DNA from: Candidatus Bathyarchaeota archaeon
GTDB lineage: Archaea; Thermoproteota; Bathyarchaeia; Bathyarchaeales; Bathycorpusculaceae
Reading direction: 5' to 3'
Length of the DNA stretch: 64,000 nucleotides
NCBI GenBank assembly: GCA_963720565.1
Contig: CAVRFW010000001.1
Span: forward strand, 22,823-86,822
A program made the translations under genes and the position numbers. Positions 1-64,000 of this stretch are shown here, piece after piece. Each line of letters starts with the position of its first letter. Within the stretch, counting starts at the first letter, position 1. The notes below the pieces were generated by a model. The model made no database searches. It saw only the letters and a program-made list of their open reading frames with translations, and was not told the origin of the DNA.

Positions 1-300
1 CTGGAAATTGTGGGTTTGAAAGACCGGATGAATCACAAGCCAGCTGAGCTAAGTGGGGGGCAGCAGCAACGTGTGGCAATAGCAAGAGCTTTGGCGAATG
101 ATCCTCGCTTTCTGTTGATGGATGAACCCACGGGCAACATAGACTCAAAAACGGCACGTGAAGTCCTTAACTTAATCCAGAGTATCAACGCGAAAGGAGT
201 TACGATAATTATGGTTACGCATGATCAACGTTTGGCTCTTGAAGGTAAAAGAACAGTGCAGATGTTTGACGGCGTGATTACATCTGATCTGGAGAATTAG
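1..300 (+). CDS. ABC transporter ATP-binding protein, LolD/MacB family (5' truncated by window edge)
   Basis: [15 protein letters not shown] signature, Walker [11 protein letters not shown]-loop VTHD; frame is open to the window start. Confidence 0.93.
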
Positions 301-301
301 C

Positions 302-1603
302 ATGAGAGTGTCTGATGTTTTCCATTATTCTTTCAGCGCGATTAAGCTTCGAAAACTTCGAGCAGCCTTGACAACACTAGGCGTTATAATTGGCATTGCA
401 GCTATAGTTGCGCTCCTCTCAATAACGCAGGGATTACAGACAACTATAACTGATCAACTTCAAAGAGGTTTATCCGCAGATACGCTAATCGTTGTTTCTG
501 GCTCAAATGCCTTGGGCGGGGGCAGCAGTGGCGCCGGAGGATTTGCCGGTGGAGGAATGGGCACCAGCAGTTCCAGCACACGCTTGTACCTTAATTATAC
601 TGATGAGATTAACGCGTTGTCGCCAGATATTACGACCTCGTTGGCGTTGATCCAGAAGGCAGGGTACATACAAAACGGGTCAGGAATCACTAGAATAGTT
701 ACAACAATGGTAGGAGTTGACTTTTCGGAGTACAAGAATGCTTATTCGACCACATTTGTTGCTGCCAGTGGTAGCATACCATCGAATCCTTCAATCAATG
801 ATATTGTAGTTGGAGCGCGAGTGAGTGACCCGCGACTTAACGGCACCCGGTTTGTTCAGACAAACGATGAAGTCAACATCACATGGACAAATAATACGAT
901 AATTCCATTCAAGAATATGACCTACACAGCACGTGTTTCCGCGATACTCGAAAGAATAGGCGGTTTCGGTATCGGGGGACCCTCTGACACCGGGATATAT
1001 GTTCCACTATCCCAGGCTGAAGACTTCTTTGGAACAAATGAGGCTGATATGATAATCGTCAAGTTAAAGAGCAGTGACGAGGCCACAATCAACAGAACCT
1101 CTAAAGCGATAACGGACTATTTTGGAGACCAAGTTTCAGTTATTTCAGCCACAGCTGTCCAAAGTTTGCTCACAACGATTTTCTCGACAATATCCTTGTT
1201 TTTGGGAGGTATCGCAGCCATTTCGCTACTAGTCGCTGGAATAGGCATAATGAACATCATGATTGTCTCTCTAATTGAACGCACACGCGAAATTGGCATC
1301 CTTAAAGCCATAGGCATGAAGAGCAGAACTGTACTGTATATTTTTCTAACAGAATCGGTAATAATAGGCTTGATAGGAGCTGCGATTGGCGTCGTATCCG
1401 GCTGGATTTTGGCTAATTTAGTCGCAATTTTCCTTGGTCGAGGCGGAATAATGGGAGGCGCCCTGACTATAACGCCAATCTTGACCGTTGAGGTATTGTT
1501 GGGCGCTTTGGTTTTCGGCGTTGGAATCAGCGTTGTCTTCGCGTTGTATCCTGCCTGGCGAGCTTCAAAACTAAAGCCAGTAGAGGCTCTGCGATATGAG
1601 TAA
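302..1603 (+). CDS. ABC transporter permease, MacB/FtsX family
   Basis: N-terminal RAALTTLGVIIGIAAIV helix, large extracellular domain, GIMNIMIVSLIERTREIGILKAIG motif, C-terminal PAWRASKLKPVEALRYE. Confidence 0.93.
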   Translation: MRVSDVFHYSFSAIKLRKLRAALTTLGVIIGIAAIVALLSITQGLQTTITDQLQRGLSADTLIVVSGSNALGGGSSGAGGFAGGGMGTSSSSTRLYLNYTDEINALSPDITTSLALIQKAGYIQNGSGITRIVTTMVGVDFSEYKNAYSTTFVAASGSIPSNPSINDIVVGARVSDPRLNGTRFVQTNDEVNITWTNNTIIPFKNMTYTARVSAILERIGGFGIGGPSDTGIYVPLSQAEDFFGTNEADMIIVKLKSSDEATINRTSKAITDYFGDQVSVISATAVQSLLTTIFSTISLFLGGIAAISLLVAGIGIMNIMIVSLIERTREIGILKAIGMKSRTVLYIFLTESVIIGLIGAAIGVVSGWILANLVAIFLGRGGIMGGALTITPILTVEVLLGALVFGVGISVVFALYPAWRASKLKPVEALRYE

Positions 1604-2066
1604 ACAAAATCCAAAAAAGGTACAGAGGCTCTATCCCAATCAGCCGATTATTGGCATAGGCGCTGTAATAATTAAGGAAGGCAAGATTCTTCTTGAGAAG
1701 CGCAAAAACTCCCCTGGCAGAGGAAAATGGAGCATTCCGGGTGGTCTGGTAGAACTCGGAGAAAACCTTGAGCAAGCGGTCATTAGAGAAGTGAACGAGG
1801 AAACCTGCTTGGACATTGCTGAACTAACCCTTGTTGACGTTATCGACGATGTAGAGCTTGATGATAATGGAAAAATACGGTATCACTTTGTCGTTATTGA
1901 CTATTGCGTCAAAGTTAAGAAAGGCGTGCCTAAAGCGGCAAGCGACGCGGGTGAATTAAGATGGGTACCCTTCAGCGAAGTGGAAGAGTGCAATCTGACC
2001 AGGTCTTTCAGATTTTTCTTTCGGCGAAATAGGCAGAAACTTGAAAAGCTCAATTCATATCCTTGA
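1596..2066 (+). CDS. NUDIX hydrolase (ADP-ribose pyrophosphatase-like)
   Basis: Nudix box GGLVELGENLEQAVIREVNEET; overlaps the permease stop. Confidence 0.9.
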   Translation: MSKQNPKKVQRLYPNQPIIGIGAVIIKEGKILLEKRKNSPGRGKWSIPGGLVELGENLEQAVIREVNEETCLDIAELTLVDVIDDVELDDNGKIRYHFVVIDYCVKVKKGVPKAASDAGELRWVPFSEVEECNLTRSFRFFFRRNRQKLEKLNSYP

Positions 2067-3510
2067 AGAACAAGCGGGTTTCACCCATTGTTTTTAAATC
2101 TAAAGCTCTGACTCTTGCTACGATTGGAAAATCATGAACCACACGTCCGAGTGCAAGACAGTGATGCGGTGGCAAATCTCTCGCAATACTGCGGACTGTT
2201 TCAGCATCCACCCGGGCAGCACGACTTACAACTTCTAGGTCATGTTCGTTGGTGAAGTTAAAGAGGAAGATGTTGTCAGCCTGCCGGTAGATGCTTTCGC
2301 GAATTGTATCAGGCTGGTTGGTTATGAAAGTAGTGAATATGCCGAAGTGTCGCATGCGCGTGACGATGTCATCCCAGTAAGTTTCTCGAAGATACAAGTG
2401 CGCTTCCTCGGCAAATAGGAAAACAGCTTTGAGTTTCCAGCTGCTCAGAGAATCTACAAGTTTGCCAAGGACATATTCGACGACTATTTGCCGGTCTATG
2501 TTGCTCGTGTTCTTCAGGTTTACGATTAAAGCTCCTCCTTGGTCTTTTGCTTTTAGTAAACACTCATCTAGTAGTGCAGCTTCCGCTGGTTTGTCTGTAA
2601 AGAAACCCGAGTTAACCAGAGAATGATAACGGGAGGATAATGCGTCTCTAACGTGTTGGTTACAGTTCACATTACGGATTGCCTCTCCGAGATTAGATAG
2701 GGTAAGTTCTCCTTTGTCTCTAAGTTGTTTCCATATTCGCCTAAACTCGCGTGCGCTAGTTCCCGGAAGATGCAGTGCGTGAACGAGAATACCCATGACG
2801 ACGTTAAGATGCAATTGGTCAATGGCAACTTTGAAGTTTTGGGAAGGTATCAGCGCGTGAATTCTGCTATAGTACATGTTTCTCTTTCCGTCAACTGACA
2901 GTCCTAGGCTTGAGTATTCTCCGTTTAGGTCAAACACGACAACGGTTGCCCCGTAACCTAAGAGATTGACCATTAGAAGCTTGCTCACGTGGGATTTACC
3001 ACATCCTTTCTTGCCCGTTATTATGTTTAGCGTTCCGTCGACGGCATCCGCGTCTATTGTCAGAAGCGACGAGTCTTTGGTTCCACCTATGATTATGGGG
3101 TGCTTTCCTTCAACCTTCGCGAGCTTCAATAACGTTGGAATCGATAGTCTCTTAATGGTGGACTGCGAACGAGATGGAAGCCAACTACTGCTTGGGCTTA
3201 GCGCTTCATTCTCGAACGTTGCCCGTATTTTGCAGATAAGAAGACTAGCGTCTTGGATGTAAGTTATATGGGGCGCTATTTCCATTGGATCTATGTCCTC
3301 ACCTTGGATGGATTCACCACCATCTGGAAGCGTGCGCAACAATTCCTCTAGAACTCCTGGAACTGCAGCAAACTGAACATCGATAATTTGTGCAATTAGG
3401 GCTTTACCCGCGTCCATATCCTCCACCATTAAATAATCGCCTTTTTCGGCATTTTCGTTTGGGAAGCTTAATACTTGGAGAATATTGCCTTCTTTCTTGT
3501 ACAGCTTCAT
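2050..3510 (-). CDS. herA: HerA-like (DUF87) P-loop ATPase/translocase
   Basis: N-terminal HAS-barrel-like region, Walker A GKKGCGKS, VVVFDLNGEY, Walker B LFAEEAH, RMRHFG arginine-finger region, ITNQP. Confidence 0.85.
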   Translation of the reverse strand: MKLYKKEGNILQVLSFPNENAEKGDYLMVEDMDAGKALIAQIIDVQFAAVPGVLEELLRTLPDGGESIQGEDIDPMEIAPHITYIQDASLLICKIRATFENEALSPSSSWLPSRSQSTIKRLSIPTLLKLAKVEGKHPIIIGGTKDSSLLTIDADAVDGTLNIITGKKGCGKSHVSKLLMVNLLGYGATVVVFDLNGEYSSLGLSVDGKRNMYYSRIHALIPSQNFKVAIDQLHLNVVMGILVHALHLPGTSAREFRRIWKQLRDKGELTLSNLGEAIRNVNCNQHVRDALSSRYHSLVNSGFFTDKPAEAALLDECLLKAKDQGGALIVNLKNTSNIDRQIVVEYVLGKLVDSLSSWKLKAVFLFAEEAHLYLRETYWDDIVTRMRHFGIFTTFITNQPDTIRESIYRQADNIFLFNFTNEHDLEVVSRAARVDAETVRSIARDLPPHHCLALGRVVHDFPIVARVRALDLKTMGETRLFFKDMN

Positions 3511-4592
3511 GCGTAAATTTCTCCTTTGCCAAAGGGTCCGAAAAGCAAGCGATGCATGTCTGGGCGGTTGACGAGTCTGATGCCATGTTTACGGGTTATG
3601 AAATGCTGCATTGCAAGGACTTCATTTGCCGTGAATGTGCAGAGAATGTGTGACAGCCTGAGGGTTTCGGGGTAGCTCTGAGCGTATAGGTCATTTCCCA
3701 AGAGTTTTTCAACAGCTTCCAATCGCCGGGGGATTTGAATTTCTCTGTCTATATCCAGTCTGAAGGCGTAGTTAGCCTTGTTTAGTCTAGCTACATAGAC
3801 ATCGCCTAAGAGTATTGTTGGCGGTTTGAATCGCAAGCCTGTGGTTTCGAGTAGATAAGGTGGTTCGCTTTTTGGAAGTTGTTCTGTTATGAGATATCCG
3901 TTTACACGGAGCGTGGTCATTTTGCTGAATGCGAGCACAATGTTTTGGTTTTTCCTGGCAACATTGAGAATCTCTTTCATACGGTATACGGGTGTGTCGA
4001 TGGTTCCAGAGGTTAAGCTCCCGTCTAGAAGTATTAACCCATCAGTGACGGTTTTTGCAATCATTGTCTGCAACCATCGTTCGAGTAGGGAGGCTAAGCG
4101 CAATGGCATCTGCATGAGGGTTGGTGCAGACTGGTTTGGGTTACCATAGCGTGTTGTGAAGTATGTGCGCTCGAGAGTGTTGTATACGTCTTTCTTGTTT
4201 TCTTCTGTAATGTGAAATATGAATGGCCCAAGCCGTGTGTAACGATAGGTGCGGTTTTGTTTCCATACTGTTGCGCCCCGAATAGCAACTATTATACCGG
4301 TGCTGGTTTCACCTATTTTGATCGTGGATGTATCTATGCCGATTACTATGGTTTCTTTGTGATTTGGTTTTAACGGTATTGGCGTGCGGTTCAGTTGCAG
4401 GTTTGCGTATTCCAAGTCGGTATTGACAAGTTGTTGAAAGGGTTGTTGATTTAGTTGAAAGGTTTTTTGTCGCACTTGTTTTAGGGAACGCATGCTTTGC
4501 TCGAGGAATCTTGTTGGCAGAGTCGTGTCTATGGTTTGTTGTGGAAAATTATATTTTGGAGTTGTTGTAATAGTGTATTGTTCAATCACCAA
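3507..4592 (-). CDS. nurA: NurA-family nuclease
   Basis: IGIDTS, LLDGSL, AFSK, FRLD and YPETLRLSH motifs in NurA order; 4-nt ATGA overlap with herA. Confidence 0.8.
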   Translation of the reverse strand: MVIEQYTITTTPKYNFPQQTIDTTLPTRFLEQSMRSLKQVRQKTFQLNQQPFQQLVNTDLEYANLQLNRTPIPLKPNHKETIVIGIDTSTIKIGETSTGIIVAIRGATVWKQNRTYRYTRLGPFIFHITEENKKDVYNTLERTYFTTRYGNPNQSAPTLMQMPLRLASLLERWLQTMIAKTVTDGLILLDGSLTSGTIDTPVYRMKEILNVARKNQNIVLAFSKMTTLRVNGYLITEQLPKSEPPYLLETTGLRFKPPTILLGDVYVARLNKANYAFRLDIDREIQIPRRLEAVEKLLGNDLYAQSYPETLRLSHILCTFTANEVLAMQHFITRKHGIRLVNRPDMHRLLFGPFGKGEIYA

Positions 4593-4681
4593 GATTCACC
4601 AATAGCCAATATGGTCCGTGAGAAATATTTAAGTGTTGTGCATGTACATCTTGTACAATACAATAATCAACAGGTGACAAC

Positions 4682-5080
4682 TTGACAGAAAAACCGCAAA
4701 GACCACCAATACGAGTAAAGATGAAAATCGGCGAAATAGAATTCGAAATTGAATCCCAAGAGGACCAGTTACAGGCAGCTGTAGACAGAATACTCAGCGC
4801 AGTGACCGAGCGCATGAAAGATACGCGCTTGTTAGAACGTCAGGCTCCCCCGGCTAGAGCGGAGACTTGCAAGGGTGTTATCCAGAAGCTCTGGGAGGAG
4901 AGCTGGTTTGCCCAGCCGAAAGGATTGAGCGAGGTCCATGCTGAAATGGCACGTCGAGGGTTCCATTACGATCGCACTGCCGTTGCACACGCCTTAATCG
5001 ACCTTGTCAAAGATGGAATCCTAACCCGGGAAGGAAAACCAAGAAGATATCAGTACGCCCAAAAAAGACCCCCAACGTAA
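4682..5080 (+). CDS. Hypothetical protein with C-terminal winged-helix domain
   Basis: GGTGA SD plus TTG start; beta-hairpin-like N-terminus, then LSEVHAEMARRG...VAHALIDLVKDGILTREG wHTH pattern. Confidence 0.65.
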   Translation: MTEKPQRPPIRVKMKIGEIEFEIESQEDQLQAAVDRILSAVTERMKDTRLLERQAPPARAETCKGVIQKLWEESWFAQPKGLSEVHAEMARRGFHYDRTAVAHALIDLVKDGILTREGKPRRYQYAQKRPPT

Positions 5081-5164
5081 AATAGCTTGACGCTCCTTTG
5101 AATTTTTTTGTCTGCAGCCTCGACAAACATGGAGAAGCACACGTGAGCGAAGTGGGGTGTGCGG

Positions 5165-5941
5165 TTATTTCACGTCATTTGTTTCTATTTTATTGGCCAT
5201 CTCATCTAGTATCTTGGAAAATGGGTGATCCGGCTTGTCTTGGGCAAATATGAAGTTGCCTTCGGCTCGTAGGATTTCGCAGAAGCATGGTACGAAGCCC
5301 AGCAGTGGAACTTGATAGGTTGTTTGAACTTTGCGGGTCATTTCATCTTTCTTAGATTTCGCTGAATCAAGGACCTTGTTGAGTACTAAGCCAGTCTTTT
5401 TCTCAAACAGGTTGTACAGTTCGGATAGCATTCGACGAGTGCCGTCTACGTCGGATCGGTCACCGGTTGTTGCAACAACCACCAAATCGGCTGTTACGAT
5501 GGCGTTTATCGAAGAATATTGAAGACCAGGACTGGTGTCAAAGACCAGGTAGTCGAATCCTCCTTGATCGAGTAGTGTATTCCTTAGGGAAAGTAGGCTT
5601 CCTAGTGCGCGCATTTCCCATTTTCTGTCTTTAGCGCTCATGTCTCTTATTGCTTCGGTCGCTGGGTTTGCGAGTCCTACAAAGAATTTCCCGTTTTCTT
5701 GAAGTCGGCTGCTCAAATCTATGAGCACCTTGTTGATATCGCACGTTCCATTCAAGTAGTCATTGACCCAGTGAGATACTTCGTTTATTTTAAATATGGC
5801 GAATAGGCTTGGCGCTCGAAAGTCAAGATCGAAGAGCGCAACTTTTTTTCCGCGCTTGGCTAATGCAGCTGCCAAGTTTACTGAAAGAAGGGTCTTACCA
5901 GTTCCGCCTTTGTACGAATGAACGGCTATTATCTTGCTCAT
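5165..5941 (-). CDS. MinD/ParA family ATPase
   Basis: Deviant Walker A SYKGGTGKT, LFDLD, YLVFDTSPG, LVLNKV. Confidence 0.9.
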   Translation of the reverse strand: MSKIIAVHSYKGGTGKTLLSVNLAAALAKRGKKVALFDLDFRAPSLFAIFKINEVSHWVNDYLNGTCDINKVLIDLSSRLQENGKFFVGLANPATEAIRDMSAKDRKWEMRALGSLLSLRNTLLDQGGFDYLVFDTSPGLQYSSINAIVTADLVVVATTGDRSDVDGTRRMLSELYNLFEKKTGLVLNKVLDSAKSKKDEMTRKVQTTYQVPLLGFVPCFCEILRAEGNFIFAQDKPDHPFSKILDEMANKIETNDVK

Positions 5942-5948
5942 TTGCTAA

Positions 5949-6323
5949 TCACCTTGGGTTTTCTCTGTCTGCGTAAAAGTAAGCTTTCCTTCCTTTCCGC
6001 TCTTTTTTGAGGTAACCCATGATTACAAGTTGATTCAAATATGCACTTTCAACAGCTCGTGCTCTGGTTGTTTGCTGGGAGATTTCTTCCGCTGTGGCTC
6101 TTCCGCATCTGCAAATTGTCATAGCTGTTTTTCTAAGATGGTCCGGCATCGAAAGCAAAGTCATCACGTCTAGTGAAGCGTCGGGGAGAGGTTGGGTGTC
6201 TTTTCTTCCATGTTTTTGTAGTTCGATCATGACTTCCATTTTTTCGTTGAGTCTCTCGAGGTTGTCCTTTATTTTTTCAAGCAAATACAGTGGCTTTTTG
6301 CCAAGGAGTTCTTCTGTGTTCAA
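5949..6323 (-). CDS. Winged-helix DNA-binding protein with N-terminal coiled coil
   Basis: ATAEEISQQTTRARAVESAYLNQLVIMGYLKKERKGRKAYF wHTH; 7 nt upstream of the MinD gene. Confidence 0.75.
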   Translation of the reverse strand: MNTEELLGKKPLYLLEKIKDNLERLNEKMEVMIELQKHGRKDTQPLPDASLDVMTLLSMPDHLRKTAMTICRCGRATAEEISQQTTRARAVESAYLNQLVIMGYLKKERKGRKAYFYADRENPR

Positions 6324-6578
6324 AGGTTTTCCTCAAGGTGCGTTTTGCGCGCGTGTAATAGAAGTAACTTTAGGCTGTTTATTAAGTCTTACGAAACACT
6401 GATATTTATTCATAAAAATAACACCTACTACTCAGAAGAGAAGACATACGCACAAACAAAAGCTCCAACGGAAAAAGAGATCTCGACAAGGCGCTAAAAA
6501 TGAAGAAATTGGGCTTTCCGCCCCTACAATTGAAAGAAACTAAAAAGCAAATAGTTTAGAGATAAAGAATTGAAGATT

Positions 6579-6872
6579 TTAGAAGGGTATCGGCGCTTGA
6601 TTCCTAGCTTCTTCAACTATGGGCAATACTTGCTTGAGTTCTCTGAAGTACTTCAGTACTGTAATGCCTCTTTGCGTGACGGCGTAAACAACGCGTCTTT
6701 TTCCTACGGTTCTCTCTTCCACCAATCCTTGCTTAATCAGGAAGTCAAGGTATTCTTTGAGTACGCTGCAATTAACGTTGGCCTTATACATTACATGTGT
6801 TAGCTTCAGCGGACCTCTTTGAGCCAGTACTTTGAGGATGTCAACATACATTTCGAGTTTGGAACGTCTCAT
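6579..6872 (-). CDS. Winged-helix transcriptional regulator (HTH_45/DUF4364-like)
   Basis: MRRSKLEMYVDIL...THVMYKANVN...YLDFLIKQGLV...YAVTQRG pattern typical of this archaeal family; GAGG SD. Confidence 0.85.
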   Translation of the reverse strand: MRRSKLEMYVDILKVLAQRGPLKLTHVMYKANVNCSVLKEYLDFLIKQGLVEERTVGKRRVVYAVTQRGITVLKYFRELKQVLPIVEEARNQAPIPF

Positions 6873-6959
6873 ACATCTGCCTCTTTTCAGCCTAATTCAT
6901 TGGTTTTATTATAAAGCTTTTATGTATTGAAACTACATGTTTTTCTTCATCATGCAGCA

Positions 6960-7142
6960 TCAGTAGTCAGTCCTGGCGTTTACACGATTTAACACATTTA
7001 GTCTATTTTCGAAAGCAGTGGTCAGGTCATCTATCAATATTTCCTGCAAATCTGTCGAAAGTTCGCCGATTTTTTCACCGAAGACCGCTGCGAACCTGCT
7101 TTTCAATTCTTTTCTGCTTTTTATTGTGTTCTGCTGTTTCAT
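6960..7142 (-). CDS. Small hypothetical protein (60 aa)
   Basis: Strong GGAGG SD 7 nt before ATG; helical amphipathic composition. Confidence 0.6.
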   Translation of the reverse strand: MKQQNTIKSRKELKSRFAAVFGEKIGELSTDLQEILIDDLTTAFENRLNVLNRVNARTDY

Positions 7143-7464
7143 GTTTTTTCCTCCAATGATATTGCTCAGCAGGTTAGTTTACGATATTTAACTAACTTAT
7201 GAATTGGGGAAATACATTGAAAATATTGATTTGAAATTCAGATTCTAGAAAACCTATGGAGGATGGAAAACCTTCGGATCGAGTCAAAGTTCTAGCTGGA
7301 AAATGGCTATACATTGCATAGACTCTGCGCGCCCCCTTAACGATAATTCTTCCATCAATTCTTGATATATGAAAGAATTTAGTTCGTTAGCCTATCCTTT
7401 AGAGTTTTTTAAAGCTTAAATCGCACAAGATACATGTTCACTTGAACTTTGGAAGGACGAGCCA

Positions 7465-8259
7465 GTGATAGGCGAAAAAATTGGTGAAGCCGATTACGTA
7501 GTTCTCTATTTGGATGTGCGGAGAACATACATGGTTAAAGTGGAGGCGGGAAAAACCTTCCACACTCACAAAGGATTTCTGAAGCTTGACGACCTTGTCG
7601 GCAAGAATTATGGCGAGGCTATTCGAACCAGTCTCGGGATAGATTTTACTGCACTAAAGCCCTCTTTGATGGATTACATCATGAAGTCTTCTCGTAACAC
7701 GCAGATAACTTACCCCAAGGACGCTGCACTAATCGTTATGTTTAGCGGAATTGGCTCTGGTAGCAGAGTAGTCGAGTCAGGCACGGGAACAGGCGCCTTA
7801 ACGACAACGCTTGCTCACTACGTAAAACCTGGAGGAAAAGTCTATAGTTATGAGATGCGAGAAGAATTCCAGAAAGGAGCCGAAAAAAACCTCAGACGCG
7901 CCGGTCTGCTGGAGTATGTGGAGCTAAAGAGTGGAGACGCGACAGTAGGGTTTGATGAAAGAGATGTGGACGCAGTGATATTGGATCTGGCTGTGCCATG
8001 GCTGGTGATACCTCATGCTTATGAGGCTTTGAAATCTTCTGGATCAATAGTCTCGTTTAGCCCGACCATGGATCAGGTTGTAAAGGCAACGGAAGCGCTC
8101 AGAGAACAAAACTTTGTCTGCATTGAAACCGTTGAGTGTCTAATGCGGGGCATGCAGGTTGAACGGGGAAAAACTCGTCCTCAAACGTTGATGACAGGAC
8201 ACACTGGCTACATCACTTATGCACGCAAAGCGCTGAAAGGGGTTTCTCAAGAGAACTAG
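7465..8259 (+). CDS. trmI: tRNA (adenine-N1)-methyltransferase TrmI/GCD14
   Basis: FHTHKG, RNTQITYPKD, VVESGTGTGALT, AVILDLAVPW, TRP...GHTGYI. Confidence 0.95.
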   Translation: MIGEKIGEADYVVLYLDVRRTYMVKVEAGKTFHTHKGFLKLDDLVGKNYGEAIRTSLGIDFTALKPSLMDYIMKSSRNTQITYPKDAALIVMFSGIGSGSRVVESGTGTGALTTTLAHYVKPGGKVYSYEMREEFQKGAEKNLRRAGLLEYVELKSGDATVGFDERDVDAVILDLAVPWLVIPHAYEALKSSGSIVSFSPTMDQVVKATEALREQNFVCIETVECLMRGMQVERGKTRPQTLMTGHTGYITYARKALKGVSQEN

Positions 8260-9866
8260 ACAGTGCTTTCGAGAAAGGGTTCTTGATTGCCTAAGGGTTT
8301 TTGAGGCATTCCAAGCTTCCAGAAGGCTTGTTTTAGCTGTTCACCGCGTTTTCGCCCGTAGTAGTAGCCAGCCACCTTTGCTAGAGAGGGAATCGCTACA
8401 TTGTTGATTGCTTTGAAGAGTAGGGGGTTAGAGTACCTGTTTGCGAGGAACGTGTTGCGCCAGATCTTAATATTGTATTCCCAGCATCGGAGGAAGAAGT
8501 CCCAGCGGACCCTGGAAAGTGAATCCAGTTCTGCGCCTTTTTTGTTCATGAGAACACAGTTTTCCAATGGCACAAAGAAAAGAGGAACGTAGAACGCGTT
8601 GTAGTCTTTCAGTGAATCCATCAACTCAAGGGTGTCTAGAACATCTTCTTCTTTTTCGTCGGGAAGCCCAATGATTAGAGTAGCCAATGGATACCAATTG
8701 TTGTCGTTCAGAATACCAAAGGCTTCAGCCACTATTTCCGGCCACTGTTCAGGCTTATAAGGGAGCATCTTGCCAGTCATATACTTCCTCATCAATCGGG
8801 TACTGCCTGTTTCAATACCGGTTTCTGCCGTAACTATAGCTTTCCCGCCGTGAGAGTACCAGCTGCGTTTGATAAGGATCTCGGACAGGTCTTTTACCAT
8901 GCCGGGATTGCAGACGACAGGTGTCAGGGACATGTGTGAGGCTTGAATGCTTTCTACTCCAGGATGTTCCGCAACGGTTCTCGTCAGTTTCACGACCGCT
9001 TCTTTGTTTGGGATGAAACTTTGGTCTCTTGCGCCGTAAAGGAACAAGTCCTCAGTTACAAGGGTTATGTGGGCGCAACCCTCTGAGGTTGAGATTTTCA
9101 CTTCATCCATTATTCGGTCCAGGGGCACATCTACTTTCTTCTGCATGGTCGGTGTGCAAAACTGGCAGTTGCGACCGCATCCTTTGGAAATTTCGATTGC
9201 TCCGTGGATGGCCGCGTGCTTTGTTAAGGGCGTATCATAACCGTTGTTCTTTACCTCGGGAAGTTCAATGCGGATAACGCTAGGGAGATTTTCTCCGTTT
9301 ACGGCTTTTCCAAAAACCTCTATTATTGCATCTATCCTAGTGCCTATGACCACGCAGTCTATCCCGAGGCTTTTTGCAGCATTATTTCGTTCCAATTGCC
9401 AAGAGCCAAAACCCCCAACTATGATTTTTGGCTTAAACCGTTTGATGGCGGGGTTAGTCAAGAGTTTTCTGAACTCAATCGCGTTCATCGGTTCGCCTCC
9501 GCCTATGATGGAAGAGTAAGTCTTGCTGACGTAACCCATTCCCGTGGGGTCCATCGAAGAAATTCCAATTGCTTTTGTGTCAGGTCCTATGAAAGTATCT
9601 AAATCCTGAGGGTGGACGACGGCAACTTCAGATTCGCTGTAACCGTGATTCAGGAGGGTTGCCTCGACCTTCCTGAGTCCGTATGGTGCGTATCTTGCTC
9701 TGCCGTCGATTGTGCGGTCACCAGCGGGATAAAGGTATCGTCTCACGTATCGTAAAGGAAAGGGGCCTTTGCCGAAGCCCGCCACGAAGGCCATGAATGG
9801 ATTGTTCTCGTAGTCACTCATCTCAGTGGCTGGAGCAGTGAGGACAATTTTGACGCCTGATCCCGT
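8256..9866 (-). CDS. B12-binding/radical SAM protein (MJ1487-like); start probably upstream of the called ATG 9821
   Basis: CxxxCxxC GCGRNCQFC, APYGLRKVEA, GIETGS; the frame extends to GSGVKIVLTAPATEMSDY with ACG at 9864-9866 behind a GGAGAG SD. Confidence 0.85.
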   Translation of the reverse strand, partial: TGSGVKIVLTAPATEMSDYENNPFMAFVAGFGKGPFPLRYVRRYLYPAGDRTIDGRARYAPYGLRKVEATLLNHGYSESEVAVVHPQDLDTFIGPDTKAIGISSMDPTGMGYVSKTYSSIIGGGEPMNAIEFRKLLTNPAIKRFKPKIIVGGFGSWQLERNNAAKSLGIDCVVIGTRIDAIIEVFGKAVNGENLPSVIRIELPEVKNNGYDTPLTKHAAIHGAIEISKGCGRNCQFCTPTMQKKVDVPLDRIMDEVKISTSEGCAHITLVTEDLFLYGARDQSFIPNKEAVVKLTRTVAEHPGVESIQASHMSLTPVVCNPGMVKDLSEILIKRSWYSHGGKAIVTAETGIETGSTRLMRKYMTGKMLPYKPEQWPEIVAEAFGILNDNNWYPLATLIIGLPDEKEEDVLDTLELMDSLKDYNAFYVPLFFVPLENCVLMNKKGAELDSLSRVRWDFFLRCWEYNIKIWRNTFLANRYSNPLLFKAINNVAIPSLAKVAGYYYGRKRGEQLKQAFWKLGMPQKPLGNQEPFLESTV

Positions 9867-10096
9867 TGTATTTTCTCTCCGAACTATTTCACTTAAACAG
9901 AAAACAAGAAGTATCGAACTGGCTTATTATAAATTGCGTACGACAAATGTTCAGAAATCCTAAGTGTATCTTATTGCAACATAAACAAAGACTTGCTTCA
10001 TAACGCACGCGGTCTTATTATGCACTGCAACAGCTAAAACAGCGATTTTCTTGGCGCGTACTCGACGCCTTTTCGCTTTCTTCTCCTTCTGCGTGC

Positions 10097-10303
10097 TTAG
10101 TTGGAAACGTCTCTTTCCAACAAAGCGCAGTAGGTCAACCATTCATTACCTTGATCTAGACTCGCTATATTGAAAAACTTGACGATCCACCCGTCCTTTG
10201 AAAGTTGTTTGATTTCTTCGAAAAACTCCTTAAAAGCAACAGGATCGCCTTTTTTGAGAAGATAGCTCGACACTGGCTTGGAAACTGATTTGTATTCCTT
10301 CAT
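10097..10303 (-). CDS. Small hypothetical protein, DUF4177-like
   Basis: MKEYK...IKQLSKDGW...LLER pattern; GGTGA SD. Confidence 0.55.
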   Translation of the reverse strand: MKEYKSVSKPVSSYLLKKGDPVAFKEFFEEIKQLSKDGWIVKFFNIASLDQGNEWLTYCALLERDVSN

Positions 10304-10664
10304 TTTTCACCACAATTTTTAGTGTTGCTCACAGGTATTTACTCACAGCAACGCTATTTCTTCGCAAAAATTTATGATTTATTAATTTTCAAACAATATT
10401 GCAGAACACACTTTTCCTCGCGCTAGCGAAGCGCAAAAACCAGTAAGAACTTGCTAGAAAGGACCTTTTAATCAAACCTGAACCATGGACAACTATGAAA
10501 AATGATCTTCTTGTGACGAAGCAATGATCTAAGAGCAAAACTGTGTTCGCTCGTATACAAAAGCATCGACGAAACACACTTGAAAAAAGGTCTACTCATG
10601 GAAAAACTCTGAACAAAGAATTATCAGAAAAGGTCTCTTAGCAAGTTATCATGCGCTAATGAAA

Positions 10665-10735
10665 AATAGTCCATGGATGAAAAAGGACGGGAAAAAGTGG
10701 GGAGAAAAGGCTAAATGGTTTTTGAAGCAAAAACC
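10665..10735 (-). terminator. Hairpin followed by pyrimidine tracts, putative terminator downstream of the sRNA/alaS
   Basis: Perfect 8-bp inverted repeat GGTTTTTG-aag-CAAAAACC (10717-10735), followed on the minus strand by several T/C runs. Confidence 0.4.
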
Positions 10736-10788
10736 GGTCTTCGTTCGAGAATTGAATAAGCGGCGCACCTTATAGCTATTCCCTTGCA

Positions 10789-10856
10789 TTGCCGTCCGAG
10801 TAACTCTGAACTTTCATCCTTGATTGTCAAGCTAATGCCTTTTCATCATCCGGCAA
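10789..10856 (-). ncRNA. Box C/D guide sRNA (2'-O-methylation guide)
   Basis: On the minus strand: C box ATGATGA (10849-10843), 12-nt guide, D' TTGA (10830-10827), C' AGGATGA (10820-10814), guide, D-like CGGA (10798-10795), 6-bp terminal stem TTGCCG/CGGCAA. Confidence 0.75.
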
Positions 10857-10962
10857 GAAGTATTTAACTTGAACAAAAATAAAAGCGTTCTTAGCGCACT
10901 CTGGCTACTGCAGCTTGTCCTATGATTGTTCCCTGAAAGGCCATCGCTAGAGGATTGTGCTT

Positions 10963-13776
10963 TTAGTGCTTCAGCTGGTTTCTAATGTGTTCCATTGCTG
11001 CTTTTGCGGCGTCGGATAGTCTTTTTGTTTGTGTTCCTCCAGCTTGTGCGAAGTTTGGTTTTCCGCCTCCGCCGCCCTCGATTATCGGGGAGATTGCCGC
11101 GACGATCTCGTTGGCGTTTACTCCTTTCTTGACTGCTTCTTTTCCCGCGTTGATGATTATGCGGGCTGTTTTTCCGTCTGTCCCGTAGAACAAAGTGACC
11201 GTTGTATCGTTATGTTTTATCATCTCGTTTGACGTTTGAACCATCCGGTTGATGTCGACGTCTTCTCCGAAGTCGCGTTTCACGAGCGTGATGCCTTCTA
11301 TTTCTTGCGTTGCTTCAGAATTGTTTGCCTGATCCAGAGGCTGGCTCTCTTTCGACGCCAATTCTTTGATTAGTCTTCGTTTTTCGGTGTTGGTGTCTTT
11401 AAGTTCCTTGACTATTCTTTCGGCGGTCTTGTCAAGTTTCTCGACTGGCGCGTTTAGGGTTTCTGCTACCTTCCAGAGCAGGCTTTCTTGCTCTTGCACC
11501 TTTTTTAGCGCTTGAAGCCCTACTGCGTAGCCAAGGCGCTCTACGCCGTCTTGGACGCGTTCTGTGTAGACTATTTTGAGAAAGCCTATTTCGCCAGTTC
11601 GCTTCAAATGTGTTCCGCCGCATGCTTCTAGGTCCCAATCGCCGGTTTTAACCACTCGAATATCTTTTCCGGGCACTGCTCCACCCTGATATAGTCTGAA
11701 TCCGTACCGTGATTCGGCCTCGTTTCGAAGCATCCATGAGGTTTCGACCGGCATGTCAGCAAGCACTGCTTGATTGGCTAGAGACTCAATCTCGTGTGTT
11801 TCTTGGGGCGTTAGTCGTCGGTAGTGAGAGATGTCTAGGCGAGAGGTTTGCACAGCTTTCTGTGCTCCATGTTGCCAGACGTGTTCGCCTAAAACGCGTC
11901 TAGCAGCTCCGTTAACCAGGTGCGTGGCAGTATGGGCCTTCATCAGAGCGTAACGTTTGTCCCAATCCAGAACACCCTTAACGCTTGCGAGTTCTTTAGG
12001 CACTGAATTAGCCTTTACTTTGTGAACGATGGTTCTGCCGACCCTTTGCACGTCAATAACCTCAGCCTTCACATTGCCATAGACAAGGTGCCCGTGATCG
12101 GCGGGTTGTCCACCTCCCTCGGGGTAAAAGCATGTTCGATCCAGAACAACATATTCATTGTCTATAACCTTCAGGACCTTGGCGTTAAACTCTGCGGTAT
12201 AAGCGTTTTCATAGTACATCTTTTCGGTCTGGGGCAGTTTTTCGACGGCTGCTTCAAGATTTTCTTTAGCTTTGGTTTCTTCCTCTTCCATCGGCTTGTT
12301 TGCATGCATGTGCCTCTTAGCCACTAGTGCATAGAAGTTTTCGGGGATATCCACTTTAACGCCTTCTGCTTCGGCAACCTGCTTGACGATTTCTGGCGGA
12401 AGACCATGTGAATCATACAGTTCTGACAGGACCGATTCGGGAATTTGAGCGCCCTTTTTCGTTTTGAGGTCGATTGCCAGTCGCTTGATCATTCCCTCGC
12501 CTCTTTTCAGGGTTTCCCCGAATTTTTCCTGTTCTACCTTTAACATTTCTATGATTTCGTCGCGCATGGTTTTGATTTGTGGATAGTCTCTTGACCACAA
12601 GGCAACTTGCATGTCGACTATATCGTAAAGTTTGTCTGGTTCTATGTGCAGGTTTCGGAGCAGACGGTAGACCCGGCGGAACAGCAGTCTTGCTAAATAG
12701 CCTTCTTGGATGTTTGAAGGCACAACACCTTCGGAGAGAATGAAGCTTAAGCATTTAGTGTGGTCCGCCACTGCAAAGGCATTTTCAATTGGAATCAGAA
12801 TTTTGTCCAATTCTTCTAAGGGCATCTTGATGAGTTTAGCTACTTGGGTTCTTGCATCTTGCCGGTTGGCGTTTTTGTCAACACTCACCAAGCCAGAGTA
12901 CTTAGCCACTTTAAACAGCAGGTCATTGTCAATTTTGGTCAATCCAGCCATTTTGAAGACGTTGTCGAGCAGGCTTCCGTAGACAGCGTGGAAACAGCTC
13001 GGAACTCCCTGAGAAAGCCAGGCAAATCGGTCCAAACCATAGCCTGTGTCAACCGTGCGAATAGGCAGTTTAACAAACTCGTCATTAACGACCTTGTACT
13101 GCATAAAAACCAAGGTTGCAACTTCTAACCCGCCTACGATGCACTCCACGTCTGGTCCGGCGTTTCCCCCGCCTACCCAAACGTCCTCTTTGTACGTTAC
13201 ATCTTCAGATTTTACTCCCAACACTTCGGTAACGAACTCGTGATGATACCTAGTCGTTTGGTCTTTCCAATAGACTTCTTTGCCGGGATAATTGAAGGCG
13301 TGATGCCCACCCATCTCAAAAATGGTCAAGTGTCTTCCAAATGTTGGTCCAGTATTTGAAATATCAACCAGTCTAATGCAAGGCTGTGCAATAACTAGGG
13401 GGTTTGCTGGAGGAGGAGAAATCCCTTCCGTTACGTAAGGTTGGAAGTCAATTATGCTCGCGTGAGTTAAGTAGATGTCGCTTCGCCACCTTGCGACCAC
13501 AGGGTATGGCTTGACCCTGGTGTGATCATGTTTCTCAAAAAATGATAGAAAAGTTTCCCTCATCTCGGGAAGACTGTAACGAGTTCTGGTCGGCGGATTT
13601 GCAAGGAAAGTGTAGCTTGCACATCCTTCCGAGGTGGATTCGCCGCATGTCTCCTGTTCAGTGTTTTGAGTCCAGTAGTATTCTTTGCATTTTGGGCAGA
13701 GTTTCCTGACGAATCCCTGTTCCTTGAAGAAAGACAGCGAGTATTCTTCAGACGGAAATCGTTTCAAATTGTTCAA
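10963..13776 (-). CDS. alaS: Alanine--tRNA ligase (archaeal type)
   Basis: N-terminal CPKC zinc motif, YPVVARWR, QPCIR, VDTGYGLDR, editing HTATH...CGGTH, C-Ala GGGGGKPNFAQAGG. Confidence 0.97.
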   Translation of the reverse strand: MNNLKRFPSEEYSLSFFKEQGFVRKLCPKCKEYYWTQNTEQETCGESTSEGCASYTFLANPPTRTRYSLPEMRETFLSFFEKHDHTRVKPYPVVARWRSDIYLTHASIIDFQPYVTEGISPPPANPLVIAQPCIRLVDISNTGPTFGRHLTIFEMGGHHAFNYPGKEVYWKDQTTRYHHEFVTEVLGVKSEDVTYKEDVWVGGGNAGPDVECIVGGLEVATLVFMQYKVVNDEFVKLPIRTVDTGYGLDRFAWLSQGVPSCFHAVYGSLLDNVFKMAGLTKIDNDLLFKVAKYSGLVSVDKNANRQDARTQVAKLIKMPLEELDKILIPIENAFAVADHTKCLSFILSEGVVPSNIQEGYLARLLFRRVYRLLRNLHIEPDKLYDIVDMQVALWSRDYPQIKTMRDEIIEMLKVEQEKFGETLKRGEGMIKRLAIDLKTKKGAQIPESVLSELYDSHGLPPEIVKQVAEAEGVKVDIPENFYALVAKRHMHANKPMEEEETKAKENLEAAVEKLPQTEKMYYENAYTAEFNAKVLKVIDNEYVVLDRTCFYPEGGGQPADHGHLVYGNVKAEVIDVQRVGRTIVHKVKANSVPKELASVKGVLDWDKRYALMKAHTATHLVNGAARRVLGEHVWQHGAQKAVQTSRLDISHYRRLTPQETHEIESLANQAVLADMPVETSWMLRNEAESRYGFRLYQGGAVPGKDIRVVKTGDWDLEACGGTHLKRTGEIGFLKIVYTERVQDGVERLGYAVGLQALKKVQEQESLLWKVAETLNAPVEKLDKTAERIVKELKDTNTEKRRLIKELASKESQPLDQANNSEATQEIEGITLVKRDFGEDVDINRMVQTSNEMIKHNDTTVTLFYGTDGKTARIIINAGKEAVKKGVNANEIVAAISPIIEGGGGGKPNFAQAGGTQTKRLSDAAKAAMEHIRNQLKH

Positions 13777-14150
13777 GCACTCCGTTCACAAATGTCGATT
13801 TTTCGAGACTTTAATGGGATTACGAGGTTCACGGATTTAAACGGTATCCCTGAAATTGGTGTTGTCACCCGCGCACACAATTCCATTTTTCTCTTTTTGA
13901 AAGCGTGCATCGAAAAAATTTGAAAAGATAAAATATGATATGTATTAGGTGGACTTTCTGAGAATACTTGAGGAAGAAAATAACCCACAGAAAGAAAACC
14001 AGCATGAGTGCAGTTTCTGCAATCGAAAATTTGAAACTGAATTAGAACTTATAACACATAAAAAGGAACGACATGCCGTCGTCTAGCGCGCATAACACTA
14101 TTTTCGCTGGTTCAACTTTTTCATCTCGAGATTGGCTTTTATCGATTTTT

Positions 14151-15480
14151 CTATGGAGAGTGCCAGTTTGTAATCATATGTTTCTCTGAAGCGTCGTGTT
14201 TTTCCAGTCCGTAACGTCTAAGTGGTTTGGTCAGATGCCTTTGGGAACGCGTTGAAGTAATGTACAACCCAGTTTTTACTCCTCTGTCGCAAGCTATAGC
14301 CACTTTAGTTTTATCAGCAGTTTTCGTTCCGCATCTTTCGCATCGAAAACCTTTGTCTCTGCCCGTTGATTTCATTCGTTTTTTGCATGTGGGACAGGGC
14401 GGGTTCTTGAGTTCGGCGATTGGTGCTAAGGCTGTAATGTTGATTTTCTCAAGATTAATTGTCAAACGATTGCTCGGTGAAGAAGTCTTGCGAACTGCTC
14501 CATATGCTTCTACGGTGTCGCCAATCATGAGGTTTCTCGCGGTTCTCCTGAGATCTCCGGTTGGTTCATACGCCGCGCAGTCAACTTCTCCGGTGCCGTC
14601 TTTGATGGAAAATATTACGTGGCGTAGGGGAACTATTTTGGGGTTCTGTGAAACTTGACCTCTGGCGATGACAGAGCTGTATTCTTCTATTCGTTTCAGG
14701 GAAGTTGCGGGTTTGAGGTGCGCATCTGTGCCTTGGTTGCTGCGGAAAATAAGCCATCTTTCGATAGGTTCTAGAGGCTTTATGAGTTCGAAAGCCCTCT
14801 TAACTATCTCGGGGGTTTCGCCTCTTATTCCGAAGAGTATAGGGTCTGGACCTCTTGGAGTAATTATTACTCTCTTCTTTTCGTAGTCTACGTTGTTGAA
14901 AGTGTAGGGTTGCGTCGACAGGTCCATCGAGAAAATGGAGGCATCATCGACTTTTCTTTTTGTTCCATAGTTTTCTGGTGTACGGTAAGCTATGAGCTCA
15001 TAAGTGTAGTCGCTTTCAAGTGTTGAGCCAACGGCGGCTAAGGCCCCGATTATTCCTCTGCAGTTGTTGAAACCAAAACATTCTCCACCGTTTTTCATGA
15101 TTATTTCTCTTGCTTCTTTCAGCGTGACGATGCTTGTGGTGGCTTTCTCAGAGAATGTTCTTATGTCTTCTGGAATTTCATCTCTTTTAAGGAACACCAT
15201 TCCAGGGTTGGTGCCCTTTGATGAAAGATCAGCTTGTTCCTCTACTAGATTTATGGTCTCTTCTTTTATCCTGTTCTCAATTGATCCGTCAAATTCCACT
15301 CTCATCGCCAAGGCACCGTTGCCTCGGGTTTTCCAAGGCACGTTAGGGTTTAATCTTATTAGGTGTGGGTAGTCGAGAAGTTTAACGCCTAGTGTTCGAT
15401 AGCTTTTGCATGAGGACAGCTGCAAGGTAGGTTGTACAGCCCTTTCTGGTTGAATCCGTATCGTCTAGCCCAATGTGCAT
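14151..15480 (-). CDS. tiaS: tRNA(Ile2) agmatinylcytidine synthase, split by a +1 frameshift near 15395
   Basis: N-terminus MHIGLDDTDS..GCTTY in one frame, then LIRLNPNVPWKTRGNG, PRGPDPILFGIRG, SNQGTD, OB fold, zinc ribbon and RHLTKP in the next frame. Confidence 0.93.
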
Positions 15481-15576
15481 TATCTGCCTTTTTTCCAAAT
15501 GGCACTTTTCTCCGTTTGGTTTAGGAAATGATGTTAGAAAGGTCGCGCGAGAGAAGGAAAAAATAGGTGGGGAAAT

Positions 15577-15813
15577 TTATCGTTCTTCTACAACAATCAT
15601 CGTTAGCGTGGATCGGACCTTGTCAAGACGTCTAATGCGCCAAGTTACTATTTCCTTGAGTTTATCCATTGTGTCAGCTTTGACTCTTGCGACAATATCG
15701 TAAACGCCATAGACTGCAGATGCCTCTTCAACACCTTCGACTTTTTTCAGGTCTTTAAGAACGTCTGTTTCTGAACCTATTTCGGTGTTTATCAACACAA
15801 ATGCTGTTGGCAT
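15577..15813 (-). CDS. Lrp/AsnC ligand-binding-domain protein
   Basis: MPTAFVLIN...VYGVYDIVARV...IRRLDKVRSTLTMIV; GAGGAG SD before ATG 15813. Confidence 0.9.
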   Translation of the reverse strand: MPTAFVLINTEIGSETDVLKDLKKVEGVEEASAVYGVYDIVARVKADTMDKLKEIVTWRIRRLDKVRSTLTMIVVEER

Positions 15814-15993
15814 GACTGACTCCTCTAAGTACTGTTGTTTGCAATACATTAAAATGTTTTTGCTAATCAGCTCTTAGACGAGCATGGGAGGATCACCGGA
15901 TGGTTTGGTTTGTGACATGCAATTTTGCGTTACCTTTTCTTTTCGGCTTAAATAATAGGACAGACCAAAAAGCATAGGGAACGTGGCGATATC

Positions 15994-16788
15994 ATGAGTT
16001 TGCGTGTAAATTCCGAATACGAAAAGTTGCTTCCCAAGATGACCGAGGAAGAGTTTGAGGCCCTGAAAAGCTCAATCAGAGAAGAAGGACAGCATTACGC
16101 AATTATTGTTAATGAAGACCTTGAGGTTTTGGATGGGCATCACAGATTTAGGGCTTGCACCGAATTGGATGTGGAGCCTGATTTTGAGGTGCGCAAGTTT
16201 GATGACAAACTACTTGAGAAAAAGTTTGTTATAGAAGCGAATTTGAGGCGACGACATTTGAGTAACTTTCAGCTCGTCGAGTTGGGTGTGCCACTGTTGG
16301 AGATTGAAAAGCAGTTGGCGAAGAAGAGGCAGATTGAAGGAGGAAAAACGGGTCGAAATCTTCAATTGGGGTTTGCGCCAGATGACGCTAAGCCCATTCT
16401 AAAGAGCAAGGCAACTGAAGCAGTGGCTAAGAAGGTCGGTGTTTCAACGCGCACTTTTGAGAGAGGCAAGAAGATCCTGGAGCAGGCAAGCGAAGAGGAC
16501 AAGCAAATGCTGCGTGAAGGAAAAACCAGCATATCAAAAGTCTACAGCGAACTAGTCACACCGGGGCAATCATTAGCCCGGGAAAAGGGTGATATTATCG
16601 CTCAAAAACCCGTCCCCGATCCTCTTCTGGAACAGAACAAGATTGCGATATCATCAATTCTGGAAAGTCTACGAGAGAGAAGATTGTTTTGCACTTCATG
16701 CAGAAATGAGATGCTTGAGTGCAGCAAGTGCCACAAGTCCTTAGAAGACATGTTAGCACTAAATCTGGAAGGAAAATACTCTGAGTAA
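15994..16788 (+). CDS. ParB/Srx N-terminal domain protein with HTH and C-terminal Cys4 motif
   Basis: SIREEGQHYAIIV...LDGHHRFRAC, ANLRRRHL, HTH EAVAKKVGVSTRTFER, CTSC..CSKC. Confidence 0.85.
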   Translation: MSLRVNSEYEKLLPKMTEEEFEALKSSIREEGQHYAIIVNEDLEVLDGHHRFRACTELDVEPDFEVRKFDDKLLEKKFVIEANLRRRHLSNFQLVELGVPLLEIEKQLAKKRQIEGGKTGRNLQLGFAPDDAKPILKSKATEAVAKKVGVSTRTFERGKKILEQASEEDKQMLREGKTSISKVYSELVTPGQSLAREKGDIIAQKPVPDPLLEQNKIAISSILESLRERRLFCTSCRNEMLECSKCHKSLEDMLALNLEGKYSE

Positions 16789-16838
16789 AAACAGTTCTGA
16801 ATAGTAGGATAGGGCGCTCGCCTCTTGCAGCCTTGCGG

Positions 16839-17099
16839 CTATTTCTGGGCTGAACTTTGGTTTTCAAGCGCATATGTTCGATGTTCTTGTATGCCAGTGT
16901 AGATGAAGACCGCCGATAATGTGATTGAAATCAGAATAAGAGGTATTGTGTAATCTCGGTACGGATAGATTATCGCGGGTTCAACCGTGCCAATAGAAAC
17001 CTCGTATGAGTATGCCCAGTACAATGCCACTAGTGAAAGGAACAAGCATAGAAAAGATAGATATCTTGTCTTTCCCCAGACTTTGGATCTTGTTGGCAT
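16839..17099 (-). CDS. Small membrane protein (2 TM)
   Basis: Two hydrophobic stretches flanking YPYRDY. Confidence 0.5.
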   Translation of the reverse strand: MPTRSKVWGKTRYLSFLCLFLSLVALYWAYSYEVSIGTVEPAIIYPYRDYTIPLILISITLSAVFIYTGIQEHRTYALENQSSAQK

Positions 17100-17121
17100 A
17101 GTTTTTTAAAATCGCAAGGGG

Positions 17122-17517
17122 TTATTTATCCTTGTAAATCCAGAAGGCGGGATTGCGAGTTTTCATGTCTTGACCTTCTTGCCGGATTGAACCGTAGACA
17201 TTCCAGAATTCGTCGTCGGTGAGTCTCTCCTGTTTCCTCAGTTTGTCAGCTACCGCGGTCGCTTCTTCCTTGAGTGTTGTTTTTCCTTTTTGAGAAAGAA
17301 CTTGAATTAATCTTTCTTTGAATGAAACCTTCTCTATCTCCTATACGTGTTTCAGATGGACGCAGAGAGCATATAAGGAAGGTTCCATTAAGGTAATATT
17401 TCCTGAGTTGGAACGTCTTTTCTTTTGTTTTTCCTGCAGGTACATTATAGAGAGCTGCGAAAAGAATTTACGGTTTATTCTTAACTTTGATGCGATGAAA
17501 GTTCGCCATTGATCCAA
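17122..17517 (-). pseudogene. Possible gene remnant with internal TAG (17341-17343)
   Basis: Protein-like frame ...LCVHLKHV*EIEKVSFKERLIQVLSQKG...DDEFWNVYG...; family not recognised. Confidence 0.3.
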
Positions 17518-17607
17518 GCTTCTGATAGATCAGAGATTGTTTGGATTGAGTTTTGGGGGGAAAGAATCAGGTTCGAAAAGAGTTATTACCATATCTGAAA
17601 CTAAATA

Positions 17608-18315
17608 TTGGCAAAGATGCTGGGAGCTTTGTCAGAAGCCAACTGTAATCTCGCTTTCAAAAGCGCTGCAGCGGTTGTTGTTTTAGGTTTGGTCCTTTTC
17701 CAAGTTAATCCTAGCGTATTTGCTCAGACCTCAACAGCTTTTACGTCTGCAGACCGGTTCACTATTCCATCACGCAACGGGATTATCGGTTTTGCAACAA
17801 ACGGAACCTATGCAAATGCAAGGTTGGAAAACGACACTTGGTATTTTACAGACTTGCGACTAAACAGTTCGCAACCACTTAAGATGTTCGAGATTTTGGC
17901 CGAGAACTCTAACGTGACCGTTTTTGCTCATTTGTCTTTCGATTATCTTAGGAGACTTTCGGTTTTAGCATATTATGTTGAAGGCCAGGGTATGCAAACC
18001 GTCAATATTGGAATTGAGCCTAGGGAAGACGAGGGGGGTTTGAATGCTGAGTGGAGTGTTCTCTTCAATGATGTTTTTATGGGTGAAGGGGATGGATGGA
18101 GTATTGCTCGGGATGGCACAATAACGGTTACTGGAGCTATTGGCAACGTTACGATCATATACTATTCTATTGAAGGCGGAAGCAGCGCGGACTTGCCTTT
18201 CTTTGAGCAGCACTCAATAGTATTCTTAACGGGGGCTGCGGTGGCTGTAACAATGACCGCGGCAGTTTTGGTTAAAGTGAAAAACAAGAAGCAATCGGAA
18301 CAAGGTGAGGGGTGA
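17608..18315 (+). CDS. Secreted, C-terminally membrane-anchored hypothetical protein
   Basis: Signal-peptide-like N-terminus, Asn/Thr-rich beta-type body with NxS/T sites, C-terminal TM plus KVKNKK. Confidence 0.7.
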   Translation: MAKMLGALSEANCNLAFKSAAAVVVLGLVLFQVNPSVFAQTSTAFTSADRFTIPSRNGIIGFATNGTYANARLENDTWYFTDLRLNSSQPLKMFEILAENSNVTVFAHLSFDYLRRLSVLAYYVEGQGMQTVNIGIEPREDEGGLNAEWSVLFNDVFMGEGDGWSIARDGTITVTGAIGNVTIIYYSIEGGSSADLPFFEQHSIVFLTGAAVAVTMTAAVLVKVKNKKQSEQGEG

Positions 18316-18353
18316 TTATAGCCTATTTACAGTAGCATTAGTCGGAAATAGGC

Positions 18354-19613
18354 ATGGAATTAGGAAGTGCACATATGACTTGGGAAAACTCTAGCGTCAC
18401 CTTGGTTTCGCTGTACACTGTTATTGTACTGGTAGGAATATTCTTCGTTCTCAAGTTTTCAAAAGACAAAACAAGAAAGGTTAGTTCCCTTCGACTTTTC
18501 ATTCAGGCAGCTGCTGTCTTTGCTGTGTTTATGGGACTCATAATAGGGCCATTTAATCAGCCGTTGTGGGAGCCTTTGGGGCCTTCCCCTCGTGACAGAT
18601 TAATCGGGATTGAGTTTCTAGGAAACCAGTTTCCAGATGGTTTGTCTGTCCCTATATTGGCTTGTTATTATCCGAACGGTAGGACGGTTACTTGTCCGAT
18701 TTGGCAAATTCAGGCTTACATTTTTCCGTTTTGGAACTATCCAAGGGGATATGAAGTTGTTTACTCTACATCGGGATTGGAGATGCTTGCCATAGTTTTC
18801 GGTTCCATGATTGTGTTGTCTTTGATTCTTGGAAGATTTTTCTGCGGGTGGTTATGTCCTTTCGGACTCTACATGGACGTGTTGACTCGGATTCGGAAGG
18901 CTTTCAGGCGGAAACATTTGAATCTTTCTGACAAAACGAATAGTGCAGTTGGACAGCTTAGGTATGTTTTCATCGCAGCCTTTTTGATTTTAAGTGTGAT
19001 CTTCGGCTCCTATGCTATTTTTGGCATCGAGATTGTTCCAGGCACGATTCCCGGTGGACCTGAAGGAACTGAAGCTGGAATTGTGGGAAACATCAACGAG
19101 CCCTTCTGCTTAATTTGTCCCATGAAACCCTTATGCATACTTGTTGAATGCGCCATTGGATCTATGAAGTATTCTTACGTCTCCCAAATAACTTATGAGC
19201 CTTTTTATATGGTTGGCAGTTACCTAACCTCGATAAATCTGCCGATATTTGTCGCAGTTACAGTTTTGTCTTTGGCTTATAGGCGGTTCTGGTGTAGAAT
19301 CTGTCCCATGGGCGCTCTCACTGCTCTGTTTAGTTCCTTCTCGCCCTTCAAGAAAATCGCCCTTACGCGCTTGAAAAAGAATGAACAGAAATGCACCAAA
19401 TGCGGAGTGTGTAAACGCGTGTGTCCAACTCAAGCAACAGATGTGTACGAGAAGAAAGGAGGCGACGTTACCGAATCTAGGTGCATGCTTTGTGCGCGTT
19501 GTGTCGAAATGTGCCCCTATGAAGACGCATTAACTTTGGAGTTTGCCGGAAAAAGAGTAATGCGATCAAGAAATTGGCTAGACCGAAAAACATCACAAAA
19601 GCAAGGCGGATAA
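18354..19613 (+). CDS. Membrane 4Fe-4S protein, NapH/MauN/YccM family
   Basis: GRFFCGWLCPFG, FCLICP, RRFWCRICPMG, and two CxxCxxCxxxCP ferredoxin motifs. Confidence 0.88.
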   Translation: MELGSAHMTWENSSVTLVSLYTVIVLVGIFFVLKFSKDKTRKVSSLRLFIQAAAVFAVFMGLIIGPFNQPLWEPLGPSPRDRLIGIEFLGNQFPDGLSVPILACYYPNGRTVTCPIWQIQAYIFPFWNYPRGYEVVYSTSGLEMLAIVFGSMIVLSLILGRFFCGWLCPFGLYMDVLTRIRKAFRRKHLNLSDKTNSAVGQLRYVFIAAFLILSVIFGSYAIFGIEIVPGTIPGGPEGTEAGIVGNINEPFCLICPMKPLCILVECAIGSMKYSYVSQITYEPFYMVGSYLTSINLPIFVAVTVLSLAYRRFWCRICPMGALTALFSSFSPFKKIALTRLKKNEQKCTKCGVCKRVCPTQATDVYEKKGGDVTESRCMLCARCVEMCPYEDALTLEFAGKRVMRSRNWLDRKTSQKQGG

Positions 19614-19672
19614 AGCGGTTCAGAAATGTGAGCGTACAAATAGGAAATCAATAGTATCCAGTGAGGTTATAC

Positions 19673-20332
19673 CTAGATTTCTATTCCAGGAACGCTTTTT
19701 TCTCTCATAGATGAAGTCGGCGACCTTGGTGAAGGCTGTGATCCAAACTAGGTAAATTACTGCTATGATGGTGTATGCCTCGAGTACAGTATATGTTTGT
19801 CCGGCAATTGTCCTGCTGGCTCTCGTGAGATCCAATAGACCGATATAGCTTGTCACGCCGTGCTTTTTGTCAATGAACAAAACTCATTTGTCCATGCTGG
19901 AATCACTTTCCTTAGAGCTTGGGGTAGAATTACGTGGATTATGGTTTGCGCTTTGGACATTCCGGTTGAGAGTCCCGCGAGCATCTGATCTTCAAATACG
20001 GTTTCGACTGCGCCTTTAATGTATCTTTTTTGGTACGCTGCGCTGTTTAGGGCAAAAACGAGGAAGCCAATGAGGTATGGGTTGATTGGAATGTGAAGGA
20101 TATCTGGGATTGTGTAGCGAGCGAGAAAGAGCTGGACAACAAGGGGGCTGCCTCTGAAAAACTCAACATATATTCTGATTAAGAACGAGGTGATTTTTCC
20201 TCCGTACAAATCGCCAATAGTTAGACCGATTCCTAATGCAAGTCCAAGAAAAACTCCGAACAGGGTTATTGCTACTGTTAGAAGGAAGCCTTCAAGAATA
20301 GGAGGAGCGTATTCGATTGTGAATTCGAACAT
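19673..20332 (-). pseudogene. Degraded polar amino acid ABC permease, paralog of 25300-25980
   Basis: EFFRGSPL, ILPQALRKVIPAWTNEFCSLTKSTA; frameshifts near 19858 and 19695. Confidence 0.75.
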
Positions 20333-20333
20333 T

Positions 20334-20430
20334 CTATTCCCGTTGTGTTTTCTTGATTAGTCGGGTCATGAATTTTCTGGTTCGTTCGCTTTTAGGATGA
20401 AGAATTGTTCTGTCGGCGCGCTTTCCTAGC
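20334..20430 (-). pseudogene. C-terminal remnant of an amino acid ABC ATPase
   Basis: Reads ...PKSERTRKFMTRLIKKTQRE*, matching PNTDRAKKFMTRIINRTTRE* at the end of 24490-25299. Confidence 0.65.
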
Positions 20431-20547
20431 AAACAAATCTCGCGCAACATAAACGCAGAAGAGTTTTGGGCTTCTTCAAATAGACGTGTTCTCAAGCTTT
20501 CAGGAAATCAGAGCTGGCTTACAATTGGGCAACTCCGAGCTTTGCTC

Positions 20548-21189
20548 TTAGGATGTTCGTGATTGTTTTGCTGCTTTCACAATCATACCTTTCGGGACAA
20601 TATAACCCTTGAAAGGAACCCACAAGCTCTTGAAATAGCTAATGCAGACAGCGCCAAATCCAGATTCTTCCAGCAATCTTACCATTTCGTCTTCGCCATA
20701 AAGCTTCAAATTATATTTTTCTATGAGTTGTGAATGATCTTTTCCATCGTCTTTGTTGTAGGCCATTTCAAGAACTAGCCTGCCACCAGGAGCTAATACT
20801 CTATATATTTCCTCAAGGGACGCTTTTGGTTCTGACCAAAAGAAGAATGTCTCAATCCCAACTGCAACAGAAAACTCGTTGCCTTTCCAAGGCAGAGCAG
20901 AAGCAACGCCTTGCACAAATTGGACTTTTCCTAATTTAACAAGTTCTTTGTTATTGTTGTTCGCTAATTTTGCCATGTCTTTGGAAAAGTCTAATGCAGA
21001 TATTTGCGCGACGTGGGAAGCGTATTTTTTTATAAACAAGCCGGAGCCAGAGCCTATTTCAAGGTACCGGTCATTATTCCTCAGTCTGATAACTTGTGCG
21101 GCGTTTTTATAGAAACTTCTGGTGCCCATAGACATCCCCCAAGCTAGGAATTTTCCAAGAATGCCTGTGGGCTGTGAGGTTTGCGTCAT
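20548..21189 (-). CDS. Class I SAM-dependent methyltransferase
   Basis: YLEIGSGSG, ALDFS, ALPW, IYRVLAPGGRL. Confidence 0.88.
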   Translation of the reverse strand: MTQTSQPTGILGKFLAWGMSMGTRSFYKNAAQVIRLRNNDRYLEIGSGSGLFIKKYASHVAQISALDFSKDMAKLANNNNKELVKLGKVQFVQGVASALPWKGNEFSVAVGIETFFFWSEPKASLEEIYRVLAPGGRLVLEMAYNKDDGKDHSQLIEKYNLKLYGEDEMVRLLEESGFGAVCISYFKSLWVPFKGYIVPKGMIVKAAKQSRTS

Positions 21190-21272
21190 GAAGCATTATT
21201 CTCTTTATGGTGTTTCAAGTTCGCTTGCACGTGCTGCGTGCATAAGCTTTTTTAGTGGGATACTGTCGAACC

Positions 21273-22014
21273 TCAAAATTCAAGTTTTAGACCATCGTGT
21301 GCGCAAATAGTGTTTCTGAATATCGTTGTTGCTGCAACCTTTGCCTAGGGAACGGTCTTTTGGTGTTTTGTAGTTGCTAGCGGTAAAGTGGGTTAATACG
21401 AGTTGTCTGACGTTGGCTTGTTTTGCTGTGTTTGCAGCGTCTTCCGGATCCAGATGAGGCCAATCTAATTCTTCTTGTCCAGGTAATAGTGAGCATTCTG
21501 TTATTAGAAGAGCTGCGTTTTGTGCGAGCTCGATCAAGTTGTTACATAGTCCTGTGTCAGTGCAGTAAGTAACTGTATGATTGTCCAGTTCGAACCTGTA
21601 TCCCAGGCTCGGATCCGAATGAACCAATTGTTTGCAAGCGAATGGGAAAGGCGTTTTGTGACTGCCTTCTTCCAGGTCGTGGATCTCGACCCTGAACGGC
21701 AGGTCGCTGAATGGAATCGTGTATGGGTGCCTGATAATTTGCAAGCCATCCTTGGTGCCTGTATATCCATAGATGTTTACTGTTTGTTTGAATTTGAACT
21801 TGTTAAACGCGTGAAAACCTATAGTGTGGTCAAAGTGCAGGTGAGACAGGAACAAGTGAATCGGTTTTTCGGTTCGGATGTACTTGTCAATTTTATGTAT
21901 CCCGTCTCCAGCGTCAAGGACAACGTAGTCTGTTTCCGTTTCAATCAATACGCAAGATGTATTCCCCGAACCTGTTGAATACCAGCCGTTTGTACCCAGA
22001 AACCTGATTTTCAT
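21273..22014 (-). CDS. Metallo-beta-lactamase fold hydrolase (RNase Z/PhnP-like); +1 frameshift near 21345
   Basis: MKIRFLGTNG start, LDAGDG, SHLHFDH, YCTDTG, LVLTHF; the natural C-terminus ...IFRNTICAHDGLKLEF* lies in the adjacent frame. Confidence 0.85.
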
Positions 22015-22249
22015 GGCGAACACAATCCTCAGCGAATAGAGTTGTTGAAAATGTCTTCTTTGAGTAGATATATTTAAATGATTTTTCAGCCGTAGCGCGC
22101 TAGCCACAAACCGCTTAGTTCTATCTCCTCCGCTACAATACAAAGAGGCATCTTTCACCTCTGCAGCTAATATTTAGTGTACATGAAGACTAAAGTGCCT
22201 ATTCATCAGAGTGCTTTCAGAGGACGAATGTTATAAAAAGGCAAGGCGC

Positions 22250-22830
22250 GCTGAATCGGTACGGGATTGAGGATGCATGTGTCCGCACCTTTCACAAACT
22301 TGGCAAAGATATCCTTGAGCGTTCAGGAAAGACGATTTACAGAACAGATATTGTTCACGAAAACAAGAAATACGAATTTGTAAAAAGCTTTTTCGAAGAA
22401 GAAGCAGTTGCTAACAGGAATTTCTACAATTTGTTTATCCACTACGTGGTAACTGTTCGTGATGAAGATTCTGAGGTAACTGAAGAAGACAAACAGGCGG
22501 TTTTGGATTACGCCATAGAAAGCAACTACATTTCGATTAATGGTACGAAGGTGAGTAGCAGAGCCGAGAAGGAGACTATGGATTGGCTCCTTACGCATAA
22601 AATCAATGGGCGAAAAATCGAGGTGAGATATGAACCTGATGTTGATGATTTGTTTAGACCCGATTTCTATTTTCCACAGTTTGAAATCTAGAACATTGGG
22701 ACCTTAGGAAAAATGGGGACGTACCCGAATGCTTCGACCAATCATCCTTGGAATATAAAGATAAGATGGAAAAGAAAAAGGGTTGGTTTGCTGAACACAA
22801 CAAACCTCTTGTTGAAACATTTGCGTGCGC
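22250..22830 (+). pseudogene. Internal fragment of a UvrD/helicase IV-like gene with inserted PD-(D/E)xK-like region
   Basis: VRTFHKLGKDIL, GTKVSSRAEKE, YEP...RPDFYFPQFEI, then frameshifted LEHW...YKDKMEKKKGWF...LVETF; no start codon or Walker A. Confidence 0.65.
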
Positions 22831-22981
22831 TACCAAAAGGTTGGTAGGTAGCGGCAATACTTTCCGAAAGTTTGCGAAAAACGAGCAACTTTGACTCGTA
22901 AAGACCAAATAAAACATCGTTTGCCCATTATGCTAGAACTTAAATACAGAGACCAGTGAATTATGGAGCTAGGAGAAAAAA

Positions 22982-23815
22982 ATGGCAAAAATATTAACCA
23001 TAGCTTTAGTTGTAATAATGCTCATCGTAGGATTCGCCGCAGGCTTGGTTGCCAGTCCACTAATTCTACCGCAAAACCAGTCAGGCACAGATGCTGTCTG
23101 GGCAAACATTCAAGAAACCAAAGTCATCCGTGTGGGCACAGACCCAACATGGCCTCCCTACCAACTGCGAGATGAGGTCACAGGAGAAATCGTAGGCTTC
23201 GAAGTTGACCTAGGAGACGCATGCGCAGCAAAACTAGGCTTAACAATACAATGGAACGACGTAGGATTCGACAACATCATCCTTTCCGTTCAGAATGGTC
23301 AACTTGACATGGGTGTCAGCGGCTTTTCAGTAACCCCTGAAAGACTAGAGGTTGTCTCCTTCACTTTGCCACACAGCACAACAGAAGGACAAATAGTAAT
23401 GCTAACGAGCACAATGGAATCCAAAGGCATAACAACCGTAGACTCGCTTTCAGACTTCAAAACCCTGGGCATCACCGTTGGTGTCCAATCTGGAAACGTT
23501 CAGCAGATAGAACTTCAACAAGCAGGAGTAAGCGTCAGAACATGGGAAGATTCTGCATCGCCATTCCAAGATATGGTAAGCGCAAACCCAAGCGTACAAG
23601 CAGTATATGCCGAAACACCAATTACAACCGATTGGATTATTCGATTCCAAGCTGAGGGAAAATCAGTTGAGGTTGTCTACACCCGCCCATTCTGGCCAGT
23701 TGCATTCCTCACCGCCAAAAACTCACATACTCTACTTGACAAAATGAACGGCGCACTTGCAGAGCTAATCTATGATGGAACAGTAGATCAACTAAAAGCA
23801 GAATGGCTTGATTAA
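22982..23815 (+). CDS. Polar amino acid ABC transporter substrate-binding protein (SBP family 3)
   Basis: N-terminal TM anchor, RVGTDPTWPPY, GFEVDL, VTPERLEVVSFT. Confidence 0.9.
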   Translation: MAKILTIALVVIMLIVGFAAGLVASPLILPQNQSGTDAVWANIQETKVIRVGTDPTWPPYQLRDEVTGEIVGFEVDLGDACAAKLGLTIQWNDVGFDNIILSVQNGQLDMGVSGFSVTPERLEVVSFTLPHSTTEGQIVMLTSTMESKGITTVDSLSDFKTLGITVGVQSGNVQQIELQQAGVSVRTWEDSASPFQDMVSANPSVQAVYAETPITTDWIIRFQAEGKSVEVVYTRPFWPVAFLTAKNSHTLLDKMNGALAELIYDGTVDQLKAEWLD

Positions 23816-23831
23816 ACACACGTGAACTGTA

Positions 23832-24485
23832 TTGGATGTCTGGCAACAGTTAATCTTCCTCCTGGGAGGAGTACCAGTTACTCTTTCCATTTCTATACTC
23901 TCTTTCATAATCGGCGTAGCAGTAGGTTTGCCACTCGCATTTATCAGAACCTACGAAAAAGAAATCGGTTTTGTAGTTGATGCTTACGAAAAAATCCTAC
24001 GCGGCATTCCAGAAATAGTATTATTGTTACTCTTCTATTTTGGGTTAGGAGCTTATTTTCCGTTACCTTTTGGCAGCGCCTTCTTTGTTGCAGCCTTCGT
24101 ATTAGGATTGAGAAGCGGAGCAAATCAATCGCAAATTTACAGAGGCGCAATTCGCGGAGTTGGTGACGAACAAATCATCGCCGCCACATCTATCGGTCTC
24201 TCTAAATGGAGGGCAATTTGGCACATCATGGTTCCCCAAGTTTTGAATTTCTCAACTGCAGGTTTAGGCAGCGAATATGCCTTGCTCATTAAAGACTCAG
24301 CCTATGTTTACGTCATAGGCCTAGCAGAACTGATGACAAAGGCCATACAGATAAAAAGCATCCCCCCCGGCGATGTTGTCACACCATTTGTTCTCTCCGC
24401 AGCCATCTATATTGCGTTAACATTCCCCATCGCCTCCTGGCTGGATAGATGGGGAAATAAAAGAAAAAAGAAACTAGGATTGTAG
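23832..24485 (+). CDS. Polar amino acid ABC permease
   Basis: LRGIPEIV, IYRGAIRGVGDEQIIAATSIG EAA loop, LIKDS. Confidence 0.9.
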   Translation: MDVWQQLIFLLGGVPVTLSISILSFIIGVAVGLPLAFIRTYEKEIGFVVDAYEKILRGIPEIVLLLLFYFGLGAYFPLPFGSAFFVAAFVLGLRSGANQSQIYRGAIRGVGDEQIIAATSIGLSKWRAIWHIMVPQVLNFSTAGLGSEYALLIKDSAYVYVIGLAELMTKAIQIKSIPPGDVVTPFVLSAAIYIALTFPIASWLDRWGNKRKKKLGL

Positions 24486-24489
24486 AACA

Positions 24490-25299
24490 ATGACCGACCT
24501 CGTAATGGAAGCAAAACACGTGTACAAGAATTACGGCAAAGAATCCACAAAAACAAACAAGATTGGCCCACAAACATGCCTTGCCACCGAACAAATTGTT
24601 GAAGCAGTCAAAGACGTCTCAATGCAAATTAGAAAAGGCGACATAAAACTAATTTTTGGACCCAGCGGTTCAGGAAAAAGCACCTTCCTTCGCTGTATGG
24701 CCATGCTCGAGATTCCAGACAAAGGCGAAATTTACCTTCGCGACGAATGTTTAACCCGCCCCGGCGTTGATCTAAACAAAGCACGTGCAAGAATCGGATT
24801 TGTCTTCCAACACATCTACCTATTCCGCCATCTCACAGCCCTGGGCAACGTCGAGTTAGCACTCCGACAAGTGCTAAAACTGCCCAAGGAAGAAGCCCGC
24901 AAACGAGCATTAGCTGCCTTAGCAGACGTAAAAGTCACTGACTGCGTTAACAAGTATCCTTCTCAAATGTCAGGAGGACAGGCACAACGCGTAGGCATCG
25001 CCAGAGCGATAGCACGAGACCCTGACATTATTCTACTTGACGAACCCACATCAGCACTAGACCCAGAGCTCACCGGGGAAGTTATTGACACCCTTCGTGA
25101 CTTGGCAAAGCAAGGTACAACAATGCTGATCGTAAGCCACGAAATGCCATTTGCACGCGAAGTCGCAGAAGAAATGATTTTCTACGACGAGGGCACAGTC
25201 GTTGAAACTGGACCCCCACCACTATTCTTCAACGCACCAAATACTGATCGAGCCAAAAAATTCATGACAAGAATCATAAACCGAACTACCCGGGAATAA
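24490..25299 (+). CDS. Polar amino acid ABC ATP-binding protein (GlnQ-like)
   Basis: GPSGSGKST, MSGGQAQR, LLDEPTSALDPE, VSHEM. Confidence 0.93.
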   Translation: MTDLVMEAKHVYKNYGKESTKTNKIGPQTCLATEQIVEAVKDVSMQIRKGDIKLIFGPSGSGKSTFLRCMAMLEIPDKGEIYLRDECLTRPGVDLNKARARIGFVFQHIYLFRHLTALGNVELALRQVLKLPKEEARKRALAALADVKVTDCVNKYPSQMSGGQAQRVGIARAIARDPDIILLDEPTSALDPELTGEVIDTLRDLAKQGTTMLIVSHEMPFAREVAEEMIFYDEGTVVETGPPPLFFNAPNTDRAKKFMTRIINRTTRE

Positions 25300-25980
25300 G
25301 TGATGTTTGAATTTGTCTTCAACCCCGTATACCAAGGGTGGATCCTTCAAGGGCTACTCCTAACAATCGAAATTACGATGTTTGGGGTCTTGATGGGCTT
25401 AGTATTGGGAACCCTCTTGGCTATCGGCGACATCTACGGTAAAAAACCGATTAAAATAGTGATTGCGACTTATGTAGAAATCTTCCGAGGAAGCCCTTTA
25501 TTTGTACAGCTTTTCCTGGCAGTATATACAGTTCCAGCGATACTTAATGTCCAGATTGACCACGCCTTTTTAGCTTTTCTAGTTTTTGGATTGAACAGTG
25601 CCGGTTATCAGAAAGGCTACATGAAAGGTGCAATTGAGACCATAATGGGTGATCAAACGGAAGCGAGTTTATCGGTAGGTTTGTCAAAGATTCAAACTCT
25701 TCGCCATGTTATTCTGCCACAAGCTTATCGTATAGTCATCCCCTCATGGACTAACGAATTCTGTTCCTTGACAAAAAGTACCGCAACTCTAGCATTCGTA
25801 GGCTTTCTTGACTTAGTAGGTGCAGGTCGCTCGATCTTAATCAATAACATGCAGATTATGCCTGTTTGGATTGTTATCGCGATAATCTACCTAGTTTGGA
25901 TAACTGGATTCTCAAAAATAATGGACATCATTTATGAAAAAGAAAAGATTCCAGGCATCGAGCTAAGCATGCAATCTTAA
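25300..25980 (+). CDS. Polar amino acid ABC permease
   Basis: VEIFRGSPLFVQL, EASLSVGLS, ILPQAYR. Confidence 0.9.
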   Translation: MMFEFVFNPVYQGWILQGLLLTIEITMFGVLMGLVLGTLLAIGDIYGKKPIKIVIATYVEIFRGSPLFVQLFLAVYTVPAILNVQIDHAFLAFLVFGLNSAGYQKGYMKGAIETIMGDQTEASLSVGLSKIQTLRHVILPQAYRIVIPSWTNEFCSLTKSTATLAFVGFLDLVGAGRSILINNMQIMPVWIVIAIIYLVWITGFSKIMDIIYEKEKIPGIELSMQS

Positions 25981-26191
25981 GCATCTATTCTCTTTGGTAG
26001 TCCGACCAAATTTTTAGCTAAATCCTCTATAGCACCCGTGATTGTTCTGAAAATTATTCCCCAGCCATTCTAAGCTAAACTCAAGTCTACGCGGTCTTGA
26101 AAGGCCCAGAATTGCCAAATTGCGCATATTAGATTTGGAGCACGTTGTCAAAGAGAAGGGTTTTATTAATTGTGCATCAATGAAGAATGCA

Positions 26192-27253
26192 ATGAAAACA
26201 ATTCACAAGCTGTTTTTCGGAAACGCCCGCAACATGAACAAAATAGAAGACAACTCTATTGATCTAATGGTTACGTCTCCACCTTACCCTATGATTGAGA
26301 TGTGGGATGAGATTTTCTCTAAGCAAAACTCAGAGATTGGGAGAGCTCTGAAGAGTGAAAACGGAGAAATAGCTTTTGAACTCATGAACAAAGAGCTGGA
26401 TGAAGTCTGGAACGAAGCTTATCGTGTGCTAAGTCCTGGCGGGTTTGCATGCATCAATATCGGAGACGCCGCAAGAACTTTAGGTGGCGAGTTCAAGATT
26501 TATCCAAGCCATGTGCGAATATTGCAGTCTTGTCTCAAATTGGGCTTCAGTTCTCTCCCCGAGATAATATGGAGAAAACAAACGAACGCTCCGAACAAGT
26601 TCATGGGTTCAGGTATGTTGCCGGCTGGAGCCTACGTTACACTAGAACACGAGTTCATACTAATCTTGAGAAAAGGCAACAAGAAAGAGTTCATCAACGA
26701 GGAAGACAAGGAACGCAGAAGAGAAAGCGCGTTTTTTTGGGAAGAAAGGAACATGTGGTTTTCCGATGTCTGGGAAGGTCTGAAGGGAACAAAACAAAAC
26801 AGCATAGATGAGGAGATTCGGGAGAGAAGTGGAGCTTTTCCGTTCGAATTGCCTTATCGATTAATCAACATGTTATCGCTTAGAAACGATACCGTTCTTG
26901 ACCCCTTTCTGGGAACTGGAACCACAACCTCGGCTGCGATGGCTACGGGAAGAAACAGCGTAGGAATCGAAATAGACAAGAAGTTCAAGGTAACTCTGTT
27001 TGAAAGATTTGGAGGCATAGTTGACTTCTCGAACAAGCTTATCGAAAACAGAATAATAAACCACCTGAAGTTTGTCAAAGAAAGAACCGAAGCCAAGGGT
27101 GAACTGGGCTACAAAAGCACGACATACGGCTTTCCAGTTATGACTAGTCAAGAGACTGAGATAACCTTCGATGAACCATTAAAAATTGTTAAGAAAGAAA
27201 GCGAGATTGAAGTGGAATATCGAGAAAAGCATACTTTTCAGTCTACGACCTAA
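26192..27253 (+). CDS. Site-specific DNA methyltransferase (N4-C/N6-A, beta class), orphan
   Basis: Catalytic VTSPPY precedes SAM-binding VLDPFLGTGTT; TTTTATTAAT about 25-30 nt upstream of ATG 26192. Confidence 0.9.
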   Translation: MKTIHKLFFGNARNMNKIEDNSIDLMVTSPPYPMIEMWDEIFSKQNSEIGRALKSENGEIAFELMNKELDEVWNEAYRVLSPGGFACINIGDAARTLGGEFKIYPSHVRILQSCLKLGFSSLPEIIWRKQTNAPNKFMGSGMLPAGAYVTLEHEFILILRKGNKKEFINEEDKERRRESAFFWEERNMWFSDVWEGLKGTKQNSIDEEIRERSGAFPFELPYRLINMLSLRNDTVLDPFLGTGTTTSAAMATGRNSVGIEIDKKFKVTLFERFGGIVDFSNKLIENRIINHLKFVKERTEAKGELGYKSTTYGFPVMTSQETEITFDEPLKIVKKESEIEVEYREKHTFQSTT

Positions 27254-27609
27254 GACCTTGTAAAAAAAAAGAGGAATCTATGTTCCGTATTTAGCAGTGT
27301 TTGCTCCCGAAGTTTTGTTTGCTCTCCATGCAACAAAAAACTGCCAGAGTCTTTGTTAGGGGAGCAAAATCGCTGAAAACTTGCTGCAATCAAATTGTCA
27401 AAGCATCAAAACGCGTTCCTGGTAGAAACAAGTGTACGGCGTTGATCAAATTCAATTCACCAAGATTAGTGAAAGGATACCAGGCTTGTTGAGAGTAGTC
27501 TCAAATGCTACGAGCGTTGAGAGACACGCATTAAGCAAGGAGAGACTGTGGCGCAGAACTGGTTTCTTCCCTCTTTTCGGCAGGGTGAGCGCGCGGTACT
27601 GTTTTTCAA

Positions 27610-28489
27610 TTATAGTGTGTCTTCTGTTCTGAGTTTTTCTCTAATTGGCTTTTCTGAGTCGAATACAAGTTTCTTCCCGTTTCCCAGCCATAGAGGAAGA
27701 AGCGAGAGATCTCGGGTCAGCCTTTGGAGGCCAGATAATTCTAGACTTGCGGCTTGGTCACTGCCCCACATTGTTCGGTCTAGTGTTATGTGCCGTTCAA
27801 TAACGCGGGCACCCATGACTGCTGCAACTAGAGATGCAGTGTAGCCTTTTTCATGTCCACTATAACCTATGATGTGGGCAGGGTATCTTTTCTTGTATGT
27901 CTCAATTGCTCGTAAATTGAGTTCGGAGTTTTCGGCTGGATATGAAGAGTTGCAATGGAGTATAACAAGAGGAACAGTAGACGAGGAAGTTTATGGCTTT
28001 GTTAATTTCAGATATTGTACTCATACCCGTGGAAAGTAGAATTGGTTTTCCTGTGGATTTTGTTTTTTCCAAAAGTCTTTTGTTGGTCAACATTGCAGAG
28101 GGGATTTTGTAGCAGGATACGTTGAAATCTTCCAGGAAGTTTACGCTGGGAAGGTCCCATGGTGAGGCAAACCACAGTATATCCTTCTTCCTGCAATAGT
28201 TATCGATTTCCTCGTATTGTTCCCTGCTGAACTCCAGTCTTTTTTTGTATTCCAAGTAGGTCAGTCTCCCCCAAGGCGTATCTTTGTAATGGTTTTTCTG
28301 GTTTTCAGGTACGCAGAGCTCGGGTGTCCTTTTTTGGAATTTTACAGCGTCACATTTGCAGAAGCTTGCTAGATCTATCAATTCTTTAGCGGTATCGATA
28401 TTTCCATTGTGGTTTATCCCTATTTCAGCGACGAAGAAAACGGGCCAATCGTTTGAAATTGTTTTATTCTTGATTTTTATCTTGGTCAT
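27610..28489 (-). CDS. neuB: NeuB-family nonulosonate(-9-phosphate) synthase, split by a +1 frameshift near 27982
   Basis: VAEIGINHNG, AVKFQKR, KIPSA, LSTGMS, then LHCNSSYP, GYSGHE, ERHITLDRTMWGSDQAASLE. Confidence 0.9.
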
Positions 28490-29672
28490 GCTTGCCAACT
28501 TGTTTTGATTTTATTATCATGTCACATATTTCGCGGACGAATCCAGCGCCACCAAAATAGGACGAAACATAATGGCACTTGGGCTTAATGCTTTCAACAG
28601 CGTTCTTTGGGCAGGCGGCAAATCCGACGCTTTCAATTAGGGGTAGGTCGCCCAAATCATCTCCACAATAAGCTATTTCTGCATCTTTCACGGCAAGTTT
28701 TCTTTTAAGAAGCCTGTAAATAGTCTCCTTGTTTTTCACACCAGTGTATACGTGTTTTATGTTCAGTTTTTTCATCCTCTCTTTGACTATTCCGGTTTCT
28801 TCTGAAGTTATCACTGCGATTTCTATTCCTGTCTGACGTAGCATTTCAATGCCCTTGCCATCTATTCTCGAGAATTTCAATAATTCTCCACCTTGCTCGT
28901 TAGCGTACACAGAACCGTCGGTGAATACGCCATCCACATCAAAAATTGCAAGCTTAATTTTCTGTAGATTAGGTGTGAATAGAATTCTTTTTTGTGCTAT
29001 GTAATCAACTAATTCGAAGTCGAACGGTGTGTCAATCTCGTACGACGCCCAGTCCGGCATAACGTATGTCATAATACGACCGCCGAGTCTATTGTTCTCT
29101 TTGAGCAGAATTTCTTTTTTTGTTATGTATATTGACCCATTTTCTACAAGTTCCCATTGCTTATCCTGGCGTCTAGGTCGAGCTTGATAGTCGTAGTTTA
29201 GGGGTTGACCGTCACTTGACCAGAAAAAGGACCTGTTCTCTCGAACACTCAACAAAGAATCTCCTGAACTGGTGATCAGAAATTCTATGGCTTTATCTAT
29301 GTCGTATGTTCTTCTAATGGGAGAAGTGGGTTGCAGGAGTACAATGTACTTTGGATCAATTCCTTCTTTGAGAAGTTGCTCTATTGTATTTATCAAAACG
29401 GGTTCAGTCGGCGTCGTATCCGTTGCCAATTCTCCTGGTCGCATCAGCACTTTTGCACCATACTTTTTGCTTATCTTGGCGATATCTGGGTCTTCTGTTG
29501 AAACAACAGTATAGTCAATGTAATGAGATGCTATGGATTGCTCTATTGAATAGGCAATTAGGGGTTTGTTCAAAAGCTGTCTAAGGTTCTTGCGAGGAAT
29601 GCTTTTGCTACCGCCTCGTGCAGGAATAATCGAAACGATCAAGTTACCTTCATACATGGATGGCAAATCCAA
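28464..29672 (-). CDS. neuA: CMP-nonulosonate synthetase fused to a KdsC-like HAD phosphatase
   Basis: IIPARGGSKSIPRKN, LLQPTSP, ENGSIY, EIDTPFDF; C-terminal FDVDGVFTDG, GDDLGD, GGAGFVRE. Confidence 0.92.
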   Translation of the reverse strand: MDLPSMYEGNLIVSIIPARGGSKSIPRKNLRQLLNKPLIAYSIEQSIASHYIDYTVVSTEDPDIAKISKKYGAKVLMRPGELATDTTPTEPVLINTIEQLLKEGIDPKYIVLLQPTSPIRRTYDIDKAIEFLITSSGDSLLSVRENRSFFWSSDGQPLNYDYQARPRRQDKQWELVENGSIYITKKEILLKENNRLGGRIMTYVMPDWASYEIDTPFDFELVDYIAQKRILFTPNLQKIKLAIFDVDGVFTDGSVYANEQGGELLKFSRIDGKGIEMLRQTGIEIAVITSEETGIVKERMKKLNIKHVYTGVKNKETIYRLLKRKLAVKDAEIAYCGDDLGDLPLIESVGFAACPKNAVESIKPKCHYVSSYFGGAGFVREICDMIIKSKQVGKHDQDKNQE

Positions 29673-30027
29673 AACATTTTTTTTGCTTAATTAAAAAACA
29701 CGTATGTTGCTCGTTTGATTTGTAGTTGCTATTAGCGCATTCACATAACACATTTTCGAACTGATGCTGGTCGTTCATTTTCTTTGCCAGTCTTTTCTTT
29801 GGTTCAAATTGACTTTCGGAAATGTAAATAGCAGCTTTGCAGGCGGAAACATGTTTTCTCCCTAACATCAGTATCACACGATATAGAACGTATTTTGCGT
29901 TTAACTTTTTATGGCTTCTGTAGAAAGAGAACACATATAGATTGATTGACAAACTCTCTTCCGGTGTATCAGCCTCTCGCCACCCCCTACGTTCACCTTA
30001 ATAAGGCGAAGGTGGATTCCATAATCT

Positions 30028-30804
30028 ATGGACCCAGAGATCAAGATTCTAAAATCAATTAACCCAGCTGAAGTAGTGTTGGTTTGTGGTCTGCCTGGAA
30101 TGGCTTACGTTGGAAAAATACCGGTTGACTACATAATACAACAGCTCAAAGCTGAGTTAATTGGTGAAGTGTACTCCAAGCATTTTCCCCCTTATGTAAT
30201 AATAAACAAAGATGGATTAGTCGAATTACTGAGAAACGAAATACACTGCCTTGAAGGCGATTCAGGGCGCTTCATCGTCTTCCTATCAGGTAACGCACAA
30301 GCTTTCTCGCCTGAAGGACAGTACGAAATGGTGGAGAAAGTGTTGGATTGGGCCATAGAGAAAAAGGTGAAGAGAGTCATTTCGATTGCTGCTTTGGTGA
30401 CGGACAGGCCATTCGAGAGCCCAAGCGTGTATTGTTCCACCACTTCTGTCAGCCTGCTAGAAGAAGCAAAAGAACTGGGCGTGCAACCTTTGGATCAGGG
30501 TATTATCGGTGGTGAAAACGGTTTAATCATAGGCCTCGCAAGAAAGAAAAACGTTGAAGGCATTTGCCTCCTCACTGAAACCCATGGTTACCAGACTCCG
30601 ACCGGAGAATACGTAATGGATCCCAGAACAGCACCTGCCACGCTAAACATTCTAACCAAATTACTAAATTTGAAGGTAGATATGGAACCCATGGAGAAAA
30701 GGATCACTCAAATGGACGAGGCCTTTGCGAAGATGGCTGAGTTCGATAGGCGAGTGCGAGAAGAAATACAGCAAACAAGCAAAAAACCAAGCTACGTAAC
30801 CTAA
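30028..30804 (+). CDS. PAC2-family proteasome assembly chaperone
   Basis: GLPGMAYVGK, YSKHFPPYV, GNAQ..EGQYE, IIGGENGL, GICLLTETHG; C-terminus SYVT. Confidence 0.85.
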   Translation: MDPEIKILKSINPAEVVLVCGLPGMAYVGKIPVDYIIQQLKAELIGEVYSKHFPPYVIINKDGLVELLRNEIHCLEGDSGRFIVFLSGNAQAFSPEGQYEMVEKVLDWAIEKKVKRVISIAALVTDRPFESPSVYCSTTSVSLLEEAKELGVQPLDQGIIGGENGLIIGLARKKNVEGICLLTETHGYQTPTGEYVMDPRTAPATLNILTKLLNLKVDMEPMEKRITQMDEAFAKMAEFDRRVREEIQQTSKKPSYVT

Positions 30805-30820
30805 GGATGAGAACGCTCTC

Positions 30821-31510
30821 ATGGAAAGCGAGCAAGACACATGGATAAGACGTTATAAGAGGGTTGAGATAGCTGAGCCAGTGGCTATTGTTGGATCACC
30901 TGGCTTGCGATCCATCGGCAAGCTGGTGGTTGAGAGCATCATCGCCGAAACTGAAGCACTGTTAATCGCCGAACTTTTTTCGACGCATCTACCCTCTGTC
31001 TATGAGACTTCACCTTCTTACGCGGCTAATCCATTATACCCCGGCTTCGCCGGTGCCATTGTAAAATCAGCGGAAGCGGATCTGCCTAAAATTCAGTTTT
31101 ACGCCTGTTCAAAACCTGATTTGATTCTTGTTGCCGGGTATCACCCAAACTTTGAAGGACAGTACGAAGTTGCTGAAAAAGTCGTTGATTTTCTTAGCGA
31201 AAACAATGTCAAAAGAATGATTGTGGCAGCCGGATATGGTTCAAATATTAAGAGCGTGGTCTGTGCTGCTAACAATTCCAAAATCATCAGTGAAATGAAA
31301 GAAAAATTCGGCATCGAAACCGGATATGAAGGACCGTTCATGGGCTTTTCAGGATTAGTCTTCGGTCTTGCCAAGCGCAAAAAAATTGACGCTCTGTGCC
31401 TTTTTGCGTCAACTACGCCAACAGAAAATGACCTCGAGTTACCCGACAAAGAGGCTTCGGATAGAATTTTGGAAAATCTGAGGAAAATGGTAAAGTTGAA
31501 CCATAACTAA
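30821..31510 (+). CDS. PAC2-family protein (second paralog)
   Basis: VGSPGLRSIGK, GQYEVAEKVV, GFSGLVFGLA, ALCLFAST, PDKEAS. Confidence 0.8.
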   Translation: MESEQDTWIRRYKRVEIAEPVAIVGSPGLRSIGKLVVESIIAETEALLIAELFSTHLPSVYETSPSYAANPLYPGFAGAIVKSAEADLPKIQFYACSKPDLILVAGYHPNFEGQYEVAEKVVDFLSENNVKRMIVAAGYGSNIKSVVCAANNSKIISEMKEKFGIETGYEGPFMGFSGLVFGLAKRKKIDALCLFASTTPTENDLELPDKEASDRILENLRKMVKLNHN

Positions 31511-31544
31511 TACACACTAAAGAAATGGACGCTAGTCACTTTTT

Positions 31545-32105
31545 TTACCGAGCAGATCGGGTGGATCCTTTTTTGATGTGCTCCTTTACGAGTTGAAGGA
31601 GTTGCTCTCCTTCTGTTGAAAGATGGATTATTGGAATTCCAAGTTCGGATTTTGGAGGATTGAGATCGGCAATAATACCTGTAATCGCAATTATTGGTTC
31701 GACGGTTTGTTCTAGCGTGCTCCTTAGATTAGCTTCATCCTTAGCGGTTACTATTTTTAGCACGTCTGCTCTCTTTGCTATGAGACTGTGAAATCCTTCA
31801 ATAAAGATTATGTCAAGTTTTTCTCGCTTCAGCAGCTCAATAACTTGGTCTAAATCATCTAGTGCATTGTCAGTTTTTTTAATCACCGCGATTTCTTCTG
31901 GCGAGATTGCAACTACTATTTTTGATCCTGCTTTGGCGTATCTCCACGTGTTTGTGCCTTCTTTGTCTATTGTGAAGCCTTCGCGGTGTATGTGTTTTAT
32001 TGCCCCGATTTTGTAGCCTTCAACGGAGAGATGGTTAATCAGGTATTCTAGCGTTGTTGTTTTTCCCGAGCCGCTGGTTCCAACTGCAGCGATAACAAAA
32101 ACCAA
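31545..32105 (-). CDS. mobB: Molybdopterin-guanine dinucleotide biosynthesis protein B
   Basis: GTSGSGKTT, GAIKH, DKEGTNT, DIIFIEGF. Confidence 0.9.
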   Translation of the reverse strand: MVFVIAAVGTSGSGKTTTLEYLINHLSVEGYKIGAIKHIHREGFTIDKEGTNTWRYAKAGSKIVVAISPEEIAVIKKTDNALDDLDQVIELLKREKLDIIFIEGFHSLIAKRADVLKIVTAKDEANLRSTLEQTVEPIIAITGIIADLNPPKSELGIPIIHLSTEGEQLLQLVKEHIKKGSTRSAR

Positions 32106-32217
32106 TTAAGTGTCCTCCAAAAAAGAAACAGTTTAGTCAGGATTAATAAACACCGCCACTTACCTGGTTATTTTACTCTGGAAAAACCTCTGTTGTGTCT
32201 ACTCTGCACGTCCGGCA

Positions 32218-33276
32218 TCATTGCTCAGAGAGTCTGCCCACGAGTTTTTCGCACCAGATCCTGTTCGATCTTGCACGTTCAGCTAGGAAAACTTGGGAGT
32301 TTTTCTCATACACTTCAGCTTCGAAGCCATAGTTAGCGGCTGCTCTCAATAGAGCTTTTTTTGCTCTTAATGCTTGGCTTGCCTCTTGTTCTGTCTTCAT
32401 CTGTTGGACACCTTTCAGCAGTGTTTTGCCTTCGTTTTCTCGACTTATAGCTATCCAGAAGAATAAACTGTCAGCCTCCAAGTTTTCTGCACATGAAGCG
32501 AAGGCTCGTGATGCGTTGTAGATTTCACCTTTCTCAGCCAGCACGGCGGCATCCCTCAGGCTTCTTAATTCCTCTGCTGGAAAAGTGCCCGAGTTTAGCC
32601 GCATGTTTCCAGTTGCAGCCCCTTGAACGTGGCGAGGTTGTAACCGAGCTAAATCCTCGCGTGAGTTTATGTTTACAAAGCTTCTGAGTTCAGGATCAAA
32701 CGTTTTAATCTCGGCGACCGTGGAAATAAACAAGACATCAAGTGCGCCTCGTATTATGCTATCAGACCGTGGTACACTCAGATTGCACAGTGTGCTCGCA
32801 ATTTCAAGAGCACTTTTCCTTTCGAGAGCCATGAGGAGCGTCTCCAGTCTCCCGTTTGGCCACATTGGGACAACCACGCGTGTGCCCTTCACCGTATTTA
32901 GCATGTATTCTATAACCTTGGGTTGTACGAACGGCATGTCGCATGGAAGTGTAAGGCAATAGTCTGCTTCTGCTAGTTTCAATCCTGTGTAAATTGCAAC
33001 GAGAGGTCCACCCAACTGGCCAATTTTCTCATCTACGAGTAGTCTGACATTTTGCAGATGATGCTTTCTCAAAATCTCAGAATATTGCGCTTTTCTGGTC
33101 TCATTGTCTACACTTATCACAATTTCGTCTACGAGGTTTTGAACGTTCTTAACAGCATGAATTAGAAGAGGCTTGCCAGATAGTTGAATAAGGGCTTTGT
33201 CTTGCCACTTTTGCTGTTCGCTTTGGAACCTGCTTGCCTTACCTCCTGCAAGGATAATGGCTGCTCGCTTGGTCAT
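32218..33276 (-). CDS. mobA: Molybdenum cofactor guanylyltransferase with C-terminal helical extension
   Basis: IILAGGKASRF, DKAL, GPLVAI, LPCDMPF, SFVNINSREDL; about 135 extra C-terminal residues. Confidence 0.88.
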   Translation of the reverse strand: MTKRAAIILAGGKASRFQSEQQKWQDKALIQLSGKPLLIHAVKNVQNLVDEIVISVDNETRKAQYSEILRKHHLQNVRLLVDEKIGQLGGPLVAIYTGLKLAEADYCLTLPCDMPFVQPKVIEYMLNTVKGTRVVVPMWPNGRLETLLMALERKSALEIASTLCNLSVPRSDSIIRGALDVLFISTVAEIKTFDPELRSFVNINSREDLARLQPRHVQGAATGNMRLNSGTFPAEELRSLRDAAVLAEKGEIYNASRAFASCAENLEADSLFFWIAISRENEGKTLLKGVQQMKTEQEASQALRAKKALLRAAANYGFEAEVYEKNSQVFLAERARSNRIWCEKLVGRLSEQ

Positions 33277-33554
33277 CGTTACTACCTTTTATCAGCGCAG
33301 CAAACGCTTTCTTCTGTTGGTCAATAGAGTCCTATGTACAATTTATTTGAATTGTCTCTGAGTCTTTCTTTTTCCCTTGAACAGCGAGAGTCGTTGTGAA
33401 ACGGGAGAGGCGAGTGTGAATTATTTATCGGAAGATAAATTGGAAAAGCTTGGTCAAGAAGCACAACATACTTTTCACAGCCAAATCACCACAGGATTGG
33501 ATATTGTGTAATGTTAATTAGGTTCAGAACCAAAGAAACAAGGTAAGTGAGACT

Positions 33555-34343
33555 GTGGTGCTTCAAGTCAATATCGTGAAATTAGATCTTCCCACAAGAA
33601 AGGCTCAAAAGACTGTCGATTATGTAGCTGAAGAAAAGCCATTTTACTTATTCGTTAACACAACTTTCTGGGCATCTATTCTGTGTTCGCCGACCGATCT
33701 TAAGGAATTGGCAGTCGGGCATCTTCTAGATGAAGGAGTAATTAATTCCATAGAAGAAATCGCAGAGGTTATTTTGAAAGAAACTGAGAGCGCCTGCACT
33801 GTGAAGTTGAGAAGTGAGGTTGATGTTGAAAATCGTGTCAGGCTTTCTAGGCTTCATACCCGTGTTATTACTTCGGCTTGTGGAGAGAGTTCACCTTATC
33901 AGTACGTAGGCATAACCCCCAGAGTAACGTCGAATCTAAGAGTTGATGCGCAGGTCATATTTGACAGCGTCAACCAGCTTAACTTTAAGGCTGAAGGATT
34001 CAGGCAGACTGGAGGTCTTCATTCTGCGGCGATTTACAGGAGTGACGGTTCTCTTATGGCGTTAGCTGAGGATGTAGGCAGGCATAATGCAGTGGACAAA
34101 GTGATAGGAAAAGCCGCCTTAAACAAGGTTAATTTCAAAGAGTGCTTCATAGCGTTGAGCGGTCGCATGTCAGGTGATGTCGCTTTCAAGGCGGCAAAAG
34201 TGGGTTTGCCAATTGTAGCCTCAATTGCAGCGGCACTATCTTCGGGATTAGTGTTGGCTGAAGCGGCAAACCTTACGCTAGTCGGATTTGTTCGGGGCAA
34301 GCGCATGAACATCTACACATGTGTGGAAAGAATAGTCATTTGA
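33555..34343 (+). CDS. fdhD: Formate dehydrogenase accessory sulfurtransferase
   Basis: ELAVGHL, SACG, TGGLHSAA, EDVGRHNAVDKVIG, SGR, TLVGFVR. Confidence 0.95.
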   Translation: MVLQVNIVKLDLPTRKAQKTVDYVAEEKPFYLFVNTTFWASILCSPTDLKELAVGHLLDEGVINSIEEIAEVILKETESACTVKLRSEVDVENRVRLSRLHTRVITSACGESSPYQYVGITPRVTSNLRVDAQVIFDSVNQLNFKAEGFRQTGGLHSAAIYRSDGSLMALAEDVGRHNAVDKVIGKAALNKVNFKECFIALSGRMSGDVAFKAAKVGLPIVASIAAALSSGLVLAEAANLTLVGFVRGKRMNIYTCVERIVI

Positions 34344-34373
34344 CAGGCGATCTGGGATTGCAGACAAGCGGTT

Positions 34374-34396
34374 TATCTCGAAATTTTTTCGAGATA
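34374..34396. promoter_or_regulatory. Perfect 10-bp inverted repeat upstream of the fwd operon
   Basis: TATCTCGAAA-ttt-TTTCGAGATA, about 75 nt upstream of a CTTAAATA TATA-like box. Confidence 0.4.
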
Positions 34397-34516
34397 TGAC
34401 GGTTGAATGTATAGTGTTTGTGCTTCTGGAATGTTATTTTTGAGGTTAAAATCGCGGATTTTCAAACTTACTCTTAAATATTAGCATTTTAATTCGTATT
34501 ACAAAGGTTGGACCTC

Positions 34517-34918
34517 ATGGTGCAGCAAAAGTTGCAGGTAACCTTGCTTACTGGAAGAACAATTGAGCAGGGTGTAGGCAAAGAAGCAGGAAAAGGCTCG
34601 AAGGAATATTTTGAGAGCACTACGATGTGTTACATGGACGCAAGTGACATGAAAAAGATGGGTATTAAGAACAATACCAACATACTTGTGACCACTGCGA
34701 ACGGTTCTGTTGTGCTTAAAGCTGTCAAATACCCCAGAGGCGCTATGCCGGGTTTGATCTACATTCCTTATGGACCTTGGGCTAACGCGATCTGTAGTAG
34801 CGAGACCAACGGAATCGGAATGCCATCGTTTAAGGGCAACCCTGCCGAGGTTGAACCAGCCCCCGACCAGAACGTCCTAAGCATGGAAGAACTTCTTAGA
34901 AGCGAGTTTGGAAGGTAG
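34517..34918 (+). CDS. fwdD: Formylmethanofuran dehydrogenase subunit D
   Basis: LLTGRTIEQG, YIPYGPWAN, GMPSFKG. Confidence 0.93.
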   Translation: MVQQKLQVTLLTGRTIEQGVGKEAGKGSKEYFESTTMCYMDASDMKKMGIKNNTNILVTTANGSVVLKAVKYPRGAMPGLIYIPYGPWANAICSSETNGIGMPSFKGNPAEVEPAPDQNVLSMEELLRSEFGR

Positions 34919-34923
34919 AAATA

Positions 34924-36387
34924 ATGGCAATAGTTAATTTCGTAACTTGTCCAGTCTGCGGTTGTTTATGCGACGATATTGAACTAACCATCGAGGAAGG
35001 AAAAGTCGTCAAGGTGAAAAATGGTTGCGCTATGTGTGAGTCGAAATTCCTAGGATACAAGAACGAACACCGGAACAAGACACCATTAATGCGTAAGGAG
35101 GGCAAGTTAGTTCCTGTTTCGTATGAAGAGGCGATACATAAATCCGCGGAGATTCTTGCCAATGCCAACTATCCTATTTTGTATGGTTGGAGTTCCACTG
35201 ACTGCGAAGCTCAACGTGTCGGCGTTGAGCTAGCGGAAGAAGTAGGAGGGGTTCTCGATAACACATCTTTGGTCTGCCATGGGCCTTCAATCTTGGCCGT
35301 CCAAGAAGTAGGCATCCCAACATGTACGTTGGGGCAGATTCGGCACCGCGCCGACTTAATAATCTATTGGGGATGTGACCCATGGAGTGCACATCCAAGG
35401 CATCTTGAGCGTTACACGAGCTTCACAGACGGCAGGTTTGAAGGAAGCGAATGGAAAAGCTACATTAACAAAGTTAAGGCTTCAGCTGGAAAAAAGAAAC
35501 TGCACAGCCTTGAAAGGAAAGGCGTATTGAAACACCCTGTGGAAATCGTAGCTGAGACTTCACAGGTAAACAAGCCTCCAGAGACATTAAGCAAGAAAGG
35601 GCGAAAGCTGATAGTTATCGACGTAAGAAAAACGATGACGGGAGAAATTGCTGATTACTTCATGCAAGTTGAACAGGGTAAAGACTACGAGTTGATGCTG
35701 GCCATTCGGGCTTTAGTCAAAGACCAAGAGCTGGATGTTGACCAAGTTGCGGGCGTTCCAGTAGAATACATACAAGAGCTGGTCGATGCAATGTTAAATT
35801 GCGATTTCGGTGTTATCTTTTTCGGCATGGGACTAACCCAAAGCGCCGGCAAGTTCCGCAATGTAGATGTCGCCATATCATTGATTCGGGACTTAAACAA
35901 ACGAACGAAATTTGCTATACTACCGATGAGAGGACACTTTAACGTGACTGGTGCAGACACAGTGTCAACTTGGCAGACCGGTTATCCGTATGCAGTTGAC
36001 ATGTCTCTTGGTTACCCACGTTACAATCCCGGCGAAACCAGTGTTACGGATATCTTGCTTCGAAAAGAGTCAGACGCTGCCCTGGTGATTGCTTCAGACC
36101 CAGGCAGCAATTTTCCACGCGAAGCAGTTAAGCAGCTAGTTGCTAACCCGCTTATTGTCATTGACCCACACATGAATGTTACAGCTCTATTAGGTGACGT
36201 TGTTTTTCCTTCGGCAATTGTGGGAATAGAAAAAGCGGGAAGCGCATACCGCATGGATCATGTTCCTCTCCCTCTTAAGAAGGTAGTTGAGCCTCCCGAA
36301 GGGATGCTTTCGGACGAGGAAGTCTTGTTAAGGATTCTTGAAGAAGTCAGATTGATAAAGGCACAGAAAATGAGAGAGGCAGCGTAA
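34924..36387 (+). CDS. fwdB: Formylmethanofuran dehydrogenase subunit B (Cys ligand)
   Basis: CPVCGCLCDD, VCHGPS, CTLGQIRHRAD, HPRH, PMRGHFNV, YRMD. Confidence 0.95.
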   Translation: MAIVNFVTCPVCGCLCDDIELTIEEGKVVKVKNGCAMCESKFLGYKNEHRNKTPLMRKEGKLVPVSYEEAIHKSAEILANANYPILYGWSSTDCEAQRVGVELAEEVGGVLDNTSLVCHGPSILAVQEVGIPTCTLGQIRHRADLIIYWGCDPWSAHPRHLERYTSFTDGRFEGSEWKSYINKVKASAGKKKLHSLERKGVLKHPVEIVAETSQVNKPPETLSKKGRKLIVIDVRKTMTGEIADYFMQVEQGKDYELMLAIRALVKDQELDVDQVAGVPVEYIQELVDAMLNCDFGVIFFGMGLTQSAGKFRNVDVAISLIRDLNKRTKFAILPMRGHFNVTGADTVSTWQTGYPYAVDMSLGYPRYNPGETSVTDILLRKESDAALVIASDPGSNFPREAVKQLVANPLIVIDPHMNVTALLGDVVFPSAIVGIEKAGSAYRMDHVPLPLKKVVEPPEGMLSDEEVLLRILEEVRLIKAQKMREAA

Positions 36388-36388
36388 A

Positions 36389-38080
36389 ATGGAATTGCTA
36401 ATTAGGAATGGATTCGTCTTCGATCCAATAAACGGCATAAATGGAGAAAAGATGGATATTGCCATAAAAAATGGCAAGATCGTTGAGAAGGTAAATGAAC
36501 ACAAGGCCAAAAAGCTGGATGCTACGGGATTGACGGTGATGCCCGGCGGCGTCGACATTCACACTCACATAGCAGGAGCAGAAGTCAACACTGGCAGATT
36601 AATGCGACCAGAAGATCACATAAAAGACACGGAACGCAAGACGACTCTAACAAGGTCTGGTGTGGGATATTCAATTCCGTCAACATTCACTACAGGTTAT
36701 CGTTACTCGCGCATGGGCTACACCACTATTATGAACCCGTCTATGCCGCCTCTGGAAGCTAAGCACACGCATGAAGAATTAAGTGACACACCCATGCTGG
36801 ATAAAGCCACCTATCCTCTGCTGGGAGACTGGTGGATGGTTCTGGAGTACTTGGCAAAAGGCGATTTGACCGAATGCGCAAAATACGTGGCTTGGATGAT
36901 AGGCATATCAAAGGGTTACGCAATAAAGATTGTTAATCCTGGCGGACTAGAGTCGTGGGGTTTCGGAAGGAACGTTCACAGCATAGATGATCAGGTTCCC
37001 AACTTCGGGATTACACCAAGAGAGATAATGTGTGGTTTGGCAAAAGTCAACAAGATGCTGAATTTGCCGCACACTATTCATCTTCACACTAACAACCTCG
37101 GTTTACCGGGAAACTATGCCACTACTCTTGATACGATGAGGGCTCTGGAAAGTGTGCCTTCAGATGGAAAACCGGTTGCTCACATAACTCATTTGCAGTT
37201 TAGCAGTTTCGCAGGCGATGGATGGGGAAACATGAGGTCTGGAGCTGAGGAAATCTCAAGCTACATAAACGCTCACAGCCACATGACATTTGACATGGGG
37301 CAAGTCATTTTTACAGACACAACTACCATGACTGCGGATGGTCCTTTTGAATACACACTTTATGAGCTGAGTGGACACAAATGGGTTAACGGAGACGTGG
37401 AGACGGAAACAAGCGGAGGCATCATACCGTTTCATTACAAACGCAACAATGCTGTTAACGCTACGCAATGGTCTATAGCTTTGGAGCTTGCCCTGATGAT
37501 TAATGACCCCTGGAAAATGTTCCTAACCACAGATCACCCCAATGGTGGACCATTCTTTGCTTATCCGAAGATTATTGCTTGGTTAATTAGCAATAAAGCG
37601 CGCATGGCAACGCTGAACAAATGTCACAAGAAAGCGCAGAAGAAAAGTCTTCTTCCTTCCATTAAGCGTGAATTGAGCCTTTACGAATTGGCTATAGTAA
37701 CTCGGGCTGGGCAAGCAAAGGCTTTGGGACTAACGCACAAGGGACACTTGGGTGTTGGCGCCGATGCAGACGTTGCCATATATAACGTGAACCCTGAGGA
37801 TACGGATATAGCTCGGAAATACAAAACGGTGCGAAAGGCCTTCCGCAACTCTGCTTACACGATTAAGGACGGAAAGGTTGTTGTGAAGGATGGAGAGATA
37901 ATTCAGCATGTTGACGGTAGAACGATGTGGCTTGACGTGCAGACTTCAGAACAGATAAAGGTTGACGAAGAGTTAAAAAGAAGGTTTAAGGAATACTGGA
38001 CGGTTGAATTCGAAAACTACCCTGTCAGCACCCATTACTTGAAAGCTTCAGATCCAATAACAATAAAGGCAGATGTGTAA
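36389..38080 (+). CDS. fwdA: Formylmethanofuran dehydrogenase subunit A
   Basis: DIHTHIAG, KIVNPGG, HLHTNNLG, HITHLQF, TTDHPNGGPF. Confidence 0.96.
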   Translation: MELLIRNGFVFDPINGINGEKMDIAIKNGKIVEKVNEHKAKKLDATGLTVMPGGVDIHTHIAGAEVNTGRLMRPEDHIKDTERKTTLTRSGVGYSIPSTFTTGYRYSRMGYTTIMNPSMPPLEAKHTHEELSDTPMLDKATYPLLGDWWMVLEYLAKGDLTECAKYVAWMIGISKGYAIKIVNPGGLESWGFGRNVHSIDDQVPNFGITPREIMCGLAKVNKMLNLPHTIHLHTNNLGLPGNYATTLDTMRALESVPSDGKPVAHITHLQFSSFAGDGWGNMRSGAEEISSYINAHSHMTFDMGQVIFTDTTTMTADGPFEYTLYELSGHKWVNGDVETETSGGIIPFHYKRNNAVNATQWSIALELALMINDPWKMFLTTDHPNGGPFFAYPKIIAWLISNKARMATLNKCHKKAQKKSLLPSIKRELSLYELAIVTRAGQAKALGLTHKGHLGVGADADVAIYNVNPEDTDIARKYKTVRKAFRNSAYTIKDGKVVVKDGEIIQHVDGRTMWLDVQTSEQIKVDEELKRRFKEYWTVEFENYPVSTHYLKASDPITIKADV

Positions 38081-38894
38081 CATGATAACCCTAACGCCTG
38101 CTAAAGAATTCAAGTTCCCAGTAATAGCAGAATGCATCAACCCTGATGTTTTTCAATGCAAATCTGCTAAGGAAATATCTGAACTAAGCGTTTGGGAAGG
38201 GAACAAAGAGAAGAAGCTTGCTGATCTTTTCAAGATTGAGGAGACACCTGAGGAAACACCGAACATAACCATAAGCGGCAATGTGGAAAAGGTTCGCCAT
38301 ATAGGTTCAGGTATGAAAAACGGCGAAATACTGATCAACGGAAACGTGGGATTCCACTTAGGAGAAAAAATGTCTGGCGGAAAGATTACCGTACACGGTG
38401 ACGCAGCTGGATGGATAGGCTCCGACATGAAAAAAGGCCTCATTGAAATCATGGGAAACGCAGGGCCCTATCTGGGTTCACCCAATCGAGGAAGCAGTAC
38501 AGGGATGCGCGGAGGAAAAATAATTGTTCATGGAAACGTGGGATCCGACTCTGCAGTCTATATGAAAGGCGGTACAATCAAGATTCTAGGTGATGCAGGT
38601 CCATTTCTGGGTTTTCGCATGTGTGATGGTACTGTGCATGTAGCTAAAAACTCTGGAACACGAGTTGGAGCTTGTATGTCAGGAGGCAAAATCGTGGTAT
38701 CAGGGGTCTTAGAAGAAGTGTTACCTACTTTCACTATTGACAGCATAAAAGCTAAGGTCAAGATTGAAGAGGGCGATTCCGCATCAGGACCATTCTATGT
38801 ATTCCTTGGCGATTTAGCTGAGAATGGCAGGGGCAAACTCTTCATTTCAAAAACGAACAATCCCCAATTAATCCCATATGAGCGATTCCTATAG
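38073..38894 (+). CDS. fwdC: Formylmethanofuran dehydrogenase subunit C
   Basis: Repeated GxxMxGGxIxVxG beta-helix motifs; FLGDLAENGRGKLF. Confidence 0.95.
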   Translation: MCNMITLTPAKEFKFPVIAECINPDVFQCKSAKEISELSVWEGNKEKKLADLFKIEETPEETPNITISGNVEKVRHIGSGMKNGEILINGNVGFHLGEKMSGGKITVHGDAAGWIGSDMKKGLIEIMGNAGPYLGSPNRGSSTGMRGGKIIVHGNVGSDSAVYMKGGTIKILGDAGPFLGFRMCDGTVHVAKNSGTRVGACMSGGKIVVSGVLEEVLPTFTIDSIKAKVKIEEGDSASGPFYVFLGDLAENGRGKLFISKTNNPQLIPYERFL

Positions 38895-38905
38895 GTCGTG
38901 GCGCC

Positions 38906-39901
38906 ATGCATGAAGCATTAAGCATTAACAACCTGTCTCTGAAACTTGTCAGGAAACTTCTGGATAATCAAGCTTTTTATGGCGTTCACTCTTCCCAGAC
39001 GAGCACGGGCGCCACTGTCATCGACGCAGGAGTGAAGGTTCCAGGAGGTTTTCAGGCTGGAAAGATACTGACTGAAATCTGCTTGGGAGGCGCAGGAAAA
39101 GCTCAGTTAGGATTAAGAGAGTACGGTGAACTGACGCTACCTTCCATTACCGTATCTTCGGATCATCCTGCTGTTGCAGCTTTGGCTTCGCAGTTTGCAG
39201 GTTGGCGCATAAAAGAACCCGACGGGTCGATAGCAATTGGATCTGGTCCTGCACGTGCATTGGCGCTGAAACCAAAAGAAATTTACGAGGAATTGGGGTA
39301 CACTGACGCTTCGGACAAGGCGGTATTGACGCTGGAGAGCAACAACCTCCCTTCTGACGCGCTCATCGAGAAGGTCTCCAACGCCTGTAAGATAAAACCT
39401 GAAAATTTTTTCGTCGTTGTTGCACCAACAGCGAGCATAGCGGGGCTGACGCAAGTCACAGGCAGAATAGTAGAGACTGGTATTCACAAGCTCAGAACGC
39501 TTGGTTTAAACCCAAAGTCAATACGTTATGCTATGGGCTATGCACCTATTCCTGCGCAATGCGGCGAGTTTGAGGTAGCTATGGCGAGGACAAACGACGC
39601 CATACTCTACGGTGGCACGGTCTACTGCATAGTAGACTACAATGACGAGGCAGCTCTGAAGAGAATGGTTGAACAGGCTCCTTCCAACATGTCAAAAGAC
39701 TACGGCAAACCATTCCTTCAGATTTTTCAAGAGGCTGACCGCGACTTCTACAAGATAGACCACAACCTATTTGCGCCCTCAACACTGCTGGTGAATAACG
39801 CGAAAACAGGCAAAGTGTTTAGGGCTGGCGAAATCAACCCTGAGATTCTTGCTGAGTCATTAGGGTTTCAATCCGATTCTCTTATTTGTCGAAAAGGCTA
39901 A
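38906..39901 (+). CDS. mch: Methenyltetrahydromethanopterin cyclohydrolase
   Basis: IDAGV..PGG, EICLGG, SQFAGW, GSGPARAL, RIVETG, ARTNDAILYGG, DFYKID..LFAP. Confidence 0.96.
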   Translation: MHEALSINNLSLKLVRKLLDNQAFYGVHSSQTSTGATVIDAGVKVPGGFQAGKILTEICLGGAGKAQLGLREYGELTLPSITVSSDHPAVAALASQFAGWRIKEPDGSIAIGSGPARALALKPKEIYEELGYTDASDKAVLTLESNNLPSDALIEKVSNACKIKPENFFVVVAPTASIAGLTQVTGRIVETGIHKLRTLGLNPKSIRYAMGYAPIPAQCGEFEVAMARTNDAILYGGTVYCIVDYNDEAALKRMVEQAPSNMSKDYGKPFLQIFQEADRDFYKIDHNLFAPSTLLVNNAKTGKVFRAGEINPEILAESLGFQSDSLICRKG

Positions 39902-39925
39902 AGGCGCTACTGCCCCCAGCGCTTC

Positions 39926-40507
39926 TTAGTTTTCCTGGTTCGTACTTGTTCTTACAAAATGGGCTTTTATGAAGTCGTTGAAGCCTTTGTTGCCGACGAG
40001 AGCAGCCATTATAAAGCTCATTATGACAACTTCAATTATCGCTTTTATCATTATAGTCGCAATTATTGCTGTCCCGATTTGTTGTTCCATGAAAAGCGGC
40101 AATAGATATGAGAAATAGATGTACGTGAACACGCCTTCTGGGATGTAGGAAGCAAGGGTTGTCGGAACCGTTATGATTGAAGCGTGGTTTCTCTGATGTA
40201 TATTGACAACCTTTCCTAGAAGTGCCATTGTTAGTCCGGTCAGGGCTTTTCCTACGGGCAAGCCAATCAAGCCAAGAACGCCTCCTGTTCCAAGTGGACC
40301 GTACATGAGGCCAGGCAGTAATCCCGCGATTGCTCCTGCTGTTATTCCGGCGACAGGTCCTCCGTATAGTCCTGCTATCAAGACTGCGATGAGAGAGAAA
40401 TCAAAGGATACTCCTGGAGCTATTTGACCTACAACGTATGAAAGTAGGAAAAGGACGTTTCCGAGGGCACCCATCATAATAGCTAGCGTGAGTTTCTTGG
40501 GGTTCAT
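39926..40507 (-). CDS. ECF transporter S component (substrate unknown)
   Basis: About 190 aa, about 6 TM, FDFSLIAVLIAGLYGGPVAG pattern; GGAG SD. Confidence 0.65.
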   Translation of the reverse strand: MNPKKLTLAIMMGALGNVLFLLSYVVGQIAPGVSFDFSLIAVLIAGLYGGPVAGITAGAIAGLLPGLMYGPLGTGGVLGLIGLPVGKALTGLTMALLGKVVNIHQRNHASIITVPTTLASYIPEGVFTYIYFSYLLPLFMEQQIGTAIIATIMIKAIIEVVIMSFIMAALVGNKGFNDFIKAHFVRTSTNQEN

Positions 40508-40637
40508 GTTAAACTCCTTCTTATTGAGAGACCTAATTATTTAAGAGTAGCTACTTAAAAAAGAGTAGACATTTTGTTGATAATTCAGCCTAAAATTGAT
40601 AAACAAGACTCAACATATTATGTTGAAGTGAAGAGCC

Positions 40638-41885
40638 TTGTCTGAGACCTTACAATTCTCGAGCACTGAAATAAGAAGCTGGCTCGAAAGCCAAACCAAC
40701 TCTATTCTCACGCCAGTGCAATCTCAAGCTCGAAAACTAAGGGATGACCTGAACATGGCGGTTCAAGGAGTCGCTGAAGTCAGCAAGTCTCTCTTGGATA
40801 ACAGTGCAAAGGAAATTGAAAGGCGTAACATGCGCGTCTACAACAGGGCACGAGCGTTAAACAAGCTTGCACGTCTTTTCATAGACAGACTCAAAAAACT
40901 CGTAGCACCCGACCAAATAACCTACGAAAGCCTCAACAAGTATGCGCAAGACGCCCAAAAAGTATACTTGGTTACCGACATCGACCTTAAAAATTGGTTC
41001 CCCAGGCTCTCTCCATTCTTCATTATGGACAGACGGAAATTCTTGGCAGTCCACGAGAAAGCAAAACTGTATCTAGCAACCCTCAACGATTTTCTTACGA
41101 AGGAATACGTGAAAACAAAAACTCTGGAGGAAACCTTCCAGCTCATCAACGACCTTCACAATTTGGAAGCGCAACAAGTCCAGATTGAGATAGACAAAAG
41201 CAATCTTCAGGACGAACGCGTTCCAATTGAGAAAGAGATAGCAGAAATAGAGCAGAAAATGACGCGCCTTCAGAACCAAGGCCCCGTAGAAGAACTCATG
41301 AAGGTTGAAGCTGAAAAGGAAAAACTCAACAACGAATTGAAACATGCCTTGAGGCACCTGCAAAAACCCTTCATCAAAGTTCAAGCCCTTTCTTTACATG
41401 GAGGTGGCGCAGGCTTAACTCCAGACGAGCTGGTTAAACTCGATCAGTATTTAGAGAAACCCTTCGTCGCGCTGGCCACTGAGGAATTCGGGTATCCACT
41501 GCTCAAGCAGATAATGGAGAAGCTAAATCGGCTCTTGGTTGAAGACAAGCTTAAACTTAAGCCAGACAAGGCTCGGAAAGCAGAACAGACACTGAACGAC
41601 ATATTGAATGGAAACATGTTAGCAGGAATACATACAAAATGCGTCGAAGCTGCAATGAGGGAGAGACAACTTTTAAAGTCGTCAGAAATGGAAGAAGTGA
41701 AACGCAACCTCTCCGCAATGAAAGAAAAATCTGAGCAACTCAAAATCAGGAAGGAAAACGTCGAATCGCATGAGGCTGTTAAAGAACATGCATACAAAGA
41801 CACGCTCGAAAGAATCGCAAACACAAAAAAAGCCATAGAAAAAAACGTGTACAACTCATTAAGTCAAAAAATAAAAATTTTGTGA
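40638..41885 (+). CDS. Long coiled-coil hypothetical protein
   Basis: 415 aa rich in E/K/L/Q heptads; no catalytic motif recognised. Confidence 0.7.
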   Translation: MSETLQFSSTEIRSWLESQTNSILTPVQSQARKLRDDLNMAVQGVAEVSKSLLDNSAKEIERRNMRVYNRARALNKLARLFIDRLKKLVAPDQITYESLNKYAQDAQKVYLVTDIDLKNWFPRLSPFFIMDRRKFLAVHEKAKLYLATLNDFLTKEYVKTKTLEETFQLINDLHNLEAQQVQIEIDKSNLQDERVPIEKEIAEIEQKMTRLQNQGPVEELMKVEAEKEKLNNELKHALRHLQKPFIKVQALSLHGGGAGLTPDELVKLDQYLEKPFVALATEEFGYPLLKQIMEKLNRLLVEDKLKLKPDKARKAEQTLNDILNGNMLAGIHTKCVEAAMRERQLLKSSEMEEVKRNLSAMKEKSEQLKIRKENVESHEAVKEHAYKDTLERIANTKKAIEKNVYNSLSQKIKIL

Positions 41886-42088
41886 CCCACTGCTCTTCTA
41901 TAAACAACGCATAACCCTTTTGCCTAAATGAATTGATTTGAATTTTGCTTTCAAAATCCAAGGCAAACGCCTTCAATAGATGCAGTATTGATAGACCCAA
42001 GCTAATCTCAGCGAAAACCAATTTTTGAAACTCGGAAAACCTGCGGGTGGATAAGGATTATATAAGACCGACAATGGAATAGCAGACC

Positions 42089-42493
42089 ATGCAACCATGT
42101 GTCTTGTATTTCTCTAGGACAGGCAACACTAAACGAATGGCAGAAGCCATCGCCAACGCGTTGAAGATACCGGTTTTCGACGTAACCTCTGTAAAGTCCA
42201 CAATCGTTGAAAGCCACAATCTGCTTATTTTAGGGACGCCCGTTGAAGGGTTTGGTCCGACAAAAGAAATTCTGGGATTTGTTGAAGACCTACCCAGGAG
42301 CGATGGCAAAAAGACGATTTTGTTCTGCACAAACACTCTTTGGAAAGGCAGCACGTTCAAGACCTTGGAGAAAAAGTTGTCCAGCAAAGGCTACGTGGTA
42401 ATTTTGAGCGTTTCAAAGAAAGGAATAAAACAGGATGTTCCAGCAGATTTCTCTGACGCCCTAGCCAAGATTGAGAAAGCACTCCAAAAATAG
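42089..42493 (+). CDS. Flavodoxin-family protein
   Basis: LYFSRTGNTKRMAEAI, LILGTPV. Confidence 0.85.
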   Translation: MQPCVLYFSRTGNTKRMAEAIANALKIPVFDVTSVKSTIVESHNLLILGTPVEGFGPTKEILGFVEDLPRSDGKKTILFCTNTLWKGSTFKTLEKKLSSKGYVVILSVSKKGIKQDVPADFSDALAKIEKALQK

Positions 42494-42684
42494 TTGCCCT
42501 TGAGAAGAGCATAAATCTTGTTGGACGCTCGATTTCTGCTACCTGGAAGTTGATAGTGCAACCTCAAAGAAAACTTAGGCAGAGCTTAATTTTGGAAAGA
42601 AGTTCGTACCATGCCTCCGCAAGAAGGCTTAATAAATATCAAACGATAGAGACCTGAGTTTATGGAGAGGGAGGGGTATTTCGT

Positions 42685-43386
42685 ATGAAATTTGAAACTG
42701 GTTTTTTAGAGATTATTCCTCGTGCCCAAGATATGGTCAGTTATAGATTTTCGCGACCAGATGAACTAAGCTATAGGGCAGGACAGTATATGCTTGTCAC
42801 GATAAAGAGCAGCGAGAAGGAGTTGGTTCATCCCTTTAGTCTTTCCAGCAGTCCGAGTGAAATGAATCATGTTGAATTCACTAAGAGACTTACAGAGAGC
42901 GAATATTCAAAAACTCTCAGAGCAGCTAAACCGGGTGATTGGGCGCGAATAGACGCGCCGTACGGAACATTTACATTCCAAGGTGAACACCCAAAAATAG
43001 TTTTACTTGCTGGAGGAGTGGGAATAACTCCGTTTAGAAGCATATGCAGATACTGCACGGACAAGCAGGTTAGTTCAAGTATTGTTTTACTCTACGGGAA
43101 CCGCAGCGAAAACGAAATCGCGTTCAAAACAGAGTTTGAAGAAATGCAGAGGCAAAATCCAAACCTGAGAGTAGTTTTCATTCTAAACGAAGCGAACAGC
43201 CATTGGAAAGGGCTGATAGGATTCATCAATGCTGATCTCATAAAGAACCAAGTACCGGATTACAAGGAAAGGATTTACTACGCCTGTGGACCACCTGGAA
43301 TGGTAAAGGCCATGGAGACAACTGTAGCCTCCTTAGGTTTGCCCCCGTCGCACTTGAAACTTGAAGTGCTGGCAGGTCACACCTGA
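42685..43386 (+). CDS. FAD/NAD(P)-binding oxidoreductase, ferredoxin-NADP reductase family
   Basis: RAGQY, HPFSLSSSP, PYGTF, AGGVGITPF, YACGPPGM. Confidence 0.9.
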   Translation: MKFETGFLEIIPRAQDMVSYRFSRPDELSYRAGQYMLVTIKSSEKELVHPFSLSSSPSEMNHVEFTKRLTESEYSKTLRAAKPGDWARIDAPYGTFTFQGEHPKIVLLAGGVGITPFRSICRYCTDKQVSSSIVLLYGNRSENEIAFKTEFEEMQRQNPNLRVVFILNEANSHWKGLIGFINADLIKNQVPDYKERIYYACGPPGMVKAMETTVASLGLPPSHLKLEVLAGHT

Positions 43387-43409
43387 CAAGCGCACGCAGT
43401 GGATGCCGG

Positions 43410-44693
43410 TCATGGATAGAACCTGCGTGTTGTGCGTGGAAACGGAATGGAGTCAATAATGTTGTCTAGGTCAAGCATCCAAGTTAGCAAACGTTCTACG
43501 CCCATTCCGAAACCCACATGCGGTACAGTGCCGTAGCGTCGAAGATCCAGGTACCATTCGTAGTCTCCTTCTTTCAAACCCATTTCTCTTATTCGCTTTA
43601 TCAGGATCTCTTTGTTGTCTTCTCTAGCCCCGCCAGTTGAGATTTCGCCTATGCGCGGAACCATCATGTCCACTGACATTGCAACTTCTGGCTTTTCAGG
43701 GTAGGTTTTGCAGTAAAACGCCTTGATTGCTGTGGGGTAGTCATAGACGAAGAAAGGCTTGTTGAACTCTTCTGCTAGTGCTTTTTCATCTTCGTAGCCG
43801 AGGTCATCACCCCACTTGAGGATGGGGTTTTTTGGTTTGAGCTTCTCAATGGCTTCATTGTAAGTTATGCGCGGAAAAGGTGTCTTAGCCTGAGAAAGTT
43901 TGGAAATGTCTGCGCCTAACTCTTGAAGTTGTTTTTTGCACTTGTCAGCGGCGCTCTGGCAGATGTGGGTCATCAGTCCTTCTTCGAACACCATTAGGTC
44001 GTTCATGTCAGCGAATGGCCATTCGCCCTCAAGGTGCCAGTATTCTGTCAAGTGCCTTATGGTTCGGCTCTTCTCAGCCCTGAAGGATGGAGCGATGCAG
44101 TACACGTTTTGGAGGGAGTATATGAGAATTTCAAGGTAAAGCTGACTGCTCTGTGTCAAGTACAGATCTTGGTCGAAGTATTTGAGGCCGAAAAGTGTGG
44201 AACCTCCTTCCACAGCTGCTGATATGAACATGGGTGGAGAAACCTCGGTGAAATCTTGGCGCTTCAGGTATTCTCGGGCAAACTCCAGAACGTCAGCGCG
44301 GACCTTCATAACGAGATTCATTTTGCGGCTGCGCAGCCATAGATGGCGCATATCTCGGATGAACTCTTCGCTCTTGTCTTTGGATATTGGAAAAACCTCA
44401 GCCAAACCTATTATCTGGATACTGGAAGCAGACAACTCGTAGCCGCCTGGAGCGCGTTTGTCCTGTTTTGCAGTACCTTCGAGGACTACAGAGGACTCGA
44501 TTGTTGCACGTTCCGCTTCACTCCAGGCAGGACTGCCCTTTTTCGCAGTACATTGAATAACGCCAGTTGAATCACGAAGTAACAGAAAGATTAGTTCCTT
44601 GCCTTCTCGTTTGCGGTAGACCCAACCTCTAACTGAAACGCGTTTGCCTTCACAGCAGCCATCAAGTATTTCCTGAATTTTAACCGTTGTCAT
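43410..44693 (-). CDS. asnS: Asparagine--tRNA ligase
   Basis: OB-fold N-terminus, RHLWLRS, YLTQSSQLY, FRAEKSRTIRHLTEYW, GFGMGVER, PFPR. Confidence 0.9.
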   Translation of the reverse strand: MTTVKIQEILDGCCEGKRVSVRGWVYRKREGKELIFLLLRDSTGVIQCTAKKGSPAWSEAERATIESSVVLEGTAKQDKRAPGGYELSASSIQIIGLAEVFPISKDKSEEFIRDMRHLWLRSRKMNLVMKVRADVLEFAREYLKRQDFTEVSPPMFISAAVEGGSTLFGLKYFDQDLYLTQSSQLYLEILIYSLQNVYCIAPSFRAEKSRTIRHLTEYWHLEGEWPFADMNDLMVFEEGLMTHICQSAADKCKKQLQELGADISKLSQAKTPFPRITYNEAIEKLKPKNPILKWGDDLGYEDEKALAEEFNKPFFVYDYPTAIKAFYCKTYPEKPEVAMSVDMMVPRIGEISTGGAREDNKEILIKRIREMGLKEGDYEWYLDLRRYGTVPHVGFGMGVERLLTWMLDLDNIIDSIPFPRTTRRFYP

Positions 44694-45001
44694 TTAACCC
44701 ATCAGCCGTTTTTCTCTATCTATTTACTTCAAACCTAAATGCCTATCTATTCGTAATTACAGCTTCTTGCAGCGTTTTGTTACATCAAACTGTTCTTTTT
44801 TCGGGCGCCGTAGGAAATATCACCTTTTAAAGGGTGTGATCGGATATCTGAATGAATCGGCGGATAAGACTCTTGAGTTGCCGGGGTGGAATGCATATAG
44901 AACTAATCAAAAGACCTTGGGCGGATTTGATTCTGACCTAAATTGATTGTGAACAAATGAAAAAAGGGGAATTGGGTTTTGTTGTTTCTGTTGCAGGTAT
45001 T

Positions 45002-47606
45002 TTACCGTTTTCTGAGGACTAGTATGATTGCGACTGCTGCTGCAATTATTGCTGCAATCATGCCGCCTGTCATTGGTAGGAAGTATTGATCAGCTATTGA
45101 TGTAGGTGCTTGTGTTGGTTCTGGAGTAGCTTCAGGTGCAGGATCCACTACGAATGCTGTTGTGGCATGGGACCCATAGAATGCGTTGGAGCCGCCGAAT
45201 GAGGCGATCACGGTGTATTTGCCTTCGATGTCAGCGCACCATTGGAAGCTGAAGAAACCGTCGGCGTTGCTTGTCGCTGTGCCGATGTTTCTAAAGTTTC
45301 CGTTAGCGTCGATGACGTCGATGGATACTTCAACTCCGGTAACGTCTGTCGGACGAGCCCATTGTTTGTATACGTATTGCATCCATGTGCTCATGCTTTC
45401 GTCAGATACTGCTGGCACTCCGTTTGGAAAACGGGCTGTGCGAGCGTATTCTTCTGTTCCTGGAGATGTGTCTGTGACGTAGCCTTCTATCAGTATGCTG
45501 CCGGTGAATGCTGAAACTTTCGGTGAAGCGGTTACTGTTGTTGCGCTTGGACCTTTGCCTATGGCGTATACTTGCTGGTCGTATGTGTCCATTGTTGCGA
45601 TGATGCTGTCTCCCATGACTGCACTTCCGCCCCAGTCAGTTTGACGGAACATACCGTAAACCGACCAGAGTTCTTCTCCTGTCTCAGCGTCGAGGCACAC
45701 GAATGGTGCACCACGGGGTTGAGGCTGGTTGACAGAGTGCTCGCTTTGGCCAAGGTAGATTTTGCCGTCAGCCATGATGCGCGGACGCAAAGATGACCAG
45801 TAGTTGGACCACAAGACTTCTTTGAATGGGTCAGCGTAGGTGTAGTTCCAGACTAATTGGCCTGTTTGTGCGTCGTAGGCATACATTACTCCACTCATGC
45901 CGTTAGAGTAGAGTTTGCCATATTGGATTGTTGGATACATAGCGAAAACGTCCAGGTAGTGCTGTGGTGCAGTTGGTCCCCAGACCAGGTTTCCTGTGTC
46001 AAGGCTGTAGGCCCAGAACTGTGCCAGTTCCTTGCTCCATAAGCAGACGATGCGTTCTTCAGTACTTCCTGCTGAGACTGCGAGAGACACGTTGCCAGCT
46101 GGTGCGGCATATGTCTTTGTTGAACTTTAGTGCTCCTGTTTTAGCGTCAAAAGCCCATATCCTGAAAGGCGGGTCATCAAACGATATGGTACCGAAGAAT
46201 CCAATGGTGTCTCCTCTGTAGTAGCCGAAGATTGTGTCATCAAAGTAAGTGTAGGAAGCGCTTCCCGGTAATCCTAAGGGTATAGTGATGTTCTTTTGGT
46301 AGCCGTTTAATCCGAAGGGTGTTGCTGAAGTCACTGGGACAACTCCTGTTGCGTTGATTGTTTTCCCTTGAGGTTGCCATGAACCGAAGCTGGGGTTGTT
46401 TTCTGCTGTTCCCCAGTAGGCGTCAATGACACCTGTTGAGTTCCACAAAGTCATGTAGCCAGCTTGCAGATTGATTGTGTAGATGAGGATTTCGCCGTTT
46501 GGACCATACATGCGATTGCCGCTAGGCATGTTTGTGAAGGTGAATAGCCAACGTCCGGTGTAGGGATCGAATGCTTCTAACGTAGATGATGCTGCGCCAA
46601 AGAATCCTCCCGAAACGCCTGCCCATAGATATGGGTGAACACCTTGGGTGTTATAACTCTTCCAGTACATTATTTGGCCAAATTGTGGCACTACGCGTTC
46701 TCCGGCAGGATTAAGCAGTTCCTTTTCCCACAATGTTTCACCAGTGTGCAGATCTACAGCAACAATCCAGTTGTCTACGGCGTTGCCTCCAGCGCTGTCG
46801 AACTTTTGGTATATGAGTGTACCCATGATAACTAAGGAAGTGCTGAATTTGCCTTCATACGCGTCTCCAGGGAAAATGCCTGCGTCTTCAGAAATGCCAA
46901 CGCCTCCAGCTAAGCCTCCTACTTGCAGGGGCTTTTGCCAAAGTACGTGTGCAGTTTCTGGTGCATCATCTTGACCTTCAGTGAGATCGAGGCTGCCAAA
47001 TGTAGAAGAGTAAAGCCAGCTGCCTGACATCACGGACCATTCTCGGTTCTGACTGTCTATTGGACGAGTCCAATATTCAGTTGGAAGAGGAACGCCCGGC
47101 CAGTAAGTTGGTTCTCCTTCAGTCACCACGAGGTCTATTATTGGGCTGTCGTCATCTTCGTAGTATATGTTTACCATTTGTAGTTGTCCCGAGAAGAAGT
47201 CAAACGAGGTAAAGTTGTACCATTGTGCTGGGAAGTGTGTCTGCAGCTTGTACGTACCCACCGTGGCAGGCACAAATACGGTTCCTGTTCCTCCTGTTGA
47301 ATCAGTGTTGAAAGGCCCCAACGTCTGAGTCGTACCATCTGGCTTCGTCACAGTCACTGTTAAGCCATACCACTTATCCTGTGTGATTTGGAGAAACTGG
47401 GTAATACCGACGTGCAGCAGAACTTCTTCACCTACAAGTGCGGGGTCAGGAATAGCACCGATGTAAGCATACGATTTTGAATGACCAGTCTTGTTTATCA
47501 CTGGAGGTTGTCCCATAGCTGGTAAGACAACAAGTGAAATAGCCATAGCTAATATCAGAACTAATGAGATAGCAGTAGCAATAGTCTTCGTTTTCGAAAT
47601 TTGCAT
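45002..47606 (-). CDS. Large secreted PQQ-like beta-propeller surface protein with C-terminal TM anchor; +1 frameshift near 46116
   Basis: Signal peptide, repeated (A/S)xDxxTGxxxW propeller motifs, Ig-like domains, PEPT linker, TM plus RKR; removing one A from AACAAAGACATAT joins the two ORFs. Confidence 0.85.
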
Positions 47607-48059
47607 ATTTCTTTTTTCTCCTTTCAATTTTGTTATGCGACCTAAATCGCGGCTTCCTTTCTGGTGCAAGTTGCTTATTAAAGTTTGCAGTAATTACTAA
47701 TCGTGCTTTGTTTCGGAGCAAATTCTGAGGCTAAAATTCGTTTAGATCCGTAAGAACCCAGTTTTTGAGGCAACATAACGGTTGATCACTGTATTTCTGG
47801 AATATTGGCTACAAAAGGGCGAACGATACAGCCAATACTGAAAAAGAGCGTTTTTTTCCGCATAACATCATTTAGAATTGAAACGAACAGTATTGCCAGA
47901 TCTCTTTCGAGGTTATTTGTTGTGAATTAACCGGGGGTTAATGGATAGTTGCCGTTTAGTGTGACTGAGTTGTAAACTTGAATTCGAGGGTTAAGAACAC
48001 TTATCGACTCTTTGATTTAGTAATTCTTAAATCGCCCTTGTGAGGAACATAGGTTCTGA

Positions 48060-49437
48060 TTGTCAATGGAAGAGCTCTCGGAAAGTGTGCTTAAGCTTAG
48101 GATGCTGAAGTTGTCTGCTGTTGCCATAGCAAGCGTGGTGATCGTAGAGGTAATTCTTGGCTCGATTGTGAACAGTTTGGCGATTCTGAGCGATGGCCTT
48201 CACGCACTGCTGGATGCTTTAACTAGTGTTATCCTTTTTGTGACCACCCGGGAGGCGCTCAAACCGCCAGATGAGGAACACACCTATGGACACGAAAAGT
48301 TTGAACCCATCGGCGGTCTGATAGGCGGCATTGTACTCATAGGCGTTGGCGTCTTCGTAATCTATGAAGCTATCACAAAACTAACTCAAGGAAAAGGTGT
48401 AGACACTGGACTGCAGCTCGCAGGTTTCTTCGCCATCGGTTACACCTTCTGCATCGACATCTATAGGATGTTCATTTTCAGAAAGGCAGCAAAGAGCGAT
48501 AGCACCACGGTTAAGGCCGGATTTTACCATGCCTTGGCCGATTTAAGCTCAACTGCACTTGCCTTCTTAGGATTTGGATTAGCCACGATAGGAATCAATC
48601 AAGGTGACTCAATATCATCCATTGTACTCGGAATACTGCTCAGTTATTTGAGCATTAAACTTGTTATGAGCAGCGTCACAGAGTTAGCCGATACAGCATC
48701 GAAAGGGCTGGTTCAAAAAATTAGGAAAGAAATACTTATCCCACAACGGAATTCTTAACTGCAAAAACTTGAAGGTTCGAAAGGTGGGCTCAAAAACCTT
48801 TGCAGAATGCACGGTTCAAGTTTCAAGCCGCATAAGCTTAGAAAGCGCTCATGCTTTAGCCTCAGAGATTGAGGTTGATCTTCAGAAAACTTTTGGAGAT
48901 GTTGACTCAACTATCCATATTGAACCTTCCGAAAAAGAAACAGAGACAGTCGAGCTCATTGAGAAACTCGCAACGGTCGACGGCGTAAAAGAAGTGCACG
49001 ACATCGAAACCGTCTACACCAGCGGAAAGCTCAATGTTACTCTGCACGCATATGTGGACCCTCAATTGTCAGTGGAGAAATCGCATGAAATTGCTGAGAA
49101 AATTGAGAAAGAAATGCATGTCGGAATAAAACAGGTTGAAAACGTTGCCGTCCACTTGGAGCCGTACGGCGTTGAAGTCAACGGGAATGAAATAGACGAG
49201 AGACAACTCAGAGCGATAATTCATGAGGCTGTCGCGGACACGGGACGCGATTTTTACGTTAAGCGGATAACAACTTACTCGGCAGAGGGCAAACGATACA
49301 TTAACTTGGATTGTTGCTTTACGAACGAGGTTTCAATAACTCTCGCACATGACGTTACATCGCGAATTGAACATGAAATACAAAAACGCTTCGCCTACGT
49401 TGTAGTCACTGTGCACATAGAACCGTATTCTAAATAG
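48060..49437 (+). CDS. Cation diffusion facilitator with repeated C-terminal dimerisation domains; +1 frameshift near 48735
   Basis: SDGLHALLD, HTYGHEKFE, HALAD; three ..AH/SH.......HI/LEP repeats. Confidence 0.88.
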
Positions 49438-49503
49438 ATTTGCTCAGAGAAAAATGTTCTGAGAAAGAATGTTTTTGAGTTAGAAAAAAAGGAAGAGAGG
49501 ATT

Positions 49504-51369
49504 TTAGCGCAAGATGACTTCTGCTATTTGCGTCAAGTCGCCTAGGTTGCTAAGTTTCACTTTGGTGTTGGAAATTGTGAAGAGTGTGTCGTCAATGTAA
49601 AGTGCTCTGTTCACTTGGTCGTAGTACGGGTTTGTTGTTGCTGTGTGTGTGATTCCGCCTCTGAGTGTGAAGCCGCTTGTGTTCACCTTGAAGACGTATG
49701 CGCCTTGCCAATAGCCTCCGTTAATGGAGGGTTCGGATGTTGACGTCGATGTTTTTTCTGTTGATTCTACTATGCCATATTGGGTTATTGAAACTGGGAT
49801 AACCAGTAGTTCCATCTGCTTGTCGAATAGAAAGGCCTTTGGTTCGTACAATGCTTCGGAGTATGAGTAGTCGGCATTCACGATGTATTTTGCAATTTCT
49901 GTTGGCGTATTCACGTTTGTGACATCGAAGAGCGAGAGTTTGACAGTATTGTTCTCGATGCCTAATCCGATGACGTGGTTATCATCAAAAGGATGTAGGT
50001 AGCTCGAGTAGCCGGGTATCTTTAGCTGTCCCGCGACTTTCGGATTAGTGGGATTGCTAAGGTCAATTACGAAGAATGGGTCTATTTGTCTGAACGTGAC
50101 CAAGTACGCTTTGTTTCCCATGAATCTTGCTGAGTAGATTCGTTCAGTCTCTGCGAGACCTTCCAGTTTGCCCACAACTGTCAGGTTCATGTTAAGCACG
50201 TAGATGTTGTTGTGTGTCGTGTCCTCCTGAGATGTGGTTGCCAGTCTGAAGTGTTCGCTGTACTCGTCCATAGAGTATTGGTTTACAACATATCCTGGGA
50301 TGCTGCCTTCTGCTTCGAGCTTCAGGATGTTTTGGTTGACGCTTATTCTGTAGATTGAAGTGTATGAGCTTTGCTCGTCATAGTTTTGGTATGTAATGTA
50401 AATGTTGTCTGGGGACACATACATTGTGCTTGCTCCTCCCATTAGTATCGTCATGTTGGCTATTTTCTCCGAGTTGTCCATCACGTTGAAACCCACGAAG
50501 GTTGTGAACATGAAAGAGCCTGGTACTGTGTCAGCATAGTATATGTCAGAGGCTGCAATTTCTTCTGTGCCTGCGCCGCTGTTGACTCTAGGAAGCGGTA
50601 CTGTATTTTCAAGGACATAGGCAGATTGGCTGACTACAGCATAAATGTAGTTGCCAATCATTCTTGAATTGAAATAACTGCCACTTAGTATCAAGTTTCT
50701 TGTTAGAACAGGGTGAACCTTGTCGGATACGTCATATACAGCCACGAAAGTTTTAACATCACTGTAGTAGGGATAAATCATCGCCGCGTCGGGACGCACA
50801 ACGTCGTAAGCAAAGATTTGATATTGGCTTCCGATGACAACGAGCTTGTTACCATCTTGGCTAAGGAACATGCCTGCCAAGTAAGTGTTGTTTTCGAGGG
50901 TTATCTTGGCTATGACTCTTGGATCTTCTGGGTCTGCTTTCATTATGAACACGCTGTATTGACCAGTTGAATAATCACTTGATGCTACGTAGAGGTATGT
51001 GCCATCTGTTTTTACGATGTCAGCCTCATCAACTCCGGCGACTTGTATGTTTGTTGTTGAGTATTTGTAAGTTGAACCATCTGCTGTTGTTGGCGCTGGG
51101 ATAGCCTCGCTGGCGAAGAATCCCTGATCTAAAGGTCCCCCCCGGAAAGTGGTGGTTGACCCTTGTGTATTAGCAACTAGGAAGCTCTTGAGTTCATCAT
51201 AGGAAGCGAAGTGGTTAAAATCCGAAGCAATAGGATTCTGGGTGATCGGCGGGTTTACGAGACCTGGTGTTGATCCAAAGACAAAGATAAATCCAACCAA
51301 GATAATGGCCGAGAGGGCTGCTGCTGTTCCGTAGACTCCTGTTTTCCGCTTAATTTCTTTTTGAACCAT
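49504..51369 (-). CDS. Secreted Beta_propel-domain protein
   Basis: YSTTNIQVAGVDEADIVKTDG, NQYSMDEY..HFRLAT, IYSARFMG..AYLVTFRQIDP, LKIPGYSSYLHP; GGTGA SD before ATG 51369. Confidence 0.9.
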   Translation of the reverse strand: MVQKEIKRKTGVYGTAAALSAIILVGFIFVFGSTPGLVNPPITQNPIASDFNHFASYDELKSFLVANTQGSTTTFRGGPLDQGFFASEAIPAPTTADGSTYKYSTTNIQVAGVDEADIVKTDGTYLYVASSDYSTGQYSVFIMKADPEDPRVIAKITLENNTYLAGMFLSQDGNKLVVIGSQYQIFAYDVVRPDAAMIYPYYSDVKTFVAVYDVSDKVHPVLTRNLILSGSYFNSRMIGNYIYAVVSQSAYVLENTVPLPRVNSGAGTEEIAASDIYYADTVPGSFMFTTFVGFNVMDNSEKIANMTILMGGASTMYVSPDNIYITYQNYDEQSSYTSIYRISVNQNILKLEAEGSIPGYVVNQYSMDEYSEHFRLATTSQEDTTHNNIYVLNMNLTVVGKLEGLAETERIYSARFMGNKAYLVTFRQIDPFFVIDLSNPTNPKVAGQLKIPGYSSYLHPFDDNHVIGLGIENNTVKLSLFDVTNVNTPTEIAKYIVNADYSYSEALYEPKAFLFDKQMELLVIPVSITQYGIVESTEKTSTSTSEPSINGGYWQGAYVFKVNTSGFTLRGGITHTATTNPYYDQVNRALYIDDTLFTISNTKVKLSNLGDLTQIAEVILR

Positions 51370-51420
51370 GTTTTCACCTGACATAACCATATGGCGCCAA
51401 ATTATATTATCCTAAGCCTC

Positions 51421-51435
51421 AGAACACCTTGTTCT
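51421..51435. promoter_or_regulatory. Palindromic operator AGAACAnnnTGTTCT upstream of the beta-propeller gene
   Basis: AGAACACCTTGTTCT; near-identical copy at 51943-51957. Confidence 0.65.
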
Positions 51436-51440
51436 AATAG

Positions 51441-51881
51441 TTAGAACGGGCGCATAGACCAGACCCGGTATGCTTCATACCAGAACACTGCGCAAACAAT
51501 GGCTCCAAACGTTATGATGAACAGATTCTCTCGATTAAAACCTTGAAGGAGAAACAAAAGAAAAGCCACATAAAAGACAGTAGAGAAAATCGCGTAGAAA
51601 AAGTACCTTGGAAAAAGCAATTTTCCCAGCTTCACATAGTGCCTGAGCACACCGATTTTAACTTCGCCCACCAAAATGTAATGCCCGCCGACCTCTTGCT
51701 TCTGAACTAAACCCAATTCGCGGAGCTGTTCCAAATGGTGATACGCAATGCTGGGGCTACTGAAGTGCAGAGAACGCTGGACCTCCCGAACACCAACGGG
51801 GTTACCGTTTTTCAGCAGAAACCAGTAGACTTTCCATGCTTTGCCCCGAAGAGCATACTCAAGCTCTATCTCATCGCCCAC
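51441..51881 (-). CDS. Membrane-anchored winged-helix transcriptional regulator
   Basis: VGVREVQRSLHFSSPSIAYHHLEQLRELGLV wHTH followed by two TM helices. Confidence 0.85.
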   Translation of the reverse strand: MGDEIELEYALRGKAWKVYWFLLKNGNPVGVREVQRSLHFSSPSIAYHHLEQLRELGLVQKQEVGGHYILVGEVKIGVLRHYVKLGKLLFPRYFFYAIFSTVFYVAFLLFLLQGFNRENLFIITFGAIVCAVFWYEAYRVWSMRPF

Positions 51882-51942
51882 TCTAAATCAGCTCTGAACG
51901 CCAAAACATAGAACAGATAAGCAAGATATAAGACCAATTGTT

Positions 51943-51957
51943 AGAACACATTGTTCA
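51943..51957. promoter_or_regulatory. Palindromic operator upstream of the membrane HTH regulator
   Basis: AGAACACATTGTTCA, 11 nt upstream of the minus-strand TTATAT box at 51931-51926. Confidence 0.65.
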
Positions 51958-52048
51958 AATAGTCTCGCGATAGAATTTCTCGTTTTTGTATTCTGACTGA
52001 TAAGCGCGCATGCTTATGCTCTAAACTGGCAGGCAGGGAAGTACCAGC

Positions 52049-52378
52049 CTACGTCTTTGATGAGCCTGGTCTGAGCGCGATTAACTGAATTAACCAAGCT
52101 AGCCTGAGTATTTCGATGATTGTTCCGATAGCTTGTCCAGGCATTGCCTTGTTGAATTTGACTCTTACAACGCCGTTCTTTCCGTGAAGACCCACGATTC
52201 TCCCAGCAACCTTTCTGTTTGCAGTCTTCCACACAACTTTTCTTCCGAAGAACGGTCCTGCTTGAGCGATTGAAACTACATCGTTGATTTGAACAAGGCA
52301 TTCCTTTGACATTTGTGTCCTGATGCCCACCCGATAATTCATTATTCTTCCAATAACTGGTTGAGACAAAACTTTCAC
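52049..52378 (-). CDS. rpl35ae: Ribosomal protein L35Ae (eL33); C-terminal tail may be a frameshift artefact
   Basis: GRIMNYRVG..TQ, GRKVVWK, GRIVGLHGKNGVVRVKF...PGQAIG. Confidence 0.85.
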   Translation of the reverse strand: MKVLSQPVIGRIMNYRVGIRTQMSKECLVQINDVVSIAQAGPFFGRKVVWKTANRKVAGRIVGLHGKNGVVRVKFNKAMPGQAIGTIIEILRLAWLIQLIALRPGSSKT

Positions 52379-52380
52379 CC

Positions 52381-53025
52381 TTACAGCGCTAACTTAGATA
52401 CACCGCTTGCTCTTAAACGTGTTTGACCGAGCTCTGTGGTTGCAACGAATTGGTTCGAGTTGCTCAGAGAGCTTGCTTCTTTACCGATTCTTGAACTGAA
52501 AACCATCGTATGAATACAGAATGCGTGAAATTTAACAGTGTACAGTCTTTTTGTGAAGATGCGGAAGTACTTTTGAGATAATTCTCTGACAGTTTTCTCA
52601 TCCTCCACGTATTTCAAGTGCAATAGCTCGTGAATTAATGCAGCTCTTGCCCTGTTTTTCGCGTAGATATGTAAGATTTTTTTTCCAAATTTTTGCCTGA
52701 AAAGTTGGCAAAACTTGGATGTCTTGGGGTATATTCGAATTAGTCCTTGTGTAAGGTTACATTTTCCCGCAACGCCTTTTCCATTTTTGCCTCTCAGCGG
52801 AAGAATTTTCACTTGGATAACTCGGATTGTTTCTTTTTCGATGTGTTCCTTTGTCAGCATCCAGTTAAGGAACTGTTGAAATGAAGTTTTTGCCAAGGAT
52901 TTGAACACGAAGGCTGAGTACCTGCGGTAAAACCTAACCTGGTTACTAGAGAAAGCCCGAAGTTCTTCAGGGATGAAGCCTATTCTAATTTTGCCGTAGA
53001 GAAATCGGTTGTCTAGCATAAGCAT
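52381..53025 (-). CDS. Basic hypothetical protein with HExxH metallopeptidase-like motif
   Basis: GVAGKC...IRIYP...RAALIHELLHLKY. Confidence 0.6.
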   Translation of the reverse strand: MLMLDNRFLYGKIRIGFIPEELRAFSSNQVRFYRRYSAFVFKSLAKTSFQQFLNWMLTKEHIEKETIRVIQVKILPLRGKNGKGVAGKCNLTQGLIRIYPKTSKFCQLFRQKFGKKILHIYAKNRARAALIHELLHLKYVEDEKTVRELSQKYFRIFTKRLYTVKFHAFCIHTMVFSSRIGKEASSLSNSNQFVATTELGQTRLRASGVSKLAL

Positions 53026-53055
53026 CTACTAATCATAGGCGGGAGAAAGATAATC

Positions 53056-53262
53056 TCATTTGATATTAGTCATGAAAACCATGTTTCTACTGTTCTTAGA
53101 TTGGGGACGTGTGACTGTACCATATTTCGATGCAGGACGGCTCGTTATGCGGTGACTTGCTGGACACTGAATCCCCTTTGTTTTGCCGTCACTAGAAACC
53201 CAAACCACGTGCCCCATGCGGCTGCATTCTGGGCATTCCGCACGGTCGCCGACACGGACTAT
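53056..53262 (-). CDS. Small zinc-ribbon-like protein (68 aa), apparent ATA start; missed by the ORF track
   Basis: (I)VRVGDRAECPECSRMGHVVWVSSDGKTKGIQCPASH...; GGAGAG SD 8 nt upstream; in-frame stop just 5' of the SD. Confidence 0.6.
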   Translation of the reverse strand: MVRVGDRAECPECSRMGHVVWVSSDGKTKGIQCPASHRITSRPASKYGTVTRPQSKNSRNMVFMTNIK

Positions 53263-53396
53263 GTTTTTGTCTCTCCTTTCTTCTTATTATTAACAAAGAC
53301 TTTCTTTGCAGCCTTCTTTCGGAAAGTGCAAGTGCTTCGCACGGATGACTTACATCTTCTGCAGTTCTTTACCAAACCTACTCTCAACATACACAT
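53259..53396 (-). CDS. Small basic Cys-containing ORF (45 aa)
   Basis: GAGGT SD before ATG; MCMLRVGLVKNCRRCKSSVRSTCTFRKK...; its TAG overlaps the next start (ATAG). Confidence 0.4.
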   Translation of the reverse strand: MCMLRVGLVKNCRRCKSSVRSTCTFRKKAAKKVFVNNKKKGETKT

Positions 53397-53793
53397 AATA
53401 GTTACCTCTTGTCCTTTTTTTTATTTGAAAAGAATCAATTATTCGATTGGCTGAGCCCAGAGGATAAAAGAGACTCTTCAGATAGAATACCTCTGCCGTG
53501 CTTATAAACGCATATTACTAAGAGTTAGTTGTGAGCCCAACATGGAATCTCGGGCTTTTCACTTTCCAAAAATAAGTAGTAATACGTAATTATCGAGAAT
53601 AGATCATGGAAAACCTGCTTTTAGCGCAGTCAGGCTAATATAGTCGGCGCTTCAATAATTATGCAATTAGAATATTTTAGAGGAAGAGTCAGATCGTCAA
53701 AATACGTTTATGCTTTTTCTCCAGATTGTTCTGATTTATGATTCGTTGACGCATCAACGAAAGCTTGGTGCGGTGACGGAATTTGGTGTTTGA

Positions 53794-54099
53794 ATGGGAA
53801 AAAGGAAAATTACGAATGAGGGGGACCTCGACAAAATGATTTTGCCAACTGCTAATGATGTCTTAGGATTGGCAATTAAGATGCTTGGCGCTGACAGAAT
53901 CATGGTCAAGTGCCAAGATGGCAAAGAAAGACTGTGTAGAGTCCGAGGCAAGCTAAAGAGACGCGTGTGGATTAGGGAAGGAGATGTTGTTTTGGTATCC
54001 CCCTGGGACTTTCAGTCAGACACACGAGGAGACATTTTCTGGCGATACAGAAGAAACCAGTCTGACTGGCTCAGAGCACATAATTACCTAACGCTATAA
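53794..54099 (+). CDS. eif1a: Translation initiation factor aIF-1A
   Basis: KMLGADR..VKCQDGKERLCRVRGKLKRRVWIREGDVVLVSPWDFQ. Confidence 0.96.
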   Translation: MGKRKITNEGDLDKMILPTANDVLGLAIKMLGADRIMVKCQDGKERLCRVRGKLKRRVWIREGDVVLVSPWDFQSDTRGDIFWRYRRNQSDWLRAHNYLTL

Positions 54100-54117
54100 G
54101 GAATAGAAGGATGAGTA

Positions 54118-54765
54118 ATGTTGAGGCAAAAACGATCAATAGGCGAATATCTTGCTTTCCTGACCGTAAAATATGAAGTCGACCCAGAGAAGTTTCTTAG
54201 TGCCCTGCGCTTGGCTAGAGAACAGGGAAAAACAAATTGTGAAAGTCTCTCGATTGAGTTTAGGGGTAATGTAAACAAACAACATATTTTCTTGGTTAGG
54301 AATAAATCGGGTGTTGTTGCACAATTTCGAGTTCCTGACGAGTTTCTCTTGGAAAAGCAAAATTCCCTCGGTAAATTCATCGATGCAACCATGCTTCGCA
54401 GGGTCTTGTTTCAGAAATGCAAGGGAGTTCGAGTTCACAGCATCAGTGACTTAAGAGCGGGAATGAGTCACGTCAACCTCAGGGCTAAAATCTTGGAAGT
54501 TGCAGAACCAAGGCGTGTTGTTACAAGATACGGGAACTACGCCAACATAGCTAAAGCACTAATATCGGATGATACGGGAACAATCAAGCTGTGCTTATGG
54601 AATGAACAAATAAACGCAGTTACTGTAGGGGAAACCGTACAAATTGAAAACGCCAGAACGTCCACCTTCAGAGGAGAAAAACAGCTAACCCTTGGAACAA
54701 AAGGAGGGGTTAGCAACGACGGTGATTCAAGATTGAACGAAGTCACCTGTCTGCATCCGAATTGA
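54118..54765 (+). CDS. Protein with C-terminal SSB/RPA-type OB fold and uncharacterised N-terminal domain
   Basis: ISDLRAGMSHVNLRAKILEV...ISDDTGTIKLCLWNEQ...VQIENARTSTFRGEKQLTLG. Confidence 0.8.
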   Translation: MLRQKRSIGEYLAFLTVKYEVDPEKFLSALRLAREQGKTNCESLSIEFRGNVNKQHIFLVRNKSGVVAQFRVPDEFLLEKQNSLGKFIDATMLRRVLFQKCKGVRVHSISDLRAGMSHVNLRAKILEVAEPRRVVTRYGNYANIAKALISDDTGTIKLCLWNEQINAVTVGETVQIENARTSTFRGEKQLTLGTKGGVSNDGDSRLNEVTCLHPN

Positions 54766-54813
54766 AATCCAGGTTTGATGATTTTCTGGTTTAGTATCTG
54801 AGTGATTGAAATA

Positions 54814-54987
54814 ATGATAATAGTAAAATGCGTGGAATGCGGAAATACTTTCAAGATCAACGTCCCTATCGAGGGCGAACTCGTCGCCTGTCCTGTATGT
54901 GAGGCAGATTACACAGCAATCATAAAAGATGGAAAAGTTCAATTGAAAGACTTCGTCTATGAAAGTGAAGATTTCGGCGAACTTTAA
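54814..54987 (+). CDS. LysW/ArgW-like zinc-ribbon amino-group carrier protein, variant C-terminus
   Basis: CVECG...[11 protein letters not shown], acidic tail EDFGEL versus canonical EDWGE. Confidence 0.7.
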
Positions 54988-55004
54988 ACTATTACTATGA
55001 AGAG

Positions 55005-55232
55005 GTGATGCTTGATTTGGACAAATGGGAATACAAGGTTGTCCCAATAAAGACGCGGATTCACACGGACTACTCTGAGAGAGGCAGCAAACCGGTGATG
55101 GAGGATGTTCAAAACGACCTGAACGCATTGGGCGAAGAAGGTTGGGAACTAGTCTGCATTCAAGACATTAGAATGCCAGGCGAAAGACTGTTTACCGTGG
55201 CCTACCTTAAGAGGCAAAAAACACCAGCATAG
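55005..55232 (+). CDS. DUF4177-like small protein
   Basis: KWEYKVV...LNALGEEGWELV...YLKR. Confidence 0.8.
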   Translation: MMLDLDKWEYKVVPIKTRIHTDYSERGSKPVMEDVQNDLNALGEEGWELVCIQDIRMPGERLFTVAYLKRQKTPA

Positions 55233-55404
55233 AATACAATTCTCAAAAACAAGAGCCTCATTAATGACCATCTAATAACATCCGAACCGGGCAGCATACA
55301 CGACTTGACCATCAAGTAAAACAATTAGTGAATGGATAATGATTGGATTTTGAGTAGAGTAGTTTATTACCCGATACAACCATACTTCACTGCTGGGTAC
55401 GAGC

Positions 55405-55782
55405 ATGCCGAAGAAAAATGTTGGATTTAGAAAGTTAACAGAAGAAGAGGAAGAAGTTATAATTCATAAAGGGACGGAAGAACCTTTCACTGGCAAGTAC
55501 TTCGCCTTTTGGGAACATGGCACCTACGTTTGCAAGCGTTGTGGAACACCACTCTACCATTCTGAAAGCAAATTTGACCCAGGTTGCGGCTGGCCGAGCT
55601 TTGACGAAGAGATATCAGACACTGTCAAGAGAGTTCCTGACGCTGATGGTGTCCGGACTGAAATTCAATGCGCAAAATGCGGAGCACATCTTGGCCACGT
55701 TTTTATCGGAGAAAACTTAACCAAAAAGAGTACGCGACACTGTGTAAACTCCATCTCTATAGAGTTTGTTCCTGCAAAATAG
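55405..55782 (+). CDS. msrB: Peptide methionine-R-sulfoxide reductase
   Basis: GTEEPFTG, CKRC, KFDPGCGWPSF, RTEIQCAKCGAHLGHVF, RHCVNS. Confidence 0.96.
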   Translation: MPKKNVGFRKLTEEEEEVIIHKGTEEPFTGKYFAFWEHGTYVCKRCGTPLYHSESKFDPGCGWPSFDEEISDTVKRVPDADGVRTEIQCAKCGAHLGHVFIGENLTKKSTRHCVNSISIEFVPAK

Positions 55783-55858
55783 AACAAATCTAGTTAAGAA
55801 GTTGTTCATCAACTGTTGGCACCTCGAAAGAGTTATAGACAAAACATAGCAAAATCTT

Positions 55859-56668
55859 ATGCAAAACGAAGGCATTACAATGGCTGACCTGTTTGGAATC
55901 GACCTCCAAGTAATATTAGACGTGGTAATAATCGCGGCAGTTGCCATAATTCTCGAAAGGCTAATCGCGTTGTATCTGTCGCGTTTCGCCAAACGCCTAA
56001 AGCTAGACCGCAGTGCGAGTAACAATATTGTTCTCACATTCCGAGTCCTCATTCTAATTGGTGCCCTTCTCGCACTAAGCCGCGTGGGTGGATTGCAGTC
56101 TGAATGGATTGTATCCATTTCCGCAATAGGAGGTGCTGCCCTGGGTTTTGCATCACAGAAGACCCTTGGCAATTTTATCGCTGGACTATATCTCTTGGCT
56201 GCAAGACCCTTCAGCGTTGAGGATTACGTTCGCATCGGAACGGCGGAGGGAATAGTCCAGGAGATCACGATTAACTACACCAGGTTGCTTACAATAGGCA
56301 ACAACATCGTGGCGATAAGCAATCTGCAGATTCTCGACAGGGACATAACAAACTACACGTTGCACCAAACGAAACACTTAGACCTCAATTGCTACACTTT
56401 TGAAATAGGATTTAACCACGAAATTTCAACAGAGAAGATAGCCCAAATATTCGAAGAAGTCTTCAAAATACACACCCACTTGCTGCCTAAGAAACCAAGC
56501 TACATGTTAACGCGTTCGTCAGCCTTTGAGCGCGTTTATGTGGTCTATCTTTACGTTGAACACCCGGAGGATATCTTCGTCTTGAGACCTCAGATCGCCG
56601 AAGAAGTGTTCGAGCGCTGGGACAGAGAAAGAGAAAGAGCAAATACCCAAATACAAACAGCCCAGTAA
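55859..56668 (+). CDS. Small-conductance mechanosensitive channel family protein
   Basis: Three TM helices, ALGFASQKTLGNFIAG, RPFSVEDYVRIG..EGIVQEI. Confidence 0.88.
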   Translation: MQNEGITMADLFGIDLQVILDVVIIAAVAIILERLIALYLSRFAKRLKLDRSASNNIVLTFRVLILIGALLALSRVGGLQSEWIVSISAIGGAALGFASQKTLGNFIAGLYLLAARPFSVEDYVRIGTAEGIVQEITINYTRLLTIGNNIVAISNLQILDRDITNYTLHQTKHLDLNCYTFEIGFNHEISTEKIAQIFEEVFKIHTHLLPKKPSYMLTRSSAFERVYVVYLYVEHPEDIFVLRPQIAEEVFERWDRERERANTQIQTAQ

Positions 56669-56692
56669 TTATGAAAAAGAAGAGGATGAACG

Positions 56693-57031
56693 ATGGCTAA
56701 TAAAAAGAAAACCGAGAATCTCATGGCGCAAGCCGTTAACCTATCCGACCTTGTTGAGTATCAAGAAGGTTCAGTGGTAAGTCGCACTATAGTTGACAAG
56801 AAAACAGGAACTGTGACGCTGTTTGCTTTCGACGCTGACCAAGGACTAAGCGAGCACAAAGCCCCATACGACGCCATAGTCTACATCTTAAACGGCGAAG
56901 CGGATGTGATTATTTCTGGCAAACATGTTCGCTTAAAAGAGGGCGAAATGACAATAATGCCAGCGAACGAGCCACACGCTCTTACAGCTCTGACGAGATT
57001 CAAAATGCTTCTGACAATGATAAGATCATAA
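56693..57031 (+). CDS. Cupin domain protein
   Basis: VTLFAFDADQGLSEHKAP, MPANEPHAL. Confidence 0.9.
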   Translation: MANKKKTENLMAQAVNLSDLVEYQEGSVVSRTIVDKKTGTVTLFAFDADQGLSEHKAPYDAIVYILNGEADVIISGKHVRLKEGEMTIMPANEPHALTALTRFKMLLTMIRS

Positions 57032-57110
57032 CGCAAGCAACCGCTTAAACGCAAAACCGTTACAACGAAAGAAAATAAGCAAAGAAACGAATTGCATTTT
57101 TTTCTATGTT

Positions 57111-58146
57111 TCACTGCGAGTCTCTGTTAGGCTCAAGAATCACCTTCAACGATTTTCCCGCTTCTGCCATCAGCTTGAAACCTTCAGCAGCCTGACGTAA
57201 GTCCAGCCTATGCGTGATCATATTCTGAACATTCAACTTTTTAGCTACCAAAATACTCAAAGCTTCCGCCAAGTCGTTTGGTGCTGCACCGTAGCTAGTT
57301 TTAATGGTTATTTCGTTTCTCCAAAACTGCGTTATGGGTAACGGAATCCGTACCGTTGGTTCCGGTACTGCAAAGAATAATATTGTTCCGCCTTTATCCA
57401 CGCAGTCCAGCGCTGTCAAGGCTGCTTGTGTTGCGCCCGTGCAGACAACGACCTGATCCACAAGTCGCCCATCGTTTGCATCCTTCAGTTTCTGCGGAAC
57501 ATTCTCCTTGGCTTCGATGATAACGTCTGCACCGAATTTCTCGGCTAGAGATAGCCTATAGGGGTTTACGTCAGCAACGATTATTCGTTTGACTCCTTTC
57601 AGCTTCGCCAGTTGTACATGCAACAGACCTGAAACGCCGCAACCGATTACGAACAAGGTGTCAGTCTTGCCGATAGTCGCTAGCTCGCTGACCACGAAGA
57701 ACGCAGGCCAGAGGCTCAATAAACGTGCCTTGTTCAAAAGACATGCCATGAGGTAGTCTGTAAACGCCTTGCTCAACATTTATTTTAGGCACACGAACAA
57801 ACTGGGCAAATCCCCCTGGAAAATAGTTCGAGGTGTGAAGCGTCTCGCAAGCCGTGTGATGATCGCGTTGACAATAATGGCATTTTCCACATGGAACGTG
57901 ATGGGAAACGAAAACTCTATCTCCCACTTTTAGATTTTCAACTCTTGCTCCTGCTTTTGCTATAACGCCGGTCGCCTCGTGACCTAGGACTCTTGGAGCT
58001 TTGGGCACCCGATACCATTCGGTTACGTCACTGCCGCAGATCCCGCTTGCCATGACCTTTAACAGTACTTCTTCGTCACCGATTTCGGGAATTGGTATCT
58101 CTTCAATCCTGACGTCATGATTGTTATAGTACACTGCAGTCAACAA
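57111..58146 (-). CDS. Zinc-dependent alcohol/polyol dehydrogenase (MDR family); +1 frameshift near 57685
   Basis: ICGSD, LGHE, CGKCHYC...C structural Zn, EPLAC; then VIGCGVSG Rossmann motif in the next frame. Confidence 0.9.
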
Positions 58147-58181
58147 TCAGGATTCCACCCACCAAAAAAAGGAAGAAAAGG

Positions 58182-58979
58182 TTAAGCTTTTCCAGCTTTT
58201 ACCTGTTCGTACAAGTCTTCAGCTTCTTTTGGCGTGTAACCGTCGTGAATTATGGCTCTCATGGCTCTTATTGCAGCCACTGGATAGTCAGTTTGCCAAA
58301 TGTTCCTTCCCAAGTTCACGCCTATGGCTCCTTTTTGCATTCCGTCATAAACAAAATCGAACGCCTCGCGTTGAGTATCAACCTTCGGTCCGCCTGCTAT
58401 TACGACTGGCACAGGGCATCCATCTACGACTTTTTCAAATTTCTCTGAACAATAGTAGGTTTTCACGACTCTAGCGCCGACTTCTGCCGCTACTCTGCAA
58501 CATAATGCCAAATAGCGCGCTTCACGCTTCTCAAGCTCTTTACCGACAGCTGTTACTGCCATAACAGGAATCCCGTAATCCTCACAGACATCCACGAGCT
58601 TCGCCAAGTTTGACAGACTCTCGTGCTCATATTTGCTGCCTATAAAAACGGACATGGAAACAGCGCTTGCGTTAAGCCTAATAATTTCACTTATGGAAGT
58701 AACAATGTTTTCGTTAGCCAAGTCTTCTCCTACAACGGTTGCTGCACCCGAAACTCTCAGGATAATTGGTTTGGTTTTAGTTGGATCTATGCAGTTTCTC
58801 AGTACGCCGCGGGTCATCATCAAAGCGTCGGCATATTGCCAAAGTGGCTTAATAGTTTCTCCAGGCTTCTCCAACTTGTGAGTCGGGCCTTGGAAGTATC
58901 CATGATCTATTGGCAGGAAGAGTGCTTTGCCATCAGCCTTAATGAGCTGAGCTAATCTATTCTTCATTCCCCATTCCAA
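58182..58979 (-). CDS. lsrF: LsrF-like thiolase / class I aldolase (DhnA family)
   Basis: (M)EWGMKNRL, PIDHGYFQGP, MAVTAVGKE, ARVVKTYY, VVIAGGPK, GRNIWQ. Confidence 0.85.
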   Translation of the reverse strand: MEWGMKNRLAQLIKADGKALFLPIDHGYFQGPTHKLEKPGETIKPLWQYADALMMTRGVLRNCIDPTKTKPIILRVSGAATVVGEDLANENIVTSISEIIRLNASAVSMSVFIGSKYEHESLSNLAKLVDVCEDYGIPVMAVTAVGKELEKREARYLALCCRVAAEVGARVVKTYYCSEKFEKVVDGCPVPVVIAGGPKVDTQREAFDFVYDGMQKGAIGVNLGRNIWQTDYPVAAIRAMRAIIHDGYTPKEAEDLYEQVKAGKA

Positions 58980-59221
58980 TGGTTTTCTCACCGCGCACCT
59001 TCTTGATTTCAGAGCTAAATAACTTTTCTGTGCCTTTGCGATATATCGAAAATGCATTTCCAGCTGAAAAGTTGATGTTCGCGCGGTATTTTTCAGGGGC
59101 TTACGAAGCGATATAACAAAAGCAGGCAGTTTGATATCGGGAGATTATCAACTCGGCGTGAGGAATCTTTAAACCACAGTTTTCGAGAACAGAAAGCTAT
59201 TCAAGTATAGGATGATGTGGC

Positions 59222-60663
59222 TTGCAGTACAAGTGGGTGGTTTTATCTGTCACCACCATTGGCGTTCTAATGGCTGGACTCGACGCGCGCATAGTAATCA
59301 TCGGACTTCCAGAAGTAGTTCAAGCTCTCGGAGCAGATGCCGAACAAGGAATCTGGATAAACCAAGCCTACCTCTTGGGCAGCATAGCAATTCTTCTTCT
59401 CGTCGGTTATTTCGCGGACAATTTTGGAAGAAAACGCGTCTACACCAGCGGTTTCGTCATATTTACCATTGGCTCCGCCTTGACAAGCCTCGCCATTGAC
59501 CCGATGCAGGTGATCTTGTTCAGGATAATTCAAGGCATAGGCTCAGGCATCATCCTAACGAGTAGCGTTGCGCTAATAGTTGACGCTACACCCCGAAACG
59601 AGTTGGGCTTCTCACTGGGCGTAAACAACCTCGGATTCCGCTTCGGCGCCATGGCAGGACTAACTTTGAGCGGTTTGATCCTTTCATTAATTGGTGACTG
59701 GCGAGCATTATTCTACGTAAATGTGCCCATAGGTATTTTCGGAACCATCTGGTCACAAATCACCATAAAAGAAACCCTCAAGAACAGAAAGGAAAGCCAA
59801 CGAGAACAAATTCGCTTGTATAGACGGGCTTGGCTTCTTGACATTCACCCTATTTATCGTATCGCTCCTTCTAGCGTTGACATTTGCCGCGTATGGCATG
59901 GGAAGTCAACTCCTCACCTTGGAATTCACGATAATCAGCGTTGTCAGCCTCGCTGTCTTTATTGCTCGGGAACTAAGATGTCAAAATCCCCTGCTTGACC
60001 TTAAAATCCTCAAGATACGGGAATACACAGGGGGCATCATTGCGCAGTTAATAAACGCGGTATCTTGGGGGGCGGTGCTACTGCTCCTAAGCTTCTATTT
60101 CCAGCTTGTTCTTGGCTTAAGTCCTCTGGACGCGGGCATAAGAATAATCCCGTTTGACATTTCCTTCCTCGTGTTTGGTCCTCTAAGCGGCAAACTCAGC
60201 GACAGGTTTGGTCATCTGCCCTTCACTACAACAGGCATAGTATTGGCTAGTTTTTCGCTGTTTCTATTCTCGACAGTGGAAGCCACTACGCCATACCTAA
60301 CCATCGCGGTCTACATGATGCTTTTCGGTGCAGCTATAGGCATTATTCGGCAGCCCAAACATGAGCTCGATAATGAGAGCTATTCCAGCAGAAAGAAGAG
60401 GCATAGGATCAGCGCTGCGCGCTACTTTTTTTAACGTAGGCTTTGCCGTTAGTCTCAACTTAGCTATTCTTATTATTAGTCTCACCATACCCTATGCCTT
60501 AGTCACGCAGATAGTTGCGGGATACACGACAACATTGATTGCTGATAGAGAACTATTCCTCCAAAGCTTGAAGTCGACTTACCTATGGCTAGCAGCCTTA
60601 AACATCGTGGCAATTGTCCCATCAGCGTTGCGGGGAAAGGGGTTGGAGCTGCAAAGCGGATGA
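59222..60663 (+). CDS. MFS transporter, DHA2/EmrB-like (14 TM); two +1 frameshifts (about 59795 and 60344)
   Basis: AGLDARIV, GYFADNFGRKR, WRALFYVNVPIG, PLLDL, GKLSDRFG, SPNMSSIM across three frames. Confidence 0.88.
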
Positions 60664-60857
60664 GACCAGGAAGCAATCAGACTGTAAGCGCGCTCTGTTC
60701 ATAATCTGCGTGAGGTTATTAAGTGGCGCGGGCGTTACAATTTATCTTGGACGAAAAGAAACCACAACCTCCGTTATCTTTCGAGATTCATTCTGGACCC
60801 ATTTAGCCTAAGCGCTTCTGATATCGAGTAATTTCATTGAACGAAAAAAGAGGGAAA

Positions 60858-61247
60858 TTAGGGGTTTGCGCCACTCAGGCGCTTACTTTTTCTTAGCAAC
60901 AGTGCGATTATTGCAATGCCGACTACTGCGATTGCTGCTATTATTCCGCCGATTCCAGGTAGCAAGTATTGGTCAGCAACTGAAGCTGGTGGATTAGTGG
61001 GTGCAACCGTTGGTTCGGGTGCTTCCATCACGCCGAAAGCGGTTTCCGTGTATGAAGGCCAGTAAGATTCTGAGCCTGCAAATGTCGCGATAACGGTGTA
61101 TTTGCCTGAAATGTCAGGTGTCCACATGAAACTGTAAGCTCCGTATCCGTCACTTGTTACAGTTCCTATGTTCCGATAGTTTCCGTTAGAGTCTATCACG
61201 TCAATGGCAACTGGAACACCTGTAACGTCAGCTGGACATTGTTGCTG
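60858..61247 (-). pseudogene. C-terminal fragment of a PQQ-like surface protein, paralog of 45002-47606
   Basis: QQQCPADVTGVPVAIDVIDSNGNYRNIG...GKYTVIATFAGS...ADQYLLP-TM; homology stops abruptly at about 61247, no signal peptide. Confidence 0.75.
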
Positions 61248-61375
61248 CGTTAATGGATAAGAGGATTCTACAGTTCAATTCTGCACGTTCATATTTCTCT
61301 TTCATAAATCTAAATTGCTACTTCGAATGGTTTATCAATACGGCTGGGTAATTTCGTGAACTCAAGAATAGATAA

Positions 61376-63193
61376 TTGGACGGATGTGTTTTGGAGCCTC
61401 TTTGCTCATTAAGATGTCCTCTCTGCGGAACAGAAATTGACGTGGATGACGCCGAGACAAGAATGCAGATAAACTACGGCAGCTTTGGCGGAAAGAAATA
61501 TTGCTTCTGCAGCAGAAATTGCATGAAACAGTTTATAGAAGGTCCGAGAATCGCTTATTTCTCCATGGAGATAGGCATCAGTAACGATATCTCAACTTAC
61601 AGCGGCGGACTAGGCGTTTTGGCTGGAGACATCGTGAGAGCAAGTGCTGATTTGAGGCTGCAAATGGTGGCTCTGACATTAGTTAGCAGGAAAGGGTATT
61701 TCAGGCAAAAGATTACAGAACGCGGAGAACAGCAAGAGTTGCCGGATGAGTGGGATCCTGCAAAATCCATGTTTTTGATGCCGAAGAACGTTACTGTTAC
61801 AATCGAGAATAGACCGGTGAAGGTGCAAGCATGGCTCTACGAATATCAGAGTCCCACAGGAGGCTTGGTTCCGATACTTTTCCTGGACACTGACGTGGAG
61901 GGAAATGAACCAGAGGACAGAAGAATTACTGACCATCTTTATGGTGGTGACAAGAAGTACAGACTAAAACAGGAGATTGTGCTGGGGATAGGCGGAGCAA
62001 AGCTTCTCAAAGAACTGTCCTTTAACATTAGAAAGTACCATATGAACGAAGGCCACTCTGCACTTCTAACTTTTGAGTTGCTCAAAGAAAACAATCTGAA
62101 CGCAGAAAAAGTCCAGAACATATGCGTCTTTACAACTCACACCCCGATAGAAGCGGCTTTTGATCAGTTCTCTTACAAACTAGTCGAGGAAGTACTTTCA
62201 AAAGAGTATATGATGTCAACCATAAAGCAGTACGCCGGTGTAGACAATCTGAACATGACATATCTTGCCTTGAATCTAAGCAAGTATGTGAATGGGGTTT
62301 CCAAGGCGCACATGGAATACTCTATGAAGCTTTTTCCAGGTCATCACATAAGGTCAGTAACAAACGGAGTTCACTCTTACACATGGACCTGCAGATGTTT
62401 CAGAGACCTTTATGACAAGTATATTCCGAGTTGGGCTAACGAGCCCATTCTGCTTGTTAGGGCACTAGAAATCCCAAGCCACGAGGTTTGGGACGCGCAT
62501 GTAATGGGGAAGAAGATGCTCTTTGATTATGTTGAGAAAACCAAGAAAGTGAAGTTGAATCCCCATGTTTTAACTATCGGTTTTGCCAGAAGAGCCACAG
62601 GATACAAGAGGTCAACACTAGTTTTCTCGGATCTGCACAGGCTGCTCGAGGTGACCAGAAGAGGAGAAATTCAGATGGTTTTTGCCGGAAAAGCTCATCC
62701 GAGAGATGAAGATGGAAAAAGACTGATAAAAGAGATCTATGAGTATGCAAAGAACCTGAAAGGCCAAATTGAAATCGTGTATCTTGAAAACTACAACATG
62801 GACGTTGCAGCCATGCTCACGTCTGGTGTTGATGTTTGGCTAAACACGCCGATTCCGCCAATGGAAGCCTCAGGAACAAGCGGAATGAAAGCAGCACACA
62901 ACGGAGTCGTAAACTTCAGCGTGTTGGATGGCTGGTGGACAGAGGGATGCGTTGAAGGCGTTACAGGCTGGTCAATAGGGCCACACCCCAAAGAACTAGT
63001 AACAGAAATGGAAAGAAGAGAAATCGAACTCCGAGACCTATACAGCAAACTCGAATACCTGATTGTTCCCACATACTACGAACAAAGAGAAGCATGGATA
63101 GACCTAATGAAAAACTCGATTGCCAGAATTGCACATTACTTCCAGATACACTGGGTTGTTAGAAGGTACATCACAGAAGCCTACACCATATAA
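61376..63193 (+). CDS. glgP: Alpha-glucan phosphorylase with N-terminal TRASH/YHS-like domain
   Basis: AYFSMEIG, YSGGLGVLAGD, HMNEGH, FTTHTP, GFARRATGYKR, AGKAHP, EASGTSGMK (PLP lysine); N-terminal CPLCG...YCFCSRNC. Confidence 0.93.
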   Translation: MDGCVLEPLCSLRCPLCGTEIDVDDAETRMQINYGSFGGKKYCFCSRNCMKQFIEGPRIAYFSMEIGISNDISTYSGGLGVLAGDIVRASADLRLQMVALTLVSRKGYFRQKITERGEQQELPDEWDPAKSMFLMPKNVTVTIENRPVKVQAWLYEYQSPTGGLVPILFLDTDVEGNEPEDRRITDHLYGGDKKYRLKQEIVLGIGGAKLLKELSFNIRKYHMNEGHSALLTFELLKENNLNAEKVQNICVFTTHTPIEAAFDQFSYKLVEEVLSKEYMMSTIKQYAGVDNLNMTYLALNLSKYVNGVSKAHMEYSMKLFPGHHIRSVTNGVHSYTWTCRCFRDLYDKYIPSWANEPILLVRALEIPSHEVWDAHVMGKKMLFDYVEKTKKVKLNPHVLTIGFARRATGYKRSTLVFSDLHRLLEVTRRGEIQMVFAGKAHPRDEDGKRLIKEIYEYAKNLKGQIEIVYLENYNMDVAAMLTSGVDVWLNTPIPPMEASGTSGMKAAHNGVVNFSVLDGWWTEGCVEGVTGWSIGPHPKELVTEMERREIELRDLYSKLEYLIVPTYYEQREAWIDLMKNSIARIAHYFQIHWVVRRYITEAYTI

Positions 63194-63256
63194 ACGTAAA
63201 AGTTCGAGACTGCTAGAACGGATTGAGAGGCTGTAATGGCAAAGGAAAATGGGATT

Positions 63257-63616
63257 TCAAGCGTCTCTACTTGCTTTTCTGTGCTCACGCAATAGACTTT
63301 CAATCAGATCGCTCCTGCTATGAAATTTTCCGCCTTGAACTTGCTCATCAATCCACCCGAGCAAATCCGTTTCAATAGAAGCAAAGAGACTGCTTTTGTT
63401 CTTCAATTTCAGACTCGCGATAATAATGTAGTTATTCTCTATCAGCCAATGATGAAACTGCCATGTCGTATAGAGGCATGCAGTACTGCATTCTTTTCTG
63501 ATCTGCTCATACTCCTCACTTTTCTCCGAAAGACCGTTTAGTTTCACTTGCACTGAACATTTAACTGCGTTGCAGAATTCCCTGCGTTTGTACTCGGCAA
63601 AACCTTCAAACGACAT
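63257..63616 (-). CDS. Cys/His-rich hypothetical protein with C-terminal ribbon-helix-helix domain
   Basis: FCNAVKC...CSTAC...FHHWL, then FASIETDLLGWIDEQVQGGKFHSRSDLIESLLR. Confidence 0.7.
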   Translation of the reverse strand: MSFEGFAEYKRREFCNAVKCSVQVKLNGLSEKSEEYEQIRKECSTACLYTTWQFHHWLIENNYIIIASLKLKNKSSLFASIETDLLGWIDEQVQGGKFHSRSDLIESLLREHRKASRDA

Positions 63617-63820
63617 CTTTCATCGCTTGCTATTCGTTAACAGAGACTATAAGTGTTATTCGCTTACACGCAAGCAAAACAATTAGCGAATCTCATGTTC
63701 GTTTTGAGATTGATACATGGATCGAGTGATTTTAGCTTCACTAACAACATCAAAAAAGCTAGCTTGACAGATTTTTGGCTAAATCTATCTTTTTAAGGCA
63801 CAGAACCCAGACTTGTCTTG

Positions 63821-64000
63821 ATGATTCAGTACTTTCTTGGCGGAGAGAACCTGGTTAGAAGGGATGCAAGAGAGATTAATGCAAGAGCCTTTCTTGATGC
63901 AGGAGGAGCGCCTGATGTGCTAGTGTTCTCCTGGGCGCGGGCGTCTTTTGACAGATCTTACAAACGCGGGAAGAGAGTCTTTGACTATTTCAGGAGTCTA
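63821..64000 (+). CDS. 5' part of a probable peptidase S51/class I glutamine amidotransferase-like protein (truncated by window end)
   Basis: Open frame MIQYFLGGEN...APDVLVFSWAR...DYF; TTTTAAG box about 25 nt upstream. Confidence 0.45.
   Translation, partial: MIQYFLGGENLVRRDAREINARAFLDAGGAPDVLVFSWARASFDRSYKRGKRVFDYFRSL

Follow-up and report, generated by a model that had tools for sequence, protein, structure and literature searches.

A dual-guide box C/D sRNA of Bathyarchaeia with predicted targets at A1913 and A1938 of 23S rRNA

Box C/D sRNAs have been cataloged mainly in cultured, mostly thermophilic archaea. Helices 68, 69, and 71 are described as hotspots of 2'-O-methylation, with dense predictions around E. 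coli A1912 (PMC4644070). Two sRNAs detected by RNA-seq, Sac-sR113 of Sulfolobus acidocaldarius and IHOsR91 of Ignicoccus hospitalis, carry a D guide that ends in UCAGAGUUAC(U/G) before a CUGA box, and two others so detected, Sac-sR125 and IHOsR109, have a guide ending in AAGGCAUUUGU before CAGA or CUGA (PMC4644070). PISsR40 of Pyrobaculum islandicum bears the D' guide CAAGGCAUUU (PMC6009581). In yeast, snR63 guides Am2256 and snR13 guides Am2280/Am2281 (PMC5199042); Am2256 lies in the helix 69 loop, and Psi2258 and Psi2260 correspond to E. coli positions 1915 and 1917 (PMC2794176). Am2256 and Am2281 are both listed as common to Arabidopsis, tomato, tobacco, human, and yeast, in a comparison whose listing gives no Pyrococcus abyssi equivalent (PMC11542601). 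Within the literature open in full text, a coverage that ends at subscription journals, we found no description of a box C/D sRNA or snoRNA in Bathyarchaeota or Bathyarchaeia.

Here, we describe such a gene in the assembly of a Candidatus Bathyarchaeota archaeon (G000; 13 contigs, 2.09 Mb, 88.8% complete, 45% G+C). It lies in a stretch of 64,000 nucleotides (G000:C1:22823-86822), hereafter the window, whose positions are used throughout. The minus strand from 10856 to 10789 is a real dual-guide box C/D sRNA gene of 68 nt with its 5' end at 10856, as delimited by reading the sequence, by the conserved stretch, and by a full-length covariance-model match of 97 bits at 10789 to 10856. Its order from 5' to 3' is UUGCCG G AUGAUGA AAAGGCAUUAGC UUGA CAAUCAAGG AUGAAAG UUCAGAGUUACU CGGA CGGCAA. 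The terminal stem pairs UUGCCG (10851 to 10856) with CGGCAA (10789 to 10794). The C box AUGAUGA (10843 to 10849), which matches RUGAUGA near the 5' end, is followed by the 12-nt D' guide (10831 to 10842), the D' box UUGA (10827 to 10830), a variable D'-C' loop (10818 to 10826), the C' box AUGAAAG (10811 to 10817), the 12-nt D guide (10799 to 10810), and the D box CGGA (10795 to 10798), which keeps the C and GA of CUGA and varies at position 2.

The sequence features of an archaeal box C/D sRNA are in place, namely, C, D, C', and D' boxes, a terminal stem, and suitable spacers; the two 12-nt spacers and the 68-nt total agree with the archaeal norm of about 12 nt and about 50 to 70 nt (PMC7994747 for length). 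The original prediction was of a dual-guide C/D sRNA with complete C-D'-C'-D architecture, a 6-bp closing stem, the variant D box CGGA, and guides complementary to AGUAACUCUGA (D) and GCUAAUGCCUU (D'). Each of these is present on the minus strand as described, and the gene also proves to be independently promoted and widely conserved. A C' box read as GGAUGA would leave a D spacer of 15 nt, and this register was rejected. AUGAAAG, three bases further 3', ends 12 nt before the D box and is the sole register that combines a 12-nt D spacer with pairing of C' position 6 to the first D' base in homologs. In the minimum-energy fold of the naked RNA (z-score, -1.99), 5 bp of the terminal stem are kept and the remaining pairs join one guide to the other; such a fold is uninformative for a k-turn RNA bound in an RNP.

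The locus resembles the known sRNAs in its guides and departs from them in how those guides are combined. Sac-sR113 and IHOsR91 share its helix 69 D guide, in the same register and with the same predicted target nucleotide, but their D' guides are unrelated to the segment around E. coli A1938 and their D box is CUGA. Their hosts are hyperthermophilic Crenarchaeota, and common descent and convergence under rRNA constraint are both possible. Sac-sR125, IHOsR109, and PISsR40 resemble this sRNA in carrying a guide AAGGCAUUU(G) against the GCCAAAUGCCUU segment, but theirs has the perfect UUUG form, whereas this family has UUAG. In Sac-sR125 and IHOsR109, moreover, the guide for the A1938 segment is the D guide of a separate sRNA, whereas here it is the D' guide and both guides stand on one RNA. 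A variant D box is common to Sac-sR125 (CAGA) and this sRNA (CGGA). Because the Sulfolobus, Ignicoccus, and Pyrobaculum guides match, both target sites had already been predicted in Crenarchaeota, on separate sRNAs; judged from sequence, this lineage and a second class of its phylum have both predicted guides on one RNA.

Rfam gives no match in the window at the gathering score. The best matches below threshold are to SNORD19 (17.5 bits; threshold, 35) and SNORD45 (16.7 bits; threshold, 42), and a weak one to SNORD15 (E = 8.2; 9.3 bits; threshold, 75) spans the D' guide and the C box. Matches to snoRNAs at E values of about 1 to 10 are at chance level, and the SNORD15 match shows no homology. 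Since none reaches its gathering threshold, the sRNA does not belong to a curated Rfam C/D family (e.g., sR2, snoPyro_CD, SNORD15, SNORD19, or SNORD45).

We assessed conservation by searching 60 further family genomes, one for each genus, with 106 nt around the sRNA (blastn). Matches at E values of 3e-12 or better and 81 to 96% identity occur in 46 of them, and all are limited to query positions of about 17 to 88, corresponding to window positions 10788 to 10859 and hence to the sRNA. Nine of the 14 genomes lacking a strong match are at most 88% complete, and the other five (G007, G026, G033, G049, and G054) are 87 to 100% complete. A covariance model (R1) built from an alignment of 29 family homologs matches once in each of the 15 family genomes sampled and is found in all 33 genomes sampled across six families of the order. 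Matches extend to 74 of 151 genomes of the class Bathyarchaeia, including the source assembly, and to 27 of 151 at the level of the phylum; the latter include a genus from another class, in which 6 of 13 genomes match and the RNA has the same dual-guide layout. In a scan of public sequences, 78 of the 80 loci among the matches listed (at least 117 stretches) are labeled Bathyarchaeia or Bathyarchaeota. Two stretches that carry the sRNA have Acidobacteriota labels, L108 (6.9 kb, from a Candidatus Acidoferrum bin) and L114 (4.9 kb, from a Candidatus Sulfotelmatobacter bin), and are probably mis-binned Bathyarchaeia contigs.

The 29 family homologs show no change in the boxes, in AAGGCAUUAG of the D' guide, in UCAGAGUUAC of the D guide, or in the core of the stem, which bears out the conservation of boxes in relatives to which the original prediction had looked. 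GAUGA-GA of the C box is invariant, with U at position 5 in at least 90%, and UCAGAGUUAC is nearly invariant across the class. Variation in the family alignment falls on the guide position beside the D' box (position 1), on the bases that precede UCAGAG, on the D'-C' loop, and on all of the flanking sequence; the loop ranges from 2 to 15 nt across homologs and differs in sequence as well. Guide positions 1 and 12 vary, and the paired guide positions are invariant. This distribution of change along the sequence fits a guide RNA.

Structural elements covary. In 29 diverse homologs, four of the six terminal stem pairs change on both sides (GCCG/CGGC versus GGCC/GGCC), 91% of cells are paired, none of 500 shuffles reaches the score, and slid controls fall far lower. 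Positions C'6 and D'1 form a standard pair of one of five types in 128 of 130 distinct homologs (A-U in 107, U-A in 9, C-G in 7, G-U in 4, and G-C in 1; the remaining 2 are A.A), and the D' box reads UUGA in 107. These covariation counts are inflated because they are taken over related sequences, not independent events, and because the stem alignment is partly model fitted. The C'6/D'1 counts indicate that covarying pairs here stand in place of the G-C pair canonical for k-turns.

The D box varies in its own way. Across 102 distinct homologous loci it reads CGGA in 66, CAGA in 24, CUGA in 11, and CCGA in 1; the canonical CUGA is absent from the 29 aligned family homologs, a point against the C/D reading, and is found in most of the distant families. 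From these counts and the CUGA of distant families, CGGA is a position-2 variant of a true D box. Position 5 of the C box, which lies opposite D-box position 2, also varies. Judged by its sequence, CGGA could join the C box in the tandem G.A pairs of a k-turn and is predicted to allow L7Ae binding.

The gene has a promoter of its own. A TATA box, UUUUAUUU, lies upstream on the minus strand at 10877 to 10884, and TTTAT occupies this place in 97 of 102 distinct homologous loci, where it starts 27 to 32 nt before the G of GCCGG. The purine-rich AAGAAC adjoining it (10887 to 10892, minus strand) is A rich in homologs, the 102 loci having A at positions -35, -34, and -33 with frequencies of 60%, 73%, and 51%; by analogy with known archaeal promoter layout, it would be a BRE. 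Around these TATA and A-rich elements, the flanks of the sRNA are otherwise unconserved. In archaeal promoters, the TATA box is centered about 26 nt before the start. By this spacing, we infer that transcription would begin at or just before the terminal stem. A CUAUUGAUUU-like stretch at positions -13 to -3 (10867 to 10857 in the window), between the TATA box and the sRNA 5' end, is loosely conserved in many homologs and may be an initiator region, a leader, or a processing signal. We saw no conserved terminator at the 102 homologous loci. The public RNA sequences considered are assembled contigs of three libraries, each with a small share of the sampled words. Two such contigs (from 10950 and 10970) cover the 3' end of alaS, and a 196-nt contig from a related organism overlaps 10821 to 10856 and runs into promoter-like and downstream sequence. 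Because that contig includes the promoter, it speaks neither for nor against a discrete transcript.

Two genes on the minus strand flank the sRNA. The alaS gene (10963 to 13776; Pfam tRNA-synt_2c) has its stop codon 106 nt upstream of it, and a gene for a 521-aa radical SAM protein (8256 to 9821) follows 968 nt downstream. The best NCBIfam matches of that protein, to TIGR04013 (B12-binding/radical SAM) and to MiaB/RimO-like methylthiotransferases, are far below the cutoffs. Of 138 homologous loci, about 20 have the radical SAM gene 3' of the sRNA in the same orientation, and in relatives such as L075 and L188 the gene starts about 130 to 220 nt past the sRNA. In the window, the intervening stretch of about 970 nt (9822 to 10788) holds only small open reading frames and no long one; a 68-aa frame at 10097 to 10303 (minus strand) has a weak DUF4177 match (E = 0.005), below the cutoff.

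Within the 2.09-Mb assembly, a scan for the full C-D'-C'-D architecture with stem returns this sRNA alone. A looser scan (C box, CNGA, a stem of at least 5 bp, and a TATA-like element upstream) returns three matches, and internal boxes and rRNA complementarity occur together only in this one. Two regex scans and a search for rRNA-complementary 10-mers beside box-like motifs, all of them crude, found no second convincing C/D sRNA in the genome, from which a small repertoire does not follow. Outside the window, at G000:C1:6480-6530, GGAUGAUGA is followed by a 14-nt stretch and then by UUGA, and 11 bases of the 14-nt stretch are complementary to LSU positions 59 to 69 of a relative. No complete C/D architecture or promoter is visible at this place, and the resemblance is probably due to chance within coding sequence.

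A search with RF02540 finds no 23S rRNA gene in the assembly, which is 88.8% complete. The 16S gene (G000:C9:260696-262189, outside the window) lies in the middle of a 505-kb contig free of any 23S match, so the two genes seem to be unlinked, or else the 23S gene was not assembled or binned. Because the organism's own 23S sequence is absent, we read the targets in the LSU rRNA of relatives. The sample consists of seven relatives' loci that span the region, two from the same genus, together with G084 of the sister family f10, in which one of five genomes searched has the target region. All of them read AGUAACUCUGAC...GCCAAAUGCCUUG, the full stretch being GGGAGUAACUCUGACUCUCUCAAGGUAGCCAAAUGCCUUGUCGGG, and positions are numbered by gap-free alignment to E. 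coli MG1655 rrlH (2,904 nt).

These LSU sequences contain GGGAGUAACUCUGACUCUC, with which the D guide forms 11 uninterrupted pairs, all of them Watson-Crick and made with AGUAACUCUGA of helix 69. The duplex covers E. coli positions 1909 to 1919, which make up the helix 69 loop and the strand 5' of it, and places guide position 5 opposite A1913. This 11-bp run is unique in the LSU and SSU rRNAs, and none of 2,000 shuffled guides reaches 11 bp when runs that include position 5 are sought in the LSU of a same-genus relative and the genome's own 16S. We hold with considerable confidence that the D guide would direct 2'-O-methylation of A1913. The original prediction had likewise placed the D target in helix 69, with A1913 at N+5.

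The D' guide pairs with the GCCAAAUGCCUU segment, whose N+5 nucleotide is E. coli A1938, the A before UGCC. Set against GCCAAAUGCCUUG, it matches over AAUGCCUU plus one isolated G-C pair. The duplex with CCAAAUGCCUU joins C1935 (guide position 2) and 1937 to 1944 (positions 4 to 11) and is interrupted by an A.A mismatch between guide position 3 and A1936. That the match to this nearby segment would extend only over AAUGCCUU, with N+5 on the A before UGCC, had been foreseen, and the relatives confirm it. At 8 contiguous bp plus 1, the pairing is borderline against a criterion of about 9 bp, and it reaches 9 to 10 bp in sister families. An 8-bp run is not significant alone, being reached by 265 of 2,000 shuffled D' guides; because such runs are common in shuffles, the assignment rests on position and comparative data. 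The best alternative LSU run for this guide is 7 bp.

Comparison among relatives clarifies the mismatch. Since four genomes (G003, G012, G008, and G018) contain both the UUAG guide and CCAAAUGCC rRNA, the mismatch does exist inside single genomes. No mismatch arises in two sister families of the order, f6 and f10, which have AAGG(C/U)AUUUG or AUUUA; their AAGGCAUUUG, in the same register, complements CAAAUGCCUU perfectly. In G084, the duplexes shift to guide positions 3 to 12 (D) and 3 to 11 (D'), and N+5 stays on A1913 and A1938. As a feature of the sequences, this constant N+5 register is the strongest argument for both predicted target assignments. The A at D' guide position 3 is invariant in the family though mispaired, which a simple guide model leaves unexplained. 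Because the D' duplex is short and mismatched, we regard D'-guided methylation of A1938 in the source family as probable with only modest confidence.

Several readings would account for parts of these observations. The most serious of them, to which we give a minority chance, accepts a functional C/D sRNA in which only the D guide acts in methylation (of A1913) in this family, the D' half binding the A1938 segment weakly or unproductively and being structural or chaperoning. Its appeal lies in the D' duplex itself, whose 8 contiguous bp are matched by so many shuffled guides and whose A.A mismatch is only two nucleotides away from the target; published in vitro work with archaeal C/D RNPs reports less methylation when a mismatch is close to the target. 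Yet AAGGCAUUAG is under selection, since it is invariant in 29 of 29 family homologs, and sister families carry a perfect guide in the same register. The C'/D' motif covaries, both spacers have the canonical 12 nt, and sRNAs of Sulfolobus, Ignicoccus, and Pyrobaculum have guides for the same site, all of which speak for a working D' half.

If the D' guide instead had another, perfect target, CUAAUGCCUU, in a tRNA, another ncRNA, or an mRNA, the invariant A at guide position 3 would be explained by a U in the true target. We consider this very unlikely. The nine exact CUAAUGCCUU sites in the genome are the sRNA and eight others, none at the 29 tRNA genes, and the 19 exact sites in five near-complete relatives are the five sRNA genes and 14 places that share no flanks and include no tRNA. 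The best LSU alternative stops at 7 bp, and sister lineages match the 23S site perfectly. Hardly credible, finally, is the notion that there is no independent gene here, only a chance motif or an element of the 3' UTR or terminator of alaS. The sRNA does follow the alaS stop by 106 nt on the same strand, but no more than 2 of 138 homologous loci have alaS as the upstream neighbor, and the sRNA is therefore no part of alaS; the 68 nt and the TATA box are kept beside other neighbors, and the shuffle and genome-wide controls exclude chance.

We therefore return to the reading of a dual methylation guide, for which the genome encodes the protein partners. Nop5 and fibrillarin genes are adjacent on contig C12 (11314-11991 and 12167-12844; PF01798 at 241.5 bits and PF01269 at 322.5 bits), and an L7Ae gene lies at C9:201420-201692 (PF01248, 95 bits). 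In the mechanism we propose, the stand-alone gene would depend on its own BRE/TATA promoter, transcription starting near the first base of the terminal stem. AUGAUGA and CGGA would form a C/D k-turn closed by the 6-bp stem, AUGAAAG and UUGA would form an internal C'/D' k-loop, and each motif would bind L7Ae and then Nop5 and fibrillarin. The D guide would pair with positions 1909 to 1919 of nascent 23S rRNA before helix 69 folds, placing A1913 for 2'-O-methylation by fibrillarin, and the D' guide would pair 25 nt downstream with 1935 and 1937 to 1944 and direct methylation of A1938. An RNP that holds both segments may also aid folding of the H69-H71 region; targets 25 nt apart fit the published idea that dual guides assist local folding (PMC4644070). 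Taken as a whole, the locus very probably encodes a functional methylation guide that would be expressed from its own promoter and act in an L7Ae/Nop5/fibrillarin RNP.

The two predicted sites have eukaryotic equivalents. Psi2258 and Psi2260 set an offset of 343 between yeast and E. coli numbering. Am2256, two bases 5' of Psi2258, is by this offset equivalent to A1913, and Am2281, 25 nt further on, is equivalent to A1938, assuming no indel between 1913 and 1938. The yeast positions named in the original prediction were these two, and published numbering agrees (PMC2794176, PMC5199042). Yeast snR63 and snR13 thus modify positions equivalent to those predicted here, but they are two separate, longer eukaryotic snoRNAs.

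This correspondence invites a joint reading in which the single RNA is the ancestral Am1913 and Am1938 guide pair and the A.A mismatch is selected, a combination that we regard as improbable. The dual-guide sRNA may go back to the ancestor that Bathyarchaeia share with other Thermoproteota and may have been split later onto separate sRNAs in Sulfolobus and Ignicoccus. Such an ancestral dual guide may correspond to eukaryotic snR63 and snR13 together with what we take to be their human counterparts, SNORD46 and SNORD15. The family-wide A.A mismatch opposite A1936 may tune or shift methylation, for which yeast snR13, which modifies two adjacent A residues, offers a comparison; alternatively, it is a tolerated defect. 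If the joint reading is true, Am1913 and Am1938 would be among the oldest RNA-guided modifications common to archaea and eukaryotes.

RNAs of this kind are well known but new to the Bathyarchaeia lineage, and the sRNA leaves the known mechanism unchanged. The CGGA/CAGA D box, the replacement of G-C by A-U in C'/D', and the conserved mismatch are natural variants for work on k-turns and guide rules. The predicted sites are 2'-O-methyl sites conserved in yeast, plants, and human, which bears on the age of these modifications. For an abundant uncultured lineage, the locus provides a well-anchored sRNA gene, with a covariance model and a promoter signature, and two precise methylation predictions, one in intersubunit bridge B2a (helix 69) and one in the neighboring segment.
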